Positions 1 through 64,000 of a stretch of DNA of 64,000 nucleotides are shown one piece after another (positions within the stretch are counted from its first letter, which is position 1; every line of letters begins with the position of its first letter). The stretch is from Laetmonice hystrix. Lineage: Eukaryota. The position numbers were made by a program, and so were the translations under genes. The stretch lies in the NCBI GenBank assembly GCA_965235115.1, contig OZ249436.1, positions 620,001-684,000 on the forward strand. The letters are read 5' to 3'. The notes beneath the pieces were generated by a model that saw nothing but the letters and a program-made list of their open reading frames with translations, made no database searches and was not told the origin of the DNA.

Positions 1-804
1 CCGGTTATAACAAACAGCTGAGGTAAACCAGGCGTTAGGAACGAGAAGATCGACAATGAGGAATATGAATTCTCGACACGATGAAGATCGTCCTTCTGAT
101 ACACAGCGCCCCCTACAGGGCAGTCTCCGGACCGACATATGATTTGACAGTGATTGACATTCTTACCTCCGGCAATTGTCATAGGCCTACACCTATCCAT
201 CACCAGCAATCTATAACAAGTCTACCTACTGAATCGTTCTGAAAATAAATTCAATTACAGATTGTAGAAGATCTTGGCAATGACGAGGACTTATTTCCTA
301 GTAGGCCTATGTTGAGGCCTTTACGGCTGAATACAAAGTCGACCGGAAATGGACCAGTGATGTCCATAGTAAGTGAGCTCCACGGACTATGCAGAAAAAC
401 GGACTTTGATCTGGTATAGTTGAGGTCCTACTCAAAACGTGATAATTGGATGCCAACGACAGAGGCCTACTGGATGGATTGGAGGGACGACGGTCATAGA
501 CTTGACACGTGATTGACTGGCGGCCATTTACAAAATCTTTCAACTGGACACACGACATACACTGACTAACATGTTATGAAAGTCTCTGGTCACGACATCG
601 AGTTTCTACAGATGGTCAGCCTAGAGGCATTAATCTGGTGTACGCTGTGGATACTAATCCTAACTCATACGACACTGGTATAGATCTACCCGGCGCAGAT
701 TTATGAGCCTTTGGCAGAACTAATTTCCTGGATATTGGCAATATGTGCAGCTCATTATTTGATACGGGAACACTTAAGATTTGGAAACTTCCCGGCTTCT
801 TTTT

Positions 805-1096
805 CAGCCTAGCTCTGACGATATTAGCCACCATGGCAATATCTGCTGGTCACTCACACACAATCACACAAGTACATTCAGCCTAGCTATCTGCTGGTCA
901 CCCACACACAATCACACAAGTACATTCAGCCTAGCTCTGACGATATTAGCCACCATGGCAATATCTGCTGGTCACCCACACACAATCACACAAGTACATG
1001 GTCACCCACACACAATCACACAAGTACATTCAGCCTAGCTATCTGCTGGTCACCCACACACAATCACACAAGTACATTCAGCCTAGCTATCTGCTG
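805..1096. repeat. Host minisatellite (CACACAATCACACAAGTACATTCAGCCTAGCT-type units), left part
   Basis: Variable tandem units. The same motif resumes at 3043-3233, so the array is interrupted by the 334-bp concatemer. Confidence 0.85.
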
Positions 1097-3043
1097 TGTA
1101 GCTCTAACTAGGAAAATATGGATTCCGTCTCATTTCAAAAAGATGTGTGTAGGGGGGAGGGTCCATTGTCCTGCTCGACCACCAAAGCTCCTTTTTTAGG
1201 GGAGTGGCGGTGGCCTAGTGGGCATGGATGTCGACACCTTATGCTATGCGAATGGGTGCAGTAATCTTAGGGTCTGGGTTCGATTCCTGTAGAGGACTAT
1301 ACAACTTTTCTCTTTAGGGACATTGTCAAAGTAATTGGGTTACCCCTGATGCCCGTGCATTTCAAAAGAAAAATACAGTCTACGCCAGTGCCAGGATTAC
1401 CTTAACAGTCAATGTTCGGTAGAAATCATGTGTAGCTCTAACTAGGAAAATATGGATTCCGTCTCATTTCAAAAAGATGTGTGTAGGGGGGAGGGTCCAT
1501 TGTCCTGCTCGACCACCAAAGCTCCTTTTTTAGGGGAGTGGCGGTGGCCTAGTGGGCATGGATGTCGACACCTTATGCTATGCGAATGGGTGCAGTAATC
1601 TTAGGGTCTGGGTTCGATTCCTGTAGAGGACTATACAACTTTTCTCTTTAGGGACATTGTCAAAGTAATTGGGTTACCCCTGATGCCCGTGCATTTCAAA
1701 AGAAAAATACAGTCTACGCCAGTGCCAGGATTACCTTAACAGTCAATGTTCGGTAGAAATCATGTGTAGCTCTAACTAGGAAAATATGGATTCCGTCTCA
1801 TTTCAAAAAGATGTGTGTAGGGGGGAGGGTCCATTGTCCTGCTCGACCACCAAAGCTCCTTTTTTAGGGGAGTGGCGGTGGCCTAGTGGGCATGGATGTC
1901 GACACCTTATGCTATGCGAATGGGTGCAGTAATCTTAGGGTCTGGGTTCGATTCCTGTAGAGGACTATACAACTTTTCTCTTTAGGGACATTGTCAAAGT
2001 AATTGGGTTACCCCTGATGCCCGTGCATTTCAAAAGAAAAATACAGTCTACGCCAGTGCCAGGATTACCTTAACAGTCAATGTTCGGTAGAAATCATGTG
2101 TAGCTCTAACTAGGAAAATATGGATTCCGTCTCATTTCAAAAAGATGTGTGTAGGGGGGAGGGTCCATTGTCCTGCTCGACCACCAAAGCTCCTTTTTTA
2201 GGGGAGTGGCGGTGGCCTAGTGGGCATGGATGTCGACACCTTATGCTATGCGAATGGGTGCAGTAATCTTAGGGTCTGGGTTCGATTCCTGTAGAGGACT
2301 ATACAACTTTTCTCTTTAGGGACATTGTCAAAGTAATTGGGTTACCCCTGATGCCCGTGCATTTCAAAAGAAAAATACAGTCTACGCCAGTGCCAGGATT
2401 ACCTTAACAGTCAATGTTCGGTAGAAATCATGTGTAGCTCTAACTAGGAAAATATGGATTCCGTCTCATTTCAAAAAGATGTGTGTAGGGGGGAGGGTCC
2501 ATTGTCCTGCTCGACCACCAAAGCTCCTTTTTTAGGGGAGTGGCGGTGGCCTAGTGGGCATGGATGTCGACACCTTATGCTATGCGAATGGGTGCAGTAA
2601 TCTTAGGGTCTGGGTTCGATTCCTGTAGAGGACTATACAACTTTTCTCTTTAGGGACATTGTCAAAGTAATTGGGTTACCCCTGATGCCCGTGCATTTCA
2701 AAAGAAAAATACAGTCTACGCCAGTGCCAGGATTACCTTAACAGTCAATGTTCGGTAGAAATCATGTGTAGCTCTAACTAGGAAAATATGGATTCCGTCT
2801 CATTTCAAAAAGATGTGTGTAGGGGGGAGGGTCCATTGTCCTGCTCGACCACCAAAGCTCCTTTTTTAGGGGAGTGGCGGTGGCCTAGTGGGCATGGATG
2901 TCGACACCTTATGCTATGCGAATGGGTGCAGTAATCTTAGGGTCTGGGTTCGATTCCTGTAGAGGACTATACAACTTTTCTCTTTAGGGACATTGTCAAA
3001 GTAATTGGGTTACCCCTGATGCCCGTGCATTTCAAAAGAAAAA
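1095..3043 (+). mobile_element. Head-to-tail concatemer (about 5.8 copies) of a 334-bp tRNA-promoter-bearing, rod-folding element (SINE/retrozyme/viroid-like)
   Basis: Units start at 1095, 1429, 1763, 2097, 2431 and 2765 (period 334), with no differences seen by eye. Each has an A box TGGCCTAGTGG (1211-1221), a B box GGTTCGATTCC (1277-1287) and T6 (1192-1197) just before the tRNA-like head. The acceptor stem does not pair, so it is not a functional tRNA. Confidence 0.8.
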
Positions 3044-3233
3044 CACAATCACACAAGTACATTCAGCCTAGCTCTGACGATATTAACCACCGTCACCCAC
3101 ACACAATCACACAAGTACATTCAGCCTAGCTCTGACGATATTAACCACCGTCACCCACACACAATCACACAAGTACATTCAGCCTAGCTCTGACGATATT
3201 AACCACCGTCACCCACACACAATCACACAAGTA
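3043..3233. repeat. Host minisatellite, right part
   Basis: Tandem CACACAATCACACAAGTACATTCAGCCTAGCTCTGACGATATTAACCACCGTCACCCA units, related to 805-1096. Confidence 0.85.
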
Positions 3234-4193
3234 TATTGACATCCTATATACAGAACGCCGCTCCTGTTCTCGGAACGTTTCGGGTGACATTTATAATATC
3301 GGCATCACATCACCCAACCCCCATTGTTTAACGTTTCAGTCAGAATCGTTTCACCAAAGCCTCCTGCGCTACCCTCACTATGCCGTTATACAATGTCTAA
3401 GGAATGTGTACTTTTGAGTATAATACGTTTGTCGAAACATGCAGTCAGCTCAATTTGGATACATTGTATAACCATGGCCTTTCGCCAGCATGTCACAACT
3501 GGAATACTTATTGTATTTAAATACGTGATATCTCTAATCAACATAATCAAAATACGTCTACAAAAAATCCAGGTCACGTGCCCAGAGCTTTTATCTACAT
3601 GTTTATAATAATACTATAGAGGCACACAATAAACCAACCTGTAAACGGTATCCCTCTTTGTACATGCACACCTGATCTTATTCTTTGGAAACCTTCACAA
3701 TGATTTCGATAATTCGCCTTCTGATGCAACATTCCCTGCTCTATCTTAAACATAACCATCAATTCCAAGGTAAAAATCACAGTTCTTTCAGAAGTCTTGA
3801 ATGAGATGTTATGTAATGAGTCGGACAAACAGAACTTCTAACATGTCGAACACTTGCGCAGTCAATCCAACTACATAGAAGCAGTTCCGGGTCATTGTTT
3901 GTCCCATACACCCATTGGGTCGACACGCATGCGTACTTAAACCTCTAATTGTAGCATAGATTCAAATCCTCGGACGAATCTTCGCATAGAAAGATGGACG
4001 TCTTTGATAAATGTGGATCGGAATCAGATAGGATGTGACGTCACACGGAACGGTTGCACACTGATCGAGACGGTCACAGAACGGTTGCACACTGATCGAG
4101 ACGGTCACAGAACCATGAGCACATCGCGCCCTCTCTCTTGATCCGTCGTCTCGGCATTCAGTTTACAAACACACACACGTAACCTTGCGTCCT

Positions 4194-4622
4194 TTAGTAG
4201 CCCTTCCTTTTGATCATGGCGAAGTGGGTCATCTCCATACGGCCTTGCCGCCGGTCCCCTCGCTCCAGGGTGCCTGTAATGCTGTACCCCATTTGAAAGT
4301 CTGTGTTTGATACATTTGTCGTCAAACTGAGTTTAAAATCTGGGTCAGGCCCGCCATGTTTGAACCTTCCCGTAATGCACATCGTGCCGTTTCCGTTGTC
4401 TGTCATTTTGCCCTTGGTTGAAACCTTCTTGGTGCCCATGACCTCGATGACCTTGCACTTCTTGCGACTCCACCAAGGTGTCTTGAGAATCCAGTACGAG
4501 AGCAGTGCGGGGCGTGCCCAGCCCTCGTACGGGAATAGAAGCACCTTGCTCGGGTACCCGTCATATTGCAAGATCTTCCTGCAGCATTTGCCGCGGTTTT
4601 CATAGTAAAACAACTGCACCAT
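4194..4622 (-). CDS. Uncharacterised 142-aa protein (MVQLFYYENRGKCCRKILQY...THFAMIKRKGY), probably beta-rich
   Basis: Non-repetitive ORF with protein-like composition and a strong Kozak context (AAAGATGG). The same frame stays open upstream to a TTTCAG acceptor at 4812-4813, giving a possible terminal exon 4811-4194 (phase 0). No family recognised. Confidence 0.65.
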   Translation of the reverse strand: MVQLFYYENRGKCCRKILQYDGYPSKVLLFPYEGWARPALLSYWILKTPWWSRKKCKVIEVMGTKKVSTKGKMTDNGNGTMCITGRFKHGGPDPDFKLSLTTNVSNTDFQMGYSITGTLERGDRRQGRMEMTHFAMIKRKGY

Positions 4623-4918
4623 CTTTACTTCTTCTTGGCTGTCTTCTAATTTGGCTGCAAATGTTGCCTTTTCTTTGCCTAAACGTTTCAGTCGACTTTT
4701 CTCGCTGTGACAGGTGGTTCCTAGCGACAGCTGAGCTGGTGTCAGGATGTACGGAGACGGGTCGTCCAGTACTGATCGGCCGAGGATTAGAACATTACTG
4801 ACTAAAGATGTCTGAAACTCCTTTAGTGTTCACGAATTCAGCCAAGCTCATTCCGAGTTTATCTATGTACTCGCTTCTATGCATTGGCGTGAGGTCTGCA
4901 CTTACAGGTATGAACGTT

Positions 4919-5051
4919 GGCACGTCAAGGGCACGTCCTCTCGTCAAGGGCACGTCAAGGGCACGTCCTCTCGTCAAGGGCACGTCAAGGGCACGTCCTC
5001 TCGTCAAGGGCACGTCCTCTCGTCAAGGGCACGTCAAGGGCACGTCCTCTC
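4919..5051. repeat. Short GGCACGTC(AAG/CTCTCGTCAAG) minisatellite
   Basis: Direct tandem repeats visible. Confidence 0.85.
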
Positions 5052-5159
5052 GGTGGTATACAAGAACCGCCCCAGTCGGGCAGTCACTTAGAGCTGACAC
5101 GTGATAGGGACACCTCAGGAGAGACTCGTCCCGTGTCTTGAGGGCGGTGTGGACGGTAC

Positions 5160-5279
5160 CTGCAGGTACTGGAGGAGAATCAGGAGGAGAAGCAGGAACA
5201 GAAGGTTTTGGTCCGTGCCAGTGTCAGGACCTACCGGAGGGGGGCGCTGCTGCTGCTGCTGCTGCTGCTGCCTGAGTGA
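5160..5279 (-). CDS. Candidate upstream exon of the 4194-4811 gene (SLRQ8RPPPVGPDTGTDQNLLFLLLLLILLQYLQ); could instead be 5' UTR
   Basis: Strong acceptor TTCTTTTTGTTGTGTTTACAG and donor CAG|GTACCG. 120 nt, phase 0/0, compatible with the acceptor at 4812. The other two frames contain stops. Confidence 0.4.
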
Positions 5280-5427
5280 CTGTAAACACAACAAAAAGAA
5301 CGCTCGTTAGAAAGGTTTTTGGACTATCCAACATCTTAATTATAAGCTCACCTACAATATGTTTGTGCGCACCATAAAGATGGGCAATAATACATAAGAA
5401 CGCGGGAATATGTGCACCCGATTATAA

Positions 5428-5822
5428 GGGTATCCAGACATTTGGCCAACACCCACTTGGCCAATGGACACTTGGCCAATGGACACTTGGCCAATGGACA
5501 TTTTGGCCAACAAGTCCAGGGGTAGACCTTTGGCCAACTGATAATTTGTGATGGTAAATTACCGGTATTATCCTATTTCCCCTGTGGGGAATGGGATCTT
5601 GTAGTTGTCGAGTTTTTGTCTGCAGTATTCTTCTTCTCATTATTATTCCTGTAGTAAGATTGTGTTATATTTAGCTCATTTTTTGGATTGGATTGCTCCG
5701 GATACTTTGATATTTGTGGCCAAACTCTGTCCAAATCTCCATTGGCCAAGTGTCTATTGGCCAATTGTCCATTGGTCAAGTGTCCGTTGGCCAAATGAAC
5801 ATTGGCCAAATGTCCCGGATTC
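5428..5822. mobile_element. MITE-like element with imperfect TIRs and internal TTGGCCAA subrepeats
   Basis: The left end GGTATCCAGACATTTGGCCAA mirrors the right end TTGGCCAAATGTCCCGGATTC, and TTGGCCAA is repeated near both ends. Confidence 0.5.
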
Positions 5823-5865
5823 GAGTCGGTGTACAATCGTGGCCTTATTCTTTTATAATATAATG

Positions 5866-6860
5866 CGGTAATGTACCACCTACTAACGCGGTAATGTACC
5901 ACCTACTGACGCGGTAATGTACCACCTACTAACGCGGTAATGTACCGCCTACACTTGGTAATGTACCACCTACTGACGCGGTAATGTACCGCCTACTGAC
6001 GCCGTAATGTACCACCTACTGACGCGGTAATGTACCGCCTACTGACGGGGTAATGTACCACCTACTGACGCGGTAATGTACCACCTACTGACGCCGTAAT
6101 GTACCACCTACTGACGCGGTAATGTACCACCTACTGACGCGGAAATGTACCGCCTACTGACGGGGTAATGTACCACCTACTGACGCCGTAATGTACCACC
6201 TACTGACGCCGTAATGTACCACCTACTGACGCCGTAATGTACCACCTACTGACGGGGTAATGTACCGCCTACTGACGGGGTAATGTACCACCTACTGACG
6301 CGGTAATGTACCACCTACTGACGGGGTAATGTACCACCTACTGACGCCGTAATGTACCACCTACTGACGCCGTAATGTACCACCTACTGACGCCGTAATG
6401 TACCACCTACTGACGCCGTAATGTACCACCTACTGACGCCGTAATGTACCACCTACTGACGCCGTAATGTACCGCGTACTGACGGGGTAATGTACCACCT
6501 ACTGATGCCGTAATGTACCACCTACTGACGCCGTAATGTACCGCCTACTGACGGGGTAATGTACCGCCTACTGACGGGGTAATGTACCGCCTACTGACGC
6601 CGTAATGTACCGCGTACTGACGGGGTAATGTACCACCTACTGACGCCGTAATGTACCACCTACTGACGCCGTAATGTACCACCTACTGACGCCGTAATGT
6701 ACCGCCTACTGACGGGGTAATGTACCGCCTACTAACGCGGTAATGTACCACCTACTGACGCCGTAATGTACCACCTACTGACGCCGTAATGTACCGCCTA
6801 CTGACGCGGTAATGTACCGCCTACTGACGCGGTAATGTACCACCTACTGACGCCGTAATG
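5866..6860. repeat. 23-bp minisatellite (GTAATGTACCACCTACTGACGCC), about 43 copies
   Basis: Tandem periodicity visible. Confidence 0.95.
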
Positions 6861-7489
6861 TTTGAGCTGCTGCCGCCGTGCCTTACTGGCAGCATCCTGG
6901 ACTTAGGATATTGATCAACGAACACAAGCCAACCACCAAACCTGGCCCCCACTTCAACCTAAACGTACACGCCAATTTATTATTTACTTAAAGCAAGTAT
7001 TATATGAAATATGATGCTCAATGCTGATGAAGCGCCATACTCTGGCAGCACGCAGTATTTGTTGACTTATTTAGCTGTTCATCCAGACCGCCCCAGCCCA
7101 TGGTTAATTGGTGAATTGTGTAAACGCGTTAAGTATTTACATGACGAGAGTGGTGGGGGGAGCACGCCATCCGTCTCACAACCAATAGCGGTATCAACTC
7201 CTTCCGGTCCGGTCGGGTTTCTATGGAAGCCATAGTCATGGAAACACCCACAGGTGTTTCCTGCCACCCACGCCTGCCGTCGTAAATGCCCGTTTTATTA
7301 TTAGCCACTGGTTGAAGAGAGGGAGGGCGAGATGCAAACTTTTGTGCTGTTTCCTGTCCCCATGTAGACATAGCGCAAGTGTCTGGAGGGGTTCAATCTG
7401 AGTGCTGCAATCAGCCTTTCTGACCACAATGGCGGTGGCGGTGACCGGGGGGACGGTGGTCCGGGGGGCGGCCGGGGGAGGGCCGGTTG

Positions 7490-7839
7490 GGGGGAGGGCT
7501 GGCCGGGAGAGGGCCGGCCGGGGGAGGGCCGGCCGGTTGAGGGCCGGCCGGGGGAGGGCTGGCCGGGGGAGGGCCGGCCGGGGGAGGGCCGGCCGGGGGA
7601 GGGCCGGCCGGGGGAGGGCCGGCCGGTTGAGGGCCGGCCGGTTGAGGGCCGGCCGGTTGAGGGCCGGCCGGGGGAGGGCTGGCCGGTTGAGGGCCGGCCG
7701 GGGGAGGGCCGGCCGGGGGAGGGCCGGCCGGGGGAGGGCCGGCCGGGGGAGGGCCGGCCGGGGGAGGGCCGGCCGGGGGAGGGCCGGCCGGGGGAGGGCT
7801 GGCCGGGGGAGGGCCGGCCGGGGGAGGGCCGGTCGGGGG
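7490..7839. repeat. 15-bp GC-rich minisatellite (GGGGAGGGCCGGCCG), about 23 copies
   Basis: Tandem periodicity. Source of the spurious PRPAL/GRGRA ORFs. Confidence 0.95.
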
Positions 7840-8121
7840 ACAGCCAATGTGAAAGGAATCCAAGTTCCACTGAAATACAGGTCTGACGGACCTGTATTTC
7901 TAGGACTTGAAGTCCTAGAAATACCTATCCCTAATCCTAACCTTAACCCTAATCCATTTGTATTTTCTCAATCATATTGTCTTATACCACGAACTTGATG
8001 ACCTAGGACCTGCATAACCAAGAAATGCGGGTCCGGTGGACTACATTCCCTCAAACCAGCCGTGGGGAAGCGTTGGCAGAGGGGAGGGCCCGCAGTGGGA
8101 ACGACAGGCCAGGGACTGTCG

Positions 8122-8343
8122 GTCCGTTATTACATGACCAGGCCGGGAGTATGCCGCCCATCAAGTCCGTTATTACATGACCAGGCCGGGAGTATGCCGC
8201 CCATCAAGTCCGTTATTACATGACCAGGCCGGGAGTATGCCGCCCATCAAGTCCGTTATTACATGACCAGGCCGGGAGTATGCCGCCCATCAAGTCCGTT
8301 ATTACATGACCAGGCCGGGAGTATGCCGCCCATCAAGTCCATT
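8122..8343. repeat. 43-bp minisatellite, about 5 copies
   Basis: GTCCGTTATTACATGACCAGGCCGGGAGTATGCCGCCCATCAA repeated. Confidence 0.95.
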
Positions 8344-8719
8344 ATTGGCTCGCACTACCTTCTCATTAACGTCTCCTCACATTATATCCAATATTCATCC
8401 GCGTTTCGAGCACCTCGGTCAGCCAGGAGAGCGGGACCGCCGCCGACACGATGTGCCACCCTCCCTCTCCCTCTTCATTCAGTATGGCAGAAAACCTATC
8501 TAACCTCGATGGCTTCGTCACCATGCAGGACGGGTCACAGCACAATCACATCCATATTCAGCGAAACTGTGCACAACCAAACTTTGCTTAAATATTAGAA
8601 ACGTTCCAAATAACAAATAATACACCTGACATTCATTTATGTTAGAGGCCTTCGCTATAATAGTCCACCACCCCTATAACAAATTGGATATGGCATTCTG
8701 CAGTAAAACGGCGGCTATT

Positions 8720-9770
8720 CCAGGAACATGACGTGTTTGTGACTGGCGTTGTATCAAGGCCTATAGGGATAAACCAGGCACTTGTTATAGAGACCAGGAA
8801 CATCACGTGTCTGTGACTGGCGTTGTATCAAGGCCTATAGGGATAAACCAGGCACTTGTTATAGAGACCAGGAACATCACGTGTCTGTGACTGGCGTTGT
8901 ATCAAGGCCTATAGGGATAAACCAGGCGCATAGAGACCAGGAACATGACGTGTCTGTGACTGGCGTTGTATCAAGGCCTATAGGGATAAACCAGGCACTT
9001 GTTATAGAGGGACATGACGTGTCTGTGACTGGCGTTGTATCAAGGCCTATAGGGATAAACCAGGCACTTGTTATAGAGGGACATGAGGTGTCTGTGACTG
9101 GCGTTGTATCAAGGCCTATAGGGATAAACCAGGCGCATAGAGACCAGGAACATGACGTGTCTGTGACTGGCGTTGTATCAAGGCCTATAGGGATAAACCA
9201 GGCGCATAGAGACCAGGAACATGAGGTGTCTGTGACTGGCGTTGTATCAAGGCCTATAGGGATAAACCAGGCGCATAGAGACCAGGAACATGAGGTGTCT
9301 GTGACTGGCGGTGTATCAAGGCTATAGGGATAAACCAGGCACTTGTTATAGACGAACATGACGTGTCTGTGACTGGCGTTGTATCAAGGCCTATAGGGAT
9401 AAACCAGGCGCATAGAGACCAGGAACATGACGTGTCTGTGACTGGCGTTGTATCAAGGCCTATAGGGATAAACCAGGCACTTGTTATAGAGACCAGGAAC
9501 ATGACGTGTCTGTGACTGGCGTTGTATCAAGGCCTATAGGGATAAACCAGGCACTTGTTATAGAGACCAGGAACATCACGTGTCTGTGACTGGCGTTATA
9601 TCAAGGCCTATAGGGATAAACCAGGCGCATAGAGACCAGGAACATCACGTGTCTGTGACTGGCGTTATATCAAGGCCTATAGGGATAAACCAGGCGCATA
9701 GAGACCAGGAACATCACGTGTCTGTGATTGGCGTTGTATCAAGGCCTATAGGGATAAACCAGGCACTTGT
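8720..9770. repeat. 69-74-bp minisatellite, about 15 copies
   Basis: GTGTCTGTGACTGGCGTTGTATCAAGGCCTATAGGGATAAACCAGGC core repeated. Confidence 0.95.
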
Positions 9771-10787
9771 TCCGACACGGTGTCAGCAATGAATATTGGA
9801 TGAGGCTGTCACCGCCATGAATCAGAAAGCCGTCATTTCATTACGAGAGTGCTGACATCAGGCCGCCATGTAGAACCGAATCAGTGATCACATTTAGGTT
9901 CGCCTGACAACCTTTCCACGTGCACAGTTCATCAGTCACTGACAATAGCAAGTATATAGCCTTGATGTTTGGGTCGCACTACGCCAGCGAGATTGGCCAA
10001 CATAACCAACCGTCAGGACCCCGTAACGAGAACGGCAGCCACTTCTCGGGAGACCGGATACGTAGGTCGACAAAGTCGGCATCATGTGATCCCGCCTCGG
10101 TTTCAGAGCCACACTGGGGCTGCATATAAAATTGACCGTTTTCCGAAAGGATTTCTGTCATTAGCGACCACAGTCAGGACGGACATATGGTCGGTTGCAC
10201 CCATTACGGTTGTATTACTGTTATAACTGATAAAGGTGTCGTAGGAATCCGTTTACTACGCCGCCATAATCAATAGACAGACACTGAATTGGGAAGTGAA
10301 CGGTAGACTCCTACCCGTACCCGCGCCATTGTAACTCGAAGATATGAAGGGCCATCTCCACATGGCCTTGTCGCTATGGGAACAACAAACGCGGGTTGCG
10401 CTCATTGGAAAACGAACCGCTGTGCACGAGGAGTATCCCCACATTCATTGTTATCAATTGTTAACAAAAATATTCTGACACAGTTTGCCAATCACTGGCG
10501 AAGAATTTGTTTTGTTGGCGACGGGTCCTAATGAATGTTCTTAGGCACTTTATTAGATTATTACAGATGCAGCGCCCCCTGTCGGCTTCCCATCGATGGG
10601 CTTCGTCCCCCTGCTTAATGAAGCCAAGCTATTCTTGTCATGCTGACAACGGCGACCCTCTTTATTCCGTGGCTTCGTGAGTAACGTCTTCACGGTTACT
10701 ACCTGTCTCGTCCCTAACACGATTTCTCAGTCTGTCCAAATAATGGAACCTCCGAGTGTTTCTTTGGGCTGTAGTCAAAGTGTGCAG

Positions 10788-11043
10788 AATCTCTGAGTGT
10801 TTCTTTGGGCTGTAGTCAAAGTGTGCAGGCTGTAAGTGTGCAGGCTGTAGTCAAAGTGTGCATGCTGTAGTCAAAGTGTGCAGGCTGTAGTCAAAGTGTG
10901 CAGGCTGTAGTCAAAGTGTGCATGCTGTAGTCAAAGTGTGCAGGCTGTAGTCAAAGTGTGCAGGCTGTAGTCAAAGTGTGCAGGCTGTAGTCAAAGTGTG
11001 CAGGCTGTAGTCAAAGTGTGCAGGCTGTAGTCAAAGTGTGCAG
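10788..11043. repeat. 20-bp minisatellite (CAGGCTGTAGTCAAAGTGTG)
   Basis: Tandem periodicity. Confidence 0.9.
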
Positions 11044-12653
11044 ATGAGATATTTCCGTGTAGATTTTATGTAAAACATGCTCATAAACTTTCCAACGTCT
11101 CGCTTCGGGACATCTTTACTAGTAGACCCTCTGTCTTTGCTGATATAATGACATTTTGACGTTGTTGTAGGAGTGCCACATTGACAGTTTGACGTTGTTG
11201 TAGGAGTGCCACATTGGCATTTTGACGTTGTTGTAGGAGTGCCACATTGATTTAGCAAATAATGGAACGCGAGCACAGAAAGCCTCACAGAACTTTCCAG
11301 ATTAATGACCTATACGGACTGGTGTGGTATGTGCTAGCAAGATAGAATAAGCAAATAGTTCACATAGAGCATAGGAAAGCAAGGCTATTCCCGTTTGAGA
11401 TGTCTTCTTGTCCCGCCGTCTGTCTAACACAGATGGTCCAAAAATGTGAAGGCCTGAAGAGGCCAATCGTGATGTTGCCATCGCCATTTCGTGTTTCTAA
11501 GCAAAGTTTATCAGCGTACTGAATGTGGGGAATGCTCTGTCCGCCATACAACATGAGGTTCGACATGTATAAAATATGTGATCATCCATTAATGCTTACA
11601 ATAAACTTTAAAGTGAAACTTCATTTTTTCCGATACATCTGAACAGTATGTTTGACATTTGAAGGCCACATTGTGGTCACATGGGCCAAAGTCGGGGATT
11701 GGTTCGGTCACCAAGAGCAATTGTAACAATGTAAAGCTGATGTTCGATCGTCAAGTCAATTTCTGACGTGCTCATCAGCTGCGCATGCGCCGACCTCGAC
11801 CTTGACCTGTGGCCGCTGTCGTCTGCCAATGAGAATTTAGAGCAGTGTTTGGAGCGGTGTTCTGGTTCTTTCAGCGGTCCTAACGATTGGTATGAAGGTA
11901 TCTGGGGGTAGTCCACAATAGGGCGGGGTGGGTGTCATGGAATGGATGGAGAGGGTCGTAATGTGAGAGACAGGAGTCGACTGGCCGGGTAGGCAGAGTC
12001 AGCACGGTCAATACATGAGGCCGAGATGTTACTACTGGTGGATGACATTATATGCCAGTACCAATCGAATGGCCAGCGGGCAGGAGAAGGCGAGGTGAGG
12101 GCAGGAGTCTGACCCTGGAGGAGACACATTGTCCAGTAGCCATTCTGTGAATACTGAGGTTTGATGAAGCCTTCACGGGGACACACCACCTCATGGTAGT
12201 CACCAATTCAGCTTATAATCTCAACTCTCACTGAAGCGTTATAAAAACACCGGACGAGGGCCCTTCCACTGCGGGGAAGTATGAATGTATGGAACAAGAT
12301 GCCTGGCGCATGAATACGGCACGACACTGAAGATAGAGTGCCGTATTCATGCGCCATATCTTGAGTTCCATACTTTCCAACGGTGAAGGAGCCGAATTCC
12401 GTTACGTTTTTATTACCTGCGCTTGGATTAAAGGGCCAACAGTAAACAAGAATTAACAACAAATAAGCGACCATAAGATGGTATACATATAGGATGGTAT
12501 ATAGGATGGTATATAGGATGGTATATAGGATGGTATATAGGATGGTATATAGGATGCAAAATGCGTAGATAAAGAACGGATACCCCTTTTTTCAGGGGAC
12601 GATATTCAAGAGTTAAAGTGCAAAGCCTGAAGTACTGTAATAGACATTATTTT

Positions 12654-12868
12654 TCATTTGATGTATCATTATTTATCATTTGATGTATCATTATTTATCA
12701 TTTGATGTATCGTTATTTATCATTTGATGTATCATTATGTATCATTTGATGTATCGTTATTTATCATTTGATGTATCATTATTTATCATTTGATGTATCA
12801 TTATTTATCATTTGATGTATCATTACTTATCATTTGATGTATCATTATTTATCATTTGATGTATCATT
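12654..12868. repeat. 22-bp AT-rich minisatellite (TCATTTGATGTATCATTATTTA)
   Basis: Tandem periodicity. Confidence 0.9.
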
Positions 12869-13493
12869 CAGCGATATCCAAACGGAACAGGTAAACATAA
12901 TATCATCTAACTTTTTGTTAGATATCAACGTACATACTGATCATTTGATTATAAATATATTTTAGCACCGTCATCATACTAATTCCTGCGGACTACTGAT
13001 AGACGCAGAGAAAGAAACGTCTATTACAAGTCAAGCTCGGCTGGTTATAAAACATTTCTGCTATTTTTTTATATTTTGAATCCGCTTTTTCTCCGGAAAA
13101 GCACCTGCACATTGTCTTCGCTCAAATATGCGAGTGTATGATCTAAATATGGAATGTGTCTTCGAGGAGGCAGTGATGTTTTAGACAAGGAGATGTATAA
13201 ATCAGACAAAATGATGTAGCTATTTAATTGATGACATCGCAATGAAGCCGGTAAGTAATTCACCACCTTAACAGTTCTGATAAATTCTAAGCAATCTCTT
13301 TTTATATTTTACAGTCTTCCATTGCCTTGAAGTGTTTACTTATTGAACATTAAAGAAAAGTTCAAGGAGAGGAAAACTAAATGCTTTTACCAAATGAAGA
13401 TAGAAACTTTGTAATTATCGTCTCTTCGTCTTCGTTTTACCATCTCAAGAGTTCCCTAATGGTTTGATTGTCTATCTGTGCTATAATACATCC

Positions 13494-15699
13494 TTTACAA
13501 TATGTGACTCTACCATCAATAGACGGTTGATACATCCTTCATAAAACTATTTACAATATGTGACTCTACCATCAATAGACGGTTGATACATCCTTCATAA
13601 TACTATGTTTACAATATGTGACTCTACCATCAATAGACCAGGGGCGCCGCTGCCGGGGGGGACGGGGGGGGGACATGTCCCCCCCACTTTTGCTGGCGAC
13701 CTAAAAAGGTCAAAGGCTCCTTGAAGTTGAAGCTTTTTAAAGACAATGGCCCATGGAAGGCAAATTTAAGATAGATTTTGATCATTTTTAATCTTGGCTT
13801 TCGCCTATATAGGCCTATAGGCCTATGTGTTCTGGAGATAGGTCTATGCTTTGCTCTTCTATAATTAATATGGGTCTAACCGCGGCCCAGGCCCCCTACA
13901 GCTTCCCTGTGTACCTCAGTTCTACCACACTGGCGGATCCATGAGGGGCCGGGGTCACATAGGGTCTGGACCCCCCTAAAGTTTCAGGGCGCCCCTCCTG
14001 CCGTTAATGGCGCCTCACGCGCATTGTAGGGCTACACAAGACTTTTGACATCATTGGTCTTTAAATAGCTTATTTTGTGCTCCAAAATGCATCAGATTTC
14101 ACTAAATTACACCTTGAATTTGAAAATTTTCCGGGGGGGGGGATGCCCCCGGACCCCTTAGCAACGCTTTGTGTCTTCGGTGCTCGTACAGTCACTCCGG
14201 TTGCGCCCCTAAAAACGTTGGACCACCCCCCCCCTACTTAGCGCTAGGAAATCTAGGCCACGCTTTAATTATTGTCTGACAGCGTTAGGCCTGCGGCCAT
14301 CAACATCCCCCCCCCCCCATGTTGGGCCTTCCTATTTGATTTTGAAGAAAAAGACCTCATGCGTGAATGTATTCATTTATTATTAATGAGTGAGGTTTAC
14401 CAATTTTTTACTAGGCCTAGTGTGGTAGAGAGTGGCAAGTAGGATGGGGACGGTCTCTATTTTATTTGGTAAAAGTGTGTTTTAGGCTTAATCGTCAACT
14501 GTTTTTGCTTCTGATAAATATTGCTTGATACTGTTTCTTGTGATGTCAAGGGCCAGGTGGGGCCCACCTAAAAAACATTTTTAGCCTCGCTACGCTCGGC
14601 ATGATTTCATTGTAACTGTACTAATAGTAATACATCTTCATACAAAAAAGGAACATCTAAGGGGGGCAAGCCCCCTGAATCTCTCACTGATTAATACATT
14701 AATTTTGAGCAAAAGGTCGGCACCGAAAGCTCTTTAGTTTGATGCTGAGAAGCCGGGAAATAGCATCTATGGCCTTTTATATTCCCAAACATTTTCAGTT
14801 GGAGGCCCCCTCCCCTTCTCGGCGCGGGCACCTTTTGACCCCCCCCCCCCCCCTGCAAAAAAAAATCCTGGATCCGCCCCGGGGCGGGGTGAATATACTG
14901 TTATTTTGCAATTCTTATGGTACATAAATCTGGGGGGAAAAGGTCAATCACACCAAGATTGTCCCCCCCACTTTGAAACAGGCAGCGGCGCCCCTGTAGA
15001 CGGTTGATACCTCCGTCATAATACTATGTTTACAATATGTGACTCTATCATCAATAGACGGTTGATACCTCCGTCATAATACTATGTTTACAATATGTGA
15101 CTCTATCCTCAATAGACGGTTGATACCTCCGTCATAATACTATGTTTACAATATGTGACTCTACCATCAATAGACGGTTGATACAATATGTGACTCTACC
15201 ATCAATAGACGGTTGATACATCCTTCATAATACTATGTTTACAATATGTGACTCTACCATCAATAGACGGTTGATACATCCTTCATAATACTATGTTTAC
15301 AATATGTGACTCTACCATCAATAGACGGTTGATACCTCCTTCATAATACTATGTTTACAATATGTGACTCTACCATCAATAGACGGTTGATACATCCTTC
15401 ATAATACTATGTTTACAATATGTGACTCTACCATCAATAGACGGTTGATACATCCTTCATAATACTATGTTTACAATATGTGACTCTACCATCAATAGAC
15501 GGTTGATACATCCTTCATAATACTATGTTTACAATATGTGACTCTACCATCAATAGACGGTTGATACATCCTTCATAATACTATGTTTACAATATGTGAC
15601 TCTACCATCAATAGACGGTTGATACATCCTTCATAATACTATGTTTACAATATGTGACTCTACCATCAATAGACGGTTGATACATCCTTCATAATACTA
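13494..15699. repeat. 58-bp minisatellite interrupted by a DNA transposon
   Basis: TTTACAATATGTGACTCTACCATCAATAGACGGTTGATACATCCTTCATAATACTATG units lie on both sides of 13639-14996. Confidence 0.95.
13639..14996. mobile_element. Non-autonomous TIR DNA transposon (hAT-like CAG...CTG ends, 5-bp TSD)
   Basis: Perfect 16-bp TIR CAGGGGCGCCGCTGCC / GGCAGCGGCGCCCCTG. TSD TAGAC at 13634-13638 and 14997-15001, with the empty site CAATAGACGGTTG shown by neighbouring satellite units. An internal GGCGGATCC (13932) / GGATCCGCC (14870) pair may mark a nested element. No transposase ORF. Confidence 0.9.
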
Positions 15700-16370
15700 T
15701 ATTGAATCTGGTTCTCGAATTAGATCTTCCTTTTGTGAGACCGCTTTCCTTATTATTCAGTTTTCCATTGCCCGCATAGATCTACTCCCAAATATGCGAA
15801 AGTGGCTTCGCCTTGAACATGATTCCCTGCCCGCGTCTGTCGCGATGACGTCATCATTGATGCGACATTGGCCTGAGAAGTGCTGACACTGCAAACAGTG
15901 TTCATCATCTGCCTGACTGGGTTACAGGGGTATAACATTAGCGGGAATGAATCCGCATCGGACTAAACTTCTACATGAGTACAGTATACTCACATTGATC
16001 GCTCGGAGAAAACAAAACTTTCTTGATGCGGGTAAACAAGTTAGGTATCTATAGACCCAGACTATAAACGGGAATATTAGGAAATGTCGAGTCCATCGTT
16101 AAAATGGCTTCCATTGACCTAGAGGGAATTATTTGAGTGTTCGTAGCCGAGTGACCCATATAAATCTGGCCTGCGGGTGACCGTCTGTCGCATGACGACC
16201 TGGGGGAATGTTCGGGGTTTATTGTCTATGTCGCGGTCACGTGACTCAACTCCCAGAGGTATTAAAGGGGCACCTTGGCGCCACCGACATCTTGACAGAA
16301 ATTGTCGGGAGACCGCACACAGTGGCTCACCGCCGACCCACTTCTCCATCATGTCCACGACGAGAGCCTC

Positions 16371-17218
16371 ATGACGTGAATGTTTCTTCGTACACACACC
16401 ATACTGGCTGACGTGAAGCATTCGTACACACACCATACTGGCTGACGTGAAGCATTTGTACACACACCATACTGGCTGACGTGAAGCATTCGTACACACA
16501 CCATACTGGCTGACGTGAAGCATTCGTACACACACCATACTGGCTGACGTGAAGCATTCGTACACACACCATACTGGCTGACGTGAAGCACACACCATAC
16601 TGGCTGACGTGAAGCATTCGTACACACACCATACTGGCTGACGTGAAGCATTCGTACACACACCATACTGGCTGACGTGAAGTATTCACACACCATACTG
16701 GCTGACGTGAAGCACACACCATACTGGCTGACGTGAAGCACACACCATACTGGCTGACGTGAAGCACACACCATACTGGCTGACGTGAAGCACACACCAT
16801 ACTGGCTGACGTGAAGCACACACCATACTGGCTGACGTGAAGCATTCGTACACACACCATACTGGCTGACGTGAAGCATTCGTACACACACCATACTGGC
16901 TGACGTGAAGCATTCGTACACACACCATACTGGCTGACGTGAAGCATTCACACACCATACTGGCTGACGTGAAGCATTCGTACACACACCATACTGGCTG
17001 ACGTGAAGCATTCGTACACACACCATACTGGCTGACGTGAAGCATTCGTACACACACCATGCATACTGGCTGACGTGAAGCATTCGTACACACGCCATAC
17101 TGGCTGACGTGGAGCATTCGTACACACCATACTGGCTGACGTGAAGCATTCGTACACACACCATACTGGCTGACGTGAAGCATTCGTACACACACCATAC
17201 TGGCTGACGTGAAGCATT
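16371..17218. repeat. 26/34-bp minisatellite carrying TGACGTGA in each unit (about 27 copies)
   Basis: CACACCATACTGGCTGACGTGAAGCATTCGTACA repeated with short variants. Confidence 0.95.
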
Positions 17219-17367
17219 GGGAAATACGGCCTACCAGGAGGAACTCATGCTCATTTAGAAAACACATTATTTACATTGGGAGCATCAATACCCTATTATT
17301 GGGTTGACACACATCATTATAGCCCTATTTGACAGAGAACTGAACTTCAGTTCCAAAGGAATTTAAA

Positions 17368-17816
17368 GAATATATCAACTTAACCACAACCATGAATATA
17401 TCAACCTAAACACAACCATGAATATATCAACCTAAACACAACCATGAATATATCAACCTAAACACAACCATGAATATATCAACCTAAACACAACCATGAA
17501 TATATCAACCTCAACACAACCATGAATATATCAACCTCAACACAACCATGAATATATCAACCTAAACACAACCATGAATATATCAACCTCAACACAACCA
17601 TGAATATATCAACCTAGACACAACCATGAATATATCAACCTCAACACAACCATGAATATATCAACCTCAACACAACCATGAATATATCAACCTCAACACA
17701 ACCATGAATATATCAACCTCAACACAACCATGAATATATCAACCTAAACACAACCATGAATATATCAACCTCAACACAACCATGAATATATCAACCTAGA
17801 CACAACCATGAATATA
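17368..17816. repeat. 26-bp minisatellite (ATGAATATATCAACCTCAACACAACC)
   Basis: Tandem periodicity. Confidence 0.95.
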
Positions 17817-18254
17817 TTGGTATCAATACATGGATAGAGGCACTAGGAAACATAATTTTACCGAATTATAACTGTTTACCAACTCAACTGCTTTTATACT
17901 GTTCTCTGTGTTCATTTTGTTTACATTTGGGAATTTTGTTTCCCCTCTCTTCAGATCAAATATATGGCAATGTTCCAAGTAATACCGAGGGTTACCACTG
18001 AGACAATTTATAGGTTTGTTTATGGATCTTTCTCTTCCTTTGGAGAAATCGTCCAACTATGTTCCTTGCGCCCCCTGGTGTGGACATCTTATACTAATTC
18101 TAAGAATGTTGTGTATTTACCTCAAACTGGCGGAATCTGCGTGGTTTCACTGGTCTAAACGTGCCTGCATGTGGCTTCTTTGTTTGTGGTCCCTCTCAGG
18201 AAGGTAGATCTACGGTCAGGTTATCTTTCTATGGTCATACTCAGCAAAGCAACC

Positions 18255-18281
18255 CTTATATATACGGCACTGTCACGTGAC
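18255..18281 (-). promoter_or_regulatory. Candidate core promoter: palindromic E-box GTCACGTGAC plus TATATAAG
   Basis: GTCACGTGAC at 18272-18281, minus-strand TATATAAG at 18262-18255, and a downstream minus-strand donor GAG|GTAAAT at 18121/18120. Motif-only evidence. Confidence 0.25.
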
Positions 18282-18804
18282 TTAGTTCTCGCGCTGTCGA
18301 GCTCCTGTCACTCAACTGTAGACATCCTGCTCACCACGCGAGATCTCGTGCCATTCGCGTGAGCAGTTCACAGACCGCGAGAACAGACCCCTTGAGTGAG
18401 TCGGGGATGCCGTGGAGAGGGATTCCCAAAAACTACACTTCTCCTTATAAAATAAATATTGTTGTTATGAAAGAAAACGCTGTAACGAGCGTGGTATTGA
18501 CAGCATGGACGCATGCGTTCTTTAGATCTGTGTTACTTTGTGTTGTTATAAATACAACAAGCAAAGATGGACGATATTATAGCCTGCTCCCTCTGGCATG
18601 GACTACTAGTCATGTATCACAGGCCCGTCTCACGGACAGGTGGGCGCTAACGACCACACAAATTAGATAAAAACTGAGATGATTAAAAGAATATTATGTC
18701 TCATATTGTCTTGTGTGCTCTTAGTTATATTTGGTGTGATATCTGGTTGAATGATGGCAGAATGACGCAATGATACACGATTAGAGTCGGCACCCATTCT
18801 CGTA

Positions 18805-19220
18805 TAGCTCACAGTCAGTGATGACTGGAAGGAGCCGACGGTATAAACAGGGGACCTAGCTCACAGTCAGTGATGACTGGAAGGAGCCGACCGTATAAAC
18901 AGGGGACCTAGCTCACAGTCAGTGATGACTGGAAGGGGCCGACGGTATAAACAGGGGACCTAGCTCACAGTCAGTGATGACTGGAAGGGGCCGACCGTAT
19001 AAACAGGGGACCTAGCTCACAGTCCGTGATGACTGGAAGGGGCCGACCGTATAAACAGGGGACCTAGCTCACAGTCCGTGATTACTGGAAGGAGCCGACC
19101 GTATAAACAGGGGACCTAGCTCACAGTCAGTGATGACTGGAAGGAGCCGACCGTATAAACAGGGGACCTAGCTCACAGTCAGTGATGACTGGAAGGAGCC
19201 GACCGTATAAACAGGGGACC
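18805..19220. repeat. 52-bp minisatellite, 8 copies
   Basis: TAGCTCACAGTCAGTGATGACTGGAAGGAGCCGACCGTATAAACAGGGGACC repeated. Most units contain the small hairpin CAGTCA-GTGA-TGACTG. Confidence 0.95.
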
Positions 19221-19925
19221 ATTAATGACACCGAGAATCGAGCATGACTTGTCACACAGAATTACAGGCTCTTGTTTCATAGCGCAGGGATTTGGTACGG
19301 GCCGATAGCTTTCAGCGTCTCGGTGACCTGATTTGGCGGGGATTCCCTCCCACCTGATTGGACGACGAGGAGACCTAGTAATCACCATCAGGCAGTGCGC
19401 ACGTCGCGCCCAATTAAACGGTGATAGGAGATGGCCTAACGAAGGAATCAGTGGAATCGTACCAGCCTGCTCCAGCCCGATCCCTTAAAGGGCCTTGCCC
19501 ATTCGTACCATCTACCTCGCTATGTCCCTGCTATTTGTGGTGAAAATCCACGGTGAAGTGCTTGCTCTATTTCACATAATTCTGAAAATGGGTGTCATTC
19601 GTCCAACTCGAATCAGGATAGAAGCATTGGGGAAAATATCGCAATGGAGTCGCATTCAATATTGTTGTTATGGACAACCCGTTTTAGAGAACGGGACATC
19701 TCACCTTGTGGGTTCCATGGTACAACACTGGAGGACTTGCAAGGGGACATCTCACCTTGTGGGTTCCATGGTACAACACTGGAGGACTTGCAAGGAGATA
19801 ATCTCTACTCGTGGTTCTATATATTATCAGATACTGATGATTTATCATTTTAGTATGCCGGGGGTAATAATGCTACAATAGGCGTAGGAAGTCGGGCATT
19901 AAGGGGACCACTGATCACCCTAATA

Positions 19926-20535
19926 ATGTTACTGCACTGCCGGACAATATCCCTACAGGCTATAGAGATATCACTGCACTGCCGGACAATATATAGGCTA
20001 TATGTCACTGCACTCCCAGACAATATCCCTATAGGCTATTATGTTACTGCACTGCCGGACAATATCCCTACAGGCTATAGAGATATCACTGCACTGCCGG
20101 ACAATATATAGGCTATATGTCACTGCACTCCCAGACAATATCCCTACAGGCTATATGTTACTGCACTGCCGGACAATATCCCTACAGGCTATAGAGATGT
20201 CACTGCACTGCCGGACAATATATAGGCTATATGTTACTGCACTCCCAGACAATATCCCTATAGACTATATGTTACTGCACTGCCGGACAATATCCCTATA
20301 GACTATATGTTACTGCACTGCCGGACAATATCCCTATAGGCTATATGTTACTGCACTGCCGGACAATACCCCTATAGGCTATATGTTACTGCACTCCCAG
20401 ACAATATCCCTATATGCTATATGTTACTGCACTGCCGGACAATATCCCTATATGCTATATGTTACTGCACTGCCGGACAATATCCCTATAGGCGATATGG
20501 CATTGCACTGCCGGACAATTTCCCTATAGGCTATG
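19926..20535. repeat. About 38-bp minisatellite (ATGTTACTGCACTGCCGGACAATATCCCTATAGGCTAT)
   Basis: Tandem periodicity with variants. Confidence 0.9.
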
Positions 20536-21013
20536 TGTTTTTTGTGGATTTTTTTTTTATGAAATATTATTATTTAGACTCATTTCAAGCGCACGGTTCA
20601 TGACCTCACGAAAAGTGAGTCAAATATGGTCATTCAAATTGATCCATACCAAATCTCTAGGTCTTCTCGGTATAATGGAGTTTAGGCCCCCTTGGATTTT
20701 TGGCTAAGACTATACCATTGTGTCGGGGGGTGAAATACTGGCATCTGGTGATCGCCTCGGGTTGAATAGCTCCGTGCACTGATATCGTGTGACGTGAGTA
20801 GGGTGTTCACCCTCACCCCCTCCCCCAACCAACCCCCACCCCCATGGTCGAGTGAGGCGGGGTTGCATGTACTCTTTGTTAAAGAAACGGGGCGGGGTTG
20901 GACGGGGTGAGTTGAGTACACCCTCTCCTGCCAACACGCTGGAGATTATCCCAGCCACCGGCTGATAATCTCCGACAGATACCTTAATCCAAGACCACCA
21001 CAGGACGCGGTGC

Positions 21014-22340
21014 TGTACACTGAGTATAGCATACCCGGTACACTGACTACAGCATACCCGGTACACTGAGTACAGCATACCCGGTACACTGAGCACGGTA
21101 TACCCGGTACACTGAGTACAGCATACCCGGTACACTGAGTACAGCATACCCGGTACACTGAGTACAGCATACCCGGTACACTGAGCGCGGTATACCCGGT
21201 GCACTGAGCACAGTGTACCCGGTACACTGAGCACGGTATACCCGGTACACTGAGCACAGTGTACCCGGTACACTGAGCACGGTATACCCGGTACACTGAG
21301 CACAGTGTACCCGGTACACTGAGTACGGCATACCCGGTACACTGAGCGCGGTATACCCGGTGCACTGAGCACAGTGTACCCGGTACACTGAGCACGGTAT
21401 ACCCGGTACACTGAGCACAGTGTACCCGGTACACTGAGCACAGTACACCCGGTACACTGAGCACAGCATACCCGGTACACTGAGCACAGAACACCCGGTA
21501 CACTGAGCACGGTATACCCGGTACACTGAGCACGGTATACCCGGTACACTGAGCACAGTATACCCGGTACACTGAGCACGGTACACCCGGTACACTGAGC
21601 ACAGTGTACCCGGAGCACAGTACACCCGGTACACTGAGCACAGTATACCCGGTACACTGAGCACAGAACACCCGGTACACTGAGCACGGTGTACCCGGTA
21701 CACTGCGCACGGTATACCCGGTACACTGAGCACAGTGTATCCGGAGCACAGGACACCCGGTACACTGAGCACGGTATACCCGGTACACTGAGCACAGTGT
21801 ACCCGGAGCACAGTACACCCGGTACACTGAGCACAGCATACCCGGTACACTGAGCACAGTGTACCCGGTACACCGAGCACAGTACACCCGGTACACTGAG
21901 CACGGTACACCCGGTACACTGAGCACGGTATACCCGGTACACTGAGCACAGTGTACCCGGTACACTAAGCACGGTACACCCGGTACACTGAGCACGGTAT
22001 ACCCGGTACACTGAGCACAGTACACCCGGTACACTGAGCACAGTACACCCGGTACACTGAACACGGTATACCCGGTACAGTGAGCACGGTATACCTGGTA
22101 CACTGAGCACGGTATACCTGGTACACTGAGCACGGTATACCCGGTACACTGAGCACGGTATAACCGGTACACTGAGCACGGTATAACCGGTACACTGAGC
22201 ACAGTATAGGCCTACCCGGTACACTGAGCACAGTACACCCGGTACACTGAGCACAGTATACCCGGTACACTGAGCACAGTATACCCGGTAAACTGAGCAC
22301 GGTTTCTACGCCTACCTGGTACACTGAGCACGGTGTACCC
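21014..22340. repeat. 23-bp quasi-palindromic minisatellite (CCGGTACACTGAGCACAGTGTAC)
   Basis: More than 50 tandem units. Source of the spurious 514/418/300-aa ORFs. Confidence 0.95.
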
Positions 22341-22670
22341 GCACCCTGAGTGCTGTCAATGTTAACTCGATCACCGCTCCCTCATCTATCCTGATCTAGA
22401 ACAGGCTCTGCCATGTCGTAGACAGGAACATGGGAACATCAGCAAGCCACCCGCGGAACCTAAGCCATTTCTACAGTAGGTTTTACAACATTTAGTTCAG
22501 CTAAAAACACACTTGACGCAATACAACGCGATAAATAAATGGCTTGAATGTATTTGAAATGAAAATTCCCCCGACGCGAAGCTTTAGGTAAGTTATTGAA
22601 AACGAGGATCATTTTACGATTGCCTCACATTGCGTGCCGTAACGTCTCCTACCTACGATAAGTTTTTACC

Positions 22671-22962
22671 CAGAACGTGTTTAGACACAGAAAGGAACAG
22701 GAACAGAACGTGTTTAGGAACAGAACGTGTTTAGGAAGAACAGAACGTGTTTAGGAACAGAACGTTTTTAGGAACAGAACGTGTTTAGACACAGAACGTG
22801 TTTAGGAACAGATCGTGTTTAGGAACAGAAAGTATTTAGGAACAGATCGTGTTTAGGAACAGATCGTGTTTAGGAACAGAAAGTGTTTAGGAACAGATCG
22901 TGTTTAGGAACAGAACATGTTTAGACACAGAACGTGTTTAAGAAGAACAGAACGTGTTTAGG
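22671..22962. repeat. 17-bp minisatellite (GGAACAGAACGTGTTTA)
   Basis: Tandem periodicity. Confidence 0.9.
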
Positions 22963-23207
22963 ATCCGTTTCGAAGTATTGCTGTCCTGTAAGCCTAATAT
23001 TTTTAAGATGCAACCACATAAACCTGCAAAGGTAGTCCCAAGGCTCATAACCTCACAAACCTACTCATGTAATTAGGGCCTACTCTCTGATGTAGGCCAA
23101 GGCTCGCATTTAACATGCAGGCAGTTAACCAGATAGTCCTGGCATACGTGGTTATCCTGAGATATCAGAACTTTGTCCTTATACACGTCCGTCAGTAAAG
23201 CAGGATT

Positions 23208-23550
23208 TGTGACGGATGATACCATCACAACAGATGTGACGGATGATACCATCATTGTGACGGATGATATCATCATTGTGACGGATGATACCATCATTGT
23301 GACGGATGATACCATCATTGTGACGGATGATACCATCATTGTGCCGGATGATACCATCATTGTGACGGATGATACCATCACAACAGATGTGACGGATGAT
23401 ACCATCATTGTGACGGATGATACCATCATTGTGACGGATGATACCATCATTGTGACGGATGATACCATCATTGTGACGGATGATACCATCATTGTGACGG
23501 ATGATACCATCATTGTGACGGATGATACCATCATTGTGACGGATGATACC
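23208..23550. repeat. 21-bp minisatellite (GTGACGGATGATACCATCATT)
   Basis: Tandem periodicity. Confidence 0.95.
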
Positions 23551-23594
23551 TGACTGGCCGCTAATAATTGGACATGCGACGCTTGCCCGTATCA

Positions 23595-23780
23595 GTAGGC
23601 CTAGTCGTGGGTAGGCCTATAGGCCCTATACTTGCCCGTATCAGTAGGCCTAGTCGTGGGTAGGCCTAGTCGTGGGTAGGCCTAGTCATGGGTAGGCCTA
23701 GTCGTGGGTAGGCCTAGTCGTGGGTAGGCCTAGTCGTGGGTAGGCCTAGTCGTGGGTAGGCCTAGTCGTGGGTAGGCCTA
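23595..23780. repeat. 16-bp minisatellite (GTCGTGGGTAGGCCTA)
   Basis: Tandem periodicity. Confidence 0.9.
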
Positions 23781-23914
23781 GGCGCTATACTTTGTAATTC
23801 ACCTGTATCATATAGCATCGTCATTATCTGGATCTTTTGCTTTCATATAGGAATACATGTAATTATAAGATCCAAAATTTCAGCAAAGAATGGACTAAAG
23901 GAAAGTTGTCTCGG

Positions 23915-25376
23915 TTGGTTATTTTCCTTGTGAGATGGTTACATTCCTGTTGGGTTGGTTATATTTCTGTTGGGTTGGTTATAATTATTGCTGCTGAGTT
24001 AGCTATATTTCTGTTGATGTGGTTATAGCATATCTGTTGAATTGGCTCTATTCCTGTTGATTTAGTTATATTTCTGCCGTGTCAGTTATATTTCTGTTGA
24101 CGTGGTTATAGCATATCTGTTGAAATGGCTCTATTTCTGTTGAGTTGGTTATATTCCTGTTGATTTAGTTATATTTCTGCTGTGTTAGTTATATTTCTGT
24201 TGACGTGGTTGTGGTATATCTGTTGAAATGGCTCTATTTCTGTTGAGTTGGTTATATTCCTGTTGATTTAGTTATATTTCTGCTGTGTTAGTTATATTTC
24301 TGTTGACGTGGTTATAGCATATCTGTTGAAATGGCTCTATTCCTGTTGATTTGGTTATATTCCTGTTGATTTAGTTATATTTCTGTTGTGTTGTTATATT
24401 TCTGTTGTGTTGTTATATTTCTGTTGATGTGGTTATAGTGTGTTGGGGATTTAGTGCGGTGTGTGTGTTGTGTGTTGTGTTGTTAAGTTGCGTGGTAGAT
24501 GTTGATTGTGAGATTGAGATGGTGCGCCGTAGCTTAGATGTTTAAGCTAATTTAAAGTCGTTCTCCACCGTGATGTTTAAAGGAAAGCTAGCTGGGGTAG
24601 CAGAGCACTCTCGATGGTATAGAGAGGCCACACACACTCAGTCCCAAACACTTGCATTGAGTAAATCCAATGTCTACGCTTTATTCCTATTCCTAGTTAA
24701 GGAATGGAATCTTGCTGACTCGATAGCTTTGGTCTCTCTCCATATCCGACCCTGGCTGACACCAGTTTCAGGTATATCGAGGCGCCCACTTCACTCCCCT
24801 GATTTCTTAAGCGGGACACTTTATATAGGTCCCAGGGTGAGAGGAACATAGGCGCTGACGTCATTTTCATCCAATGAGATGGATAGTGTACGTGCGGTGA
24901 TCACTGGTCATCGCCTGCCCCTCCTTCGCCCGTGGGCCGGGGTCGGTCAGCACCCTGTCTGTGTGTATGGACTGTGTGTCCCTACACACCAGTATATCTG
25001 TTGAATCGGATCTATTTCTGTTGAGTTGGTTATATTCCTGTTGATTTAGTTATATTTCTGCTAAGTTAGTTATATTTATGTTGACGTGGTTATAGCATAT
25101 CTGTTGAAATGGCTCTATTCCTGTTGACTTGGTTATATTCCTGTTGATTTACTTATAGTTCTGCTGTGTTAGTTATATTTCTGTTGATGTGGTTATAGCA
25201 TATCTGTTGACTTGGTTCTATTTCTGTTGAGTTGGTTATATTCCTGTTGATTTAGTTATATTTCTGCTGTGTTAGTTATATTTCTGTTGACGTGGTTATA
25301 GCATATCTGTTGAATCTGCTCTATTTCTGATGGGTTGGTTATATTCCTGTTGAGTTGGTTATATTCCTGTTGGTTA
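23915..25376. repeat. Degenerate T-rich satellite (GTTATATTTCTGTTGA-type) interrupted by an LTR-like insert
   Basis: Related units lie on both sides of 24439-24988. Confidence 0.85.
24439..24988 (-). mobile_element. Probable solo LTR (550 bp)
   Basis: Unique sequence interrupting a satellite. TG...CA ends with a short inverted repeat (TGTGTTGGGGA / TCCCTACACA). On the minus strand, TATATAAA (about 24820-24827) precedes AATAAA (24685-24680) in U3-R-U5 order. The TSD is only partly conserved (ATAG/CCAG). Confidence 0.6.
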
Positions 25377-25732
25377 TCTGTAATGTTGGAATCGTCCGCC
25401 AGGGTTTACCTGCGAGGATATCTACGGTGTTACACTGACCTCCCGTGCAGCGTCCTCCTGTCGGTTTTCATCGTCTCCATGCTGTATGCCATACGAGTAC
25501 TAAATTGCCGGATCCTATGCTTGTCCAAGCAATGACCTCATAAGCACTCTCAATGTGTGGAGGTCATCTTGACGCTACAGGCGCCTCAAATGACCGCCAG
25601 GCCAAGGACGCCGTTATAATAAGCGTCATTCGAGGCAGCCTCTTGACCCTGGCTCTGCGGCGTGTTGCCTGGCGGTGCTGAGGACACGACGTCTCTCGAT
25701 CATCGCTGAGACCTGCTGGCCGCCACCGACAC

Positions 25733-26685
25733 TGTCTCCTTGCCTAGCTCTCTCCGTCCATACAACTCCCTGCCTCTCTCCGTCCGTACAACTCCCTGCC
25801 TCTCTCCGTCCATACAACTCCCTGCCTCTCTCCGTCCGTACAACTCTCTGTCTCCCTGCCTACCTCTCTCCGTCCATACAACTCTCTGTCTCCCTGCCTC
25901 TCTCCGTCCGTACCACTCTCTGTCTCCCTGCCTCTCTGTCTCCCTGCCTCTCTCCGTCCGTACAACTCTCTGTCTCCCTGCCTCTCTGTCTCCCTGCCTC
26001 TCTCCGTCCGTACAACTCTCTGTCTCCCTGCCTCTCTGTCTCCCTGCCTCTCTCCGTCCGTACAACTCTCTGTCTCCCTGCCTCTCTGTCTCCCTGACTC
26101 TCTCCGTCCGTACAACTCTCTGTCTCCCTGCCTGTCTCCGTCCGTACCACTCTCTGTCTCCCTGCCTCTCTCCGTCCCTACAACTCTTTGTCTCCCTGCC
26201 TCTCTCCGTCCGTACCACTCCCTGTCTCCCTGCCTCTCTCCGTCCGTACAACTCTCTGTCTCCCTGCCTCTCTCCGTCCGTACCACTCCCTGTCTCCCTG
26301 CCTCTCTCCGTCCGTACAACTCTCTGTCTCCCTGCCTGTCTCCGTCCGTACAACTCTCTGTCTCCCTGCCTGTCTCCGTCCGTACAACTCTCAGCTGTCT
26401 CCCTGCCTCTCTCCGTCCGTACCACTCTCTGTCTCCCTGCCTAGCTCTCTCCGTCCCTACAACTCTCTGTCTCCCTGCCTCTCTCCGTCCGTACCACTCT
26501 CTGTCTCCCTGCCTCTCTCCCACCCTACAACTCTCTGTCTCCCTGCCTCTCTCCGTCCGTACAACTCTCTGTCTCCCTGCCTCTCTCCGTCCGTACAACT
26601 CTCTGTCTCCCTGCCTCTCTCCGTCCCTACAACTCTCTGTCTCCCTGCCTCTCTCCGTCCGTACCACACTCCCTGTCTCCCTGCC
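25733..26685. repeat. Pyrimidine-rich compound satellite (CTCTCTGTCTCCCTGCCTCTCTCCGTCCGTACAA)
   Basis: Tandem variants. Source of the spurious RE-rich ORFs. Confidence 0.95.
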
Positions 26686-27110
26686 TTTCTGCCTGGATTG
26701 CCGTCAAGGCCCCGGCCGCTGTTGTTGCCGCCAGTCACGGCCACTAGCGGACTCTCGGCGGCCGCCCTCAGTACACTGCTGAGCGTAACATTTCCATGCT
26801 GACTGACTGACTGGCTGGCGGCCTCCTTCCCTTCCTCCGTCCTTCCCTCCCTCCTTACGTTCGTCCCTCACAGCGCTGAGTCTGTCAGCGGCAGGAGCCA
26901 GAACATAGTCTCCACACCACGACTCTACGTTCTCCATCGGAAAACATGCTCTCCGCCAAGAAAAATCAATCCACCCCTAAAACATTCAATACAGAAGGGT
27001 TGTGGCGGTCTCGAACGCTCTACGCCCGCCTCGAGGATGCTGTTGTTATGATAACTTGTGGTTGGGAGGGATTAAGGAAAAGTCATGATCCCATTAATCA
27101 CAGACCACCG

Positions 27111-27530
27111 GGCTGACCCCAAAACTCTAACACAGAAATCTCGGCTGACCCCAAAACTCTAACACAGAAATCTCGGCTGACCCCAAAACTCTAACACAGA
27201 AATCTCGGCTGACCCCAAAACTCTAACACAGAAATCACGGCTGACCCCAAAACTCTAACACAGAAATCTCGGCTGACCCCAAAACTCTAACACAGAAATC
27301 TCGGCTGACCCCAAAACTCTAACACAGAAATCTCGGCTGACCCCAAAACTCTAACACAGAAATCTCGGCTGACCCCAAAACTCTAACACAGAAATCTCGA
27401 CTGACCCCAAAACTCTAACACAGAAATCTCGGCTGACCCCAAAACTCTAACACAGAAATCTCGGCTGACCCAAAAACTCTAACACAGAAATCACGGCTGA
27501 CCCCAAAACTCTAACACAGAAATCTCGGCT
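27111..27530. repeat. 32-bp minisatellite, about 13 copies
   Basis: GGCTGACCCCAAAACTCTAACACAGAAATCTC repeated. Confidence 0.95.
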
Positions 27531-27605
27531 GGTGCAAACACGTGCTACCGTGAACACAATCAGAGAACGGCTCAAACACTCGGCGACATGGACGTTTGTC
27601 TTTAA

Positions 27606-28836
27606 GAAGACAGGCCAGCCCCATGATGAAGGTTGCCGGTTACTGTACAGAAGACAGGCCAGTCCCATGATGAAGGTTCCCGGTTACTGTACAGAAGACA
27701 GGCCAGCCCCATGATGAAGGTTCCCGGTTACTGTACAGAAGACAGGCCAGCCCCATGATGAAGGTTCCCGGTTACTGTAGTACAGAAGACAGGCCAGCCC
27801 CATGATGAAGGTTCCCGGTTACTGTACAGAAGACAGGCCAGCCCCATGATGAAGGTTCCCGGTTACTGTACAGAAGACAGGCCAGCCCCATGATGAAGGT
27901 TCCCGGTTACTGTACAGAAGACAGGCCAGTCCCATGATGAAGGTTCCCGGTTACTGTACAGAAGACAGGCCAGCCCCATGATGAAGGTTCCCGGTTACTG
28001 TACAGAAGACAGGCCAGCCCCATGATGAAGGTTCCCGGTTACTGTAGTACAGAAGACAGGCCAGCCCCATGATGAAGGTTCCCGGTTACTGTACAGAAGA
28101 CAGGCCAGCCCCATGATGAAGGTTCCCGGTTACTGTACAGAAGACAGGCCAGCCCCATGATGAAGGTTCCCGGTTACTGTACAGAAGACAGGCCAGCCCC
28201 ATGATGAAGGTTCCCGGTTACTGTACAGAAGACAGGCCAGCCCCATGATGAAGGTTCCCGGTTACTGTAGTACAGAAGACAGGCCAGCCCCATGATGAAG
28301 GTTCCCGGTTACTGTACAGAAGACAGGCCAGCCCCATGATGAAGGTTCCCGGTTACTGTAGTACAGAAGACAGGCCAGCCCCATGATGAAGGTTCCCGGT
28401 TACTGTACAGAAGACAGGCCAGCCCCATGATGAAGGTTCCCGGCTACTGTACAGAAGACAGGCCAGCCCCATGATGAAGGTTCCCGGTTACTGTACAGAA
28501 GACAGGCCAGCCCCATGATGAAGGTTCCCGGTTACTGTACAGAAGACAGGCCAGCCCCATGATGAAGGTTCCCGGTTACTGTACAGAAGACAGGCCGGCC
28601 CCATGATGAAGGTTCCCGGTTACTGTACAGAAGACAGGCCAGCCCCATGATGAAGGTTCCCGGTTACTGTACAGAAGACAGGCCCATGATGAAGGTTCCC
28701 GGTTACTGTACAGAAGACAGCCCCATGATGAAGGTTCCCGGTTACTGTTACAGAAGACAGGCCCATGATGAAGGTTCCCGGTTACTGTACAGAAGACAGG
28801 CCAGCCCCATGATGAAGGTTCCCGGTTACTGTACAG
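27606..28836. repeat. 44-bp minisatellite, about 28 copies
   Basis: GAAGACAGGCCAGCCCCATGATGAAGGTTCCCGGTTACTGTACA repeated. Confidence 0.95.
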
Positions 28837-29369
28837 ACCTTCACACCCACGCTGCAGTCTGACATCTGGCGATGTGTGTGATCATTAACCTCGTCATGTG
28901 TCGTCGTATTTATCAAACATGATAACAGGTTCGTGCTAACATCATCCTCGACACCTTCTTCCACTGACTGGCCGTGCCTGGAGCACACCTCCGCACACAC
29001 CGAGCAGGCATTCGCTCTCACACACATAGTCCGCCAAAAACCATTCACAATAAACGGTAGTCATGCTAAAGATCGTTTCCCGCTATAAACAGAAATCTTT
29101 TACACCTATTACAATAAAAAAAGGTTCACATACAACAATATGAAGAGACCGACATTATGTCTAGTCGTACGCGGCCTATAACATTCTGACTGGAACAATA
29201 CTATCTGGATGTCGGTACTATTATAACATAAGTATATACCCACATGGCGCCTACCGGAGCTAGCGCCGGTGACGGAAGGAAGTGTCACCCTCCTCCAGGA
29301 GACCGGCGTCGCCCACCGTATCCTTCCTCCGTTATATGACTGCGTCTCTCTGGGCGGCTCGTCGCCAGT

Positions 29370-29406
29370 AACCGATCGATCCTGCTACCCGCCGGTCGCT
29401 TTTATA
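29370..29406 (-). promoter_or_regulatory. Candidate TATA/Inr core promoter in a CpG-rich patch
   Basis: Minus-strand TATAAAAG at 29406-29399, Inr-like TCGGTT about 30 nt downstream (29375-29370), and donor-like CCG|GTAGGC near 29254. Motif-only evidence. Confidence 0.35.
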
Positions 29407-30842
29407 CACCGGAGCCACCTGGCGGCGAGCACCCGTACTACGAGCGCACGACCGACCGGCAGGCAGAGCGACCGCCCGGCCGTTCGGACGCCGCCGCAGA
29501 CGCTGATGGCGTGGAGGGTGCTCGTCTGTGTCTCCCACCAATGGAATGTGCGTTTAATAAAGGATTACGGCGCGGCAGGCAATGGCGTCTTGAGACTTGA
29601 GATTAATTGCAATGTTTATAGCCGAGTTCTCCACCAAGGGTTACGGTCGAGTGACCCCTTGGTTGACAATCTACGGCCGTTTTTCTTGATTACTTAAATC
29701 ACCCTTTGTTACGGGACCATGCCGACCTAACACACATCATTCAGCCTACCCAGACATGGTTATCGCATTTTATTTTGAATATTGCAATCCGTTCTGAACG
29801 AAAGGCCGGAAACAATTCATTTAGATCCTATATGTCGTCCCGACCTAAGCCTATGTATCTGTAACTGTATTGCCCAAACTAGTCTTGTTGCTTCCACTAT
29901 CTAGATGTCGAGATCGTGGACCCAGACTGTGAACCAATGAGTCTGAAACCAACATTTTGTCAGGTGCTCGCGCGGCCGGATGCATTTCGTTTGATCAGTA
30001 TAATTGCTGCTGAGGGATACAGATGTGAAAGGACATGATACGCGTCCGTTTCGGCTGCTGTTGAACTATTGATTTAGTGAGCCACGCACTACTTTCAAGC
30101 CTAAGTACCGCTTCACCTTGGAAGCGGCGACAAATAAGTGGGCGGCCTTGTCCGATGGAAGGTTACAAACGTGAAACTAACAATTGGCGTTAACAACATC
30201 CTATAGAGTACAATCATGGCTTCCTCCGTGTGCCGCCGGCGTAACAGAGCGTTGGAACGGATGCGGTTTTCGAGGATGAATTAATCGATGGTGCAACATG
30301 TGTTACGTTACAGAGATCTATCCAACCATCAGGTTGCACATACCATCGACTGGCAGACAGACAATGTCTTTTTTGCTCGCCCGAGAGCTTTCGGCCTATG
30401 TAAGCCGTGCTTTCATGCCCACCACACAGGCTAGATACGTGCACTCTGTCGCCAGAAGTAGGGGCCTGTTATATGTGGATAGGGCCGAAACATTGAAAGT
30501 GTCCTGTTGTGGATCATACGGTTTTCATAGTGAATGTCATACCACAAAGAAATTGTTCAAACGCTTGCTATAAAGAAATACATTAGAAAAACAAGTTGGT
30601 CGCATTGCCGTACTGTCTGTTCAAAGACTCTGCCCATCCTCAAAATATAAATGTCTAATCAATATCTGTAGCAGCACGAAGTACTACATCTAGAAACTGA
30701 ATAAAACCTGCCACAACTTCATGTCCTTCACTCGCATTAACTTTTTTATATTTCATTGAATTTTTTTTCACCACGTCAATTATGTTCAAGATGCACCTGC
30801 CTCACCTCCACGAATAGCAACAGTGCCCCTCCGAACTTAACT

Positions 30843-31812
30843 CCACACACAACATCCCCACACAACCCCACACACGACATCCCCACACAACCCCACATAC
30901 AACATCCCCACACAACCCCACACACAACATCCCCACACAACCCCACATACAACATCCCCACACAACCCCACATACAACATCCCCACACAACCCCACATAC
31001 AACATCCCCACACAACCCCACATACAACATCCCCACACAACCCCACATACAACATCCCCACACAACCCCACATACAACATCCCCACACAACCCCACACAC
31101 AACATCCCCACACAACCCCACATACAACATCCCCACACAACCCCACATACAACATCCCCACACAACCCCACATACAACATCCTCGCTCAGACCCACTGAC
31201 ACTACAACCCCACACACGACATCCTCGCTCAGACCCACTGCCACTACAACCCCACACACGACATCCTCGCTCAGACCCACTGCCACTACAGCCCCACACA
31301 CGACATCCTCGCTCAGACCCACTGCCACTACAGCCCCACACACGACATCCTCGCTCAGACCCACTGCCACCGCGGCCCCACACACGACATCCTCGCTCAG
31401 ACCCACTGCCACTACAACCCCACACACGACATCCTCGCTCAGACCCACTGCCACTACAGCCCCACACACGACATCCTCGCTCAGACCCACTGCCACTACA
31501 GCCCCACACACGACATCCTCGCTCAGACCCACTGCCACTACAGACCCACACACGACATCCTCGCTCAGACCCACTGCCACTACATACCCACACACGACAT
31601 CCTCGCTCAGACCCACTGCCACTACAGCCCCACACACGACATCTTCGCTCAGACCCACTGCCACTACAGACCCACACACGACATCCTCGCTCAGACCCAG
31701 TGATAGCTACAGCCCCACACACGACATCCTCGCTCAGACCCAGTGATAGCTACAGCCCCACACACGACATCCTCGCTCAGACCCACTGCCACCACGGCCC
31801 CACACACGACAT
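30843..31812. repeat. Adjacent 25-bp and 42-bp CA-rich minisatellites
   Basis: AACATCCCCACACAACCCCACATAC units to about 31180, then ACATCCTCGCTCAGACCCACTGCCACTACAGCCCCACACACG units. Confidence 0.95.
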
Positions 31813-32996
31813 ATAGTATAGTCCAAGCACACGGACAAGACTTAATATAGGACGTAGGGGCAAATCGTCAACGTACATTTGCTTGAATACGACTTGGATA
31901 TCACGGCAGTTTGCGACCACTGGGAAACTACCTAGTTCAGGAACCTAGGAGGCTCACATTATGATACGTATGTACATAGACCTAGAGTCTAGGTCTATGG
32001 TATGTAGTAATAAGGTAAAGGCACGCCTAACTTACCAATGAAAGACTTTTACAACTCCTGGAAACTGCACCGTAGCCTAGTTCATGCAACTGTGCCGAAG
32101 GTATACCTGTAGTAGAACTGCCACTTACGAAACTGTACAAATGCCAGGTTTAGGTCCTCTCACCCTGACAAGGCTCTGTTGAAGGGGACATAACCTAGGT
32201 TACTCGATATAAAACAATTCTATGATGACCTTAACATACTGTAAACAATACAGAGCTGTCTGGACATGTTGGTCACACCCTCTAAGCCACTGGTCGGTCA
32301 CTGGCCGGTCATGCCCCAGCCCCTGTTGGTCACACCCTCTCAGCCCAGACAGCCACCACTGGCCGGCCAGTGGGGTATTAACGCCACATTCACCATCACG
32401 GGGTTCAAAGCCAAAGGTTCAATGAGTTTTAATGTGTACAGCTGTAAGTCCATGTAGATTACACATTCATTTCTTGGAACCCTTATAGACTAGCCTACGT
32501 AGTAAGCCTCAGCCAGTGAGGCTTACGACCACTCAATGTTAAAAATTGGTGTGTCAGTGGCAGCGGAAATTCATGTACCGATCAACTCACCGGCATCCAT
32601 TTATCAGATGCAACGTCTTCTTTTAGTGGTTCGACAAGTATTTTAAGGATAAAACATCACATTTCGAAGTGTCGTACAGCTGCGGCTTCCGTTGCCTGTT
32701 GATGTCCCAGCATGCATCTCTCTGACCTAGCAAGGTCCCCTGCTCTACGTATGTCGTAACATAGCGGACGCGTCTGTTAGGCAGGGTACCAGGCTACTCC
32801 CTGACCCGGGAGGTCAAGATGGCCGCGATAGGCAGAGAGCGAAATTCATCGATTCCAGACGTTGTGCTGCCCTTATTATGTCTCGTCGTGCTTTCCAAAC
32901 TTGTAAATAAGTGAGATAAGTTACTTTAAGCGGTTGGGTGACCGCAAGGAGACCGCAAGCAATCCGCAGCGGTGGATCAGGGCCTTTATAGACGTG

Positions 32997-33525
32997 TCTT
33001 ATGATTGGACTCCGTGTAAGAGAGGGCCATCTGCCTTTCTTTCTGACCTTAAAATTCTTATGATTGGACTCCGTGTAAGAGAGGGCCATCTGCCTTTCTT
33101 TCTGACCTTAAAATTCTTATGATTGTACTCCGTGTAAGAGAGAGGCATCTGCCTTTCTTTCTGACCTTAAAATTCTTATGATTGTACTCCGTGTAAGAGA
33201 GAGGCATCTGCCTTTCTTTCTGACCTTAAAATTCTTATGATTGTACTCCGTGTAAGAGAGAGGCATCTGCCTTTCTTTCTGACCTTAAAATTCTTATGAT
33301 TGTACTCCGTGTAAGAGAGGGCCATCTGCCTTTCTTTCTGACCTTAAAATTCTTATGATTGGACTCCGTGTAAGAGAGGGGCATCTGCCTTTCTTTCTGA
33401 CCTTAAAATTCTTATGATTGTACTCCGTGTAAGAGAGGGCCATCTGCCTTTCTTTCTGACCTTAAAATTCTTATGATTGGACTCTGTGTAAGAGAGGGGC
33501 ATCTGCCTTTCTTTCTGACCTTAAA
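32997..33525. repeat. 59-bp minisatellite, about 9 copies
   Basis: CTTATGATTGGACTCCGTGTAAGAGAGGGCCATCTGCCTTTCTTTCTGACCTTAAAATT repeated. Confidence 0.95.
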
Positions 33526-35604
33526 AGGTGCCACCATATTGATTGCTTATTACACGGTGCTTGACATTTTTTTCTTTGGTGTCTTTTTCACAGACAACCG
33601 AGTGGTTTAATTCAAGCCTTAACCCGACTTTCAGCAGTGGGCACTGACCCCATGTACACGTTCTTCTGTCCCAACCTTTCAGACGACAACCCTCGCTATA
33701 GGTAAAGTAAGTCCGGGTTGGGGACATTCATATACACCTCACACAGCCGACAAATTGCTGCCATTGCTCATCTTGGTGAGAGACACGATCAATTACTATT
33801 ATCTGTTTTCCGCCAATGTTGCCGAACCTGTTTCCCTGGCTTTACCATGTAATGACTATTAGGGCCACCGAGCGTACGGACCGATAAGTCGCCGGGCCGA
33901 CCGCCTCTCTCCCCCGGGTCCGCCACCCCGCCCCGCGCCTCCCCTCCCCGCCCCGTCACTCCCAGCCTAGACAATTCTCCTTCCCACCTCAAACACCCTG
34001 ACCCATCGACTTAAATGGAACCTTCAAAGGAAGCTCTCCATCATCAGCTGTCGTAGATGACGAGTGTAAAAATGGCTAGGTTTTATGTCTAAGCCCAGAG
34101 AAGCAAACGGTCCTACTTATTTCTCCAGTTGTGGGCAGCAGCTCCTTTATTTATCAGCGCCACCGTGTGGGCAGTGGGTGAACTAAGGAGGCGGATAAAA
34201 GTTCCCAATGAGAACTGTTGCGGCAATGGCAAGCCCTTGCTAGTATATACTGATGCCGAGTTGTACGACTTTCTAGTTTCGATATGGTCGTCGAGGGACC
34301 ATCCAGAAGAGGGTGCCCTGAGTTGAAGCTTAATACGCACAGTTGTGCAATAAATCTAGACTTAAGTCCATGATGAAAAGGAACTGAGGAGGTATTCGGT
34401 GGTATGGAACTTAAGATATGGAAAGCCGGCAAGGCAACTGCACTTAAGAAGTATATAATGCGCGTCGTTGGCTGGACGTATGCTGATCCCAAAATGAAAC
34501 ATCATTTTTCATCCATTTTTTCCTCTACTTCCACTCTTACTTCCTCTACTTCCGCGGCTTCTCGTTTCTCTCCCGACACCCCCACTATAACAAGAAAAAG
34601 CCATCTCGAGCCACATTACCCAACGGTCGGCTGGCTCCTATATAGATGTCTTAAGCCCGACATATTTGATATCATATCCACAAAAGCTTAGCGTCGTTAA
34701 TGAAAAACGAGACACACCCTGCGCAAACGAGATAAATGCTGAAACTACACTAAGTCACGGCAACAAATTGGTTTGGTGAGCTGCGGTTCCAGTGGCGGGT
34801 TTCATTTACATCGCCCGAACCGAGCTGGGTCTTTAAGAACTTGGGACGCTACAAGACGACCTTATCAGCACGCACCGAGGTCATCCGACCGAAATAGTCT
34901 CATGTTTCTTCAGAAAACAAGAAATCGGGAAATTGAAATGGGGTCAAAGATCGATAGAGGTACGACCTGTCCTCCAGTGTTAGTGCAGCCGTCTGAATGG
35001 CCGTCAAAACGTCATTCACTCACGATAGGTTTTACAACTTCATACCATAACTCACACAGATAGGGCGCATCCTGCTTGAGGCACATTACGTGTACACACA
35101 AATAATAATACTACAAAATACTATGTTTATAAGCTGTAACAATTTGACGTGAAGTAAAGTGGCTGCCAAGCGCAAACGTCTAACCGTCATGATTTTGTGA
35201 TAAACCACGTCAGACATATTGTTGTTCCTCTATAGTATTACAAGAAGGTATTACGATTTTATTATAATATCTGCTACCTCACAAATGTCGTCTTCTTCCT
35301 CTCCTCCTGCTCCTTACAGCAGAAGTTAAATCTCCGGACAAATCTCCTCCAAATCAACATCAAGCTGGTGTCACAATGTCATAGGAAATTTCTGAAATGT
35401 GCTAATGAAGCAATCCAATTCAAAGATGTCAACTTTTTTGCCGGAAAACGATCTTACAACGACATCATCAAACGGAAAACGAACGTCAAATGGCAAATTG
35501 AAATCAAATATTAAAACGGACAAACTGCCATGCAGATAGTCATGCGGTATAAAACTACTACAATGTCTCATTAAATATAGCGCCCGACTAAAGAGGCCGT
35601 TTCG

Positions 35605-37157
35605 CTATACTACTCATGCATTCGGACCTATAGCCGCTCTAAACCCCTAATTCCCTATACTACTCATACATGCGGATCTATAGCCGCTCTAAACCCCTGA
35701 TTTCCTATACTACTCATACATGCGGATCTATAGCCGCTCTAAAGCCCTGATTTCCTATACTACTTACCCTGATTTCCTATACTACTCATGCATGCGGATC
35801 TATAGCCGCTCTAAACCCCTGATTTCCTATACTACTTACCCTGATTTCCTATACTACTCATGCATGCGGATCTATAGCCGCTCTAAACCCCTGATTTCCT
35901 ATACTACTTACCCTGATTTCCTATACTACTTACCCTGATTTCCTATACTACTCATGCATTCGGATCTATAGCCGCTCTAAACCCCTGATTTCCTATACTA
36001 CTCATGCATGCGGATCTATAGCCGCTCTAAACCCCTGATTTCCTATACTACTCATGCATGCGGATCTATAGCCGCTCTAAACCCCTGATTTCCTATACTA
36101 CTTACCCTGATTTCCTATACTACTTACCCTGATTTCCTATACTACTCATGCATGCGGATCTATAGCCGCTCTAAACCCCTGATTTCCTATACTACTCATG
36201 CATGCGGATCTATAGCCGCTCTAAACCCCTGATTTCCTATACTACTTACCCTGATTTCCTATACTACTTACCCTTATTTCCTATACTACTCATGCATGCG
36301 GATCTATAGCCGCTCTAAACCCCTGATTTCCTATACTACTTACCCTGATTTCCTATACTACTCATGCATGCGGATCTATAGCTGCTCTAAACCCCTGATT
36401 TCCTATACTACTTACCTGATTTCCTATACTACTCATGCATGCGGATCTATAGCCGCTCTAAACCCCTGATTTCCTATACTACTTACCCTGATTTCCTATA
36501 CTACTCATACATGCGGATCTATAGCCGCTCTAAACCCCTGATTTCCTATACTACTCATGCATGCGGATCTATAGCCGCTCTAAACCCCTGATTTCCTATA
36601 CTACTTACCCTGATTTCCTATACTACTTACCCTGATTTCCTATACTACTCATACATGCGGATCTATAGCCGCTCTAAACCCCTGATTTCCTATACTACTT
36701 ACCCTGATTTCCTATACTACTCATGCATGCGGATCTATAGCCGCTCTAAACCCCTGATTTCCTATACTACTTACCCTGATTTCCTATACTACTCATGCAT
36801 GCGGATCTATAGCCGCTCCAAACCCCTGATTTCCTATACTACTCATACATGCGGATCTATAGCCGCTCTAAACCCCTGCTTTCCTATATTACCCTGATTT
36901 CCTATACTACTCATGCATGCGGATCTATAGCCGCTCTAAACCCCTGATTTCCTATACTACTTACCCTGATTTCCTATACTACTCATGCATGCGGATCTAT
37001 AGCCGCTCCAAACCCCTGATTTCCTATACTACTTACCCTGATTTCCTATACTACTCATGCATGCGGATCTATAGCCGCTCCAAACCCCTGATTTCCTATA
37101 CTACTCATGCATGCGGATCTATAGCCGCTCTAAACCCCTGATTTCCTATACTACTTA
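35605..37157. repeat. Compound minisatellite (CCCTGATTTCCTATACTACT plus CATGCATGCGGATCTATAGCCGCTCTAAAC modules)
   Basis: Two modules interleaved in variable order. Confidence 0.95.
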
Positions 37158-39587
37158 CAACGACTCTGCTAAAAACAAGTTATACCTCTGGTCTCTTCTG
37201 TTTACCCCTGACCGAGAAACGTGCTTGGATTTAAAGACGAATTCAAAGGGTGTTATTTAATTATGCCATCATGTACAGCCCTACGTATGTAACTGTCGGT
37301 ACATGTGTACATGCCGAGTACACTAGTAGTTCGTATCGACACCGCTGGATGATACATCTCGGACAGTGACCTTTTTTATAGCTTGGGTGGCCTCTGCCCC
37401 CCCCCCCCCCCCCATCTCTTGCACCTAGATTGGTGATTTTGTCATAAATGTATTGACAGAAACAATCCTCTTGTTCTCTACTTGGCCGATGCCACCAAGA
37501 AAAATTGTTTTCCCGAATTCAACGTAGGCCTAACATCGCAGCGTTTGGAGAGATTTCTGTTTGAATCCCATGGCGTTTTAAGCGATAATTGTAGGCTACT
37601 CTGTCTTTTTCAAGACGAGTGTGTCTGTTACAGTTACAGTATAGGCTACCTGTTGGTGGACCAACAAGCAGCCACAGTGCCAGCCATGTATACCTGCTAG
37701 TGGACCTTTCATTCTCCTGGTGCCCGGCCTACCGACCACGCCGTGTCGTCACATATTTGACGATACTCGTGCATGGATCCGACATTATCTTATACCCATG
37801 GCTGAACGCTCTTATTGGAGGCACAGGTTTGTCTGGGACACGCCTTGGGGCATCTCCCCCGACAGGGCCCCTCCTTACTGGGACATAGAGCACGCCTTGG
37901 GGCGTCTCTCCCGACAGGGCCCCTCCTTACTGGGACATAGATCTAGAGCACGCCTTGGAGCATCTCTCCCCACAGGGCCCCTTCTTACTGGGAATTACCA
38001 AACTGTACCAATCACCCCGCTAGATGACACCAGTCAGACACTGGCATGTATAAATCCTATATAAGGTCTATACATAATGGCGATCGCAATCGGGAACAGT
38101 TCACTGCTCCGCCTTATCTACGCCTCATCATCCGGGTCCCTGGCTATGCGAAACAGCGTTAACAAAGAACGGAACGCGCCACCTGGCGAGCTGCCGCGGC
38201 ACCTGGGGGCCTCCCGGAACCAATCAGAGCTCTGATTTTTCGTATCCGGTGAAACAATGGCTGCTCTTGGCACGCCCGACACGGGGACGCAGCTGTGGAT
38301 GCCAGAGACTCAGCCACGATGGCTCCAGGGCGGCCTCAGCCACTGGGTTTAACAAGGGATCGATATTGTCGTAATTTAACCTATCTGTCCAAACTGCAAC
38401 CAGTTTGACGTTAGCCAGGCGTGTTGGAATTCACCAAACCCCCGCCGGCTTCAAGTTTGCGAACTTAGCCAGATGAACATCGACCAGGGCTCAGTGATCG
38501 TTTATAATACACAATACAACATTGAGCGAAGATAAGCCTCCTTCATTATATAATGGCTTCAGGTGGCAATACTACGGCCCACTATAGGCAGACCGAGTGT
38601 GGGGATAGCTTACACTGGTTAAAGGACAAAGATGGTGTGATAATACCAGCTTCTCATTACACGCTGTTGTTCAGCAAGACTTTTATTATATGCGGGTTAT
38701 ATCTGCCAGTGTCATTCAGGGGGTGCCATACCGTATGGAACGCGTGTTCCATACGGAATGATTTGATTGTACACGTTACGGGGTGATGCGACGTTAACTA
38801 CGTCCTATAGAAACACCGGAACATGTATTATAAATTACGATCGGCTGTTCCAACAGCAGGCCCCACCCCCTCAGTTTGCTACCACTTTGTGAACACCGTA
38901 TTTCCAAAGACAATTGCAAAACTCTCATTTGTCAAGTTTCAGAAAAACAATAACATTGTCAAAGCAAAGAAAAACAGAAGAAATCTTTGCTACATCAGCA
39001 ATACGTGTGCACTTGTTTCGAGCCTGAACCATTTATAATTCGTTCCATGTGCCGTGTACTAAGCCGGACCCCCCCCCCCCCCCCCAAAAAAAAAAAAGGT
39101 TCCTGGCATGCAATCGGTCTAATTAAAGATGATCACCATTTCATTGAGAGAAATCCCTTGCCGTTTCCCCTGGTGAAAACAATGTCACCAAAAAGTGAAA
39201 TGTCTCTCTGAATACAAAGCTTAATGTATAAATGTGTTGATCGATGGAGAAAGAGACCTACTGTGAGAATATTGACAGTACACAAAGTTAAGCGGGAGGC
39301 CTCGACCAGTCCAGAGAAGGAAGTAATCGGGCCAGCCCCGACAGCTAGCCAGATCGATACCGCAGGAGGCCAAACCACAATTAAATTGGCGTGCAAAATT
39401 GAAGTCGTCTGATTTGGAGGTTGTGTAGGTCGAATTCTTTGTCAGCAACACGAATGAGGGTGTGCTTTGATGAATCTGACCTTACTGGGGACGCAGACCG
39501 TGGGAATAAACCCCCCTCCCCTCCGACCTCACGGCGACATCTAGATAACGTTCACATACGTCACGTGATCGTTCAGCTGGACTTGGC

Positions 39588-39781
39588 CGGGACAGCAACT
39601 TGGTGGGGACAGCAACCTGGTGAGGACAGCAACTACAGCAGCTTGGTGAGGACAGCAACTTGGTGGGGACAGCAACTTGGTGAGGACAGCAACTTGGTGG
39701 GGACAGCAACTTGGTGAGGACAGCAACTTGGTGAGGACAGCAACTTGGTGGGGACAGCAACTTGGTGGGGACAGCAACTTG
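39588..39781. repeat. Short GGACAGCAACTTGGTG minisatellite
   Basis: Tandem periodicity. Confidence 0.9.
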
Positions 39782-39842
39782 CTGGGGGAAATGAGAAGAC
39801 GTTAGAATTATTCGTTTTATTTAACGGCATCAAATAGGCCGC

Positions 39843-40198
39843 TGTACAGATGCGGGGAGTGAACAAAGGCCGCCTCTCCTGTACAGATGCGGGGAGTGAA
39901 CAAAGGCCACCTCTCCTGTACAGATGCGGGGAGTGAACAAAGGCCGCCTCTCCTGTACAGATGCGGGGAGTGAACAAAGGCCACCTCTCCTGTACAGATG
40001 CGAGAAGTGAACAAAGGCCGCCTCTCCTGTACAGATGCGGGGAGTGAACAAAGGCCACCTCTCCTGTACAGATGCGGGGAGAGAACAAAGGCCGCCACTC
40101 CTGTACGGAGCGGGGAGTGAACAAAGGCCACCTCTCCTGTACAGATGCGGGGAGAGAACAAAGGCCGCCTCTCCTGTACAGATGCGAGAAGTGAACAA
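39843..40198. repeat. 37-bp minisatellite
   Basis: CTGTACAGATGCGGGGAGTGAACAAAGGCCGCCTCTC repeated. Confidence 0.95.
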
Positions 40199-41324
40199 AA
40201 AAAAGGCCTGTTAAGGAACGACAATACACGTTTAACCGCGTGATGTGCTGTCAAGCCTGGGAGGTGTCCGAGGAGGGTATGGTCCATAATATTGATGTCT
40301 TGTTGGTGTTAGGCTAGCCACCGTCAATTAACCTTGTGTGTCGGCGGGGGATATGTAAACCCTGGCCCTACACCCTTCTACCCCCAACACCCCCGGGGGG
40401 GTGTCATGGGGTGAGCTGTGGGCTGGGCTGACTCGACAACTTGGTCATTCCGCGCAGCTGTGCCGCGCAGCTTCCAGGTCGGGCTATTTGGAGCGTATTC
40501 CATCATGGCCAGATCGTAACAAACGATGTTATATTACACCCAGAGTGTTTTGTGAGTACATTTCCACATATAGTGTGGTACTCCTTTATACGTACGATCT
40601 AATAAAATTCTCGCTTGTTAGTGGAATTATTAGATTTGACGGTTCACCGTTTGGCGACAGGGCTTCTCGGAATGTCGTCGATCCAGTCAAAGAGTTGAAT
40701 GGCAGTCACGTGATTGGACACGACCGAGGCCCAGCTAAGTAATTAGGACGGAGCCCCGAACGCGACGTCCATGAAAGATGAATTGGGTTTCGGGGACACC
40801 CTCAAGGCGGCTTCCTGGCACGACAATCATGCTTTCCTTTCTCCATTTTTTTGTATGGTCACCATGGCAAACATCTCGGTTGCCATGAGCGACAGGGCTG
40901 AAGACTGTTTGATTGTACGTGGCCGCACTATGTCCACCCGCTGTGTTAGAATAGGAAGATGTAAGCTCAAAGTGACATTTCATTAGAAGTGGTTGTCTCC
41001 AGACAAACATAGCCCCGCCTCCCCATGGGTGCTCACCCCGGGACAAGGAGACCTCATGACCTTGATGTCAGGACAAGTGACCTTCAGACTAAGTACAGGA
41101 GGTCAACGTCCATTGCCTATTACTGTCTATACCATCCACCTGGGGATGTCATGAGTGAGTCGATTATACCTGAGGACCAATTAGTTCGCAACACATGCTC
41201 AACATATATTTACGATCTAACTTTGCCGTTTGTGTCCTCCCGGCACGCTGTGTAAGAAATCATACAGAAGGTCTACCTGTACATACATGTAGTGGCTTGC
41301 GTGGTATAAAACAGCAAGGCTGGG

Positions 41325-41731
41325 GCAAGGTGGAGGGGAAACCCTGAATGTTTGTGGTGTAACATGGGGAAGGTGCAGGGGGGAGGGAAACCCTGAATGT
41401 TTGTGGTGTAACATGGGGAAGGTGCAGGGGGGAGGGGAAACCCTGAATGTTTGTGGTGTAACATGGGGAAGGTGCAGGGGGGAGGGAAACCCTGAATGTT
41501 TGTGGTGTAACATGGGGAAGGTGCAGGGGGGAGGGAAACCCTGAATGTTTGTGGTGTAACATGGGGAAGGTGCAGGGGGGAGGGAAACCCTGAATGTTTG
41601 TGGTGTAACATGGGGAAGGTGCAGGGGGGAGGGAAACCCTGAATGTTTGTGGTGTAACATGGGGAAGGTGCAGGGGGGAGGGAAACCCTGAATGTTTGTG
41701 GTGTAACATGGGGAAGATGCAGGGGGGAGGG
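41325..41731. repeat. 49-bp G-rich minisatellite, about 8 copies
   Basis: GGGGAAGGTGCAGGGGGGAGGGAAACCCTGAATGTTTGTGGTGTAACAT repeated. Confidence 0.95.
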
Positions 41732-43317
41732 GTCCCCTTAATACTAGAATGATAGCATATCTTTTTGTACAAGCATGTGTACGTATTTGAGGTATTATCA
41801 TTACAGGTACCCCACCCCGTACCCATCCGTTATAAGATCTCAATGGATGTGCACCGATCACAGACGTATACAAAATCACAGGCCTGGAACAGTTATCACG
41901 GATTACTCTGCTATCATATCATATTTATCTCATGGACCATAATTATCGATACTTACATTAGAGGATATTCCCGACTATTGGAGAATATAAATTCCTTGGT
42001 ACCTCAGACTGAAGCGAACACTTATATCACATGTACAAAAGCCAGGTCCAATGACCAGATCGTGAGGTATGGGACTGTTTTTAATCCATCAATATTGTAA
42101 AGATAGCTGCAAGAATTATTGTTGTCTGTGCATACCATCTATAATTAAATATCATTAATTGACAGAATATAATAAAAATCTCTCAAGTGTCTCACGTGGA
42201 AAGGTGTTCCACATCTGAAATCACAAACTCAAAGACGTGTCACAAGCTGGTATATTTAATCGTTATATATACAAGGTCGATCATGTTTTAACCCGACACA
42301 GTATCTCACCACGGCCATCAACTGTATACTTTCACAAACATTCCCTCCTCCAGTTCTCATCTTAGGAAACTTGACGTGTGTAGTTCACTGTTATAGGCTA
42401 CAGTTCCGTATGACAACCTCCAACTAATATTTTGTTAAAACAAACTTGACAAAATTTATGGTCAAGTTGTTTCCTGTCCTTATTGCTGGCAGTATTCCCC
42501 TTCAAACCTATAAACGTCAAATAAATGTTTTTTTTCTAACGTATCTAGCCCCAAAGGAAGAGACCTCGGTATTGCGTGACTTCAGTCTATCGGTAGCAAT
42601 ACTCGAACGTTAAAATGTGATTGTGATGTTCAGCGAATGTGTTCATGCTTACATTGTGGACATTGTAAAATGTGATTGCGATGTTCAGCGAATGTGTTCA
42701 TGCTTACATTGTGGACATTGCTGAGAATCATTTATTGACAAACGCTTTGATGTCTGAAACAGTTATCACTTTTTATCTTCTTTCAAAGTTCTACCAAATT
42801 CTGAAGTTATACCCGCCAAGATTCCCCAATCTCCCATGTCACATTAAACAATTCAAACTACAAGATTATTGTGCCAATATAGAATGGGTGAGTCATTGGT
42901 CAATAGACAATAGTTAACCCTTTGTTCTACACTGTCCACCCATCCTCAACTGGCACAAGTTGAAGTTAGAGATGCCATCGTAGGTTTTCCACAAGTATTA
43001 ACTGTCTATAAGCTGACCAATCTTCACGATGACATACACTGTACCGACTAACCCCGCCTGCACTTTAACTCATGTCAGCAAACTTTTCAAACATCATTCT
43101 TTCATCCATGAACACATACACCTAAACACTGTTAACCGTGCACGACTAAAAAGGAGTCAAGTTTGGACACCCTGGATACCATACGTGTCCACAGACACTG
43201 TGGTGTCAAGTTTGGACACCCTGGATACCATACGTGTCCACGGACACTGTGGTGTCAAATCCTCTGGAGCGACACCTGGTGTAAACAAGTGCTGCCACCT
43301 GCTGGATTCTATCGTCC

Positions 43318-46300
43318 TCACGAAGGTGTCGGGGCGGCCAGACTGGCCGGGTTACTGAGGAAGGCCAGGTGACCTTTGGGACACTTGTTGGCATAGTGAC
43401 CCTTCTCACCACACTGGAACAGGAAACAACACATTAATCATTTAGTCTGTCACAGAAACTGCCGCGGTTTCTCACCACACAGGAACAGGAAACAACACAT
43501 TAATCATTTAGTCTGTCACAGAAACTGTCTGGGTTTCTCACCACACTGGAACAGGAAACAACACATTAATCACTTAGTCTGTCACAGAATGTGTGTCTCG
43601 GTTTCTCACCACACTGGAACAGGAAACAACACATTAATCATTTAGTCTGTCACAGAAACTGTCTCCGTTCTTAACCTGTATTTACACTGTTACATTCAAA
43701 GGCAGAACAAGGTTGGGACTGAGGACTTACCTTGAAACATGTCACTTCATGTAAAGGTCGCCTGTTAGAATCAGGCTGGAAGGTGCCGCGGTGATCAGAC
43801 ATTGGATGACCTCGAGGGTTAGGACCGAACCCATGGTGACCATGCGTGGAATCTGCTGAGCCAAGAGAACCAATCTGTAAATACAAACACAATCATATTT
43901 TATATCATCACACACTAACAACAGCTCCACTTGGTGTCTTCATTGGTCAAACTTAACAACAAACATGACCATATTTTATATCATCACACACTAACAACAG
44001 CTCCACTTGGTGTCTTCATTGGTCAAACTTAACAACAAACATGACCATATTTTATATCATCACACACTAACAACAGCTCCAGTTGGTGTCTTCATTGGTC
44101 AAACTTAACAACAAACACGATCATATTTTATATCATCACACACTAACAACAGCTCCAGTTGGTGTCTTCATTGGTCAAACTTAACAACAAACATGACCAT
44201 ATTTTATATCATCACACACTAACAACAGCTCCAGTTGGTGTCTTCATTGGTCAAACTTAACAACAAACATGATCATATTTTATATCATCACACACTAACA
44301 ACAGCTCCAGTTGGTGTCTTCATTGGTCAAACTTAACAACAAACATGACCATATTTTATATCATCACACACTAACAACAGCTCCAGTGTGTGTCTTCATT
44401 GGTCAAACTTAACAACAAACATTTAATTAATTTAGGTGACCCATTGGAAGTTGTTGAGGTTGTATCCCCTATTGTTTGAGGTATACTAGTATCCTCTCTC
44501 CGACCCATCACAAGGGTCTATGTCCATGTCCCCACGTAACCAACACTAGCTTCCCGTAACTGACCTTTTGACCTCCAATCTGGTCCAGTTTAGTGCCAGG
44601 TGGAAGTCTTGGACAGCTAGCGGCTTTGTGACCTTGTTCATTACAATAATGACACTGGATGTTGGCTTTCCTTGCCTGTGCCACAGGGTCAGGGGCCGGA
44701 AGGTCAAACTTGGGACTGCAACAGGCAAAAACATTATTTCTCATACAAAGTTATGTGATATGTACGTGTTACCCCATATCTGAAAACCTTCATTTACAAA
44801 TTACACACAAACTGGGCGGTACAGGCACAAGGTTAATCACAAAGTCTAAAAGATGGTTTCCAAATTATATTCTTCTATTTATAATATATTATGCATATAC
44901 AACAACAACTTATGGAATTAAATCATTAATAAAACATCTGATCAAACAAACCCTCAATAAACTCATACTCACTGAACAAATTTGCACTGAGGGCCCTTTG
45001 TACAAAGACCACAGAGATAGTTCTGGCAAAGTACACGACGCACATGACGGTTCTTACAATTGGGACCTAAACAGAAGAGCAACATTAGAACTGGTGTCTT
45101 TCATGGGGCTGGGACGATACATTCTGTTCACGATATGATATATATCTCAATACTTAATCCACGATATGATACGATGTCATATGATGTGATACCAGTAATT
45201 AAGCAATGAGCAATGGTGCAAGACATAGAGAACATAGCCACAATGTGAGTACGACACCACGGGCACAGCCAACCTCTGGATCCTAGCATCTGTTAATATC
45301 CATGACTTACCATGCCGACAAAATCCTCGATCATACCATGGACAGTCTTTAATTTTCTTCTCTGGATCAATGTGTAGGAATGGGCACTCCTTGTTACTAC
45401 ACTGACCTAAAAATCATCAAGCAATCCATCAAACAAGTCAACAACTTTACTGTCATTAACACTTTCTGTGCCACTTCAAGTGCACAGACTAGTCTTATAT
45501 CGCTGACCTTTACAAAGCAAACTGCACTTCTGAAAATTAACTTAATTAAGTCATTTTTTAAATCATCTTTAGGACACTTTAACATTACACTTACCAAATT
45601 TTGAGTAGAAGTAACACTCCGGCATCTTGCTCATGTCATACTCATGAAGAAACTCGCAGTCGTCACCTTTCTTACACAGGCCACGTAACCAATGTTTACA
45701 AACAATTGTACGGTCTCCCTTTACATGGCGGAATGGACATGCTGCACCCTTGGAACACATGCCACTTAGGTAAAACGTGCAAATGGCTGATCCAGACTCT
45801 GGAAATACACAGAGATATATGTGAAGTGCCCTCACCAGATGTTTATCAAGGGGAGCACTTTCATTTTCTTACCAAAACTGGCAAAACATGGTAAACATGG
45901 TATTTTGTCTGTATGTTTGTCTGATTGTGGTAATGTTCACACCTGTGTGTGTGTTGGTGTATGTATATGTAAAATAAAATTCCAATATGTATAAAATATA
46001 ACCTATTTATAAAAGCACAATTGTTTTAGAACCTATGCAAAAACAGACGACATCACAACAAGTTATTTTTAAACTTACTGGTGTCAAAAGCTCAGTAGAA
46101 GGTAAATCCTGAATGATCAAGTTGTCTTACTCTATGTGTACCTGTATGTATTATGTATTAAAATTATCTATCTAAATTTCTTAATGTAAGAATATCAAAT
46201 TGCAAAAGTAGCTATGTACAATTGTCAGGGGATTATATTTACATGATGGTCGTCTATGTAGCCGGGGGGGGGGGGGGCTATATACACAACCGTCATGTAG

Positions 46301-47368
46301 CCTATACAGTGTTCTCCACACATACAAAGTACACAGGCAGCCCGCCGGTGTACTTTTGTCTCCCGCCGGTGTACTGAGCACCCAAAGTGACTGCCGGTGT
46401 CAATTTTCACAGAGCATTCATGCCTCAGATGTGGATCTGTTGGGACCCACAAAATTGTGAAAGTGAAAAGTACAATTTTAAAACAGTAACACAGTCAAAT
46501 TGTTCATTTAAAGTGTCCTTAGATTGAATGTTTTACTCCCCCCCCCCTCAAAAAAAAAGAAACATGGGGTCCAGGCTGCCCCTGGACCCCCACAGACCCC
46601 CGGCTCACCGCCGGTGTGACATTTCATCTTGTGGAGAACACTTCTATATATCCATTGGGTTAGAGTTAAGGTTAGGCCTAGGGTAAGCGTTATACCTGAC
46701 TGTCATGTAGATATACATGACATGACAAAGGCTATACATGACTGTCTTGTATAAAATAGCCTTTGTCATCGAATAGCAATGCCTATGCCATGGCAACCTG
46801 TTATGTAATCTCTAGACAGTCTGGTATTTTAGTGCGCAGCATGCACCACCAAAGGCGGTGGCACGAAGCACCGTTATGGCATCACGTTTGCGGCGTTAGA
46901 AAAAGCAGAGTGAATGTGACGTCAAAATCCTACGGCCCGAAGCCATGCAACTTTAACCAGAAGGTACAAATCGGTGCCATTTTGTCATTGCGGCGGGGTT
47001 AATATTTTCTACAATGTGATTGGTCGAAAAAATGTCACATAATTAAAAACTCGCAAGCTAGGGAAATTGTTGCTCTAACGCAATGTCTAGGTCAAACTTG
47101 ACATTGTTGACCCAACGTACTGCTTACTGTATACAGTCTGCTACAGTTCTTTGTAGCAGTCCTTTTATTTTGTAAGTATAAACAACGGGAAGAGGCAAGG
47201 CTCATTGTTAATGTTGACTGTCCAATCCAACTGAATCAACAATACGTGAATAACCCGGTACTCACTGTCCATGCCGGGAAATGGCAATGGTTGTGCCCCT
47301 AATTGTTGCTCTAACGCAATTTCTAGGTCAAACTTGACATTGTTGACGTTTGATACAACGTCTTGCAT
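43318..47368 (-). CDS. CPSF4: Cleavage and polyadenylation specificity factor subunit 4 (CPSF30/Clipper), 7 coding exons, 295 aa
   Basis: Exons 47368-47266, 45798-45595, 45406-45311, 45066-44973, 44715-44565, 43874-43731 and 43413-43318. All introns are GT-AG, phases are consistent, and the total is 888 nt. Recognisable CPSF30 sequence: KFDLEIALEQQLGAQPLPFPGMDKSG, VCKHWLRGLCKKGDDCEFLHEYDMSKMPECYFYSKFG, DCPWYDRGFC, VTCFKCGEKGHYANKCPKGHLAFLS. Confidence 0.97.
43404..43661. repeat. About 66-bp tandem repeat (4 copies) containing the CPSF4 last-exon splice acceptor
   Basis: TCTCACCACACTGGAACAGGAAACAACACATTAATCATTTAGTCTGTCACAGAA at about 43404, 43470, 43536 and 43604. Confidence 0.9.
43884..44421. 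repeat. 76-bp intronic minisatellite, 7 copies, abutting the CPSF4 exon-6 acceptor
   Basis: Period 76 (43884, 43960, ...). Confidence 0.95.
46307..46643. mobile_element. MITE with CAG-type TIR and 5-bp TSD, in CPSF4 intron 1
   Basis: CAGTGTTCTCCACA / TGTGGAGAACACT(T), with CTATA on both sides (46302-46306 and 46644-46648). Confidence 0.75.
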
Positions 47369-47897
47369 CTTGCTTATTCTATACAGTCAAACTATATGGA
47401 GAACTTATAAGAAAAATTATTTCAATAGCCGCCTGTCGCGATCCTCAAGTTTTCTCAAAGCGCCGCACGCTATACCGGATATGGTGGTTCAGCTGTACTA
47501 GGATAATTAACCAACAAAATATTCTAACATTTCGGTTCCGATCGCTCGTCGTTTGCAATAATGGCACAAAGAAAGAACAGTAATGAGGCATAAACAACAT
47601 TTATTTCTTTTGGAATGGTGGAGATGGTAAAGTAAATGTACTTCACGTCTCAAGAAAATTGAGAAAATAAAATGAAAGACTTTTAAAGGTCTCTATCGGC
47701 GGCGACTGTTCTGCCATCTACCGGAGAAACACACATCTTGTCAGCCCCTCCGCTGCCCCGCACAGCGTCGTTTGGAGCGGGAAGTGTGAAGGATGGAGGG
47801 GGCAGAGTGGGGCGAGGGTCCGCCCTCTCCAGTCAAAGTGTCAAAATGAGAACACTCACTTCCTTGTTGTGGGCGTGATGGCTTGTCCGGCAGCACC
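47369..47897. promoter_or_regulatory. Probable bidirectional promoter and 5' UTRs between CPSF4 and the arrestin-domain gene
   Basis: Divergent ATGs only 529 bp apart, in a locally CpG-enriched, repeat-free stretch. Confidence 0.6.
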
Positions 47898-50800
47898 ATG
47901 AGTGAGATATTTCTGAGGACAGACAAAGTGGAATATGAGAGTGGACACACAATTTATGGGTAATCTTTGGAGTAGATCTATCTTAGTAGACTATCTATCG
48001 GGTGGATAAAAAAAAACGCCCCGAACTTTAAACTTCCATGTTTCAAAAAGTATAGATTGTAATTAAATCAAATTTTTCTTACTATCACTTCAAGATGTTG
48101 TCTCTTAGTTGTTAATGTTACAAGTCAATAGCTTGGATAATATTTCCGTAGCGCTAAAAACAGAAATCATTGTACAAAAGCGCAATGCCGGGCTAAAGCG
48201 GGTGGTAGTCGCACCAGAGTCCCTGGCCTCACACTAGAGTAGGTGGTCAATCGTTCCCCCGTTTTCACTTCATACTGCTCTCAGACTCTTTTTACATGCG
48301 CCAATGCACTTCCTGATCTCTGATAGGGAATTATCTTCCTATTATTGGGAAATAAGCAACGTTCTGAACGTGTTGCTAAACGTGATAATGATACGATTTC
48401 CCTTAAACTTCTGGTTACAGTCATATCGTCCTAATGTTGCTGATTCTCTGTAGGGTTTGGCAAATTAAACATCTGGGTTTCTCTAGAAGTACTAGGAATA
48501 GCACATAATTTATTATATCTAGTGGTTCACAACATTATACATGTTGTAAAACAAGCAAAAACTAAATATTGAAAACTTTTTTACCCAAGGTACAATGCAG
48601 TGCATCAAACAGGTGTCAAATTGGACACCTGGCAGCTGCATGATATTTGACCTAATTCCGGCATTGTGTTTTTAGACACTGATTTTTGTTTTTAGCGCGA
48701 TGGGATTAATATCAAAGCTATTGAGCGAAAACTTTAACATACAACAGATAATATTATGAAGTTATATTAAGAGAAATTTTATTGAATTATAATGCAAGAT
48801 TACTGAAATATTAAAGTTTAAAGTTCGGGGCGTTTTTTTTTATCCACCCGATACTATCTAGCCAAGGCCAAGCCAAGGCCATAATAATAGCCAGGCAGGC
48901 CGCTTAGCCATAACTGCATAAGGCATAGTCATAGACAGAGAGTAATAGACTACTACTACACTAGAAGTACTACTACTAGTACTAGGCCTATAATTAGAGG
49001 GGTCTAGACTCTACTTCGTCTAGTGACTAGTGTAGTAAAACTAAACTAAGTCTAAAGTCTATAAACTGTGACTGTCAGTCTATGTGACTCATTATTTGCA
49101 ACCTGTCAGGCTTTTACTACTATACTAGTTATATCCTAGACTAGTATATGTACTAGTAGACCTCTATTAGGCTATTGCCAATATTGGGACTGGCAGTGGT
49201 TATTTTGGTCTCGATCGAAATCGGCCGCCGCTCGAGCGGGCATAGCACGCGGGCAGCTCTTCCGGCGGAGCTGCCCGCAGGACTAAACTATCACTAACCC
49301 TAGGCCTAACCTTAACCTTAACCCTACTAACACTTTAACCCTAGGCCTAACACCTAGGCCCAGCTGATTTCAACCAGGGGCGACCACCTGGTCGAGTATG
49401 GCCACCCGTAACGGTAACTTACACACGGCCAATTTCGATATACACCGTTGGTCTCGATCGAAATCGGCCGCCCGTAATAACCTACGGACGAGCGGGCGTA
49501 GCACGCGGGCAGCTCTGCCGGCAGAGCCGCCCGCGGGACTAAACTACCACTAACCCTAGGCTTAACCTTTAGGGCCAAAACACACTGCGCGTGCACGCAC
49601 ATGCACACGCGTGCCAATAATTCTCAATGCAATTTCAATATGACCACACACACTAGGCGTGCGTGTCACCTAGCATCGCGTGGCGTCCAAACAATCCCCA
49701 CGCAATTGTTTGCACGCCACGCAACCATTTTGAGACTAAATTACCACTAGCATGAGGCATCGGCTAGGGCCTAGCCCTAGCCTAGGCTAGGGCCAGGCCT
49801 ATCCCTATCCCTAATTAGTCAAACTAATTTACTTGTTTACTTATTTTGCCAGAATGCTGGCAAAATAACCATTGCGTTACGGTACCTATTTGTGGTTATT
49901 TTTAATCCTAAAATATTAATATTGGTTTTCAGTGTTGTATATCTGAAAGTGGACACGCCAACTGGTGGACAGGGTATAGAGTGTGGGATCCTAGGCCAGG
50001 AACAGTGTAAGTATAGAGTGTGGGATCGTGGGCCAGGAACAGTGTAAGTATGGAGTGTGGGATCGTGGGCCAGGAACAGTGTAAGTATAGAGTGTGGGAT
50101 CCTGGGCCAGGAACAATGTAAGTATAGAGTGTGGGATCGTGGGCCAGGAACAGTGTAAGTATAGAGTGTGGGATCGTGGGCCAGGAACAGTGTAAGTATA
50201 GAGTGTGGGATCGTGGGCCAGGAACAGTGTAAGTATAGAGTGTGGGATCGTGGGCCAGGAACAGTGTAAGTATAGAGTGCGGGATCCTGGGCCAGGAACA
50301 GTGTAAGTATAGAGTGTGGGATCCTGGGCCAGGAACAGTGTAAGTATAGAGTGTGGGATCCTGGGCCAGGAACAGTGTAAGTATAGAGTGTGGGATCCTG
50401 GGCCAGGAACAGTGTAAGTATAGAGTGTGGGATCCTGGGCCAGGAACAGTGTAAGCATAGAGTGTGGGATCGTGGGCCAGGAACAGTGTAAGTATAGAGT
50501 GTGGGACCCTGGGCCAGGAACAGTGTAAGTATAGAGTGTGGGACCCTGGGCCAGGAACAGTGTAAGTATAGAGTGTGGGATCCTGGGCCAGGAACAGTGT
50601 AAGTATAGAGTGTGGGATCCTGGGCCAGGAACAGTGTAAGTATAGAGTGTGGGATCCTGGGCCAGGAAGAGTGTAAGTATAGAGTGTGGGATCCTGGGCC
50701 AGGAACAGTGTAAGTATAGAGTGCGGGATCCTGGGCCAGGAACAGTGTAAGTATAGAGTGTGGGATCCTGGGCCAGGAACAGTGTAAGTATAGAGTGTGG

Positions 50801-53800
50801 GATCCTGGGCCGGGAACAGTGTAAGTATAGAGTGTGGGACCCCGGGCCAGGAACAGTGTAAGTATAGAGTGTGGGATCCTGGGCCAGGAACAGTGTAAGT
50901 ATAGAGTGTGGGATCCTGGGCCAGGAACAGTGTAAGTATAGAGTGTGGGATCCTGGGCCAGGAACAGTGTAAGTATAGAGTGTGGGATCCTGGGCCAGGA
51001 ACAGTGTAAGTATAGAGTGTGGGATCCTGGGCCAGGAACAGTGTAAGTATAGAGTGTGGGATCCTGGGCCAGGAACAGTGTAAGTATAGAGTGTGGGATC
51101 GTGGGCCAGGAACAGTGTAAGTATAGAGTGTGGGATCCTGGGCCAGGAACAGTGTAAGTATAGAGTGTGGGATCGTGGGCCAGGAACAGTGTAAGTATAG
51201 AGTGTGGGATCGTGGGCCAGGAACAGTGTAAGTATAGAGTGTGGGATCCTGGGCCAGGAACAGTGTAAGTATAGAGTGTGGGATCCTGGGCCAGGAACAG
51301 TGTAAGTATAGAGAGTGGGATCCTGGGCCAGGAACAGTGTAAGTATAGAGTGTGGGATCGTGGGCCAGGAACAGTGTAAGTATAGAGTGTGGGATCGTGG
51401 GCCAGAAACAGTGTAAGTATAGAGTGTGGGATCGTGGGCCAGGAACAGTGTAAGTATAGAGTGTGGGATCCTGGGCCAGGAACAGTGTAAGTATAGAGTG
51501 TGGGATCGTGGGCCAGGAACAGTGTAAGTATAGAGTGCGGGATCCTGGGCCAGGAATAGTGTAAGTCAGATATTGTCATAGATTAAATTACAATTTGTAA
51601 AACAATTGGAGAAAAAGGCTATTGTTTATCTAACATAATTGAACAATGACTGCATTATGTGTTTCGTGTTGTTCTTGTGATTAGGGGTTTGCTTTCTCAC
51701 TACTGTTCTTGTTAGCCGCCAGGTGGCAGCATGCTATGGCCACTAGGGCCTTATTCACGTAACATTATGGTTGTATGGTTGCAGATAATTATCACAATAT
51801 CAAAGGATGCCAGTGTGGTCAGCCACCACGAGAGATTGTGCTCAGGAGAGAGAGAAAACATATTGACAACCATCACATCTTGTACCAAACTACAGGTTGG
51901 AATTTTGTTCAGTTGAAAACCTGAGGAGTCAGGCATAATATAATTTCAGGCTAACAAGGAGTGGGACTGGGTGGGGTTAACATTGGCCTGTAATGCTGAA
52001 GTGTTGACAAGTTTAGTTTTGATGTATTGGGTACAGATCTAGTCTGTGTGGGTAAGATATTGTACAAGAAAAATGAGTAAACTGGTAATGTACCTGGAGG
52101 TCTATTGAAACGGGTAGAGCAACAAGTATATCAAATGGCTTCATTACTGTTGCAGGACCCTTAGCTCTCGGAGAGTACGTGATCCCATTCAAGATGATGC
52201 TCCCAGATTCAGCTCCAGGCCAGTACTTCTGCAGTACTCATTACAATATACTTAAGGCAGTCATCTAGCTATAGCCTTTTGGCATATCGGCCCGATACCC
52301 TGAGTTTTAGCTCTGATACGTGACCAAAACGGCCAATACACTGTTCTTTAAGGCCGATACACAACGAAAATCACTGAAGCCCCTCCTGCACTCTCCCTGT
52401 GCTGGCCTCACGTAGCACTGGGCTGTACGCCCACGCTGAGATTTCCTTCTAGCTAGAACACTGGAAGCGGTTGAACTTGAAGCTACCTAACTCATAAAGA
52501 AGGCCGAGTGGTGTTGAGGTTGTTAAAGGTTTTTATTTAATCATGTGAACCTACATGTTTCCACTCAGTTATAGGAACAGTTGTGATTAGGGAATCTACA
52601 GAAGGCCGAGTGGTGTTGAGGTTGTTAAAGGTTTTTATTTAATCATGTGAACCTACATGCTTCCACTCAGTTATAGGAACAGTTGTGATTAGGGAATCTA
52701 CAGAAGGCCGAGTGGTGTTGAGGTTGTTAAAGGTTTTTATTTAATCATGTGAACCTACATGCTTCCACTCAGTTATAGGAACAGTTGTGATTAGGGAATC
52801 TACAGAAGGCCGAGTGGTGTTGAGGTTGTTAAAGGTTTTTATTTAATCATGTGAACCTACATGCTTCCACTCAGTTATAGGAACAGTTGTGATTAGGGAA
52901 TCTACAGAAGGCTGAGTGGCGTTGAGGTTGTTAAAGGTGAACCTACATGTTTCCACTTAGTTATAGGAACAGTTGTGATTAGGGAATCTATTCTAAACCT
53001 AACTGTGTAGTAGAACGTGGTGGAAACTTGTAAACCTAATGCTGGGTTTCTACTGTACGAAATTCGGTTGATCGGTGACATTCCGGAAATCAGGACTGTC
53101 GGTCACGGACAAGTTTCCTTCTGGAGTGGGCGTGCACGCTGCACGATTTCCGGCGGCAAAACATGGCGGGAATCAGGAAAGCTGGCCACACCCCCGCCTC
53201 CGACGCCATTTTCAGCTACTATCATGTGACACACTCCCTCTTTCCAATTGGCTGGCGCACAATCTGAGATTTGTACCTAATGATTCCACATTCCCACTGC
53301 CCGACTACACGTAATTCTGCAGGTCTACTCCTCAGAAATTCTGCAGGTCTACTCAGAAATTCGGCCAGAGTCTGACATGCCAGACTTTCCCAAATTTTTT
53401 CATTCCGGATTTCCTGGCAATCAATGGCCTGGTTTTGTGTGCACACTGTACAAAATTCGGGAGATCGGTTAGGCCGACTTGGAAAATCAGTGGGCAGTGG
53501 GACCACGGCTTTAACTGGTAGAATATAGTGGAAACTTGTAAACCTAACTCAGTGGTAGAATACAGTGGAAACTTGTAAACCTAACTCAGTGGTAGAATAC
53601 AGTGGAAACTTGTAAACCTAACTCAGTGGTAGAATACAGTGGAAACTTGTAAACCTAACTCAGTGGTAGAATATAGTGGAAACTTGTAAACCTAACTCAG
53701 TGGTAGAATACAGTGGAAACTTGTAAACCTAACTCAGTGGTAGAATACAGTGGAAACTTGTAAACCTAACTCAGTGGTAGAATACAGTGGAAACTTGTAA

Positions 53801-56800
53801 ACCTAATTCAGTGGTAGAATACAGTGGAAACTTGTAAACCTAACTCAGTGGTAGAATACAGTGGAAACTTGTAAACCTAACTCAGTGGTAGAATACAGTG
53901 GAAACTTGTAAACCTAATTCAGTGGTAGAATACAGTGGAAACTTGTAAACCTAACTCAGTGGTAGAATATAGTGGAAACTTGTAAACGAAACTCAGCTGG
54001 TAGAATGTAGTGGAAACTTGTAAACGAAACTCAGCTGGTAGAATGTAGTGGAAACTTGTAAACGAAACTCAGCTGGTAGAATGTAGTGGAAACTTGTAAA
54101 CGAAACTCAGCTGGTAGAATGCAATGGAAACTTGTAAACCTAACTCAGTGGTAGAATACAGTGGAAACTTGTAAACCTAACTCAGCTGGTAGAATACAGT
54201 GGAAACTTGTAAACCTAACTCAGTGGTAGAATACAGTGGAAACTTGTAAACGAAACTCAGCTGGTAGAATACAGTGGAAACTTGTAAACCTAATTCAGTG
54301 GTAGAATACAGTGGAAACTTGTAAACCTAACTCAGTGGTAGAATATAGTGGAAACTTGTAAACGAAACTCAGCTGGTAGAATGTAGTGGAAACTTGTAAA
54401 CGAAACTCAGCTGGTAGAATGTAGTGGAAACTTGTAAACGAAACTCAGCTGGTAGAATGCAATGGAAACATGCCCACGGCCCAGTATGGAGAACACAAAG
54501 TTTATGGTGACAAACTAAGATTCTGTATTTTTTATCTACAGAAAAAGTAATAAAATTTCTTGTGTTTTCATCGATAGGCACAATATGTTGGTGCAGCAGA
54601 GAAGGTCCAAAGTGGGATGCTGCTATCAGTTACAGAGTGTGGGCCAGAGTGATCGGAGCAGAAGAAATGAAGGTCACTAAGTCCACAATATTTAAAACAG
54701 TAAACTAAACAGTCCATTCATGATAAAAATGAGTATATCCAAAAGATACACTAAATTATAAAGTGAGGGTTTGGATTATCAGTTAAGGACAAGTGCTAGT
54801 GTGAGGCCAAAAATTTGTTTGAGACAGATTTTTTTTAAATTTTGCAGATAAACAGAGTGTGTTGTCCTCTTTCAAAATTCAGCAAAAAAATGATACCTCA
54901 CCGGGTTACTTTTTTTGTTAAGAGCGTTTGAAATTGATATGTTCGTCATGTTAATTACTAATTACTGTTTAGAATTTTTTTTTTTTTTTTTTTACCATTT
55001 CTATTTGTCATAACGGTCTCCAAGTTATAGAAGTGGTAAAAAAAAAAAAAAAAGTTTGATTTTGAACATTTTCACTTTTTGCTCATTTACGCCAGTGAAA
55101 ATGTTCAAAGTCAAAATTTTTTTTTCTCTCTTTTTTTTTTTTTTTTTTTTTAAACCACTTCTATTTGTCATAACACCGTTCTGACAAAAAAAAAGTAAAA
55201 AAAAAAAATAAAATAAAAAAAAATTGCAAACTCTATTCATTAACATGAAGAAAATACCAACTTCAAACGCTCCTAACAAAAAAACTAAGCCGGTGAGGTA
55301 TCATTTTTTTGCTGAATTTTGAAAGAGGACAACATACTCTGTTTATCTGCAAAATTTAAAAAAAATCTGTCTCAAACAAATTTTTGGCCTCACACTAGCA
55401 CTTGTCCTTAATTACTTCATGATATTTTGATTGTTGTTTCACTGTTTGTATTTAAGTTTCTTTTAAAATGGATGGTGTTTTACTTGTCATGGACTGAGAC
55501 TACTGCAGGAAATTCCCTCCCCCACTCACCTCGTAAGGGATTACTTTTTCTCTATTTGTTTCAGGTGTCACAGGGAGTTGTCATTTCCCCAAGGGGATCG
55601 GATCACTTTCACAATAGTTCTACCCCACCTGTCCATACAGTGCAGGTTGTCAGTATCAGCAAATTCCTCAAAGTTGTCAAGATGAACTTCACTATAGGGG
55701 GAAGGTAGGTTGGATCCTCCGTGACCATTCATAATCTGAATTATTGCAAACCCTGTTGTTATTGTTTTTATAACCGTTGTACTGTCATGTAAGTTTTCAT
55801 TCGCTCTAACTGTCATCATTTGATAGTGACAATGAATCGCCAATGTCTGAAAACAACTAAATAAAAGCTGGTTATGTTTGTGTCAGTTTGGACAAGAGTG
55901 TATATAGGATTGGAGATACGGTCAGGCTGAGTCTTCAAACCAAGAGTCTCAGCAGCAACAGAATCACGAGGATCGTAATGGAGGTATAGTATAAAGACAT
56001 ATAGATGACATCAATTTGGTTTACTTTCACATTTTAGATTTATTTATGAAACTTCTGTGTATGGCCAACGCTTATGAAAATAAGGACTGCATTTCATAAA
56101 TAGTCACTCGTGCACAACGATCTCAAGGGCCCAATTTCTTAAAGTGAGCCAGTGAGACTGCTCAGCTTGAGTGGATTATATTGAGAGCAAACAGTGAGTG
56201 AGGTTGGGTTTGCTGGTTTCAGTTGTTGCGCCACATCAAGTTGATGTTAGCCAGTCAGGATGGGGCTGCAGCCTCCGCAGACACAGAGTCTGCCCTTGAA
56301 CCAGAGGATGGACCTGTTGTAGAGTGGAGTGCTTCCATACAAAACACCAAAGACATTCAACTAAACATGTAAGTCAAACCACAGGTGAGGTTCGGGTTGG
56401 GTTTACATCAAAACTGTTAGGATAAGTTTACTTCAGTACAGTCACTACAGACATACACGGGAAGTATTTTCCAACATCCTGATAATAACCCGTACCCTTT
56501 GTTTTGACAAGTAATAATTGAGTGATTATTGTGAAGGCATTGACCAACTGTCTGCATGGGGAGACAGTCATGATTAACATTGGGTGTAACTTTTGTAGGG
56601 GAGTGCAAACTTTATATATTCCCCTGAACAAGGACATGAATGGGGTTACTATTCCACCTTCTACTCAAGGAAGATATGTTCAGGTAAATAGGTCTAGGGC
56701 ATGGCTGTGTAAGCAGTGAAAGATTGTATTAATGGCATGGCTAAGGAAACCCAAGGACATGGATTTTCAGGTTACATGGATTTATCAAGAGCTTGGCAGT

Positions 56801-58391
56801 ACATGGCATGCTTTGGATGAGGTTACAAATATTTAAGATAAGGGCTTGAGGGGTTAGGTAGAGGTCGGTGAAACATTAAACCAGGGGTCGATTTCCATGC
56901 AAGTCCGTGAGTCCAGGACACCCACAAATCATGAAAGGCTATCATTTTTCTACCTTACAAGTCCGTTAGTCCAGGACACCCACAAATCATGAAAGGCTAT
57001 CATTTTTCTACCTTACAAGTCCGTGAGTCCAGGACACAGACACTCACAAATCATGAAAGGCTATCATTTTTCTACCTTACAAGTCCGTTAGTCCAGGACA
57101 CCCACAAATCATGAAAGGCTATCAATTTTCTACCTTACAAGTCCGTGAGTTCAGGACACCCACAAATCATGAAAGGCTATCAATTTTCTACCTTACAAGT
57201 CCGTGAGTCCAGGACACCCACAAATCATGAAAGGCTATCAATTTTCTACCTTACAAGTCCTGCTGACTCCGGCTCGAAATCTACCCCTGTAAAAGTAGTA
57301 CGGTCAGCAAGATACACTTTTACAAGGGTGCTGTGTCTGTGCTAGGTATTAGATCGTATTTTCTGACTCCTGGGTAGTGGCTTTGTCTGTTTGCTTAAAG
57401 TTTGGTTTTATATATTTTATGGACACCCCATCATTAAGTGATTTCAGAAAATTAATTATAAAAAATTCATGTTTCATTCCCAAAAAATCGTTTTGGTATT
57501 ATAAAATGAAATCTTTCATCCCTTCAAAATCGTTTTGTTCATAGAAAATAGCACAGATGCTGAAGGATTGTATAACGAGAAGTTGATTGTTGTTTTAGTG
57601 CAGTCACATAATTCGTGTCACAGTTCATCTAGAGGCCGGTGACGAGGTCACATTGATGGTCCCAATCCCACACGTTAAACCCGCGATAACCAAGGTCAGC
57701 TGGAAATGGCCTAACAACTCTTGATCATGGTTTCAGTATTTTATGTAAATCATGATATCAATCCATAGGATGCATGCGATAGTTTTCATTTCTGGATCTA
57801 TGTTGAGCATTTGACATTAATAAGTTTGGATGTATTATGGGAATCATGACATTGTCTGATGATTCTGCAGCGTGAGACTGATGCGGAGACACAACCCTGG
57901 ACTTCCCACTGTACACGGATTATCAGTAACAGTGAGATCTACTGGAATCAACCCCGAGTTACTGACTCAGGTCAGATAATTCTACTCTACTAATTGTAAA
58001 TATGGGGTAACCTTATTCTTCTCAACCCAATTCTTGATAAATTGTATAAAGTGACTACATGTACTTTCAGGTGCAAAGTTTCAGAGTTGTACGACTTGCC
58101 TTGTTGATGTCATTTAACACTTAGTAACCCTTCACTTTACCAGTACTAAAGCCCTAATATTTTCACTCTTTTTTTCAAAAGTAGCTTTTGTATGTTCACA
58201 TGTTCACCAGTTCAGGTTTGTACCAATTGTGTGCTTTTACATCAAGGTTCAGGGCCCCTAAAACTTGGCTTTAAAAAAGTGAGAAAAAAATATATCCAAA
58301 TTATTTCATAACTCGTCACATTTCTGATTATTTTTTTTCGTTTTCAGACTGGGAGATATACCAGACGTTTGCATCCCTTGGGCCACAGTAG
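47898..58391 (+). CDS. Arrestin-domain-containing protein (divergent alpha-arrestin/ARRDC-like), 12 coding exons, about 370 aa
   Basis: Exons 47898-47959, 49933-50006, 51785-51895, 52156-52218 (GC donor), 54578-54672, 55565-55704, 55887-55983, 56223-56368, 56599-56683, 57599-57694, 57871-57970 and 58348-58391. Phases are all consistent and the total is 1113 nt. Arrestin-N-like motifs: TDKVEYESGHTIYGVVYLKV, LALGEYVIPFKMMLPDSAP, ISYRVWARV. Arrestin-C-like motifs: LDKSVYRIGDTVRL, LYIP..IPPST..VQCSHIIRVTV..LMVPI. The last exon is uncertain. Confidence 0.85.
47998..48851. mobile_element. Tc1/mariner-type MITE (854 bp, TA TSD) in arrestin intron 1
   Basis: About 38-bp TIR TCGGGTGGATAAAAAAAAACGCCCCGAACTTTAAACTT with its reverse complement at the right end, plus longer imperfect subterminal inverted similarity. 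Flanked by TA at 47996-47997 and 48852-48853. Confidence 0.85.
49207..49570. repeat. Two diverged copies of a GGTCTCGATCGAAATCGGCCGCC...CTAACCCTAGG element (probable TE remnant)
   Basis: Direct similarity between about 49207-49320 and about 49450-49570, with CTAACC-type subrepeats. Confidence 0.55.
49974..51566 (+). repeat. 37-bp minisatellite, 43 copies, each containing the exon-2 3' end and the GTAAGT donor
   Basis: TATAGAGTGTGGGATCCTGGGCCAGGAACAGTGTAAG. First donor at 50007, last at 51561 (a difference of 42 x 37). Confidence 0.95.
52499..52990. repeat. 102-bp tandem repeat, about 5 copies
   Basis: AGGCCGAGTGGTGTTGAGG... at 52501, 52603 and onward. Confidence 0.9.
53040..53511. mobile_element. 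Possible PIF/Harbinger-like MITE inserted in the 37-bp satellite
   Basis: A unique GC-richer block splits a satellite unit. Imperfect inverted ends TGCTGGGTTTCTACTG / CAGTGGGACCACGGCT with TAA-like flanks. Confidence 0.4.
53515..54468. repeat. 37/38-bp minisatellite, about 25 copies
   Basis: GTGGTAGAATACAGTGGAAACTTGTAAACCTAACTCA repeated. Confidence 0.95.
54787..55407. mobile_element. Kolobok-like MITE (621 bp, TTAA TSD, GG...CC ends, long TIRs) in arrestin intron 5
   Basis: About 120-bp near-perfect TIRs starting GGACAAGTGCTAGTGTGAGGCC, with TTAA at 54783-54786 and 55408-55411. Purine (RR) termini fit Kolobok rather than piggyBac. Confidence 0.85.
56882..57289. mobile_element. MITE with CAG-type TIR whose interior is a 58-bp minisatellite (about 6 copies)
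   Basis: CAGGGGTCGATTTC / GAAATCTACCCCTG (1 mismatch), flanks TAAAC / TAAAA, internal period 58 (56900, 56958, ...). Confidence 0.75.
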
Positions 58392-59790
58392 GTGTGATGA
58401 GGACGACAGCCACCAAGTTACGTTTGCATCCCTTGGGCCACAGTAAGTGTGACGAGGACGACAACCACCAAGTTACGTTTGCATCCCTTGGGCCACAGTA
58501 AGTGTGACGAGGACAACAACCACCAAGTTACGTTTGTATCCCTTGGGCCACAGTAAGTGTGATGAGGACGACAACCACCAAGTTACGTTTGCATCCCTTG
58601 GGCCACAGTAAGTGTGACGAGGACAACAACCACCAAGTTACGTTTGTATCCCTTGGGCCACAGTAAGTGTGATGAGGACAACAACCACTAAGTTACGTTT
58701 GTATCCCTTGGGCCACAGTAAGTGTGACAGGGACAACAACCACCAAGTTACGTTTGTATCCCTTGGGCCACAGTAAGTGTGATGAGGACGACAACCACCA
58801 AGTTACGTTTGTATCCCTTGGGCCACAGTAAGTGTGACGAGGATGACAACCACCAAGTTACGTTTGCATCCCTTGGGCCACAGTAAGTGTGACGAGGACG
58901 ACAACCACCAAGTTACGTTTGCATCCCTTGGGCCACAGTAAGTGTGATGAGGACGACAACCACCAAGTTACGTTTGTATCCCTTGGGCCACAGTAAGTGT
59001 GATGAGGACTACAACCACCAAGTTACGTTTGCATCCCTTGGGCCACAGTAAGTGTGATGAGGACGACAACCACCAAGTTACGTTTGCATCCCTTGGGCCA
59101 CAGTAAGTGTGACGAGGATGACAACCACCAAGTTACGTTTGCATCCCTTGGGCCACAGTAAGTGTGATGAGGACAACCACCAAGTTACGTTTGTATCCCT
59201 TGGGCCACAGTAAGTGTGACGAGGATGACAACCACCAAGTTACGTTTGCATCCCTTGGGCCACAGTAAGTGTGACGAGGACGACAACCACCAAGTTACGT
59301 TTGCATCCCTTGGGCCACAGTAAGTGTGATGAGGACGACAACCACCAAGTTACGTTTGCATCCCTTGGGCCACAGTAAGTGTGATGAGGACGACAACCAC
59401 CAAGTTACGTTTGCATCCCTTGGGCCACAGTAAGTGTGATGAGGACGACAACCACCAAGTTACGTTTGCATCCCTTGGGCCACAGTAAGTGTGATGAGGA
59501 CGACAACCACCAAGTTACGTTTGTATCCCTTGGGCCACAGTAAGTGTGATGAGGACAACAACCACCAAGTTACGTTTGTATCCCTTGGGCCACAGTAAGT
59601 GTGACGAGGACAACAACCACCAAGTTACGTTTGTATCCCTTGGGCCACAGTAAGTGTGACGAGGACAACAACCACCAAGTTACGTTTGTATCCCTTGGGC
59701 CACAGTAAGTGTGACGAGGACAACAACCACCAAGTTACGTTTGTATCCCTTGGGCCACAGTAAGAGTGATGAGGACAACAACCACCAAGT
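58365..59790 (+). repeat. 55-bp minisatellite, about 26 copies, first unit overlapping the end of arrestin exon 12
   Basis: ACGTTTGCATCCCTTGGGCCACAGTAAGTGTGATGAGGACGACAACCACCAAGTT at 58365, 58420 and onward. Confidence 0.95.
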
Positions 59791-60238
59791 CACTGTTACA
59801 CATCGTTTATACTCAATATACAGGCACCATATTTTCTTGAAATTGGTTAAACCATGGAATCTTTTGAGTTCAGTTGTAGTCACTAAGGACCTGCTACACG
59901 GCCTGCAACTATATAGACTAAGAGCGAAGTCGGTAACCTCTGGGACAGCTCGATGGAGTATGTGAGGAGGGTTTCAATAATCTACTGGAATTTCTGACAC
60001 AGTGGAAACTCGCTTAACAAAATGTTAACTTACCACCGGAGCTGAGTGAGAAACTTTTAACAGGTACGGAAATTTATGCTCTTTAAGAGTTACGGGTAAT
60101 TCGTACATCAGCATCACGCATGTATAGATTGTGTAATTTTTCTAGTACCGGTAGTAATTCAGAGGATACTCTTTATCAGAGAGTAATGTTTATAGTTTTG
60201 TCTCCAAGACTACTGTACATGTCATACAGAGGCCATAA

Positions 60239-60842
60239 TCAGGAAAACCATGGGTATGAAAACACACCCCAGGCTACCAAATGTAATCATTAACAGGTCA
60301 TCTCCTGTTCTTGTGATATTGGGGTGCCTGTAACAGATGTCAGGAAAACGATGGGTATGAAAACACACCCCAGGCTACCAAATGTAATCATTAACAGGTC
60401 ATCTCCTGTTCTTGTGATATTGGGGTGCCTTTAACAGATGTCAGGAAAACGATGGGTATGAAAACACACCCCAGGCTACCAAATGTAATCATTAACAGGT
60501 CATCTCCTGTTCTTGTGATATTGGGTGCCTGTAACAGATGTCAGGAAAACGATGGGTATGAAAACACACCCCAGGCTACCAAATGTAATCATTAAAACGA
60601 TGGGTATGAAAACACACCCCAGGCTACCAAATGTAATCATTAACAATCTCCTGTTCTTGTGATATTGGGGTGCCTGTAACAGATGTCAGGAAAACCATGG
60701 GTATGAAAACACACCCCAGGCTACCAAATGTAATCATTAACAGGTCATCTCCTGTTCTTGTGATATTGGGGTGCCTGTAACAGATGTCAGGAAAACGATA
60801 GGTATAAAAACACACCCCAGGCTACCAAATGTAATCATTAAC
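60239..60842. repeat. About 101-bp tandem repeat, about 6 copies
   Basis: TCAGGAAAAC...TAACAGATG units. Confidence 0.9.
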
Positions 60843-62749
60843 CAAATTCCTGGTATTTATCTAATGGTTATTGTTATTGTTAACTTCCTGATATGTGGAA
60901 TCTAGCAATTTATTTTATAGCATTTTATCTGGATTAAAAACATTTAGCCAATCAGATTGCACGTAAAACGCTTCAGTATCTGGTTGGCCCAAGTCCCATG
61001 AGGTGAGAAGGGGCAGCAAGTTTCCTCCAGGCTGCCATACCTTTAACGATTGCAAAATGTTATTCTTGTCTACGAGGTTTCATTACTTTTAATGTTTACC
61101 GGTGTACGAGGAAAACTAAAAGTAAAGAAAAGCTGGTTCATTTGTTACAAACCAGAATACACGGAGGCCGATGTTGATATTCGTGCCGGATGTTCTTACT
61201 CAGTTGTCAGAGAAATAAAATCGACACGTGCTACCAAGTCACATTTCTCTTCATTCTCTCTTAAAAGATTAGAAATTTCAGTTGCTCCACCCCCTTAAAA
61301 TGGCCGGGGGGCCGTATCGCTGGCAGTAGCTGTCGGTCTCGTGCCGTGCCCGTTTCTGACAATAGGCGGGCGGTCATGGGGGGAAGAATCACTGGAAGCG
61401 GTTTAACCCCGAGCGTAGGATGGTATGACCCTGGCATTTGTAAAGGTGTAAAACTCAAAAATCCTGTAAAACCTACTGCGCCATTTCAATTTAAGGTACG
61501 CGTTTGTGTATCCTGCATCTGGATCTTGACGGGTTGACAAGTAAATCATTTTTCTCACCTCTGTAGCTTTATCTCATTTTTTACTTGGATCGGTAATAGC
61601 TATGGAACTTTACATTATTCAGATATAACCGTGCTAAGAAGTGAAAACACAAGCAACCATTATAAACATGTTTATTTCATGACAGGCTGTTAAGATGTGT
61701 TTTCTATGAAGAATACACAAACATTCGCCAAAGCTTGAGAATATATTCTGGAAGTACAAGTAAACAATGACGTCAAAGAGTACCATGTTGTGGCACTGGT
61801 ACAACCAGTATTTAAATAGGATGGGTACATGGTGGATCCTTCTCCAAGCTACCATTACCAATTTACCTAAAGGACCACAGTTCTTGACAATAAGAATGTC
61901 AATTAAATATTACCCACAACCGAAACACTTGGACCTCTAGACGTATTTCTCTAGAGTTCATTGTGAATGAACAGCAAAGGTAGGTTCCCGAAGAGATTAC
62001 TATTATGTGTTAAGGTACCGAAATGTAACCAAGTGGTGTGTATTTAAAGAGACGAGTGCTGCAGTATGTACTAAAAGCAAATGTCTGAATTCTAGGCCAA
62101 CCTTCCGGACTTGTTTTGACACAATCATAATAGTCTTCCTTCTTTCCATCTTCATCTTTTAAAATAGTTTGGTAAGAAGCTGTGCAGCACGATCATTTTT
62201 TTGTGGTAGCCAGGTAAAAAAATTGGCTTTTTTTTATAACAAGAACTACCGGTAACTTCCACAAGAGCCAAAACTACCTTCAAAAGTTTAGGATGCACAA
62301 AGAATCCTGCAGACTACATGAGGACATAATGACATATCACTCTGGACTTCAAGTAATGACCCCACTAATTTAACTTCTTACTAATCAAATTCAAAATATA
62401 ACCAGCCACTTTACTCTTCAGTTTGTCCACCTGATACGGACCCGTCGATGGTCTAAGTACTGGAAAACTAGCTGACTCATCAAATAAATACCTCTAGTCA
62501 CAAATCAGTTTAAGCAAGGCCTTATACTACAACTTGGGGCACACTTTCTTCAAACAATTCCGTCTGTGCACAAAAGTCTGCTCAATTTTCCTAATCAGTC
62601 ATCAGTTTCTTACGTTTACTGACCTAGAAGAAAGGTAATATGGTTAGAAAATATTGATCTTAACAGAAAAACACCGATGTGATGTCTGTTCTGTCTTGTG
62701 TTTGGTTGTCACTGCTGCCATCACAACTGAACCGTTCCTACATCACAGT

Positions 62750-63110
62750 GATTGTAGACCAGTCTTACTAACACCAGCTCGCGATTGTAGACCAGTCTTA
62801 CTAACACCAGCTCGCGATTGTAGACCAGTCTTACTAACACCAGCTCGCGATTGTAGACCAGTCTTACTAACACCAGCTCGCGATTGTAGACCAGTCTTAC
62901 TAACACCAGCTCGCGATTGTAGACCAGTCTTACTAACACCAGCTCGCGATTGTAGACCAGTCTTACTAACACCAGCTCGCGATTGTAGACCAGTCTTACT
63001 AACACCAGCTCGCGATTGTAGACCAGTCTTACTAACACCAGCTCGCGATTGTAGACCAGTCTTACTAACACCAGCTCGTGATTGTAGACCAGTCTTACTA
63101 ACACCAGCTC
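62750..63110. repeat. 33-bp minisatellite, 11 copies (downstream of the PDAP1 stop, possibly 3' UTR)
   Basis: GATTGTAGACCAGTCTTACTAACACCAGCTCGC repeated. Confidence 0.95.
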
Positions 63111-63426
63111 TATGTACTCAGACAGGCAATGTATCAAGGTTTCATTCGACTGTCATATAAGACGTGTTAGTAAGATAGGTCCCAGGTCGACAAGGCTTTT
63201 CCTCAATCCCCCGAGATTTCTCTTTTAAATACAGACAGGCATCCAAGAACATCCACTGACACTGCGTTAATATCCAACTGGATCCAGGAATGAAAAAACG
63301 CTTGGACGTGGCCCGAGGTCTCGGCTGGCGACTGTGTCCGATAGTCTCACACAAAGTGAGGCAGCTCCAAGCTTGGCCAGTGTCTCCACAGATGCACTAT
63401 TGAAATTTGGTTAGACCGCTCACAAA

Positions 63427-64000
63427 TTACTTTCTAGAAGCAGATTTCTTTTTATCCAGAAGCTTCTTTTCTGCAGCATCCTTGGCAGTTTCTTTAACTG
63501 CAAAGATCAATGAAAAGGACTTTGTGAAATAACATACATGAGTGTCTATGAAAAAACAGATTACAAGAATACAGATTTAACTTTCACCTGACTTGATTTC
63601 ATTCAACGACATTTGATTTTCTTTAATTCAATAACATTTCTACATAGATGAAACCAGCATTTTATGCCTCTGACCTCCATAAATACCCGAGATCATATAT
63701 TGCTGTTAGAAATTAGGGTTTGGTTTCTTAATTGTCATTCTTAAAATTGTACAAAGTGTACAAACAGGAACATAAATCTGACACAGTTTTGAGGCAAAAA
63801 TTCTGAAACTGAAGTGAAATTTGATTCAAGATAACTTGATTTGCACAAAGAATAATATTGAGGAAAACTTGATTGACACTCACGTTGAAGCTCCTCTTGC
63901 CTTTTCTTCTGCTGTTCCTCCCTTTGTTTCTTGATGATGGCTAAACGAGCTAAATCAGCACGAGCCTCATCCGTCTTTCCTGCCAGGTGCATCTTGCGAT
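63427..64000 (-). CDS. PDAP1: 28-kDa heat- and acid-stable phosphoprotein (PDGFA-associated protein 1), last two coding exons; 5' part lies outside the window
   Basis: Exon >64000-63884 encodes [38 protein letters not shown], matching the PDAP1 signature [26 protein letters not shown]. Donor C|GTGAGT, acceptor TTTGCAG, final exon 63497-63427 ([23 protein letters not shown]), phase 1 consistent. Confidence 0.93.

Follow-up and report, generated by a model that had tools for sequence, protein, structure and literature searches.

A tandem array of 334-bp units in Laetmonice hystrix as a probable insertion of a SINE-type retroposon

tRNA-derived SINEs are non-autonomous, Pol III-transcribed retroposons that are mobilised by the reverse transcriptase of a LINE. 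Classical satellites grow by DNA recombination into long, homogeneous arrays confined to a few sites in heterochromatin, and viroid-like RNAs adopt a compact rod or quasi-rod with a free energy far below that of shuffled sequence. Animal non-LTR retrozymes, which include the hammerhead repeats of schistosomes and newts, are described as tandem units of 150–450 bp that range from dimers to large multimers, are dispersed through the genome and carry variable target duplications (PMC7229834, PMC4918200, bioRxiv 10.64898/2026.07.22.740005), and a figure legend reports that the Schistosoma mansoni retrozyme also bears a tRNA-derived piece (PMC4918200, Fig. 7). The satellites derived from SINEs in squamates consist of SINE portions thought to have grown by DNA recombination at each locus (PMC10702118).

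The locus described here lies in a window of 64,000 nt from Laetmonice hystrix (contig OZ249436.1, positions 620,001 to 684,000), and coordinates below count from the first letter of this window. We attribute the array of 334-bp units near its start to a single insertion of a SINE-type retroposon that is non-coding and present in many copies, a reading to which we assign a probability of roughly 80%. The insertion and its neighbours are as follows.

1095–3050, plus strand: family insertion, five complete 334-bp units and a final unit ending at about unit position 279–286.
840–1096, no strand assigned: 48-bp minisatellite (TRF) forming the left flank, the target of the insertion.
3043–3237, no strand assigned: 58-bp minisatellite in the right flank (TRF and sequence), of the same motif family as that on the left.

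TRF reports a single array at 1095–3047 with a period of 334, 5.8 copies and 99% matches, in which units 1 to 5 show no differences, in agreement with the 334-nt tandem unit given in an earlier note on this DNA. The BLAST chain in the window spans 1095–3050, from unit position 1 to 286; the 5′ junction lies at unit position 1–3 and the junction letters place the 3′ junction between 3043 and 3050. The unit contains 96 T, 87 G, 85 A and 66 C (46% GC) and is non-coding, its longest stop-free stretch being 50 aa. The tandem joint (11 contigs in X1 and 1 in X5) and the family variants also occur in run contigs of unknown kind. Three 20-mers of the unit had no match in the full texts of the literature searched, a result that speaks for those texts only. 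Within the unit the following elements can be distinguished.

1199–1380, plus strand: SINE monomer of 182 nt (unit 105–286), delimited by the 5′ starts and 3′ ends of copies.
1211–1221, plus strand: motif TGGCCTAGTGG resembling box A of type-2 Pol III promoters, in all six units (+334n).
1277–1287, plus strand: box B-like or T-loop-like motif GGTTCGATTCC, in all six units (+334n).
1192–1197, plus strand: T6 run (unit 98–103) at a hairpin apex, one base upstream of G105.
1381–1532, plus strand: spacer of 152 nt (unit 287–334 and 1–104) between successive monomers, every 334 bp.
1374–1380, plus strand: TACAGTC, the end point of copies, seen at the 3′ junctions of 83 copies and in flanks.

The monomer recurs at 1533, 1867, 2201, 2535 and 2869 (the last one cut); it begins at G105, where Pol III is predicted to initiate, and stops at a fixed 3′ end, ...GAAAAATACAGT(C). 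The pattern TRGCNNAGTGG, which we take to be the box A consensus, has eight matches in the window, six of them within units (1.09 expected per 64 kb), and all six window matches to the pattern GGTTCGANNCC are in units (0.19 expected per 64 kb); both motifs lie on the plus strand, their starts 66 nt apart in every unit. In Rfam the only alignment in the unit covers 11 nt at the box B motif, matched as a T-loop by the tmRNA model. Neither ARAGORN nor Rfam recognises a tRNA in the array, so that the case for a tRNA ancestry of the head comes from the two motifs only. Pol III transcription of the preceding unit is predicted to terminate at the T6 run; T99–T103 are unchanged in 39 of 39 distinct units in an alignment of units from many loci, and transcripts would have to read past a T4 run inside the monomer (unit 212–215). 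The first spacer of the array is partial (1095–1198), and the spacer sequence is constant in arrays at all loci examined (39-unit alignment). The idea that the spacer arose from the monomer, as a copy in either orientation that later decayed, was rejected, local alignment scores equalling those of shuffles, and for an inverted SINE the global alignment of the arms also falls within the shuffle range.

The absence of a hammerhead, which the earlier note had asserted, is confirmed: cmscan against Rfam returned no family, whether for 6 kb (E ≤ 1) or for 706 nt (E ≤ 10), and the hammerhead core CUGANGA is absent from both strands of the units. Two CUGANGA matches at another locus, L001, sit in its flanking minisatellite.

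The family is dispersed over many chromosomes of the 627-Mb genome in about 6,000 copies. Exact patterns counted in both orientations gave 6,104 matches for a 29-mer of the 3′ tail, 5,588 for a 32-mer of the monomer and 3,638 for a 32-mer of the spacer, with no matches to reversed-pattern controls, and this gradient from tail to monomer to spacer fits loss from the 5′ side. Junctions were examined in 96 insertions clear of locus edges, from 60 loci and the window, a sample drawn unevenly in that L031–L050 were the best BLAST hits and L051–L070 were found by the spacer pattern. The 3′ ends of 83 of the 96 insertions fall at unit 279–292, 67 of these at 284–286, and the other 13 end elsewhere. 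On the 5′ side the ends are scattered, peaking at G105, one base past the T6 run: among 37 copies in the monomer range, nine start at unit 102–109 and 33 at 102–150. A further 10 copies begin within the spacer and carry no tandem repeat, and 31 exceed one unit, with 5′ starts scattered over unit 1–302 and none at 102–109. Loci hold from less than one unit to at least 15, most copies being 182-nt monomers; at the 20 loci picked solely by their 3′ tail, the monomer range accounts for 21 of 24 copies. Only two copies end near the T-run (unit 89–95), both ambiguous, and apparent copy starts at unit 285–334 proved artefactual, BLAST having split longer copies into separate hits. An RNA cut site at unit 286/287 was considered and rejected, just three of the 31 multi-unit starts falling there, two of them with CTAC-type microhomology to the target.

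Copies are often flanked by a duplication or microhomology, and ACAG(T) opens many of the short target-site duplications (those beginning ACAG include L034, L049, L068, L037, L056 and L043); insertion shows a strong preference for ACAGT-containing minisatellites. Many copies are 99–100% alike, and this is a well-defined, apparently young retroposon family. It combines the common 3′ end, 5′ truncation, target duplications and about 6,100 tails of a SINE with internal motifs resembling box A and box B in its 5′ head. The terminal 23-mer was not found next to unrelated upstream sequence (0 matches), and the 3′ regions of eight LINE families, taken from 4,701 reverse-transcriptase candidates, show no similarity to the unit.

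Array interiors are uniform at 15 diagnostic sites, yet loci differ from each other, and one array (C30) has a higher-order periodicity of 334/374 bp that indicates growth in place. These near-identical units and the C30 periodicity are what would be expected if two monomers 152 bp apart had been fixed as a 334-bp repeat by unequal recombination, with all array length due to unequal exchange at the DNA level and the match to a Pol III start and stop a coincidence; squamate SINE-derived satellites are described as forming by unequal homologous recombination (PMC10702118). Such an origin is very improbable in our view, as it has to contend with the identical spacer at all loci, with the 10 copies that start within the spacer in the absence of any tandem repeat, and with the fixed 3′ end, 5′-truncated first unit and ACAG-type junctions common to unrelated loci, which argue that spacer-containing copies move via RNA. 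Classical satellite DNA was likewise rejected: the arrays are short and scattered and have retroposition junctions, although one shows higher-order structure.

The earlier note had proposed that the unit, as a circular RNA, folds into a near full-length viroid-like rod. Its helices can be drawn, with loops at the T6 run (1192–1197) and at UUUC-AAAA-GAAA (1360–1371), and halves of the circle cut at unit 101 form 110 pairs over 162 × 148 nt at −93.6 kcal/mol. The minimum free energy (MFE) of the unit is nevertheless that of shuffled sequence in four tests out of four. Against dinucleotide shuffles the linear plus strand has −91.8 compared with −95.9 ± 5.3 (z +0.77; 75 of 100 shuffles at least equal) and the linear minus strand a z of −0.15 (41 of 100), while for the circle the plus strand has −88.4 compared with −90.1 ± 5.4 (z +0.32; 93 of 150) and the minus strand a z of +0.09 (79 of 150); the MFE fold is branched. 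The best rods drawn from 30 shuffles average −81.8 ± 4.4 kcal/mol and 97 pairs (maximum 109), against −93.3 and 110 pairs for the unit. The energy of the observed plus rod is matched by none of these 30 (z about −2.6) and by none of 25 in a second set, and the minus-strand rod has −73.8 against −64.6 ± 4.5 for shuffles. Two A-C oppositions occur in the rod, as counted before, but the G-U pairs number 27 rather than about a dozen. Since rods of 25 shuffles contain 18.8 ± 3.4 G-U pairs and 0.7 A-C, the excess of one over the other arises from the rod-drawing procedure and base composition, and it is no evidence of the selection on RNA that had been read from it; the strand asymmetry is reproduced by shuffles. 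Compensatory changes in diverged copies, which had been looked for, are missing from the outer 72 rod pairs, none of which is changed on both sides; one of them is lost in 21 of the 39 distinct units. Unit 179 is C in the commonest variant of the family, which disrupts a rod pair, and no helix has covariation support.

In our reading the full-length rod plays no role. A new class of self-replicating circular RNA, viroid-like and rod-shaped, copied into the genome, would have the 334-nt size and tandem units seen here, and a 110-pair rod of an energy that shuffles do not reach; set against these are the four MFE tests and the branched fold, the z of +1.03 for 233 of the 334 nt, the 97-pair rods of shuffles, the lack of compensatory change and the pair broken by the unit 179 variant, while Pol III promoter motifs and thousands of retroposed copies suit a SINE and not a replicon. 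We give this reading almost no credence; such a replicon would have been remarkable, and the reading fails by refuting conditions that the note itself had named. What survives of the earlier view is that a non-coding RNA was copied into DNA to give the array, as its retroposition marks and short stop-free stretches bear out, and that animal retrozymes, with tandem units, dispersal and target duplications, are its nearest analogue; no observation points to an RNA replicon or to a class not yet described, and the unit has box motifs of Pol III type and SINE-like behaviour.

The excess of fold over chance is confined to one hairpin, and there to plus-strand RNA, with an invariant stretch in its left arm.

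1146–1246, plus strand: imperfect hairpin of 101 nt with 38 pairs, 10 of them G-U.
1153–1188, plus strand: longest invariant stretch, 36 nt (unit 59–94), with no variable column among 39 distinct units.

The hairpin joins the end of the spacer (unit 53–103) to the SINE head (unit 104–150). Its z is −2.98 as plus-strand RNA (0 of 200 shuffles), −1.40 as minus-strand RNA and +0.15 as DNA, values flattered by the choice of the sub-window after the fold had been seen. A single double change was found in its stem, in one sequence, and 32 of 500 shuffles do as well. The invariant stretch lies 11–46 nt upstream of G105, and when the variable positions were shuffled 5000 times, a run of this length came up in 28 cases.

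The position of this stem bears on whether the element could resemble a retrozyme in the absence of a ribozyme, a 334-nt Pol III transcript (G105 to oligo-U) being circularised, either covalently by a cellular RNA ligase or non-covalently through a 45-bp terminal stem, and reverse transcribed round the circle into head-to-tail multi-unit cDNAs. The predicted start and the T6 terminator, separated by one base, fall on the boundaries of the unit, and the transcript ends would pair in the 101-nt stem. Multi-unit 5′ starts spread over the whole unit and avoid 102–109, as from an endless template; all arrays of at least three units are uniform at the diagnostic sites. Animal retrozymes of 150–450 bp have the same genomic appearance and are ligated by RtcB (PMC7229834). 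The unit has neither a ribozyme nor another known route to ligatable ends, and Pol III transcripts bear a 5′ triphosphate. Growth in place and the chance truncation of long linear templates would account just as well for uniform arrays and scattered 5′ ends; the stem itself is subject to the reservations on window choice and double changes given above. Taken as a whole, this alternative is distinctly unlikely. Its core, that the 334-nt unit is one Pol III transcript of which an end-paired panhandle of about 45 bp, or the ligated circle derived from it, gives rise to round-running reverse transcription, we would hold unlikely as well; if it were true, a SINE would be producing retrozyme-like tandem copies without a ribozyme.

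In the SINE-type reading that we prefer, Pol III would initiate at G105, about 12 nt upstream of the putative box A. A reverse transcriptase acting in trans may then prime on nicked ACAGT-type targets annealed to the ACAGU of the RNA and copy toward the 5′ end, so that the products would mostly be monomers of at most 182 nt. Copies that enter the spacer or span several units must derive from RNAs longer than one monomer; most likely these would be read-through transcripts of existing arrays, which then grow further in place. Because the unit spans exactly the distance from the predicted start to the T6 terminator, we infer an RNA-level origin of the first repeat. On reaching the 5′ end of a 334-nt primary transcript, the reverse transcriptase might have moved on to an oligo-U 3′ end, the 101-nt stem perhaps keeping both ends together. 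The absence of multi-unit starts at unit 102–109 (0 of 31) fits poorly with linear templates started at G105 and with simple end-to-end template jumps. If the match between the unit and the Pol III transcription unit is causal, the family would offer a simple test system for the conversion of small structured RNAs into tandem DNA and could reveal the beginnings of SINE-derived satellites. Finding the mobilising enzyme would be made easier by the strong preference for minisatellites that contain ACAGT.

Compared with the known systems, the size class of the unit and its drawable rod recall viroids and viroid-like satellite RNAs, from which it differs in having no thermodynamic excess, no ribozyme and no viroid motif found by Rfam, and in passing through genomic DNA that carries Pol III promoter motifs. 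The squamate satellites are also SINE-built tandem arrays at many loci in which long arrays are more uniform (PMC10702118), whereas here each unit comprises an entire monomer together with a constant spacer, and the arrays have retroposition junctions. With tRNA-derived SINEs the family shares a non-coding monomer of about 180 nt that has box A and box B-like motifs toward its 5′ end, dispersal in thousands of copies, 5′ truncation, short target duplications and a 3′ end that is fixed and includes an A-rich stretch. Unlike them it has a head that is not recognised as a tRNA, a 3′ end of target-matching ACAGT(C) in place of a poly(A) or simple-repeat tail, no tail-sharing LINE among the eight families compared, and many multi-unit copies with a constant 152-nt spacer that is not SINE. 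Retrozymes share with it all the features of tandem organisation and dispersal listed at the outset, and a GC content that is below 50% in both, although the family lacks their defining type I hammerhead and pairs with itself at chance level outside one hairpin. The family bridges SINEs and tandem retrozyme-type arrays, which are usually handled separately, and does so without the ribozyme thought to define retrozymes.

The 334-bp repeat and its dispersed copies are best interpreted as a SINE-type retroposon rather than a viroid-like rod, a reading to which we assign a probability of about 0.8. The tandem array reported in the earlier note is real, its period of 334 being recovered by TRF and its units 1-5 being identical letter for letter. 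The unit has a G+C content of 46% and contains no open frame of more than 50 codons on either strand. A 48/58-bp minisatellite encloses the array and continues on both flanks. The 64-kb window, which lies ~620 kb from a contig end, is itself nearly all minisatellite (106 TRF rows, periods 12-334, many arrays with 10-56 copies). The features discussed here are as follows, unit 1 starting at window position 1095.

Window 1095-3047: the tandem array (one TRF array, 5.8 copies, 99% matches)
Unit 105-286, plus strand: monomer, 182 nt
Unit 287-334 plus 1-104: spacer between monomers, 152 nt
Unit 98-103 (window 1192-1197), plus strand: T6 run
Unit 105, plus strand: G105, the predicted Pol III start and the peak of 5' ends
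Beginning 12 nt downstream of G105, plus strand: box A-like TGGCCTAGTGG
Plus strand of every unit: box B-like GGTTCGATTCC, like box A present in each unit
Window 1146-1246: 101-nt hairpin around the T6 run

Exact-pattern searches of the 627-Mb eukaryotic assembly (35 contigs) returned 6,104 matches to the 29 nt preceding the 3' end, 5,588 to a 32-mer of the monomer body and 3,638 to a spacer 32-mer, with 0 for the controls. Sixty further loci were drawn from the top BLAST hits (L031-L050), the spacer pattern (L051-L070) and the tail pattern (L071-L090), and chaining of BLAST hits left 96 insertions that lie clear of the locus edges. The 3' end falls at unit 279-292 in 83 of these, 67 of them at 284-286, and reads ...GAAAAATACAGT(C); most of the 13 that end elsewhere have a rearranged or old appearance. 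At the 5' side the ends are ragged. Of the 37 monomer-range copies, 9 begin within unit 102-109 and 33 within 102-150, while 10 copies start within the spacer and 2, about one unit long, at unit 305; the 31 copies longer than one unit start at positions scattered over unit 1-302, none of them at 102-109. At the tail-drawn loci taken separately, 21 of 24 copies are of monomer range.

Duplications that start with ACAG and measure from 5 to about 20 bp flank many insertions (for example at loci L034, L049, L068, L037, L056 and L043), and other sites carry small target deletions with microhomology. The landing site used most often is a minisatellite family of ~33 bp, …CCTAATCACT ACAGTC AGGTGGGGTATATAGGG…, which holds about one third of the sampled copies, precisely at its ACAGTC (e.g. 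L038, L040, L042, L048, L056, L084). At several loci, 3-5 separate 5'-truncated copies are spaced by one minisatellite unit, and two further ACAGT-bearing minisatellites, ACAGTGAGGCCAA… and ACAGTGAGGGCTCCCTACATG…, are also repeated targets.

The two promoter-like motifs match the consensus sequences of box A and box B in type-2 Pol III promoters. The box A pattern has 8 matches in the window, 6 within units (1.09 expected by chance), and the box B pattern 6, all within units (0.19 expected). No tRNA was recognised in the unit by ARAGORN or Rfam, the sole Rfam alignment being an 11-nt T-loop. The fixed 3' end, ragged 5' ends, flanking duplications, box A/B motifs and non-coding character are together the marks of a SINE, and the monomer would be a 182-nt non-coding element that moves via RNA with the help of an enzyme acting in trans. 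At least 4,701 reverse-transcriptase candidates occur on many contigs of the genome; of the 150 that were scored, many keep a frame open for about 950 to about 1,400 codons, so that several retroelement families look recently active. The partner of this family was not found by either route followed: none of eight LINE families resembles the unit in its 3' region, and the family's terminal 23-mer never occurred behind foreign sequence.

The earlier note had proposed that the circular 334-mer folds as a viroid-like rod. With the circle cut at the T6 run and its halves paired, ViennaRNA duplexfold gives 110 pairs (45 G-C, 38 A-U, 27 G-U) at -93.6 kcal/mol, and the helices listed are present and can be drawn; they carry no real statistical weight. 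Shuffled sequences searched for their own best rod by the same procedure average 97-99 pairs and -82 kcal/mol. Minimum free energies do not favour the rod either. The linear plus strand (-91.8 kcal/mol vs -95.9 +/- 5.3 in dinucleotide shuffles, z +0.77), the linear minus strand (-77.9 vs -77.2 +/- 5.0, z -0.15) and the circular folds (z +0.32 plus, +0.09 minus) are unexceptional, and the optimal fold of the unit is branched. The observed rod, at -93.3 kcal/mol, was equalled by 0/30 shuffles and by 0/25 in a second run (z ~ -2.6), a modest excess contributed at one place by the hairpin around the T6 run. That hairpin reaches -44.7 vs -34.3 +/- 3.5 (z -2.98; 0/200 shuffles equal it), a score somewhat flattered by choice of the sub-window after the fold was seen, and the other 233 nt give z +1.03. 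The hairpin's excess shrinks to z -1.40 on the minus strand and vanishes under DNA parameters (z +0.15). The surplus of G-U over A-C, previously taken as a mark of selection on RNA, is reproduced by shuffling (27 and 2 observed vs 18.8 +/- 3.4 and 0.7) and arises because the plus strand is G+U-rich (T 96, G 87, A 85, C 66) and G-U is counted as a pair. The rod pairing is within what composition allows.

Across 39 distinct complete units aligned from many loci (94% mean column identity), not one of the 72 outer rod pairs shows change at both positions; the unit 28-unit 179 pair is disrupted in 21 of the 39 and one further pair in 7. In the genome's reads the rod-breaking C greatly predominates at unit 179 (1,106,983/1,135,289 depth units). 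The T at window 1273 (unit 179) is a minority family variant, C occurring in nearly all the depth of sequencing run X1 and in the single contig of run X5. That 364-nt contig, from a run labelled as a second organism, shows 3 differences across an entire unit plus the tandem joint, so either the family is shared with the X5 organism or the X5 sample is very close to the organism of the window. Within the inner hairpin 26 of 38 pairs are invariant, 7 show one-sided changes with pairing kept, 4 deviate solely through unpaired cells and 1 is changed on both sides (C-G to U-A) in one sequence, a score reached by 32/500 shuffles. These low-divergence units thus offer no covariation for the rod and a hint for the hairpin, their divergence being too small for a real test. 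T99-T103 is invariant in 39/39 units. The longest invariant run, unit 59-94, forms the left stem arm and lies 11-46 nt upstream of the predicted start; an equally long run arises in 28/5000 shuffles of variable positions, the 39 units not being mutually independent. Either base pairing or a role as an upstream promoter element could account for the invariance of unit 59-94, and the data favour neither.

The spacer is the same at each locus, and arrays at unrelated loci retain the family 3' end with a 5'-truncated first unit, so that spacer-containing and multi-unit copies must have been transposed as such, from RNAs of more than one monomer. A purely DNA-level satellite is very unlikely in view of the spacer common to the loci and the retroposition junctions. 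Arrays of three or more units are each uniform at 15 diagnostic sites while different loci differ, which fits a uniform template and growth in place equally well. At L047 (G000:C30:8927400-8932616), at least 15 units are present and 334-bp units alternate with a 374-bp variant bearing a 40-bp insertion; from this higher-order pattern, growth in place does occur. The unit spans exactly from G105 to a T5-T7 run ending one base before G105, so the repeat is equal in extent to a single predicted Pol III transcription unit, in whose transcript the 5' and 3' ends would pair with each other as the 101-nt hairpin. Multi-unit copies most likely stem from reverse transcription of read-through RNAs of existing arrays, plus growth in place, and the founding repeat probably arose at the RNA stage, an enzyme having passed from the 5' end of a transcript to an oligo-U 3' end. 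Repeated copying around a covalent or panhandle circle, which would make the element a retrozyme lacking a ribozyme, would explain why 0/31 long copies start at G105; we consider it improbable. Spacer and monomer share no significant similarity, direct or inverted. Spacer CCGTCTCATTTCAAAAAGATG (window 1131-1148) resembles the monomer tail CCGTGCATTTCAAAAGAAAAATACAG (window 1358-1380); the best local direct match is 10 nt, which 60/300 shuffles attain and which is not significant alone.

Three 20-mers of the unit occurred in none of the searched full texts, and repeat databases may already list it under some name of their own. A schistosome repeat is reportedly the subject of a paper by Ferbeyre and colleagues (1998). 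Animal non-LTR retrozymes occur as tandem units of 150-450 bp, dispersed in the genome and flanked by larger target duplications; their RNAs are strongly self-paired circles of about 170-400 nt that RtcB closes, and their defining feature is a type I hammerhead (PMC7229834). A Schistosoma mansoni example contains a tRNA-Glu piece, according to a figure legend (PMC4918200, Fig. 7), and a 2026 preprint derives retrozymes from Penelope-like elements (bioRxiv 10.64898/2026.07.22.740005). Compared with retrozymes as so described, the 334-bp family has the same genomic pattern without the ribozyme: Rfam found no ribozyme family, and the hammerhead core is missing from both strands of the unit, as the earlier note had held. 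Of its interpretation, a DNA copy of a non-coding, hammerhead-free and retrozyme-like RNA survives, and the viroid-like rod, the replicon and the new class do not. The SINE-derived satellites of squamates are ascribed to unequal recombination (PMC10702118) and lack a constant spacer and retroposition junctions, whereas the 334-bp family has both.

Follow-up and report, generated by a model that had tools for sequence, protein, structure and literature searches.

A 334-bp SINE-like tandem element with a probable Neptune-like Penelope partner and a candidate circular RNA template

The tandem array near the start of the window (the whole 64,000-nt stretch of Laetmonice hystrix contig OZ249436.1 that was analysed) belongs to a young and abundant family of short elements. 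We interpret it, at a probability of about 0.6, as a SINE-like, non-autonomous element that would parasitise a Neptune-like Penelope-like element (PLE) and spread through circular RNA and rolling-circle copying. Mobilisation by the Neptune-like PLE family is, judged from the sequences, the firmest part of this interpretation and very probable. For the detailed route, we lean slightly towards a Pol III transcript with its terminator directly next to its own start, closed 3'-to-5' by a host enzyme and copied in rolling-circle fashion by a Penelope reverse transcriptase (RT) from a telomerase-like internal site. An earlier, sequence-only reading of this DNA had proposed rolling-circle copying by a LINE-type RT primed on an A-rich loop. 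Rolling-circle copying remains the best model, though with an RT of Penelope type that would prime by homology at TACAGTC, in place of a LINE RT on the A-loop.

The array in the window and its target site

In the assembly, the insertion comprises 1,949 bp on the plus strand, equal to 5.835 copies of a 334-bp unit with zero mismatches at period 334, and is called by TRF as 334 bp x 5.8 (Table 1). Unit positions are given as u1-334, where u1 is window position 1095 and u equals the window position minus 1094 in copy 1. The sequence-only reading is borne out at this site for the identical 5.8-mer, the mid-unit 5' breakpoint with a 2-nt microhomology, in which TG (1095-1096) is common to the element and the host minisatellite, and the absence of a clear target-site duplication (TSD), none having been found at the window insertion. 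Compared with the 48-bp left-hand unit of the minisatellite, about 10-12 nt of target are missing. The window is rich in minisatellites (106 TRF rows), and an RT was sought in its open reading frames and found in 0/32 frames.

At the 3' junction, TTCAAAAGAAAAA is followed directly by CACAATC of the target. These seven bases are identical at 5/7 positions to the next seven bases of the element, TACAGTC, and both differences correspond to G-U/G-T wobble pairs in an RNA:primer duplex, so that 7/7 nt are pairable (5 Watson-Crick, 2 wobble). Because of this pairing, the functional end is placed at 3050 and not in the A-run: the array does stop at 3043, in the A-loop as had been read, and the target continues the pairing through TACAGTC. 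Nor is the host minisatellite the unrelated site it had been taken for, since it resembles TACAGTC and TACAGT-like minisatellites are the preferred targets of the family.

Table 1. Window coordinates of the array, its target and its predicted signals (all on the plus strand; unit positions in brackets).
Feature	Position	Remarks
Target minisatellite, left part	840..1094	48/58-bp units
Insertion, 5.835 identical head-to-tail copies	1095..3043	copy starts 1095, 1429, 1763, 2097, 2431, 2765
T6 run, predicted Pol III terminator and RNA end-joining junction	1192..1197 (u98-103)	again at 1526-1531 etc.
Predicted Pol III transcript, first full-length one, running from A104/G105 to the next T-run	1198..1531	would recur every 334 bp
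Candidate Pol III A box, TGGCCTAGTGG	1211..1221 (u117-127)	13 nt after A104
Candidate Pol III B box / tRNA T-loop, GGTTCGATTCC	1277..1287 (u183-193)	
Internal T4	1306..1309 (u212-215)	would have to be read through by Pol III
Segment common with the PLE 3' UTR	1316..1420 (u222-326)	80/103 identical; closed by helix u224-231/u316-323
Putative internal priming site TACAGTC, after the A-run	1374..1380 (u280-286)	fixed 3' end of short-element and PLE insertions
3' arm of the predicted transcript	1479..1527 (u51-99, copy 2)	degenerate reverse complement of the head u105-143
Target minisatellite, right part	3044..3237	58-bp unit (TRF)
Target-derived CACAATC, putative primer-annealing site	3044..3050	complement would pair with RNA UACAGUC

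A dispersed family with a fixed 3' end and a probable Penelope-like partner

Family counts were made in the animal's genome (627 Mb in 35 contigs). A 25-mer from u250-274 has 6,208 matches (at most 2 mismatches; 0 for the reversed control), and the read-through sequence across u276-300 has 2,852, which places about 46% of the 3' motifs (2,852/6,208) inside arrays. These figures suggest about 3,300 insertions averaging about two units, an estimate only because the two patterns differ. From the fetched loci we took 66 distinct insertions, chosen by similarity and enriched for arrays. Among them, 33 exceed one unit and 22 contain at least two units, so that the multimers with variable 5' breakpoints predicted from the window are indeed found at other loci. 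The 5' ends are scattered round the unit, with 28/66 in u104-146 against 8.5 expected. The 3' ends fall at u279-291 in 62/66 insertions, and the other four are interrupted or rearranged pieces. Clustering of 3' ends had also been predicted; the cluster exists, and its site lies 1-7 nt downstream of the A-loop, at TACAGTC.

In a hand count among the matches listed (3 internal variants excluded), AAAAA-TACA is retained before divergence in 87/97 terminal copies. Several different minisatellites were entered at their own TACAG(T), and six insertions have TSDs containing the motif (L032, L038, L049, L050, L058, L061). The TSDs of the short element range from none to 18 bp, two longer matches being nested copies. 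From this pattern we infer that the fixed 3' end is a homology priming site at which target DNA would pair with the RNA. Priming of a LINE-type RT on the A-rich loop, as first proposed, is left unsupported: the terminal copies run on through TACA, the target supplies the TACA motif, and TACAGT is also where the partner PLE ends. In contrast to the homology priming proposed here, the one PLE examined in vitro is described as priming without homology (PMC11167929). The family further displays the partial tandems, 5' truncation, variable or absent TSDs and repeat targeting of non-autonomous PLEs.

The candidate partner was found by a GIY-YIG search of the genome, as a 759-aa frame repeated in tandem up to 7 times at a spacing of 5.57-5.61 kb. 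Its unit, read at L093/L094, is 5,582 bp long and consists of an upstream frame with NADAR and GDSL-like domains, followed by the RT/GIY-YIG frame. The latter combines Pfam RVT_1 and, at its C terminus, GIY-YIG in one frame, with DKG at 156 and CGKRGCECC, a CX4CxxC linker, at 561; a CxxC between the IIY and YVG motifs was read by eye. A CX2-5CxxC linker and a DKG motif are given for Neptune and Nematis PLEs in PMC8557442, and by its protein motifs the partner appears to be a Neptune-like EN+ PLE.

The link between the two elements is a segment of the PLE 3' UTR that aligns with u222-326 (Table 1). The local alignment scores 117, where the best of 200 shuffles reaches 78, and the helix that closes the segment is kept in the PLE with a G-C to T-A change. 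The PLE copies listed end like the short element: 45/46 are terminal and stop on AAAATACAG(T) or no more than a few bases from it, and the 46th is an internal variant. Many of the listed copies sit in minisatellites that also host the short element. One PLE insertion is flanked by a 113-bp TSD beginning with TACAGT, so here the target supplied the motif. The common segment, end and targets together point to mobilisation of the short element in trans by the PLE protein.

Of the two kinds of partner RT that the sequence-only reading had suggested, LINE or Penelope, the Penelope-like element was thus found, and the tail of the short element is shared by 0/20 LINE 3' ends. Of 4,701 candidates, 150 RT hits were scored, and the 20 were picked from these according to the length of their ORFs. 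Those that could be reached terminate in poly(A) or in CAACT repeats, and a LINE partner was rejected on this sample. An exact 14-mer search (21 hits) yielded no match in other families. A second, subtelomeric PLE family (789 aa) was likewise rejected as the partner; it is without the shared segment and scores 62, within the shuffle range.

Candidate Pol III signals, unit junctions and the form of the template

The short element carries a candidate A and B box pair, a combination that arises in 2/3000 shuffles. The distance between the boxes is about 56 nt, longer than usual (30-40 bp is given in PMC7279448). The T6 at u98-103 is the sole long T-run of the unit and lies directly upstream of A104. 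SINE starts lie about 13 nt upstream of the A box, and a transcript from A104/G105 to the next T-run would measure exactly one unit, 334 nt, with its 5' and 3' ends base-paired. The predicted terminal helix pairs u105-111 with u93-99 and u115-119 with u85-89, at modelled pair probabilities of 0.79-1.0. Older copies keep this terminal hairpin through C96T together with G108A (one inherited change). The folding energy of the whole RNA is not unusual compared with shuffles (z = 0.34), only the terminal helix being well determined. Among 31 distinct copies whose 5' starts lie in u95-117, 11 start at 104-105, 3 at 95-103 and 17 at 106-117 (a hand count among the matches listed, in which an ambiguous row was dropped and a four-fold duplicate counted once). 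The peak at 104-105 is as would come from run-off of a linear RNA beginning at A104/G105.

Several features sit less easily with Pol III transcription. Pol III would have to pass the internal T4, the spacing of the A and B boxes is long, and a tRNA is recognised neither by ARAGORN, which found none in the window, nor by Rfam, where the likeness is confined to a T-loop match to the tmRNA model (E 1.2-2.9). Beyond this match, Rfam gave no family or only chance hits (E<=10) for the unit, for one of the older copies and for the spacer of the PLE. Moreover, the common junctions TTTATT and TTTATAT contain no run of four T and would be unable to terminate Pol III. Among sequencing runs searched as contigs, none recorded as RNA contains the sequence. 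Contigs of four runs, whose kind is unrecorded or which are empty, include family variants and a looped 364-nt contig; they were not taken as evidence on expression. A single pattern match in a metagenome (n=1) lies in an apparent bacterial gene and was taken as chance.

Canonical and minimal hammerhead descriptors gave 0 hits in the short element on both strands. A relaxed descriptor, which allows an extra base after A9, finds the predicted minimal type I hammerhead of the partner PLE at L093 6145-6186, 760 nt downstream of the shared 3' end site. With 5 bp in each of stems I and II, the additional base behind A9 and a palindromic UCGA loop, it appears to be of the kind described in PMC4209133. 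The short element could still be a disguised retrozyme, in which the monomer is produced and closed by a self-cleaving ribozyme that escaped recognition: the 105 nt derived from the PLE show conservation and structure, GAAA...GUC stands at the fixed end, and related elements are retrozymes (PMC7229834). We regard this as very improbable, given that Rfam at E<=10 and the hammerhead descriptors found no such motif, that the variable junction maps to the T-run, outside the PLE-derived segment, and that the PLE's own hammerhead was not captured by the short element.

The form of the template is best judged from variants. Arrays have private variants throughout, such as 32A in 6/6 units of L063, 139A in 5/5 units of L067 and an inserted A together with 82T in 3/3 units of L068; others occur in L069, L040 and L072. 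Later variants are almost all confined to single units: in 19 arrays of at least 2.8 units, 57 are single-unit and 2 are partly shared. From this we conclude that the units of one array are of the same age. L044, a higher-order repeat, was set aside from this count.

The junction between units, at the T-run, varies among arrays and is mostly uniform within them. Among the matches listed (100 of 3,169), the spectrum comprises T5-T8, TTTATT, TTTTAT and others, and single arrays repeat one form, for instance T7 x11 (L064), TTTTAT x3 or TTTATT x5. Sister arrays can nevertheless carry unlike junctions while differing elsewhere by 0-2 bases. The 32A/42A/179C sub-lineage includes T7 x6 (L063), T6 (L099) and TTTATAT (L100, an 11-unit array of period 335, of which two units were read), and the 126A/181G/42A sub-lineage has TTTTAT x3 vs TTTATT x5. 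In the latter, only L069 and L097 were treated as sisters, because 126A recurs in L098 on a different background; from each of L097-L100, 751 bp were read. Homopolymer slippage accounts for part of the junction variation, since T-run length changes in single units occur in L032, L035, L036, L047 and L057, and the G-run at u58 slips too (L065). The simplest reading of the sequences is that the junction would be remade once per cycle as RNA, after which it would be copied over and over, in the manner of a circle. Repeated copying of one template, as the sequence-only reading had it, thus remains the best explanation of the array-wide variants and the junction pattern.

The unlike junctions of sister arrays bear directly on a template of another kind, a long read-through transcript of an existing array made by Pol II, or by Pol III ignoring the T-runs, and primed internally. 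Read-through is proposed for the PLE PAc (PMC11167929), the TTTATT and TTTATAT arrays have no terminator, and long possible sources exist (L044, the C3 11-mer). Within a sub-lineage, however, the junctions differ, so no sister array is a straight copy of another. Copy number could moreover only fall by this route, and the abutment of T-run and start site, like the peak at 104-105, is left unexplained. We consider such a template unlikely.

Uniformity within arrays bears in turn on repeated end-to-end template jumps along linear RNA, of the same or different molecules, in one reaction and without covalent closure. The helix would hold the RNA ends together for such jumps, a few arrays mix haplotypes, and linear RNA does serve as a template, as the peak of 5' ends at 104-105 indicates. 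Independent jumps are harder to reconcile with junctions whose apparently non-templated A recurs identically (TTTTAT x3, TTTATT x5), with the T7 x11 of L064 and with the single haplotype of most long arrays, which makes this route improbable, if somewhat less so than read-through. Mixed haplotypes also count against a circle, as one circle cannot give them; haplotypes of different sub-families occur together in at least three older arrays (the second blocks of L039 and L072 and the plus strand of L034).

Some arrays demonstrably change copy number as DNA after insertion. L035 and L036 share the same junctions at 2.84 vs 5.84 units, and L044 contains higher-order repeats, so 5.8 units need not equal 5.8 laps everywhere. 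The strongest competitor to a circle builds on this: a single jump of the RT, which on reaching the 5' end of a linear RNA would continue on the U-tail paired with it and add non-templated bases at the jump, would insert a 1.x-mer, and the direct repeat would later grow in DNA by unequal exchange or slippage. It explains the fixed 3' ends, the remade junctions and the uniformity within arrays equally well, and the changes at L035/L036 and L044 are of the kind it calls for. The genome is also very prone to local tandem duplication, to judge from the TRF rows of the window, and local amplification is favoured for retrozyme arrays in a preprint (10.64898/2026.07.22.740005). Stepwise growth should, however, produce mutations common to some units of an array and not others, as happens in L044, and the 2 partly shared vs 57 single-unit variants of the 19 other arrays mean that DNA expansion would need a single early burst. 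The proportion of internal 3' motifs across the genome and the multimeric state of the 5.6-kb PLE also speak against a single jump, which we rate as possible and clearly less probable than rolling-circle copying.

For the rolling-circle model, we propose the following sequence of events. Pol III would start at A104/G105 through the A and B boxes and stop at the T-run of the next copy, giving a unit-length RNA with paired ends. Its U-tail, sometimes rebuilt with an extra U or A, would be joined once to the 5' end to form a 334-nt circle, most likely by a host ligase that stands in for the hammerhead carried by the PLE. Pol III RNAs end in a 5' triphosphate and a 3' OH and are not RtcB substrates as they stand. 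The RT-GIY-YIG protein of the PLE may then bind the 105-nt segment derived from the PLE 3' UTR and nick TACAGT-like DNA, and the freed 3' end of the target would pair with the internal UACAGUC of the RNA. The RT would lap the circle once or more and drop off at variable points, yielding n.x-mers with a fixed 3' end and a variable 5' end. The short, long or absent TSDs observed could follow from such rolling copying. RNA that stays unjoined would give monomers starting at 104-105, and some arrays would later alter their copy number as DNA. Since a new unit-length RNA needs a junction plus the whole stretch from start to T-run, copying of more than one unit would be part of the life cycle. The covalent circle, as well as Pol III transcription and end-joining, is deduced here from sequence.

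Significance and comparison with known systems

Published accounts differ on the origin of head-to-tail PLE arrays. Circles formed after hammerhead cleavage are proposed in PMC4209133, and the in vitro study in PMC11167929 finds the hammerhead dispensable and favours a long precursor. The 334-nt element and its intact multi-copy partner offer a small natural test system, in which the circle, jump and read-through models give differing, cheap predictions because the RNA junction is marked by sequence. If the detailed route outlined at the start is true, there would be a class of PLE-dependent circular SINEs, probably hidden as 'satellites' in other invertebrate genomes, and the remade junctions would be direct genomic evidence for an RNA-circle origin of PLE tandem arrays. 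The element would extend SINE biology to a Pol III SINE that relies on a PLE and not a LINE, and does so without a ribozyme; it also points to a new mode of end ligation for Pol III RNAs and to an RT whose priming relies on pairing with the target at an internal position and which proceeds processively round a small template. In the openly accessible literature searched, we found no description of a ribozyme-free Pol III SINE dependent on a PLE.

Among known systems, the animal non-LTR retrozymes (PMC7229834; 10.64898/2026.07.22.740005) are likewise described as dispersed short arrays of a 170-400-nt unit without protein, and the short element forms dispersed tandem arrays of a non-coding unit in this size range. 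Retrozymes are also described as having homology to PLE terminal regions, with a proposed circular RNA and rolling-circle reverse transcription. They are defined, however, by a type I hammerhead in each unit (PMC7229834), in contrast to the short element, whose ends are apparently defined by where Pol III starts and by the T-run; the main text of that paper contains neither 'Pol III' nor 'SINE'. The SINE-like Sm-alpha and Sj-alpha repeats of Schistosoma, as reviewed in PMC6765202, share the Pol III promoter and the short unit, and Sm-alpha and the short element alike need tandem copies for a competent transcript. Sm-alpha is described there as cutting monomers from multimeric transcripts by a hammerhead, in place of which the short element has a predicted terminator abutting its start; for the latter, the partner RT is identified by the common segment, end and targets. 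The short element would work like a retrozyme or Sm-alpha and differs from both in giving no hammerhead hit.

Classical tRNA-derived SINEs (PMC5786205; for bivalves, PMC11481361) are likewise described with an A/B-box head plus a segment for RT recognition that derives from the autonomous partner's 3' UTR, and the 104-286 monomers of the short element resemble ordinary SINEs. Its partner, however, is a PLE and not a LINE, and 'Penelope' occurs 0 times in PMC5786205, PMC11481361 and PMC10702118. Its insertions stop at u280-286, some 150 nt short of the predicted terminator, and not at the RNA terminus where a tRNA-derived SINE is primed. The short element thus looks like a SINE and departs from one in its partner and in its priming site. 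The SINE-derived satellites described in PMC10702118 are local, unlike the short-element arrays, which keep an exact register and are dispersed over about 3,300 sites; the 360-nt PolIII/TAN tandem repeat of newts in the same source may be comparable.

The Neptune/Nematis EN+ PLEs and the Poseidon PAc, as described in PMC11167929, share with the partner an RT with DKG, a linker of the CX4CxxC type, GIY-YIG at the C terminus and a minimal hammerhead, as well as internal RT initiation, tandem arrays and repeat targeting. PAc is reported there to start where the cut DNA has no homology, in contrast to the PLE and its parasite here, with 4-7 nt of target-template pairing, and the partner is set apart by its upstream ORF with NADAR and GDSL-like domains. 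MRC1 and the other non-autonomous Chlamys PLEs of Chlamydomonas (PMC8557442) are likewise head-to-tail, multicopy and non-autonomous, and resemble an autonomous PLE at their 3' ends, in a clade given as mostly hammerhead-free. They belong to a different PLE clade, with an N-terminal endonuclease, and in the accessible text of PMC8557442 they are given neither a Pol III promoter nor a tRNA-like head, and 'SINE' occurs 0 times. Of the features of non-autonomous PLEs such as MRC1, the short element shows those open to testing, with a candidate Pol III head in addition, and as a whole it is an apparently ribozyme-free variant of the PLE parasites of the retrozyme and Sm-alpha type.

Short-element arrays and their target minisatellite

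The minisatellite of about 30 bp that contains CACTACAGTCAGG serves as a sink for the short element, the SINE-like 334-bp unit with A and B boxes (loci L037, L043, L051, L052 and L053). The insertions in this repeat are several and independent, occur in both orientations, and are spaced by one repeat unit. Minisatellites as a class are very abundant in the window, where Tandem Repeats Finder returned 106 rows (positions 1-64000), and are unrelated to one another. Outside the window, the L044 array, with more than 17 short-element units, is now a higher-order satellite, and some of its units carry a 40-bp duplication spanning the B box. At the six-unit array, the 3' end of a Penelope-like element (PLE) copy lies approximately 250 bp away, on the same strand.

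Features of the window and of the fetched loci
Feature	Location	Strand
Short-element array, >17 units	L044 (G000 C30:8.927-8.933 Mb)	
Six-unit short-element array	G000 C2:39.2256-39.2276 Mb	
Partner PLE	L093 6126-8642 and 8624-10000, continuing into L094 (G000 C4:35.50 Mb)	
Second endonuclease-bearing PLE family	L095 (G000 C6:14000-19500) and other 789-aa matches near contig ends	
PLE-shared segment, diverged relative	Window 1347-1447; run X5, record 17; one contig of X1	
808-codon RT/RNase H-like frame	L094, about 2140-4570	minus
GIY-YIG domains, other element types	G000 C2:9593361, C32:4418, C30:14.99-15.14 Mb, C31:18	
211-codon open frame	Window 4194-4829	minus
Two-CCCH-zinc-finger frame	Window 45572-45868	minus

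Other frames and a possible further family with the priming module

The 211-codon frame has no Pfam match and looks like a piece of another mobile element. The frame with two CCCH zinc fingers probably represents a host-gene exon. The 808-codon frame and those beside it were identified by eye from motifs; the adjacent frames resemble a tyrosine-recombinase (DIRS/Ngaro-like) element. The GIY-YIG domains of other element types sit in frames of approximately 560 aa or in very long ones of some 2,400 aa. The diverged relative of the segment shared by the short element and the partner PLE is preceded by different upstream sequence in the sequencing runs X5 and X1, and may mark another family with the same priming module.

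Penelope-like elements

The partner PLE, the Neptune-like element, carries NADAR and GDSL-like hydrolase domains in an 839-codon upstream frame, and the insertion at L093/L094 is flanked by an unusually long target duplication of 113 bp. The second PLE family (789 aa) lies near chromosome ends, with CCCTAA-type telomeric repeats following directly. Location at chromosome ends next to telomeric repeats is a described habit of PLEs that lack an endonuclease; the second family shares this habit, yet carries an endonuclease.

Follow-up and report, generated by a model that had tools for sequence, protein, structure and literature searches.

A 334-base tandem repeat in Laetmonice hystrix that appears to be a ribozyme-free circular element with its own Pol III unit and a Penelope-like partner

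How could a small RNA circle be made in an animal cell, and returned to the genome, if the unit that encodes it carries no self-cleaving ribozyme? The question is raised by a repeat array near the beginning of a 64,000-nucleotide stretch of Laetmonice hystrix DNA (contig OZ249436.1, positions 620,001 to 684,000 of the forward strand; hereafter the window). The array, on the plus strand at 1095..3043, is one insertion of 5.8 identical head-to-tail units with no difference among them; it is 5'-truncated at unit position 232 and ends 3' at unit position 176, at the reverse-transcription start described below. Unit positions are window positions minus 1197, such that +1 is 1198 and 334 is 1531. 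On the same strand a host minisatellite at 840..1096, the insertion target, forms the left flank, and a related minisatellite at 3043..3237, which opens with an ACA-containing microhomology to the tip of the unit, forms the right. Tandem Repeats Finder reports 106 rows of minisatellite arrays over the whole window, and two stretches downstream of the array, 4199-4703 and 5125-5276, read like minus-strand exons, an intron or a position beside a gene being a possible setting for the array. From the analysis presented here, the 334-base repeat appears to be a selfish, ribozyme-free circular element that is transcribed by Pol III and copied by a Penelope-like enzyme.

The original prediction had described each unit as a self-contained Pol III cassette, and the letters bear this out. 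A T6 run at 1192..1197, which is the terminator of the preceding unit and in other copies a variable join of T5 to T8 with A or C tails, is followed directly by AGGGGAG. The A box of a type-2 Pol III promoter, TGGCCTAGTGG, lies at 1211..1221, the B box, GGTTCGATTCC, at 1277..1287, an internal T4 at 1306..1309, and the T6 that follows at 1526-1531, one period of exactly 334 bp downstream, all on the plus strand and all where they had been placed. One unit (1198..1531, plus strand) thus corresponds to a predicted Pol III transcript and RNA circle of 334 nt with a rod-like fold, its putative start being the A or the first G at 1198..1199 (+). The closing-stem 3' strand and the T6 terminator occupy 1521..1531 (+), and the unit ends are adjacent and base-paired, as had been claimed: 1198-1205 pairs with 1521-1528 at a pair probability of 0.92. 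An A and B box pair at the spacing of the unit arose in none of 20,000 unit shuffles. The B box, for which there is also a sub-threshold Rfam match to a T-loop fragment, belongs to the family's least variable segments (0.62% mismatches vs 2.0% for the whole unit), and the A box shows 1.09% mismatches across family copies with one subfamily site excluded. ARAGORN found no tRNA. The tRNA/SINE-like head at 1200..1287 (+) aligns, though weakly, with that of an ordinary tRNA-SINE in this genome (score 38.5 vs a shuffle maximum of 36), and the head of an older copy aligns at 53.5 vs a shuffle maximum of 38.5, scores to which the boxes contribute much. That tRNA-SINE is dispersed (L087-L090, e.g. G000:C1:2122285), about 270 bp long, with a short CCCA-repeat tail and a conserved-looking central GGTTTCCTCC repeat, presumably a core of the V/Meta type; its head resembles that of the circular element. 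The unit is without a conserved reading frame: the only frame, of 48 codons, spans the join and would be shifted by the common T7 join variant.

The window array is one insertion of a large family. Across 627 Mb in 35 contigs we counted 2,903 unit-to-unit joins and 4,358 matches to the A-box/B-box pattern; among the first 100 of these matches listed, most belong to this family and the rest are mainly the ordinary tRNA-SINE. Of the four runs considered, all of them contigs of DNA or of unknown kind, X5 and X7 contain the unit as a single self-closing contig of 364 bases, a result that a low-coverage tandem DNA repeat gives as well. The module shared with the Penelope-like partner, described below, gave no match in the metagenome contigs scanned, and relatives in other species were not found. 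Copies were analysed in 74 sequences, the window and 73 loci, some picked as best BLAST matches, others taken because every family place listed for the first 23 Mb of C1 was included, and seven chosen for starting at unit position 184. These gave 129 distinct segments, or 118 after the 11 touching a locus edge were dropped. The 3' ends of 101 of the 118 copies fall at unit positions 170-189, 83 of them at 180-183, and the 5' ends are spread all round the unit, with lengths of 60 to 2,098 bases. A shared 3' end with scattered 5' ends suggests that copying would start at a fixed internal tip and run backwards through the join. The original prediction had the RNA reinserted by reverse transcription; reinsertion is supported, with the correction that copying would begin not at the Pol III 3' end but internally, at the A-rich tip at the opposite end of the rod, at about 1373..1380 on the plus strand (…GAAAAA|TACAGTC), as placed by copy ends and by the match profile of the targets.

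Of the 164 distinct ends compared with their targets, about 90% match the unit at 177-180; when two favourite minisatellites are set aside (80 ends), the match is 69%, 52% and 48% at 181, 182 and 183, and it falls to chance from 184 on (20% at 184). This profile points to priming by microhomology, and targets seem to be chosen according to the RNA letters immediately past the start site. One minisatellite, with a TACAGTC in every unit (L060, L077, L085, L034 and others), has received many independent insertions in both orientations, with several at a locus; the small element and its Penelope-like partner have both inserted into a second, which contains TACAGTGAG. Target-site duplications, judged by eye, are absent in several unique flanks and about 5-30 bases long elsewhere, the minisatellites confounding the assessment. 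No intermediate-frequency variant was seen in 9 of 11 long arrays, the other two (L094, L101) being mosaics. Some arrays have been expanded or duplicated after insertion, including L049 and repeated blocks on C21 and C3.

Which enzyme could prime inside an RNA in this way? The original prediction had named neither this internal start nor a source for the enzyme. A search of the genome for GIY-YIG returned 124 matches, mostly to one family with a 759-codon frame that often stands in arrays with a period of about 5.58 kb. A young member, L182 (G000:C7:18351700-18357350), is 5.58 kb long with two ORFs; arrays occur, for example, at C7:18.340-18.375 Mb. Its reverse transcriptase followed by a C-terminal GIY-YIG domain, its tandem organisation and its minimal hammerhead are those of an EN+ Penelope-like element (PMC8557442). 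The hammerhead, of minimal type I, lies behind a TATA box and was identified from its motif and its fold, Rfam giving no match to it. A CX4CXXC linker in the translation suggests Neptune or Nematis as the candidate clade, following the definition given in PMC8557442. The L182 arrays run head to tail for up to 7 units of about 5.58 kb each with the insertion end inside the unit, so L182 may itself roll on a hammerhead-made circle. Two domains are encoded in ORF1 of L182, NADAR and one that is GDSL/esterase-like; the frame closes on a TTTAAAC stretch that overlaps ORF2 and resembles a -1 frameshift site. A second GIY-YIG family, with a 789-codon frame, lies at chromosome ends (C6:5237, C17:28026, C2:22011, C21:23535194) and is possibly a subtelomeric Penelope-like element.

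The small element is linked to L182 by a module at 1314..1430 on the plus strand (unit positions 117-233) that is homologous to the partner's 3' UTR, with 91 of 109 aligned letters identical and an alignment score of 88 vs 27.6 +/- 4.9 for shuffles. All three partner insertions examined end at AAAATACAG, the same letters as the end of the small element, and two of the three lie in a minisatellite that the small element also uses. Partner mobilisation of the small element in trans would account for this pairing. Judged by homology, the small element is a tRNA/SINE-type head joined to the partner's reverse-transcription start module and to a rod-closing strand ending in the terminator, and what it took from the partner is the start module, not the hammerhead. 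An Anolis Penelope-like reverse transcriptase is described as initiating internally in an AC-rich stem-loop in vitro, at a start site not homologous to the cut DNA (PMC11167929), whereas the start site of the small element is homologous to its targets.

The RNA was expected to close into a rod, and the fold was assessed both by energy and by copy variation. The rod is not the minimum-energy fold: the free fold reaches -93.9 kcal/mol (z 0.34) and the best unbranched fold -90.3 kcal/mol, 3.6 kcal/mol off. The unbranched fold is nonetheless better than that of 25 of 25 shuffles (-68.5 +/- 6.2, z -3.5). Rod pairs are kept by 19 of 33 inherited substitutions vs 30 of 119 private mutations (p 7e-4), and compensatory changes occur at 5/327 (9 segments), 128/213 (2 segments) and 59/266 (1 segment), the first being a G-C to A-U change in the closing stem. 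Copy variation thus supports the rod on the plus strand. In the partner the upper rod is not conserved, with 22 of 28 mapped pairs kept and only 3 of 9 changed pairs; the free fold of the partner's module is branched, and only the basal helix, with one two-sided change, is common to both. Whether much of the B box lies in the largest bulge, as had been stated, varies with the fold chosen. The best rod has its largest bulge at 1259-1269 and leaves the B box mostly paired, but forcing 1270-1283 open costs only 1.2 kcal/mol (-89.1), and in this near-equal fold the B box would lie in the bulge. For the promoter the bulge is irrelevant, since a promoter is read as DNA.

We then consider where copies begin. 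5' junctions were counted genome-wide with a pattern requiring two non-matching letters before a given position. They number 71 at +1 (47 clusters) and 75 at +2 (65 clusters), with some of the +2 matches being duplicates of one old copy, and 13 at control position 45. The start predicted at 1198-1199 is consequently marked by 146 copy 5' ends over two positions vs 13 at the one control position. We fetched 80 of the 146 start places, 77 of which were short; 63 were left when 4 duplicates and 10 join variants had been dropped. Of these, 56 reach no further than the first tip, 5 run past it and 2 have no tip motif. Copies that start at unit positions 4-160 are divided differently, 30 single and 25 multiple, vs 56 to 5 at +1/+2 (p 5e-6); in a stricter set, from which 12 more with element-derived or shared flanks were dropped, the +1/+2 starts stand at 45 to 4 (p 2e-5). 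The same asymmetry is present in the first sample, in which 9 copies stop and 62 cross at the first encounter with the join, vs 0 stops and 71 crossings at later encounters. The counts support a stop at +1/+2 that is effective on the first pass and not on later ones. Linear RNA beginning at +1/+2, mixed with closed circles, predicts this, and neither read-through multimers nor repeated template jumping predict it well. In six loci (L133, L139, L155, L158, L166, L131) internal unit positions are joined to +1/+2, one of them with extra A's, suggesting that joining of the RNA 5' end also extends to 3' ends that have been truncated.

The join itself is the second source of evidence. The commonest join among 72 segments is T6-A in 41 and T7-A in 13, with T7 mostly uniform per array. 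A letter other than T precedes the A in 100 of the 2,903 joins, at 43 loci, and at 15 of the 43 neighbouring units carry the same variant, in runs of as many as 18; a matched internal control site, T3|AGGG, gave 24 matches of which none was repeated (p 5e-4). We fetched one unit from 13 of the 15 variant arrays, the other two being already at hand. The tails seen were T4+AA, T3+AA, T4+CAA, T5+AAA, T4+AAAC and T4+ACA, and T4+ACA recurs without change at four joins in succession. Along an array, unusual joins agree letter for letter (4 of 4 in L160; runs of 6, 7 and 18). Since a T5+A join stands on three sequence backgrounds, an older subfamily among them, and T5+C also on three, the same variants would have been made afresh and not inherited from one master. 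The variable A and C letters are apparently non-templated, and the evidence supports a join that would vary like a processed RNA 3' end and be fixed within arrays. Several observations temper this. Most variant joins differ by a single letter at the T/A boundary, which slippage can make; the control site has 2 multi-letter insertions in its 24 matches, its denominator not having been counted; array-fixed variants occur in unit bodies too; and later tandem expansion can spread a variant (L049; an array of 18 units). A T3-A-T2 join, which would not terminate Pol III, recurs, often at a single join (L016, L034, L053, L086, L101), and is the only join form in the single whole-unit contig of run X7. 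The original prediction had cautioned that the internal T4 could end transcripts early. No T4-terminated end joined to +1 was found, the single match in that search being a microhomology join 9 bases further on, and the caution finds no support among transcripts that were later joined.

Collectively, the 5' ends, the first-pass stop and the joins of genomic copies are consistent with the predicted order of Pol III transcription, end joining and reinsertion by reverse transcription, and we consider it probable that a Pol III unit, processing and ligation of its RNA ends, and rolling copying by a Penelope-like reverse transcriptase together explain the family. Pol III would start at 1198/1199 through the A and B boxes and stop in the next T-run, giving the 334-nt unit whose stem would hold the RNA ends together, a step indicated by the motifs and by where copies begin. 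The U-rich 3' end would then be trimmed or tailed with U, A and sometimes C, as the join variants suggest, and ligated to the 5' end by a putative host ligase. A Pol III transcript with its 5' triphosphate and terminal U-OH is no ready ligase substrate, and the triphosphate must first go; extra end processing must therefore be assumed. The partner's RT/GIY-YIG protein, its action deduced from the homology and the shared end, would bind the module at 1314-1430, nick the target at ACAG-type sites and prime internally at the A-rich tip, at about 1373-1380. On a linear RNA the enzyme would run off at +1 and leave a dead, SINE-like copy of 180 bp; on a circle it would pass the join and go round, giving arrays such as that of the window. 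Because only arrays hold a whole promoter-to-terminator unit, end joining would be obligatory for the family to persist. Transcription, the identity of the polymerase and covalent closure are all read from genomic copies here. On balance we lean towards a new route to viroid-like RNA circles in an animal, in which Pol III start and stop would replace the ribozyme, the host would tail and ligate the ends, and a Penelope-like reverse transcriptase would roll from an internal, telomerase-like priming site.

The rival that survives best keeps the same Pol III unit and partner and dispenses with the covalent circle: the reverse transcriptase would jump from the 5' end to the paired 3' end at each turn, on the same or on another RNA molecule. 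Such jumping needs no ligase chemistry, the stem keeps the RNA ends together, and the mosaic arrays and the joins from internal positions to +1/+2 in the six loci given above are what it could produce. A jump, however, should fail about equally at each turn, and the stops are 9 vs 62 crossings first and 0 vs 71 later, with 56 single vs 5 multiple copies at +1/+2 genome-wide; nor would jumping be expected to repeat an unusual join letter for letter along an array. We regard it as unlikely, if the most serious of the alternatives to a ligated circle.

Arrays might instead derive from read-through multimers, made past a leaky T6 or by Pol II, and from unequal crossing-over, with no joining of ends. 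Expansion or duplication after insertion is known in this family (L049 and the blocks on C21 and C3), the non-terminating T3-A-T2 join recurs, and Sm-alpha of schistosomes is described with multimeric Pol III transcripts (PMC6765202). Multimers of this kind should often begin at +1, yet only 5 of 61 classifiable +1/+2 starts are multimeric; tails such as T4+ACA, fixed in arrays and on different backgrounds, are left unexplained, and arrays could only shorten with each generation. This origin is very unlikely.

The lack of a ribozyme had also been part of the original prediction, and the searches agree with it. Rfam at gathering score reported no ribozyme in the whole window, and with E up to 10 it reported only the 11-base T-loop fragment in 1095-1900. 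Our own hammerhead and HDV-type descriptors, run on both strands of a dimer, found no HDV fold and one weak hammerhead-like match with two mismatches, elsewhere than 1346-1380; for twister and hairpin ribozymes the search consisted of Rfam and inspection by eye. A candidate at 1346-1380, CUGAUG-C…GAAA…GUC, resembles a hammerhead core. It was rejected, being without stem I and without the conserved A, with no CUGANGA on either strand, and it lies inside the module shared with the partner, where the partner has GUG, not GUC, its real hammerhead motif being about 770 bases away. A retrozyme with an unrecognised or degenerate ribozyme that cuts after the GUC at 1380, the Pol III boxes serving as promoter as in Sm-alpha, could draw on these core-like letters, on the target match, whose stop at position 183 is also explicable by such a cut, and on whole-multiple copies starting at 183-185 (L033, L037, L076, L084, L093, L099, two of which were selected for that). 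With no Rfam match, no stem I at the site, no clear pile-up of 5' ends at 184 (11 vs 13, the control being from the first half only and a mild excess possible) and a GUG in the partner's copy of the stretch, we give this reading a very small chance. That the repeat is an ordinary tRNA-SINE or satellite made tandem at the DNA level, by unequal exchange or extrachromosomal DNA circles, is least credible of all, for although the window is full of minisatellites and the 180-bp copies resemble plain SINEs, the dispersed arrays have one common 3' end and random 5' ends, the unit has 151 bases past that end, beyond any linear copy, and the selection on pairing is strand-specific.

The genome-encoded small circular retroelements that we found described all depend on a self-cleaving ribozyme and were discovered through it. 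A class without one, if real, would have been missed by ribozyme-based searches, and the repeat points to the existence of such elements and of a host machinery able to turn Pol III transcripts into circles; the thousands of copied ligation junctions in this genome would then be a fossil record of an undescribed pathway of Pol III RNA circularisation. In the literature we did not find a ribozyme-free, Pol III-delimited circle mobilised by a Penelope-like element, though subscription journals, supplements and the family lists of Repbase and Dfam could hold one. The pairing of small element and partner is unusually direct, with a 117-base module, an end and targets in common, and a 334-nt RNA would make it testable whether Penelope reverse transcriptases roll on circles and what internal priming recognises. 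A Pol III cassette that circularises itself in cells would also be of interest for RNA expression technology.

Among known systems, non-autonomous Penelope-like elements such as MRC1 of Chlamydomonas are described as multi-copy head-to-tail insertions with 3' similarity to an autonomous family (PMC8557442). The small element likewise has its 3' region and insertion end in common with the autonomous family and forms 5'-truncated head-to-tail insertions with no coding capacity, and by its sequence it qualifies as an element of this kind. It differs in features of which the cited sections on the MRC1 type make no mention: a Pol III head, a unit defined by its terminator and the joining of RNA ends (PMC8557442). 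The tRNA-derived SINEs carry an A/B-box head of tRNA type and a recognition sequence borrowed from an autonomous partner, as described in PMC10886601. The small element recalls them in the A and B boxes of its tRNA-like head, in copies that begin at the predicted start and in the SINE-like look of its 180-bp copies. It lacks, however, a LINE-mimicking 3'-terminal tail, its copies ending mid-transcript at a Penelope-derived site; its partner is Penelope-like and not a LINE, its recognition site also lies in mid-transcript, and its monomeric copies cannot regenerate the element.

Sm-alpha has a Pol III promoter within a tandem SINE-like unit, with single copies dead and at least two units needed, and a hammerhead that cuts monomers from multimeric transcripts, according to the description in PMC6765202. 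The internal Pol III promoter inside a tandem unit is found here too. In contrast, we found no monomer-cutting hammerhead and no 5'-end pile-up at the candidate cut, and the ends of the small element's unit are the predicted Pol III start and stop, with the join at the terminator. A precedent for that join is offered by U6/LINE-1 chimeras: before retrotransposition, the host ligase RtcB is reported to link a Pol III RNA, through its U-rich 3' end, to the end of another RNA (PMC6789731). Those joins are intermolecular, incidental and dead on arrival, whereas the joins proposed here would be intramolecular and apparently part of the normal life cycle.

Non-LTR retrozymes are the remaining comparison. 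They are described as non-coding tandem repeats of 170-400 nt whose self-paired RNA is circularised by a host ligase and copied by rolling-circle reverse transcription, with a proposed origin from, and mobilisation by, Penelope-like elements (PMC7229834; bioRxiv 10.64898/2026.07.22.740005). The unit, too, is short, non-coding and tandemly repeated, its dispersed copies range from monomers to multimers, and it is linked by sequence to a Penelope-like element. By definition every retrozyme unit has a type I hammerhead, and retrozymes are said to lack promoters (PMC7761336). The unit has no hammerhead; it has a Pol III promoter and terminator of its own, and it borrows the reverse-transcription start module from its partner in place of the ribozyme. 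The small element would work like a non-LTR retrozyme, possibly by a new route of circularisation.

Follow-up and report, generated by a model that had tools for sequence, protein, structure and literature searches.

Minisatellites that repeat a splice junction have been described in human genes and in amphioxus. In intron 7 of human F7, the first unit of a 37-bp VNTR spans the donor, and in minigenes the most upstream donor alone was used, a choice that was left unchanged by 1 to 12 monomers; inactivation of the first donor activated the next one, and among the pseudo-sites only those with a perfect consensus competed (PMC1557585). Further human junction minisatellites cited in the same report, in IFI6 (6-16), CBS (intron 13), LMNB2 and PDGF, have 10 to 26 repeated donors after the authentic one, of which only the first one to three are used (PMC1557585). 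In ABCA7, a 25-bp VNTR in intron 18 includes the exon 18 donor and reaches up to about 427 copies; retention of one unit amounts to about 2% irrespective of length, use of the second unit leads to a frameshift, a premature stop and NMD, and both expression and skipping of exon 19 vary with VNTR length (PMC5954066). The amphioxus 'mirages' (Adh3 and the globins BflGb6 and BflGb9) are minisatellite-like tandem duplications of exon-intron boundaries, for which normal splicing was found by RT-PCR (PMC3087553). For engineered duplicates of strong donors, intron-proximal choice rises at spacings beyond about 30 nt and is close to 100% from 45 nt upward (PMC3413131).

An array of this kind was found in the 64-kb window (the whole stretch of DNA that was analysed), where Tandem Repeats Finder delineated a 37-bp minisatellite of 43.1 copies (97% matches, 0% indels) over the boundary between exon 2 and intron 2 of an arrestin-like gene (Table 1). 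The splice signal is reiterated as GTAAG in 43 of 43 units, at an exact spacing of 37 nt from the first at 50007 to the last at 51561, and as GTAAGT in 42 of 43, copy 13 having GTAAGC. The repeat finder and the exact 37-nt steps agree on the 43 tandem donors and the limits reported in the first-pass annotation, which had also correctly recognised that the unit joins the 3'-terminal 32 nt of exon 2 (49975-50006) to GTAAG, and had noted the single GTAAGC. Splice-junction minisatellites are head-to-tail arrays of units of 10 to 160 bp, a range that includes the present unit, and by the gene model a genuine exon-intron boundary lies within the terminal unit, with the canonical acceptor of exon 2 followed by donor 1. 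A genome search with the 37-bp unit gave 18 matches (a lower bound for the repeats), all within the array; the array was born locally and is not a dispersed element. Since the last copy runs into unique intron sequence, the intron would have measured about 224 nt before the expansion, relative to 1778 nt at present.

Table 1. Features of the arrestin-like gene and of its two arrays (positions are those of the window)
Feature	Position	Strand	Basis or remark
Exon 1, newly found, from the start codon to a phase-2 donor	47898..47959	+	Sets the exon 2 frame
Exon 2, 74 nt, of which the 3' 32-33 nt are the first repeat unit	49933..50006	+	
37-bp × 43 minisatellite over the exon 2/intron 2 boundary	49974..51566	+	Repeat finder, sequence
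Donor 1, sole consensus donor keeping the frame	50007..50012	+	Best profile score among 6 sites
Donors 2-43, pseudo-donors, predicted stop at codon 59	50044..51566	+	Frame analysis
Last donor and unique part of intron 2, putative pre-expansion intron of 224 nt	51561..51784	+	
Exon 3, 111 nt	51785..51895	+	
Exon 4, predicted end at a GC donor	52156..52218	+	
Exon 5, end of the arrestin-N-like half	54578..54672	+	
Exon 6, 3' end either 55645 or 55704	55565..55704	+	
Exon 7, 5' end 56223, 56255 or 56259	56223..56368	+	
Exon 8	56599..56683	+	
Exon 9	57599..57694	+	
Second array, 55 bp × 26, same gene	58365..59790	+	

The units are highly homogeneous (mean identity to the consensus 98.1%), with 15 distinct variants that follow an ordered pattern along the array and a 2-nt (GT) overlap at its ends. 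Private or rare changes are carried by copies 1 and 43, the single private change of copy 1 being located at position -14, inside a leucine codon that still encodes leucine. Four donor contexts were observed among the 43 copies: AGT/GTAAGTAT (40 copies), AAT/GTAAGTAT (1 copy), AGT/GTAAGCAT (1 copy) and AGT/GTAAGTCA (1 copy). Of the donors, 40 pair perfectly with U1 from +1 to +8; in copies 1-42 the duplication extended this pairing as far as +8, beyond that of the last copy. The donor core was no better conserved than the remaining positions (1 of 6 core columns variable, 11 of 31 elsewhere, p=0.64, a comparison of low power with 12 variable columns). An RNA structure favouring donor 1 was considered and rejected, its unpaired probability of 0.10 being inside the range of the other donors (0.03-0.35).

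The likeness to F7 extends to the 37-bp unit, to a first copy lying across the exon/intron boundary, to identical donors in a row and to two G-triplets per unit, and in both genes the first donor is expected to be the authentic one. The F7 array has 5 to 9 copies whereas 43 are present here, and the F7 unit consists of 4 nt of exon and 33 nt of intron as opposed to 32 nt of exon and 5 nt of intron; the F7 donor is weak (TGG/gtgggt), whereas here the intronic bases match the consensus perfectly, the two unit sequences are unrelated, and donor use was measured in F7 and is predicted in the present case. ABCA7 likewise has its donor within the array, with a frameshift on use of the second unit (predicted here), but its unit is intronic from the GT onward, unlike the exon-spanning unit of this locus, and effects of length on expression and on skipping of the next exon were measured there. 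The amphioxus mirages are also from an invertebrate, lie on the donor or the acceptor side and display concerted evolution with diverged edge copies; those of the globins have 3 to 6 copies, compared with 43 here, and amphioxus belongs to another phylum than the present host, a probable annelid. Unit lengths in IFI6, CBS, LMNB2 and PDGF differ from 37 bp, and relative to the engineered duplicates the 37-nt spacing falls in the transition from upstream to proximal choice (PMC3413131).

The frame was set by the newly found exon 1, and that of exon 2 is continuous with exons 1, 3 and 4 and collinear with the arrestin profile. With exon 1 included, splicing from donor 1 to the acceptor at 51785, which had been placed correctly in the first-pass annotation, is predicted to give no stop through exon 5, in line with its claim that this donor keeps the frame with exon 3. 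The further claim that all remaining donors lead to a premature stop held for 42 of 42 (donors 2-43, each at codon 59), but the reason given, a TAA in copy 2, does not apply to donor 2, which cuts before that triplet and whose stop results from the shifted frame at the beginning of exon 3; splicing from donors 3-43 runs into the TAA within the second donor. Skipping of exon 3 likewise yields a stop. As every GTAAG contains TAA and the 37-nt unit cycles through the three frames, these stops are automatic and arise without selection. The description of the donors as live, with protein from the first only, is a prediction from the sequence; a search for RNA runs holding 51567-58364 listed none, a result that is neutral as to expression.

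Downstream of exon 5, 4 of the 12 exon combinations tried were open through exon 9. The 55-bp array begins 17 nt inside a probable exon 10 (acceptor 58348), and each of its units contains a donor-like GTA(A/G)G that doubles as a stop codon. Altogether, the sequence is that of a divergent arrestin-like gene that is probably intact. Its relation to arrestins was examined with a profile built on 56 arrestin-domain proteins, derived from an intronless arrestin paralogue in the same genome by way of its relatives (120 listed of 168), among which annelid proteins were the best named ones, which makes an annelid the probable host. The donor-1 model scored 10.7 bits against this profile, collinearly over exons 1-4, compared with a maximum of 2.4 bits among 200 shuffles (125 of them scored by HMMER). 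Six stop-free in-frame GT/GC sites are present between 49933 and 51566, and donor 1 had the highest score; the five others, at 7.5 bits or less, were rejected as the true donor. The second (Arrestin_C) half of the gene aligned to the profile at background score only, and the assignment to arrestins is weak: none of nine single-exon pieces matched the arrestin Pfam models, the locus was absent from the matches listed in a genome search with PF00339, and the best E value by phmmer against the paralogue ORFs was 0.15. A search for orthologues with the exon 5 piece gave 7 candidates, none of them at E≤10, and one with the exon 3 piece gave no candidate. The single phmmer match of exon 5 was an unrelated TPR-repeat protein and was rejected as an orthologue; no second copy of exon 5 was found in the genome.

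The window is located near a chromosome end, at 620001-684000 of a 73.8-Mb contig, and contains 46 arrays (unit of at least 10 bp, at least three copies) that together cover 38% of it. Array coverage was sampled in 20 stretches of 10 kb on one arm of a single chromosome. In the six stretches at 0.1-3 Mb it was 0.09, 0, 0.88, 0.72, 0.39 and 0.28 (mean 0.39), and in the 14 at 5-63 Mb it ranged from 0 to 0.23 (mean 0.07), an enrichment towards the chromosome end observed for this one arm. With each array collapsed to one unit, the chance of a given donor core lying inside a founding unit was about 0.049. For the approximately 30 splice sites counted in the arrestin-like gene and a neighbouring CPSF4-like gene, about 1.5 straddled sites would be expected at random, and two certain and one possible were observed; under this crude null, in which arrays in coding exons carry no selective penalty, P(≥2) is about 0.43 and P(≥3) about 0.18. 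The three cases are the arrestin-like donor, an acceptor of the CPSF4-like gene and, as the possible one, the 55-bp array that starts at 58365. In the CPSF4-like gene, whose zinc fingers were the sole confident Pfam identification among 125 ORF pieces, a four-copy acceptor array is present at the last exon (43403-43669), with the AG kept in three of four copies. Donor hexamers were not enriched among the array units of the window, as GTRAGT was present in 8 of 101 units relative to 5.5 in shuffles, and 82 of 500 shuffles reached 8. The arrays lie as would be expected if they had arisen at random in a region rich in minisatellites. A narrow literature query for minisatellites in annelid introns near chromosome ends returned no paper, which is no proof of absence.

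Taken together, the array is likely to be a splice-junction minisatellite, or mirage, that is tolerated while the first donor is mainly used. By chance, the end of exon 2 and its donor would have lain within a 37-bp segment that was duplicated, with the 2-nt GT overlap at its ends; the usual turnover of minisatellites would then have expanded and homogenised the copies, near a chromosome end where one such array arises per 1-2 kb. The expansion would have spared exon 2 and the first donor while intron 2 grew to its present size. For the acceptor of exon 2, the spliceosome would choose as partner the first adequate donor in the 3' direction (exon definition or upstream-first choice, as in F7), exon definition preferring an exon of 74 nt to exons of up to 1.6 kb. 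The mRNA would then be mostly normal, which would explain why the array is tolerated, and the few transcripts spliced from the second or a subsequent donor would stop at codon 59 and are probably cleared by NMD. Owing to the U1 match of 40 donors and the proximal-site rule for duplicated strong donors, leakage to the later donors could exceed that of F7. The sequence itself gives the anatomy of the array, its effects on the frame, the repeat density of the region and the lack of extra conservation in the donor core; that donor 1 is used, that the gene is expressed, that NMD removes the leak products and that the array is neutral is inferred.

A role of the array in tuning or lowering expression would predict that longer alleles have more pseudo-donor use or more skipping of exon 2 or 3, with stops and NMD, whether incidentally or as a dial under selection. 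Such a role would agree with the finding that all alternatives tested (donors 2-43, skipping of exon 3) yield stops, with the intact state of 42 of 43 donors and their extended U1 match (to +8 in copies 1-42), and with the lower expression and increased skipping of the next exon that accompany longer ABCA7 VNTRs (PMC5954066). F7 minigenes, however, were insensitive to copy number (PMC1557585), and neither pseudo-donor use nor the NMD response depended on it in ABCA7 (PMC5954066). At the locus itself, the donor core is not conserved beyond the rest of the unit, the stops are automatic and the region makes arrays at random; we regard tuning as unlikely, and on the same three grounds the copy-number rheostat via NMD or U1 loading proposed in the first-pass annotation goes unsupported here, although the dependence of ABCA7 expression and next-exon skipping on length makes some effect of length conceivable. 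The narrower proposal that array length is a heritable dial on productive mRNA takes its appeal from the 42 spare donors and the skipping of exon 3 all ending in stops, from U1 pairing better than that of F7, and from a spacing within the zone in which choice switches from upstream to proximal; we consider it very unlikely, but if it were true, the many gene arrays near chromosome ends would provide a natural panel for the upstream-first and proximal rules outside mammals.

It is quite unlikely that the gene is dead or dying, that is, a divergent arrestin paralogue, unexpressed or crippled through proximal-donor choice, in which the array grew unconstrained. The divergence of the protein and the failure of the orthologue searches would fit such decay, as would several weak donors (one of them GC), the second array at the 3' end of the gene and the proximal-site rule for duplicated donors (PMC3413131), but a nine-exon open frame with canonical acceptors can be constructed, the private change of copy 1 at -14 keeps its leucine codon, and the essential CPSF4-like neighbour has a comparable array at its acceptor. 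An assembly artefact, with the repeat collapsed or inflated, is highly improbable. Tandem units of such similarity are difficult to assemble, and none of the contigs listed for the compared stretch (47700-50060, with the first 87 bases of the array) spans the array; against this, the 15 unit variants occur in an ordered pattern, and summed depth at the array start was 1224, 865 and 3228 in three short-read DNA runs of one sample (probably the assembly's own), relative to 30, 16 and 33, respectively, in a nearby unique bin, figures that do not represent copy number. The runs behave like genomic DNA, and within 47700-50060 they yielded no splice junction.

As a tolerated splice-junction minisatellite, the array would add a case to a class of repeats known from human genes and amphioxus. 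It was correctly pointed out in the first-pass annotation that it offers a natural test of choice among identical donors, although such a test has already been published for F7 intron 7 (PMC1557585). With 43 strong donors that are nearly identical and of which a single one keeps the frame, the locus may be a clean substrate for a debated question, namely why natural arrays favour the first donor and engineered duplicates the intron-proximal one. For annotators, a note of caution follows, as such arrays create false donor calls and false long ORFs on the opposite strand. The minus-strand ORFs of 524-581 aa across the present array were rejected as genes, the unit being merely stop-free on that strand.

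Each of the four copies of the tandem array in the CPSF4-like gene (the zinc-finger neighbour of the arrestin-like gene; see table) carries a polypyrimidine tract, an acceptor and 11 exon bases, the AG at the acceptor being changed to TG in one of the four, and only the last copy (43413) runs on into the zinc-knuckle exon. This array is an acceptor-side mirage (that is, a splice-junction minisatellite, in which a donor or acceptor is reiterated in tandem units) and its host gene is essential. Two further arrays were seen at exon edges of the same gene: one (49 bp x 2, 43156-43258) closely follows the stop codon, and the other (76 bp x 7, 43883-44422) ends a few bases upstream of an acceptor.

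Features located in the window
Feature	Position	Strand	Location
66-68-bp x 4 array	43403-43669	minus	over last acceptor of CPSF4-like gene
55-bp x 26 array	58365-59790		starts inside probable last exon of arrestin-like gene
MITE-like high-copy element, ~893 bp, terminal inverted repeats	47974-48866		intron 1 of arrestin-like gene
Single open frame, 211 aa, protein-like composition	4197-4829	minus	

The 55-bp array contains ACA|GTAAGT in 24 copies, with GTAGGT in the first copy and GTAAGA in the last. It either repeats a donor, as the 37-bp array does, or covers the stop codon; no exon of the arrestin-like gene was identified downstream of it. Exon 4 of this gene appears to terminate at a GC donor at 52219 (CAG|GCCAGT), without which the frame into exon 5 would be lost.

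For the 211-aa open frame, no Pfam match was obtained at E<=0.05. Over the 37-bp x 43 minisatellite at the exon 2/intron 2 boundary, all three minus-strand frames (49837-51582; 524-581 aa) are open only because the 37-bp unit contains no stop on that strand, and as genes they are likely false calls.

A contig joining across the MITE-like element was found in all three DNA runs (which behave as genomic DNA of one sample), and the element is therefore absent from the other haplotype. Intron 1 also holds two copies of a dispersed element of roughly 230 bp (49210-49560), the depth of which was high in the DNA runs.
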